From Elusimicrobiota bacterium (GTDB lineage: Bacteria; Elusimicrobiota; UBA8919), in contig JBDRIG010000018.1 in assembly GCA_043816185.1 (NCBI GenBank), positions 1-10,641 on the forward strand: a DNA stretch of 10,641 nt, written 5' to 3'. This document shows positions 1-10,641 of this stretch, piece after piece. The position numbers were made by a program, and so were the translations under genes. The number at the start of each line of letters is the position of its first letter. Within the stretch, counting starts at the first letter, position 1. The notes below the pieces were generated by a model that was not told the DNA's origin, did no database searches, and was given only the letters and a program-made list of their open reading frames with translations.

Positions 1-3000
1 CACGAGGGACTTAGATTAAAAGGTTATGGCAATATTTTAACATACCTATTTAGCCCACCAAAAACAGCATACCGCATACTAACACGCCAGAAAAAAATCG
101 AATCTTTACAAGATAAATTAGCAGAATCTGAAGTAAAAATAACAGAACTTGAAAAAAAAGCGAAAATATTTGAAGAACTCGCAGGTAAGGATGCACTTAC
201 CGGAATTTACAATTTTAGATTCTTTAATGAGTTTTTAAGAAAAGAAGTTGAACGAGCAAAGAAACAGACAGGTATAGGTGGACAGACAAGAAGAAAAGAA
301 TTTGAAACTAGTTTATCTCTAATAACATTTGATATTGATTTCTTCAAAAAAGTAAACGATGTTTATGGACACGGTGTAGGCGATAAAGTGTTAAAAGCCA
401 TATCAGAAACTGTAAGTAAAAATATTAGAGAAACAGATGTTTTTGCACGTGTTGGTGGAGAAGAGTTTGCCATAATTTTACCTCAAACTAATGAAGACGG
501 TGCAAGAAAACTTGCCGAGAAAATAAGAAAAGCAGTAGAAGATTTGCGTGTTGAAGGTGATAGAACAAAAGTTTCAGTAACCATAAGTTTGGGCGTTTGT
601 GAATATAAAGATAATGTTACCAGTGATATATTTTATAAAAACGCAGACAGTGCACTTTATAAATCAAAAGATGCAGGAAGAAATAAAGTAACTGTATATA
701 ATATTATACCAGAGCCAAAGACAGACCAAAGTCAAAAACCGCAAGTTAAATTGCAAGATGTTCAAGATCAAGATGCTTTGAAATCGAAAGAGTTGGAAAA
801 AATTCAAAATGCTTTGAAGAGTATTAATTTGAAAGAAGGTGGGAACACACTAAGTACCATAGCACCTCGTCGCTGGGACAAAGAACCACCCGTAAATTTT
901 GATGAAATGATTGAATATTATCGGCAAAACGGACACGAATCACCATTAGAAAAAATCGAATTGCTTATTAACGACGATTTTGATAAGTATTTAGAATATA
1001 AACAGTTGATGGAAGAATTACTTCCTTATAAGAAATATCTACTCAATTCCGAGAAAAATAATAATAATATTAAAGTTTTTCTTGACAAAACTGACAAAAC
1101 AATGTTTTCTGTATTGGCACAATTGATATATTATGTGCCTTCGCATGGAACTTTTGAGAAAACTAAATCACAATTACAAGAACTTAAAAAACGATTGAAA
1201 GAATGGGATATAGCTATAGCACGCAACTTAGTAACACCGAAAAAAGAGACATCGTCTTCTAATGTCCAACTAGATACTCAGCAAAACCAACCGCTAACAC
1301 TTGACAAATTGTTAGAATTATTAAAAGACAAAAATCGTTTACCAAAAGTAATCGCATTTGATTTTGATGGTACGCTAATTCCATTGGGCAGATATACAAG
1401 ACAAATGTCTATCTCAGACGAAATGAAGGAACGATTAAAGGAGTTGTCAAAACATACAAAAATAGCTATCATTACTGGCTCATCATTTGAGACCGTGAAT
1501 GAACTACTGGGAGATTTAAGTGTGTCTGTATCGTATATTTTTACATCAAACGGAGCCACACTTTATGAGAATCGTAATGGCGAGAATTTTAAAAAGACCT
1601 ATTCTGAAAAGTTTAATGAAGACGAAATCAGTAATATAAAGGAAATTTTTAATCAAGTAATGGAAGATAGTGTTTTAAAGGGAGAGATAGTAATAGATAG
1701 GGATGATAGAATTTATGTTCAATTAGAGGCTGAGGATGAAGGTAAGGCATTCGAAATGGCAAGAACAGTTCAAAGTTCGCCGAATTTGAAAAAGTTTGGA
1801 TATCAAGTTTTTATTAATAAGGCAAAAGGAACAATAACAATTTCAAAAAAAGCAAAAGATTTTGCCATAAATGAACTTATACAACGAGAAAATACAGATG
1901 ATATTTTATATGTTGGTGATGAGTTTTCAGAATTTGGTAACGATGTTTCAGTTTTGAATGTTTCCAAAATACTTGTTGGAGAGACACCATCAAACGAAGA
2001 TACAGAAAAATTTGCAGGAAACCTTCTCGATTTATATAAGCCATCTCCTGAGACATCTCCAACGGAAAAAAGTGTGGTGGTAGTGAAAAAACCTGCTCCA
2101 AAAGTAACACCGGAAAAAGATATCAAAGATACCAATATTTTAAATTTAGCAACAAAACAAGCACAGAATGCCACCAATCCTGCAAAATTAATAATAGAAA
2201 CAGCGAAAGAAACAGCAATTCCAAAAAGCCACAAATGGCTAAAAGAAGAACATCCAGAACTATACGGTAAAACGATGTTCCATGTTTCACCAGGATTCAA
2301 GCCATCACCAGATTTTCTATCTCTGTTTGATGATGAAAAGATGCGTATAAGAGTAGCAAATGGACACCAGACGGGTGGATTAGAACCGTTGGTTACCGAG
2401 GAATTAGTCGAACTTACAGACATGGGAATGAACGCCATTGGTGTAAGTTTGTTATACAAATACGCACCGATGCAACAAGATGATGGCTCTATAAAATTAG
2501 AAAAAATTGATTATGAAAAAGCGATTGAAAAAGAGAAACTTGTATATTTAGGAAAAGTTGGAGTTCCAATAGAAGGTAAAGATGTGATAGTAAGAGTCTG
2601 GGCGGCATCATTTAATACGAAGGGTAGCAATAAAGCAGTAGTTCTGTATTTAGATTATGATGACATAACCACGCAAATTTACCCTGGTGACTTAGAATTA
2701 AGAGCAAAACAGATGCTGTTATTAGGCCGTGGGACACTATCTATCGTAAAAGAAATTTTAGAAGGAAAGCCTGAATTTAGAGAAAAGATAATTAATTTAG
2801 GACTTCCGTTTGGAAAAATAGAACCAGCAATTATACAGATGAACGAGGCATTGACGGTATTTGCACATCCCAAAACAATAAATGACAAGTTTATAGATGA
2901 TCCAAAGCTAAATTCTATTACATATGGATTTACAACACATACACCAGTAGAAGCAGGATTACAAAAGTTGCCGACGGAATGGGCTGATAGAATAAAATTA

Positions 3001-6000
3001 AATCCTGAATTGTGGAGATATTCGATAATAAGAAATGAAAACCAACTTGATTTGACAAAGATAGCGATGATATTGGCAAACATAAGAAATGCTGTATCGA
3101 AAGAACATGGTATGGTGATAGAACAAAAGTTGTATCCCGAATTTAAAGGTTTGATAAAAGGTATTGTTAATGGTATTAGTTTATTACACTGGCAAATCAA
3201 AGAGATGGGTGAATTGGTAGACGAAGAATATACAGAAAAAAATGTTAATAAAATGGTTGGAGTACATAGTCAAGCGAAACAAAAACTGGCAAATTGGATT
3301 TATGAAAAAACAGGAACGAGTTTAGACACAACAAAACTTTTCAGCGTTGAAGCAAGAAGAAAAAGTGATTTTAAGTCAGTAGATACATTTATAGCTGCAA
3401 TGCGAAATCCAAGTTTAAGAAACGAATTTTTGAATTCTGATACTATCCAGATTTTCTTAGGAAAACCTCATATAACAGATAATTGGGGATTAGCGAGAGT
3501 AAAAGAACTTATTGCGCTCTCAGAAGGAAGAATAATCAAAGTAACAGAAGACGTGTGTACCCGTACGTTGAGTGAAGGAGAAATTGAATTTGATGATAGG
3601 CTTAAGAGCAGAGTTGTATTTGTACCGAACTTTAATGTCGAAGAGGCACCAATTGTGTTTCAAGGTGCCGATGTTTTATGTATGTGGTCAGTGTTGGGAA
3701 CCGAAGCGTCTGCTACTGGTTATATGAAGGGTATCGTAAATGCAATCATAACACTTGCAACAAGAACAGGTGGTCCACTTGAGCATATTCGTGAGTTAGA
3801 AAATGGTGTTTTTATAGATGACTATTTGTCAGATGGACAACCTTTGCCGAAAGGATTGATGAATGCGATGTCAGTAATATCAAATATATACAGACAAAGT
3901 ATGAAAGAAGTTGGACAAGATAAATTGAAATGGGATGTTGATTGGTATAAAATGATGTGGAATGCCTTACAGACAACACATGAGGTGGATGTAAAAGAAC
4001 AACTGAAAAAGTACATCACAGAATTATGGTCACCTGCATATAATGTTAAAATAGCGAGTATCGGCGAACCAACCAAAACAGAAACGGGGTCGGGTGTAAT
4101 GACTAACAAAACGAACTTAGCAATTGCATTACCGATATTTTCATTAAGAAATGATGACTATGATCCAGGAATTGGTAAATTTTTAGATTTAAAAAATGTC
4201 TATAAAAATAAACTTAAACCAGCAGGTGTAAATACACTAATGTTATTACCACACTTTAGACCTTCAAAAGAATCACCCTACGCACCCGTAGACGTACGCA
4301 GTGTAAATGAAGATTGTATTGATCTACTGGAAGAAGCGAAACGGTTAGGATTACCTAAAGAAAAAATAGAAAATATTAGAAGAATCTTGCATAACGAGAC
4401 TTGTGATGAAAAAGTGGATTATGGGGAAACGAGAGAAAAAGAGTTTGATGTAGCAATGCAACTTTACGATGAATTCCTCAAAAAAGAAGATAAGGAATTT
4501 ACAAAGTTCAAAGAAGCAAACGTTGATTGGTTGGCGAATTATACAGATTATATGTCGGCATGGAAAATATTGGGTAGACATCCTGTGAGCAAAGAAGAGA
4601 TAGATGGTGTATGTAAAGTTTCGCCAGAAAAATGGGCAATATACCCATCTTTATATGAATATTTGCAGTACGTTGGTTATGGGCAACTCGAGGAAGTAAT
4701 TAAATATGTTCATTCTGAGGGTGGTAAGGTAATGTTTGATATGCCTTTTTTTCGTAGCAAAAATTCAGTTGATGTGGTTTACCACAAAGAATATTTTGAC
4801 AATGGTTTGAAATCACCTGGCGCTTACTGGTTGAAAAACGGAGAACGTAGGGGTGGTATTTGGAGTGATATTGTTTTATATAATTGGGATGAATTAAAAA
4901 AAGTAGAATATCGACCAATAATTTCACCAGCGAAACACTGGTTAAAGTTCGGCTTTGATGGTTTGCGTCTCGATGCATTGCAGCTTGCATATCCACTAAA
5001 ACATCTTGGAGATATGGTTAGCCAGAGCGGAAACGAGCAGGGTGACGATTTTGTTTCACAATTGGCAGCGGCAATAAGAAGTGTAAATCCACAAGCGGTA
5101 GTTGTTGCGGAAGCATTTGAAGGTACGGATGTTCATATAAAGAATACATACGGATTTTACACAATTTCACTTGTTTGTGGATATAACACACAGAATATAA
5201 GTGATGTATCGAAAACACCCAAGGTATGGCTCCAGATTAGTTCGCACGATGTTCCAAGAGTACAAAACGATAAAGAACTCATCCAGAAATACGGAATTGA
5301 GCGTAGCAAAGAATCGTTTATTGATTTTTTCAATACGATCGTGACAAAATCGGGTGCTGAATTTATAAGTTTCACCTTGGGCGATCAATATGGCGACGAT
5401 AGACCCATAAAAGAAAGCGTAGATGGTGAAACATCGTGGACATATCGTATGCCAGCTGAAGTAGATCTTAAAAATAAGCGGTTTGATATAACAGAATTGC
5501 TGGGTAAAATGGTTTTTAATTCGCAAGTAAAAACAGAAACAGGGTATTTTCAACAAGGATACACTGTTGGAAACAGATTGAAACTGCCAAAGATTGACGA
5601 AGATATGATTAAAAAATTGCAGCAAATAGAAAACTTTTCGTTGAGATATAACGATGAAAAAGATAAGTTAGACGATATGAATGCTCCAGGGCTGCATGTA
5701 TTATTAAAAATACATCAGTATATGGAAAGTATAAAAATTGTTGATGAACGCGGTAAAGCGTCGCTATTGTATCATGGCAGAGGTAATCACTTTTTTGAGA
5801 AACTCAAAGATATATTAAATAGAGCGGGACTTACGGAAGAAGCAATTCCTGATGCTTGGGCATATATCAATCAGTTAAGTGTAAAAGCTATCACACTTAA
5901 TGATATAGAAGATAAGGCAAATATAAATAGACAACTATTTGGATTCGTTCAGGGCTTATTAGAAAATGTTCAGTACCAACAGTATTTATCTAATAACAAT

Positions 6001-7182
6001 AATATTATTCCTACAGAAGCAGGAGTCCATGATGTTTTCAAAAAACTTCTTGTAGCAGCAGATTCATTTATAATGCGGGACGAAAAAGGAAATTTAGAAA
6101 TACTCACACAGCATCCGTTTAAGTCTTTGCCTGGTTTATTACTTACAACAGGTAAATATGAAGAAGCAAAAGAAGTGTTTAGAAATTATGCAAAATATCA
6201 ACGAGATGGATTTATACCCAACACAATCACTTCGGAGGTTGGAGTTTCAGCTCCGTCGTATAATTCTGCAGATAGTTCTTTATGGTTTATAGAGGCACTA
6301 TATAAATATTATGAAGCTACAGAGGACATCAAATTTATAAAAGAACTTTTACCAGTGGTCAGCATGATTATAGCACGATATAAAAAAGTAGCGACGGATG
6401 TAGATTTACAAAACGAAATTTATTTGGATTCTGATAATCTAATTGTAACTCCATCACAATTGACATTGATGGACGCAACGCCGCAAGATAAATCGGTTAT
6501 GTTAGAAAGTGGTAAGCCAATTGGAATGCAAGCACTATTTTATAATGCGTTGGGCATAACAATCGAATTTAATAAGTTAGTTGGCAATAAAACAGTGGCA
6601 AATGAATTATCTCAATTAAGGGGTAAAATTGGATCTGCAATCAATCAACGATTTTTTGAAGAAAAAGGTAGTTATCCTTCAGATGTTGTCGATGGTGGTG
6701 AATATGGGAACGCAATTCGGTCCAATGCAATATTTTTACTTTCATTGAGCAAGGTGGGTGATTTATTAACCGAAGTAAAAAAGAAAATAATAGTTGATAC
6801 GGTTGAGAAAGAATTATTATCGCCATTTGGGATAAGAGTACAGCAGGAAGGAACCATTTTGCCACACTTGATTTCTCATTATATTTTTAGTAAAATAAAC
6901 CAGGTGAGTAATAAATCGTACGAAGAAGTGATTGCAGAAGTAAAAACCAAAATAGGCAATTTAGTCCACATAGTAAGAGAGAAAGGAACAGTTCCTGAAA
7001 TGTTTGATGGTCGTCCACCACATATGGGAGGTGGGCATATTTCAGATGAAAAGTCGGTTGCCGCAATGTTGGAGATACTTAATTTGTTTAAGTCAGAATT
7101 TAAAGAAGTTAAGAAAATTGATAGAAAAGAATTGGAAAAAATAAGTGTTGAGGAAATAAAGAAACTGCTCGGTGCAGGATAA
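1..7182 (+). CDS. Giant multidomain protein, 5'-truncated by the window (>2393 aa): GGDEF + HAD-IIB + alpha-glucan phosphorylase + GH77 glucanotransferase + amylo-1,6-glucosidase-like
   Basis: Frame +1 has no stop from base 1 (HEGLRLKGYGNILTYLF...) to TAA at 7180-7182. Bases 1-387 encode the first half of the GGDEF domain (DALTGIYN, FDIDFFKKVNDVYGHGVGDKV), so the GTG at 388 is internal. Domain motifs are listed below. Confidence 0.95.
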   Translation, partial: HEGLRLKGYGNILTYLFSPPKTAYRILTRQKKIESLQDKLAESEVKITELEKKAKIFEELAGKDALTGIYNFRFFNEFLRKEVERAKKQTGIGGQTRRKEFETSLSLITFDIDFFKKVNDVYGHGVGDKVLKAISETVSKNIRETDVFARVGGEEFAIILPQTNEDGARKLAEKIRKAVEDLRVEGDRTKVSVTISLGVCEYKDNVTSDIFYKNADSALYKSKDAGRNKVTVYNIIPEPKTDQSQKPQVKLQDVQDQDALKSKELEKIQNALKSINLKEGGNTLSTIAPRRWDKEPPVNFDEMIEYYRQNGHESPLEKIELLINDDFDKYLEYKQLMEELLPYKKYLLNSEKNNNNIKVFLDKTDKTMFSVLAQLIYYVPSHGTFEKTKSQLQELKKRLKEWDIAIARNLVTPKKETSSSNVQLDTQQNQPLTLDKLLELLKDKNRLPKVIAFDFDGTLIPLGRYTRQMSISDEMKERLKELSKHTKIAIITGSSFETVNELLGDLSVSVSYIFTSNGATLYENRNGENFKKTYSEKFNEDEISNIKEIFNQVMEDSVLKGEIVIDRDDRIYVQLEAEDEGKAFEMARTVQSSPNLKKFGYQVFINKAKGTITISKKAKDFAINELIQRENTDDILYVGDEFSEFGNDVSVLNVSKILVGETPSNEDTEKFAGNLLDLYKPSPETSPTEKSVVVVKKPAPKVTPEKDIKDTNILNLATKQAQNATNPAKLIIETAKETAIPKSHKWLKEEHPELYGKTMFHVSPGFKPSPDFLSLFDDEKMRIRVANGHQTGGLEPLVTEELVELTDMGMNAIGVSLLYKYAPMQQDDGSIKLEKIDYEKAIEKEKLVYLGKVGVPIEGKDVIVRVWAASFNTKGSNKAVVLYLDYDDITTQIYPGDLELRAKQMLLLGRGTLSIVKEILEGKPEFREKIINLGLPFGKIEPAIIQMNEALTVFAHPKTINDKFIDDPKLNSITYGFTTHTPVEAGLQKLPTEWADRIKLNPELWRYSIIRNENQLDLTKIAMILANIRNAVSKEHGMVIEQKLYPEFKGLIKGIVNGISLLHWQIKEMGELVDEEYTEKNVNKMVGVHSQAKQKLANWIYEKTGTSLDTTKLFSVEARRKSDFKSVDTFIAAMRNPSLRNEFLNSDTIQIFLGKPHITDNWGLARVKELIALSEGRIIKVTEDVCTRTLSEGEIEFDDRLKSRVVFVPNFNVEEAPIVFQGADVLCMWSVLGTEASATGYMKGIVNAIITLATRTGGPLEHIRELENGVFIDDYLSDGQPLPKGLMNAMSVISNIYRQSMKEVGQDKLKWDVDWYKMMWNALQTTHEVDVKEQLKKYITELWSPAYNVKIASIGEPTKTETGSGVMTNKTNLAIALPIFSLRNDDYDPGIGKFLDLKNVYKNKLKPAGVNTLMLLPHFRPSKESPYAPVDVRSVNEDCIDLLEEAKRLGLPKEKIENIRRILHNETCDEKVDYGETREKEFDVAMQLYDEFLKKEDKEFTKFKEANVDWLANYTDYMSAWKILGRHPVSKEEIDGVCKVSPEKWAIYPSLYEYLQYVGYGQLEEVIKYVHSEGGKVMFDMPFFRSKNSVDVVYHKEYFDNGLKSPGAYWLKNGERRGGIWSDIVLYNWDELKKVEYRPIISPAKHWLKFGFDGLRLDALQLAYPLKHLGDMVSQSGNEQGDDFVSQLAAAIRSVNPQAVVVAEAFEGTDVHIKNTYGFYTISLVCGYNTQNISDVSKTPKVWLQISSHDVPRVQNDKELIQKYGIERSKESFIDFFNTIVTKSGAEFISFTLGDQYGDDRPIKESVDGETSWTYRMPAEVDLKNKRFDITELLGKMVFNSQVKTETGYFQQGYTVGNRLKLPKIDEDMIKKLQQIENFSLRYNDEKDKLDDMNAPGLHVLLKIHQYMESIKIVDERGKASLLYHGRGNHFFEKLKDILNRAGLTEEAIPDAWAYINQLSVKAITLNDIEDKANINRQLFGFVQGLLENVQYQQYLSNNNNIIPTEAGVHDVFKKLLVAADSFIMRDEKGNLEILTQHPFKSLPGLLLTTGKYEEAKEVFRNYAKYQRDGFIPNTITSEVGVSAPSYNSADSSLWFIEALYKYYEATEDIKFIKELLPVVSMIIARYKKVATDVDLQNEIYLDSDNLIVTPSQLTLMDATPQDKSVMLESGKPIGMQALFYNALGITIEFNKLVGNKTVANELSQLRGKIGSAINQRFFEEKGSYPSDVVDGGEYGNAIRSNAIFLLSLSKVGDLLTEVKKKIIVDTVEKELLSPFGIRVQQEGTILPHLISHYIFSKINQVSNKSYEEVIAEVKTKIGNLVHIVREKGTVPEMFDGRPPHMGGGHISDEKSVAAMLEILNLFKSEFKEVKKIDRKELEKISVEEIKKLLGAG
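181..702 (+). other. GGDEF diguanylate cyclase domain of the giant protein, preceded by a probable coiled coil (~91-180)
   Basis: DALTG (190-204), DIDFFKKVND-YGHGVGD, I-site RETD (427-438) five residues before GGEEF (454-468), VTISLG, ADSALYKSKDAGRN. Confidence 0.95.
1345..1980 (+). other. HAD-superfamily subfamily IIB (Cof/PMM-like) sugar-phosphate phosphatase or mutase domain
   Basis: Motif I VIAFDFDGTL (DFDGT 1360-1374), motif II IITGS, IIB-type SNGA, probable motif III Lys in KKAKDFAI, motif IV YVGDEFSEFGND (GD 1915-1920, GND 1936-1944). Confidence 0.88.
2260..4044 (+). other. Divergent alpha-glucan/glycogen phosphorylase (GT35) domain
   Basis: Collinear phosphorylase motifs: GGL..., GVSLLY, ITTQIYPGD-LRAKQMLLLGRG, MNE, FTTHTPVEAG, NAVSKEHG, IVNGI, ARR, IFLGKPH, VVFVPNF, QGADV, EASATGYMK (3703-3729; PLP-binding Lys position retained). 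Confidence 0.9.
4075..4090 (+). repeat. Intragenic direct repeat copy 1 (aaaacagaaacggggt; KTETG) at the phosphorylase/GH77 junction
   Basis: 15/16 identical to 5530-5545, same reading frame. Confidence 0.6.
4099..5520 (+). other. 4-alpha-glucanotransferase (GH77, MalQ/amylomaltase-like) domain
   Basis: LPIFSLR...GIGKFLDL, LLP...SPYAP, DMPFF..SVDV, W..LYNW, RLD (Asp 4972-4974), VVAE (Glu 5110-5112), SHD (Asp 5248-5250), SWTYRMP. Confidence 0.85.
5530..5545 (+). repeat. Intragenic direct repeat copy 2 (aaaacagaaacagggt; KTETG) just after the GH77 domain
   Basis: 15/16 identical to 4075-4090, same reading frame. Confidence 0.6.
6040..7092 (+). other. Amylo-alpha-1,6-glucosidase (glycogen debranching enzyme C-terminal, GDE_C/GH133-like) domain, degenerate
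   Basis: AADSFI, SLPGLLLTTG, GFIPN, YNSADSSLWF, QLTLMDA, GKPIGMQALFYNAL, LLSPFGIR, GTVPEMFDG-PPH. Several hallmark motifs are missing (see findings). Confidence 0.85.
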
Positions 7183-7210
7183 AATCAAATTTGTAAAAAG
7201 TGGATGGGAG

Positions 7211-7216
7211 GGAGGT
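7211..7216 (+). promoter_or_regulatory. Shine-Dalgarno sequence for the receiver gene
   Basis: GGAGGT 5 nt upstream of ATG 7222. Confidence 0.8.
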
Positions 7217-7221
7217 GTAAA

Positions 7222-7578
7222 ATGGTTACAGTTCTAATAGTAGAAGATGATATTGATATATCAGAATTGATTAAGGAACGATTAGAAAGTAAGGGCTATA
7301 AAACAGTGGTCGCATATACTGGTAGTGAGGGGATTAAATCTGTCAATACCGAGAACCCGAGTATTATAACCTTAGATATTCATTTGCCTGATATGAGCGG
7401 CATTGAAGTATTAAAATTATTAAAGGCGAACAAAGATAAATCTTCAATTCCTGTGATTATTGTAACTTCCGACGATACAGTAGAAAATGAATGTAAAGAA
7501 TGTAGGGCAGATGGGTTCGTAGCCAAGCCAATAGATTTCAAAAAGTTGGATGAGATAATAAAATCAACAGCAAAATAA
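7222..7578 (+). CDS. Single-domain CheY-like response regulator (118 aa)
   Basis: VLIVEDD, phosphoacceptor Asp in ITLDIHLPDMSG, IPVIIVT, FVAKP. No output domain. Start moved from 7204 to 7222 because of the SD and the domain boundary. Confidence 0.95.
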   Translation: MVTVLIVEDDIDISELIKERLESKGYKTVVAYTGSEGIKSVNTENPSIITLDIHLPDMSGIEVLKLLKANKDKSSIPVIIVTSDDTVENECKECRADGFVAKPIDFKKLDEIIKSTAK

Positions 7579-7613
7579 TTACAAGTTGTTTTGTCGTCCC
7601 TTGGGAGCGCATG

Positions 7614-7641
7614 CCTTGCCTTCTGATTGCAAAAGGCAAGG
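7614..7641. other. Perfect 9-bp inverted repeat downstream of the receiver gene
   Basis: ccttgcctt (7614-7622) / aaggcaagg (7633-7641), 10-nt loop. No U-tract, so not a canonical intrinsic terminator. Confidence 0.55.
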
Positions 7642-7732
7642 AAATTATACAAAAAACTCAAGAAATCTGTTACCGAAATTGTGAAGTATTACACGAAGGA
7701 GTGTGAACGCAACTGAAGAAGCATGCGTTGTC

Positions 7733-7768
7733 TGTCATCCCGAGGGAGCGTAGCGACCGAGGGATCTC
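7733..7768 (+). repeat. REP/RPE-like short palindromic element
   Basis: tgtcatcccgagggagcgtagcgaccgagggatctc: arms atccc (7737-7741) / gggat (7761-7765) around a GAGCGnAGCGAC core. GC-rich against the background and related to the 10424-10526 units. Confidence 0.75.
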
Positions 7769-7840
7769 GTCTCTGTCACTTCGCTTACCGTGGCAAACTT
7801 ACTCGACCGTTTTCCGCTCTTGTGTACCAGCTAAAAAATT

Positions 7841-9472
7841 ATGAGAAAACTAAAACTTTTTTTGATGAACAATTGGTTGATAGTTGTCGTTATATTTGTT
7901 TTCATTGCACTCGTTCTACTCACTATTATCGGTTTGAATTCATTAGAATCATTTTACCGCAATTTGACTCTCTCCACAATACCACTACAACTTTTACTTG
8001 CTGGATTCAACGCAACCATATTTGTTTACCTTTATATGATAGTGTTTCGTGGCGGATTCGCAGCGATGAAAAAATCCAAAATAAAACCAGAAGATATACA
8101 TATTAAATTTAAGCAGGTTATTGGGTTGGGGCAAGCAAAAAAAGAAGCGATGGAAGTTGTTCAATTATTGAACGATAGAACAAGAGTTAAAAAAATCGGC
8201 GGTAAAATTATCAAAGGTATTTTGCTTATAGGTCCGCCAGGTTGTGGCAAAACAATGTTAGCAAAAGCAATCGCTTGTGAATCTAATGTACCGTTTTTAC
8301 ATATTTCTGGAAGTGAGTTTGTGGAAGTATTTGTTGGTGTTGGTGCAAGTCGAGTTCGCAAACTTTTTAAGAAAGCACGAGAGTATGCTTATGCACACGG
8401 TGCCTGCATCATTTTTATTGACGAAGTTGAGGTTATAGGTCGCGGTAGGACATTTTCATTTATGGGTGGTGGCGAAGAAACAAATTCAACACAAAATCAA
8501 CTATTGGTAGAGATGGATGGATTGGAAAGTTCACAGGCAAATATTGTTGTTGTCGGCGCAACGAATAGTTCTTTGGAAATATTAGACAAAGCACTTTTAA
8601 GGCCAGGTAGGTTTGATAGAAAAATTTATATCGGTACACCAAACTTAAAGGAGCGAGAGGAAATAATTAAATTTTATCTGGGAAAAATAAAATATGATCC
8701 GCAAATAGATATTTCAAGATTGGCAAAAAAAACCGTCTACAGGTCGCCTGCTGATATTGAAAATATTGTGAAAGAAGCGGCACTTATTGCCGCAAGGGAT
8801 AAAAAAGACTTTGTAGAAATGAGAGATATTTCCGATGCGATGGATAGAATCGAGTTGGGATTAAAACATGACTTGTCGCTGACGCCAGAAGAAAAAGAAA
8901 AAGTTGCATATCACGAGGCGGGGCATACAGTTATTTTGTATTTTCTTCATCCAACCGACGATGTTTTTAAAGCATCAATAATATCGCGAGGCGGTGCGTT
9001 GGGTGTTGTCAGTCATCATCCAAGGGCTGAACTTTGGATGGTTAGTAAAGAAAAACTGTTAGCAGATATAAAAGTATTTCTTGCTGGCTATGTTGCGGAG
9101 AGAAAAAGATTTGGCACAACATCAAGTGGTGTGGAAAATGATTTACAAAATGCAACCAGAATTGCACATAATATGGTTTGGCAACTTGGAATGTCTATCG
9201 ATAATTCAGATAATACTTTGATAAGTAATTTTTCAGTAATAGATAAAAAAGAAATTTCGGAATCACTCAAAGAAAAACTCAATCTTCAAACATTAAAAAT
9301 ATTACAAGAATGTACAAAAAAAGTTGATGAATTTTTTAATCTTGAATGGCAAGTCGTGGAACATTTTGCAAGTAAACTTATTGAAAAAGAAGAACTTGAC
9401 TACGACGAAATCGAATCAATATTTAAGTCATTAAACAAAGAAAAACCTGACCTAAATATTCTTTCCAAATAG
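7841..9472 (+). CDS. ftsH: FtsH-like membrane-anchored AAA+ ATPase / M41 zinc metalloprotease (divergent paralog)
   Basis: Two N-terminal hydrophobic segments, Walker A GPPGCGKT (8231-8254), pore loop FVGVG, Walker [25 protein letters not shown] (8912-8926), third-ligand region [10 protein letters not shown]. Confidence 0.9.
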
Positions 9473-9537
9473 TAGTTGATTTTTTATTTAGGTGTAAAAT
9501 TCTCGACTGTATAAATAAAATGTTAACGGAATAAAAA

Positions 9538-10380
9538 ATGAAACTTATAGATATAATTTTTCCACCATCAACTCCTTTTATTTCTTCTGCGAATTATTAT
9601 ATTGGGCTATTGAAAGGGATAGAAGTTGGTGCAAGAATACATAATTATGGAATATTGATGTTTGCTTCACACGTTGAAAATGGGCAGATAGTGTATGAAA
9701 AGTGTTTTGATGAAAAAATTGTGAATGGCATCATAGTAATTGCCTATCCACTCGAAAAAAAAATCATAGAAACCCTACTTAAAAAAAAGGTTCCAGTTGT
9801 ATTAGTATCTTGTGGTTATCCAAAACTCAATTATGTTAAAACATGTAACGAATCCGGTATTTTTAATGTAGTAGAATATTTAGTTAAACTTGGTCATAAA
9901 AAAATTGGAATAATAAGCGGAACTGCAGGAAGTCCCGATAGCGAAGAAAGACTTTGTTCGTTCAAATTGGCATTGGAAAAATATGGTTTGAAAATATCAG
10001 ATACTTGGATTGGGTTTGGAGATTTTGATGAAAAATTAGGCTGCCATGTTATGAAAAAAATGCTTGACCAGCCATCTATTCCAACTGCTGTATTTTGTGC
10101 TAATGATTTGATAGCAATAGGTGCTATCGATGCAGTAAAAGAAAAAGGGTTAAGAATACCAGAAGATATTTCTATTGTTGGTTTTGATGATATGAATATT
10201 TCACATTTTGTTCATCCACCATTGACCACAGTAAAACAAAATTTATTAGAAATGGGTAGAATAGCAGTAGAAATTTTGGTAAAACAGATTGCCAAACCGT
10301 ATACAAAATTGACGCAAATTAGCTTAGAGCCATCTTTGGTAATAAGAGAATCTTGTGCAAAAGCTAAAGACTTTGCGTAA
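9538..10380 (+). CDS. LacI/GalR-family ligand-binding domain protein without an N-terminal HTH
   Basis: [77 protein letters not shown]. Confidence 0.9.
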
Positions 10381-10423
10381 TTTGCATGGACACATAGATG
10401 CGGCCGCACTAACACCACTTCGT

Positions 10424-10526
10424 TGTCGTTGCGAGAGTCCCGATGTTTTTTATCGTGGCTCGTGGCAATCTCAATGTTGAAGTTCGAGATTGCTTCGTCG
10501 CTCATTTCATTCGCTTCTCGCAATGG
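10424..10526. repeat. Inverted pair of REP/RPE-like palindromic units (REPIN-like)
   Basis: Unit 1 tgtcgttgcgag...gcaatctc (10424-10472) and inverted unit 2 gagattgcttcgtcgc...ctcgcaatgg (10486-10526). Perfect pairings: gcaatctc/gagattgc and ttgcgaga (10429-10436)/tctcgcaa (10516-10523). Confidence 0.8.
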
Positions 10527-10532
10527 TATAAT
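10524..10532 (+). promoter_or_regulatory. Candidate extended -10 promoter element
   Basis: TGgTATAAT matches TGnTATAAT exactly. No good -35. Confidence 0.4.
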
Positions 10533-10617
10533 GGAAAAGCAAGCTTCCTTCCGGGGAGGTCATAAAGTAACGCATAAAAGCGCAGACCTTTTGTGATCTT
10601 TTCAAACGATCAAAAGT

Positions 10618-10636
10618 GGTGTATAATATATACACC
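10618..10636. promoter_or_regulatory. Perfect palindrome containing a TATAAT box (candidate operator/promoter or hairpin)
   Basis: ggtgtata-ata-tatacacc, with TATAAT at 10622-10627. Confidence 0.5.
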
Positions 10637-10641
10637 GGACT

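Follow-up and report, generated by a model that had tools for sequence, protein, structure and literature searches.

The window analyzed here, the whole 10,641-nucleotide stretch that makes up contig C18 of an Elusimicrobiota genome (G000; 1.44 Mb, 94% complete), opens with the downstream part of a very large gene. We favor with moderate confidence a reading in which this part encodes a string of enzymes for glycogen breakdown at the cytoplasmic C-terminal end of a giant protein anchored in the membrane, whose gene was split by the assembly between contigs C101 and C18 and would encode at least 12,025 amino acids. Behind a coiled-coil stalk, the string consists of a GGDEF diguanylate cyclase, a spacer of ca. 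215 aa, a HAD-type domain, an alpha-glucan phosphorylase, a GH77-like 4-alpha-glucanotransferase, and a GDE_C (GH133) debranching module (Table 1). By its architecture, the C18 protein would be a variant among known giant enzyme-string proteins, with the GGDEF fusion as the new element.

Table 1. Features of the window; nucleotide positions refer to the 10,641-nt contig and residues to the open part of the giant ORF.
Feature	Position	Strand	Residues	Basis
Giant ORF, C-terminal part, 2393 aa + stop	1..7182	+		ORF listing, translation
Basic juxtamembrane-like stretch and coiled-coil stalk before GGDEF	1..186	+	1-62	by-eye reading
GGDEF diguanylate cyclase domain	187..687	+	63-229	Pfam, TIGR00254, motifs
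Spacer without detectable family	700..1341	+	234-447	Pfam, Atlas, BLAST
HAD-IIB domain	1342..1998	+	448-666	Pfam, NCBIfam, PDB sequence, alignment, model, Foldseek
Pro/Lys/Thr-rich linker	1999..2217	+	667-739	translation; homolog alignments begin at 724 and 742
GT35-like alpha-glucan phosphorylase module	2218..4050	+	740-1350	Pfam, NCBIfam, PLP-lysine alignment
GH77-like 4-alpha-glucanotransferase module	4063..5559	+	1355-1853	Pfam, alignment
Archaeal-type debranching module: N-terminal part + GDE_C (GH133) barrel	5560..7179	+	1854-2393	HMMs, alignments
Single-domain response-regulator receiver	7204..7578	+		Pfam; locus comparison
FtsH-like AAA + M41 protease paralog, N-terminal hydrophobic segments	7841..9472	+		below FtsH equivalog cut-off
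LacI-family sugar-binding domain protein	9538..10380	+		Peripla_BP_3, E 7.5e-38

The giant ORF is a genuine open reading frame that runs free of stops through 2393 codons and is open at its 5' edge, as a first, sequence-only reading of this DNA had observed. Because the window is the entire contig, the start of the gene lies off it, and the sole internal start listed, a GTG at 388, is not the true start since it would truncate the GGDEF domain. The five domain calls of the sequence-only reading (GGDEF, HAD-IIB, GT35 phosphorylase, GH77, and GDE_C) are all supported by HMMs. None of the genome's other contigs shares an end overlap of at least 15 nt with C18, and metagenome contigs contained no exact copy of a 46-nt sequence taken from its 5' end. 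Among the best 120 of 3619 matches to shorter proteins there were only generic GGDEF proteins, all at 50% identity or less, and nothing close to an identical fragment. Rfam reported no family in the window, and a crude hydropathy scan, on which the transmembrane (TM) predictions for C18, for other contigs, and for the relative P0003 are based, found no TM segment anywhere in the 2393 residues.

The N-terminal GGDEF domain reaches 141.1 bits (cut-off 23.8) for PF00990 (residues 63-229, E 3.6e-41, above the gathering score) and also matches TIGR00254 (E 5.6e-46), which places it in this family. Its translation shows a GGEEF active site, the metal motif DIDFFKKVND, and, five residues upstream of GGEEF, an RETD (RxxD) I-site, so that the cyclase looks catalytically competent and equipped with a product-inhibition site. 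The spacer behind it gave only chance-level Pfam matches at E<=1, no usable match in the protein Atlas, and, by BLAST, no counterpart in any of 48 long relatives (at least 1300 aa) of the C18 protein. BLAST likewise found a GGDEF domain in none of these 48 relatives, and the fusion is therefore seen only in the C18 protein within this set.

For the HAD domain, the earlier subfamily call stands, with TIGR01484 (HAD-SF-IIB) matching at 59.1 bits against a cut-off of 41.8 and motifs I-IV intact (FDFDGT, TGSS, Lys, and GDEFSEFGND), and within it the domain looks nearest to phosphohexomutases. Pfam favors Trehalose_PPase, which is a HAD-IIB family (residues 453-641, 35.5 bits, E 7.3e-9, above the gathering score), over PMM (PF03332), whose 22.3 bits fall just below the cut-off of 22.4. 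The HAD fold by itself cannot separate a mutase from a phosphatase. However, among PDB sequences the domain matches PMM2 (1.5e-6) and the Lactococcus lactis alpha-phosphoglucomutase 4bnd (5e-5) ahead of trehalose-6-phosphate phosphatase (0.18), and its structural model (pLDDT 82) finds 4bnd as top Foldseek match (E 1e-15, TM 0.73), while trehalose-6-phosphate phosphatase first appears at rank 41. On these ranks we placed the trehalose-6-phosphate phosphatase label below the mutase reading. The best sequence and fold matches are thus the atypical alpha-phosphoglucomutase 4bnd and eukaryotic-type phosphomannomutases, at only ca. 21% identity, and it is from overall sequence and predicted fold that the domain looks like this type. 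As a phosphohexomutase-like enzyme it would contribute the step from glucose-1-phosphate to glucose-6-phosphate; canonical phosphohexomutases are present elsewhere in the genome.

Downstream of the linker, PF00343 matches residues 1066-1264 (E 3e-15, 56 bits against a cut-off of 27, above the gathering score), covering only profile positions 400-586 of 713, and the alpha-glucan phosphorylase model TIGR02094 matches residues 791-1081 with 81.7 bits, below its cut-off of 191.7. EASATGYMK of the C18 protein aligns with EASGTSNMK, the PLP-lysine motif of the plant phosphorylase 4bqe, and we take the lysine of such EASGxxxMK-type motifs to be the PLP-binding residue; HMM match and motif lysine together assign the module to GT35. 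The next module reaches 93.8 bits (cut-off 25) for PF02446 over profile positions 1-279 of 465 (residues 1377-1658, E 1.4e-26, above the gathering score), and its three catalytic positions read LRLD, VVAEAF, and SSHD. A profile of this module family aligns RLD, AE, and HD with LRLD, AED, and THD of amylomaltase 1tz7 (E 1.7e-21), positions that presumably hold the catalytic residues, and the module belongs to GH77 by HMM and by its Asp/Glu/Asp triad.

The last module is more problematic. GDE_C matches strongly (residues 2040-2279, E 1.1e-48, above the gathering score; 166.4 bits against a cut-off of 21, over profile positions 33-266 of 367), and the catalytic Asp and Glu of glycogen debranching enzymes, D1241 and E1492 in cgGDE or D1261 and E1502 in hsGDE (PMC12219210), are retained as TLMD and VPEMF when mapped from hsGDE via the relative P0002 onto the C18 protein (P0001). 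HMM and catalytic pair thus agree with GH133, but four motifs conserved in this family (W..WGRDTF, YHQG..WPW, SQAWS, and KxVEIQ) are gone from the C18 protein through in-frame deletions of 10 aa and 24 aa plus substitutions. These motifs are retained in 10 of 13 aligned modules and lost in P0001 and the modules of genomes G118 and G180. The GDE_C of C18 is degenerate, and its glucosidase step is probably weak or lost. The sequence-only reading had offered a single-chain glycogen-mobilizing machine as one option; its three degradative domains are indeed present in order, but completeness is doubtful because the alpha-1,6-glucosidase domain lacks the four motifs.

Most of this string recurs in other giant proteins. 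The closest homologs, P0002 (3501 aa, named "4-alpha-glucanotransferase" at NCBI; locus L015) and P0003 (3235 aa; locus L014), both from Endomicrobia, are colinear with residues 724-2393 and share 860 of 1712 (50%) and 867 of 1705 (51%) positions across the phosphorylase/GH77/GDE junctions, with 61% identity to both in the phosphorylase module. HAD, phosphorylase, GH77, and GDE follow each other in the same order in both, with the HAD domain aligning upstream in P0003 at 24.6% (E 1e-8) as it does in the relative P0158 at 44%, and both have a receiver gene downstream of the giant gene. Unlike C18, they lack a GGDEF domain, miss the second Asp in HAD motif I (CDIGG), have a canonical GDE_C, and are full-length chains of 3.2-3.5 kaa anchored at the N-terminus. 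More broadly, 14 of the 48 long relatives have the order phosphorylase-GH77-GDE, and a single frame encodes it in 5 of 400 further genomes from the phylum. The sequence-only reading had known of no characterized protein with this domain combination, and none of the relatives is characterized, but the phosphorylase-GH77-GDE core is not unique. Its comparison to Omnitrophota-type giant enzyme strings agrees with the existence of relatives that span 3235 to 7625 aa, the named ones coming from Endomicrobia, Elusimicrobia, and Omnitrophica.

The relatives also suggest where the rest of the gene lies. Contig C101 consists of a 9632-aa ORF that is open at both ends, has many predicted TM helices, terminates in a TM-helix cluster, and has no Pfam match at E<=1e-5. 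In four relatives (P0155, P0158, P0160, and P0186), one and the same chain aligns with C101 in its upstream part and with C18 farther downstream; in P0158, residues 1184-2038 match C101 nt 25977-28523, close to its open 3' end, and residues 3622-4980 match C18 nt 1336-7179. The C101-type N-terminal domain is moreover found in P0002, P0003, and P0033. The ORF that had been read as longer than 2393 aa, correctly open at its 5' end, therefore probably forms the 3' part of a gene that encodes at least 12,025 aa. Given the ca. 1580 aa between the C101-like and C18-like parts of P0158, sequence may be missing between the contigs, or they could belong to different genes, and no read or contig joins C101 to C18. 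The N-terminal domain of the family was modeled with AlphaFold from a 5-sequence alignment (mean pLDDT 64) and had no Foldseek match against the PDB at E<=0.001; a TraB/Tiki-like fold considered for it was dropped as unsupported by this search. A weak RelA/SpoT-like region was also seen on C101.

Across the 94%-complete genome, PF00343 and PF02446 match C18 only. A search for stand-alone glgP or malQ, as the sequence-only reading had suggested, found none, and C18 appears to hold the only glycogen phosphorylase and glucanotransferase of this genome. Other glucan-enzyme matches comprise four GH57 and one GH13, and no match to glgA or glgC reached its cut-off. At the locus itself, a receiver gene lies downstream of the giant gene in all three loci examined. 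The FtsH-like gene was rejected as a locus marker because it is widespread (197 of 401 genomes of the phylum at E<=1e-130) and does not always accompany the giant gene, which it adjoins in L015 while being absent from the examined stretch of L014. The LacI-family protein seems to lack the N-terminal DNA-binding part, judging from matches that begin at ca. position 69 of PurR and related models.

Similar giant proteins have been described in Omnitrophota as "Archaeovorins" (West-Roberts et al. 2023 preprint, doi 10.1101/2023.11.21.568195), and according to the accessible text of that preprint, giant proteins include GT5 domains similar to glycogen synthase as well as glycolytic enzymes, many of them carry GGDEF domains, and genes of at least 10,000 aa are frequent in Elusimicrobiota; "phosphorylase" and "glucanotransferase" do not occur in its main text. 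From what this source describes, Archaeovorins and the probable C101/C18 chain are alike in being giant, TM-rich, and strung with carbohydrate enzymes, a likeness drawn from architecture, with sequence compared for one Omnitrophica relative only (29% identity). C18 alone has no TM, SecA, or HEAT segments, unlike Archaeovorins, while C101 as its probable upstream part is TM-rich; the C39 peptidase and SecA_DEAD domains that recall Archaeovorins in G000 sit in a 7136-aa ORF on another contig (C99), separate from C18. Eukaryotic AGL/GDE (GH13 transferase plus GH133 glucosidase) also joins a 4-alpha-glucanotransferase to a following GDE_C in one chain, with the catalytic Asp and Glu positions conserved. 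However, its transferase is of GH13_25 and not GH77-like, its glucosidase motifs are not degenerate, and it is not fused to phosphorylase, HAD, and GGDEF domains. In Streptomyces, c-di-GMP controls glycogen breakdown via GlgX, and according to the accessible part of that study the messenger binds this separate GH13 enzyme (PMC9530166), whereas the C18 cyclase shares one chain with the enzymes.

From the domains and their order, the state of their motifs, the conservation of the cassette, and the confinement of phosphorylase and GH77 matches to C18, we infer that the cassette carries out indirect glycogen breakdown in the style of eukaryotes and archaea. The phosphorylase would release glucose-1-phosphate by phosphorolysis, the GH77 transferase would shift the branch stub, and the glucosidase would free 1,6-linked glucose, an activity that is probably weak or lost in the C18 copy, where debranching may pass to other enzymes such as those behind the GH57 and GH13 matches. 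The HAD domain would then convert glucose-1-phosphate to glucose-6-phosphate. The GGDEF domain is probably a lineage-specific insertion that, via dimerization of the stalk, would couple membrane or envelope signals to local c-di-GMP where glycogen is mobilized. We place the string in the cytoplasm because a GGDEF domain requires cytoplasmic GTP and because both predicted hydrophobic helices of P0003 (residues 9-27 and 632-650) precede its enzymes.

It could instead be displayed on the surface or secreted to attack alpha-glucan or glycogen of prey, host, or the environment, as proposed for Omnitrophota giant proteins, whose carbohydrate enzymes are read as possibly extracellular in the accessible text of the preprint (doi 10.1101/2023.11.21.568195). 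The signal anchor with which relatives start counts in this direction, and so do two examined proteins of family f21 (2706 and 2916 aa) in which GH77-GDE_C is preceded by an N-terminus resembling a signal peptide, a Peptidase_S8 domain, and HEAT repeats, an arrangement that would suit an extracytoplasmic module. We nevertheless consider an external string unlikely, given the GTP need of the cyclase, the second predicted helix ahead of the P0003 enzymes, the nucleotide-using SelD and RelA/SpoT domains in the same chain of the Omnitrophica relative P0034, and the lack of any other phosphorylase or GH77 match in the genome that could serve the cytoplasm. The option of the sequence-only reading that glycogen of a host or of prey is the target is thus less likely for the C18 copy.

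We regard with equal reserve the idea that the cassette builds or remodels alpha-glucan, with the HAD domain supplying glucose-1-phosphate or acting as a sugar-phosphate phosphatase. Phosphorylase and GH77 reactions are reversible, a paralog on contig C106 combines the same N-terminal domain with a UDP-glucose pyrophosphorylase domain, and relatives join the module to GT5 synthase plus GH13 (P0175), GT2 (P0207), or UDP-glucose dehydrogenase (P0004); that no glgA or glgC match of the genome reaches its cut-off fits as well. On the other side, phosphorylase, 4-alpha-glucanotransferase, and GH133 together form the classical catabolic set of indirect debranching. A review of alpha-glucan enzymes, in its accessible part, likewise assigns GH133 to archaeal glycogen breakdown.

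It is improbable, too, that the GGDEF part is foreign to the string, whether through an assembly chimera or because the ORF is a common type of membrane-bound GGDEF protein with a short N-terminus encoded elsewhere, e.g., on contig C1, which terminates in an ORF with several predicted TM helices (398 aa, running off the 3' end, without family match). The sequence-only reading had raised a chimeric assembly, which colinearity with the homologs excludes for residues 724-2393 but not for the GGDEF-HAD junction, which has no homolog support, and GC3 is lower in the GGDEF segment (0.17) than in the remaining ORF (0.24-0.29). However, the frame continues without a stop, GC content is uniform along the ORF, and no part of 1-7182 recurs in the genome, which leaves the junction free of repeats, with nothing to point to a misjoin driven by them. 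Relatives also indicate C101 and not C1 as the upstream part, and GGDEF domains are reported for many Omnitrophota giant proteins in the accessible text of the preprint. Just as doubtful is a polyprotein cut into separate enzymes and fused merely for co-expression, for which the Pro/Lys-rich linker, the C39 peptidase domain on C99, the FtsH-like gene downstream in C18 and L015, and stand-alone debranching-type proteins of ca. 540-560 aa in three genomes (43-49% identical to the last module) could be cited, but which no cleavage motif backs and which is opposed by the wide, inconstant occurrence of the FtsH-like gene.

With a glycogen-degrading string in the cytoplasm as the preferred reading, the tail of one giant gene holds the only phosphorylase and GH77 found in this 1.44-Mb genome, and giant proteins in many uncultured lineages end in the same cassette, which suggests that megaproteins anchored in the membrane have incorporated core metabolism of storage carbohydrates. 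The pattern of decay, with the glucosidase degenerate in C18 and two relatives and the HAD domain degenerate in the two closest homologs, amounts to a natural experiment that can show which steps are required in the fused protein. The prevailing interpretation of giant genes in Omnitrophota and Elusimicrobiota has been that of surface weapons or adhesins. More tentatively, C101 and C18 might together form one membrane-spanning "glycogen signalosome" of more than 12,000 aa, whose extracytoplasmic head and numerous TM helices would relay envelope signals to the weak RelA/SpoT-like region of C101 and the GGDEF domain of C18. If so, second-messenger modules would sit beside the cell's only phosphorylase, transferase, and HAD-type phosphoglucomutase, and the giant proteins of these ultra-small bacteria would serve housekeeping energy metabolism in addition to predation.

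Nucleotides 1-7182 of the window, which comprises contig C18 in full, form a single stop-free frame of 2393 aa on the plus strand that is open at the start of contig C18. The sequence-only reading had described one uninterrupted frame with an off-window start and five domains, and this is borne out by Pfam calls that all score above their gathering thresholds (see table). The sole internal start listed for this frame, a GTG at 388, would fall inside the GGDEF domain and truncate it, which places the true start upstream of C18. Additional NCBIfam searches showed that the HAD-SF-IIB model exceeds its cut-off, while TIGR02094 stretches the phosphorylase call over residues 791-1081 with a score under its cut-off. 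One alternative is that the GGDEF part is chimeric or unrelated to the enzyme string. GC content is even throughout the ORF, and no part of it recurs elsewhere in a repeat check of the whole assembly (112 contigs totalling 1,444,528 bases, with 94.28% completeness and 0.54% contamination). The feature is real and coherent and belongs with the known giant enzyme-string proteins.

Features of contig C18 (residue numbers refer to P0001, the 2393-aa protein of nucleotides 1-7182)
Feature	Position	Strand	Evidence
GGDEF	residues 63-229	+	Pfam E 3.6e-41
Trehalose_PPase (HAD-IIB family)	residues 453-641	+	Pfam E 7.3e-9
Phosphorylase	residues 1066-1264	+	Pfam E 3e-15
GH77	residues 1377-1658	+	Pfam E 1.4e-26
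GDE_C	residues 2040-2279	+	Pfam E 1.1e-48
FtsH-like paralog	nt 7841-9472	+	88% identical in same-genus genome; 74-77% in three genomes of another family, f13
LacI-family sugar-binding domain protein	nt 9538-10380	+	280 aa; repressor profiles matched from about position 69 on

With GGEEF, an RETD sequence of the RxxD type five residues before it and a DIDFFKKVND metal motif, the GGDEF domain appears to be an active cyclase under product inhibition, placed behind a coiled-coil stalk. Motifs I-IV of the HAD domain are intact in the alignment (FDFDGT, TGSS, Lys and GDEFSEFGND). Among solved structures, those closest to the HAD domain by sequence are phosphomannomutases, at 1.5e-6, and 4bnd, an alpha-phosphoglucomutase of Lactococcus, at 5e-5, compared with 0.18 for trehalose-6-phosphate phosphatase in the same search. 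Similarly, Foldseek ranked 4bnd first for the domain's structural model (pLDDT 82; E 1e-15, TM 0.73), followed by phosphomannomutases, with trehalose-6-phosphate phosphatase entering only at rank 41. Because Pfam ranks Trehalose_PPase over PMM, we infer rather than assert that this domain is a mutase. The phosphorylase motif EASATGYMK lines up with EASGTSNMK of a plant phosphorylase and its Lys is presumably the PLP lysine. When a profile of the GH77 module was compared with amylomaltase 1tz7 (E 1.7e-21), RLD, AE and HD aligned with matching motifs, and P0001 carries LRLD, VVAEAF and SSHD at these three places. PMC12219210 identifies a catalytic Asp and Glu in the yeast and human GDE_C enzymes; these map onto TLMD and VPEMF of P0001, and both are kept. 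However, a 10-aa deletion takes out W..WGRDT, a 24-aa deletion takes out the YHQG region, and WPW and SQAWS are replaced by LPH and SDEKS. Across an alignment of 13 sequences, the GDE_C motifs are kept in 10 modules and degenerate in P0001 and two other giant relatives, and these losses make the glucosidase step of P0001 doubtful.

Among proteins of similar length, our search returned P0002 (3501 aa) and P0003 (3235 aa), both from Endomicrobia MAGs, which show 50-51% identity across 69-70% of the query and are colinear with P0001 through the phosphorylase/GH77/GDE junctions. Upstream of this core they have an aligning HAD-like domain and no GGDEF domain; motif I of the HAD-like domain reads CDIGG and lacks the second Asp, so it is probably inactive. 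A search restricted to proteins of 4189-5000 aa turned up one from Elusimicrobia (4372 aa) and one from Omnitrophica (4374 aa); in the latter, SelD, HD and RelA/SpoT precede a GT-B domain, GH77 and GDE_C. The naming of the nearest relatives would be consistent with placing the genome in Elusimicrobiota. When residues 1150-2349 were run by HMMER against the full set of 1.84 billion representatives, 2420 matches scored E<=0.001 and 80 reached E<=1e-30; many of the matched proteins span 2500-7625 aa. Next, 48 relatives of at least 1300 aa were searched by BLAST for the individual segments of P0001: GH77 and GDE occur together in 37, the phosphorylase, GH77, GDE order in 14 and a permuted order in two, while the HAD domain matched two (P0003 at 25%, P0158 at 44%) and the GGDEF domain none. 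In these comparisons the core cassette recurs in other, uncharacterised proteins, and the GGDEF fusion was seen only in P0001. Sources that give these proteins a name use "4-alpha-glucanotransferase" or "glycogen debranching enzyme", and we found no characterised member among the relatives, in line with the earlier statement that no characterised protein with this combination was known.

Within the phylum, GH77 and GDE share one open frame in 34 of 400 other genomes, five of which include the phosphorylase part; this search gave no match in the family to which the window belongs (10 genomes). Other arrangements were also seen. In P0175 (2684 aa), GH77 and GDE_C share a single chain with alpha-amylase (GH13) and starch-synthase (GT5) domains, and in two proteins of 2706 and 2916 aa (L044 of genome G282 and L045 of G274) a signal-peptide-like start, subtilase and HEAT repeats come before GH77 and GDE_C. 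These two belong to family f21, where roughly ten more frames, 2500-2900 aa long, likewise contain GH77 and GDE_C. A giant-gene preprint describes giant, TM-rich Omnitrophota proteins with GT5, glycolytic enzymes and GGDEF domains and reports that genes of at least 10,000 aa are frequent in Elusimicrobiota; its main text has neither "phosphorylase" nor "glucanotransferase". A 2026 Omnitrophota preprint lacks "glycogen", "GDE", "glucanotransferase", "GGDEF" and "Elusimicrob" and uses "phosphorylase" twice, both times for methylthioadenosine phosphorylase. The covered sections of a 2024 review of prokaryotic alpha-glucan enzymes name TreS-Mak, GlgB-MalQ and GlgA-GlgB as fusions, without "Elusimicrobi", "multidomain" or "c-di-GMP", and the titles and abstract openings listed on giant Elusimicrobia glycogen proteins and GH77/GH133 do not describe the cassette.

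The missing upstream part probably lies on contig C101, a single frame of 9632 aa with both ends open. Its start is homologous to P0003 residues 301-754 (48% identity), the region that forms the N-terminal domain behind the signal anchor in complete relatives, and its 3' end has a cluster of predicted TM helices. Four relatives (P0155, P0158, P0160 and P0186) each match C101 upstream and C18 downstream in one polypeptide, and these are the only two contigs of the genome that they match. In P0158, residues 1184-2038 correspond to C101 nt 25977-28523, close to its open end, and residues 3622-4980 to C18 nt 1336-7179; P0002, P0003 and P0033 repeat the pattern via the N-terminal domain. Judging from these homologies, C101 and C18 quite probably belong to a single gene that encodes at least 12,025 aa, and we conclude that about 300 residues are absent at its start plus some length at the join. 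No direct join was found among contig-end overlaps of at least 15 nt or with a 46-nt pattern of the C18 5' end in metagenome contigs. The first 46 residues of C101 are identical in a 1679-aa paralog (C106 nt 3-5039) that fuses the C101-type N-terminal domain to a UDP-glucose pyrophosphorylase domain, which explains the contig break at the C101 start.

Residues of about 770-1075 of C101 (loci L016 and L017) match HD_4 (E 8e-5) and RelA_SpoT (E 1e-5) in the right order just below cut-offs. They are 23% identical to the part of P0034, the Omnitrophica giant, that holds HD and RelA/SpoT, and may be a (p)ppGpp module within the same giant protein as C18. Peptidase_C39 and SecA, reported as the hallmark pair of Omnitrophota giant proteins, are both present (the latter as SecA DEAD/P-loop, SecA_DEAD) in a complete 7136-aa ORF of this genome (C99 nt 598-22005), whose C-terminal end is similar to the large gene that precedes the P0003 gene. 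Long contig-end-open frames have Ig-like adhesin domains in common, with Big_3_5, Invasin_D3 and Big_1 on C24 and C93 and FlgD_ig on C87 and C67, and may be more split giant genes.

The check for stand-alone glgP/malQ genes found none, since PF00343 and PF02446 match only C18 in this 94.28% complete genome. GDE_C matches C18 and, weakly, a second frame on C53; glgC and glgA have no match up to cut-off, and there are four GH57 matches, one GH13 match, canonical phosphohexomutases and one PilZ protein. A receiver-domain gene lies 3' of the giant gene here and at the P0002 and P0003 loci, and an FtsH-like paralog follows here and at the P0002 locus. At E<=1e-130 this paralog is without a match in the nine remaining genomes of its family, and its patchy spread follows the same pattern as the giant gene; the locus may have been transferred as a block or lost. 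The LacI-family protein seems to be without the DNA-binding helix-turn-helix, given where its profile matches begin. The last 125-180 bases of C18 (10460-10641) are a dispersed repeat with short inverted GC-rich motifs; copies of at least 100 nt and at least 93% identity occur on about 20 other contigs, nearly all at a contig end, and much of the fragmentation of the assembly is probably due to it. Between the receiver and FtsH-like genes (7614-7772) lies another short dispersed repeat, with copies of 27-85 nt on more than 20 other contigs.

With moderate confidence, we favour a cytoplasmic, membrane-tethered catabolic cassette for glycogen or maltodextrin that ends a giant protein. Alternatively, the enzyme string could work outside the cytoplasm, the cassette could serve biosynthesis or remodelling, or the chain could be a polyprotein that is processed. 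For the catabolic cassette, the HAD-type mutase would convert glucose-1-phosphate to glucose-6-phosphate, a reaction that HAD-IIB phosphomannomutases also perform (PMC8808168), and glucosidase activity would be weakened in the P0001 copy. In Streptomyces, c-di-GMP is reported to act on glycogen debranching (PMC9530166). The active-looking GGDEF domain would be a lineage-specific insertion that could couple glycogen mobilisation to envelope signals and c-di-GMP.
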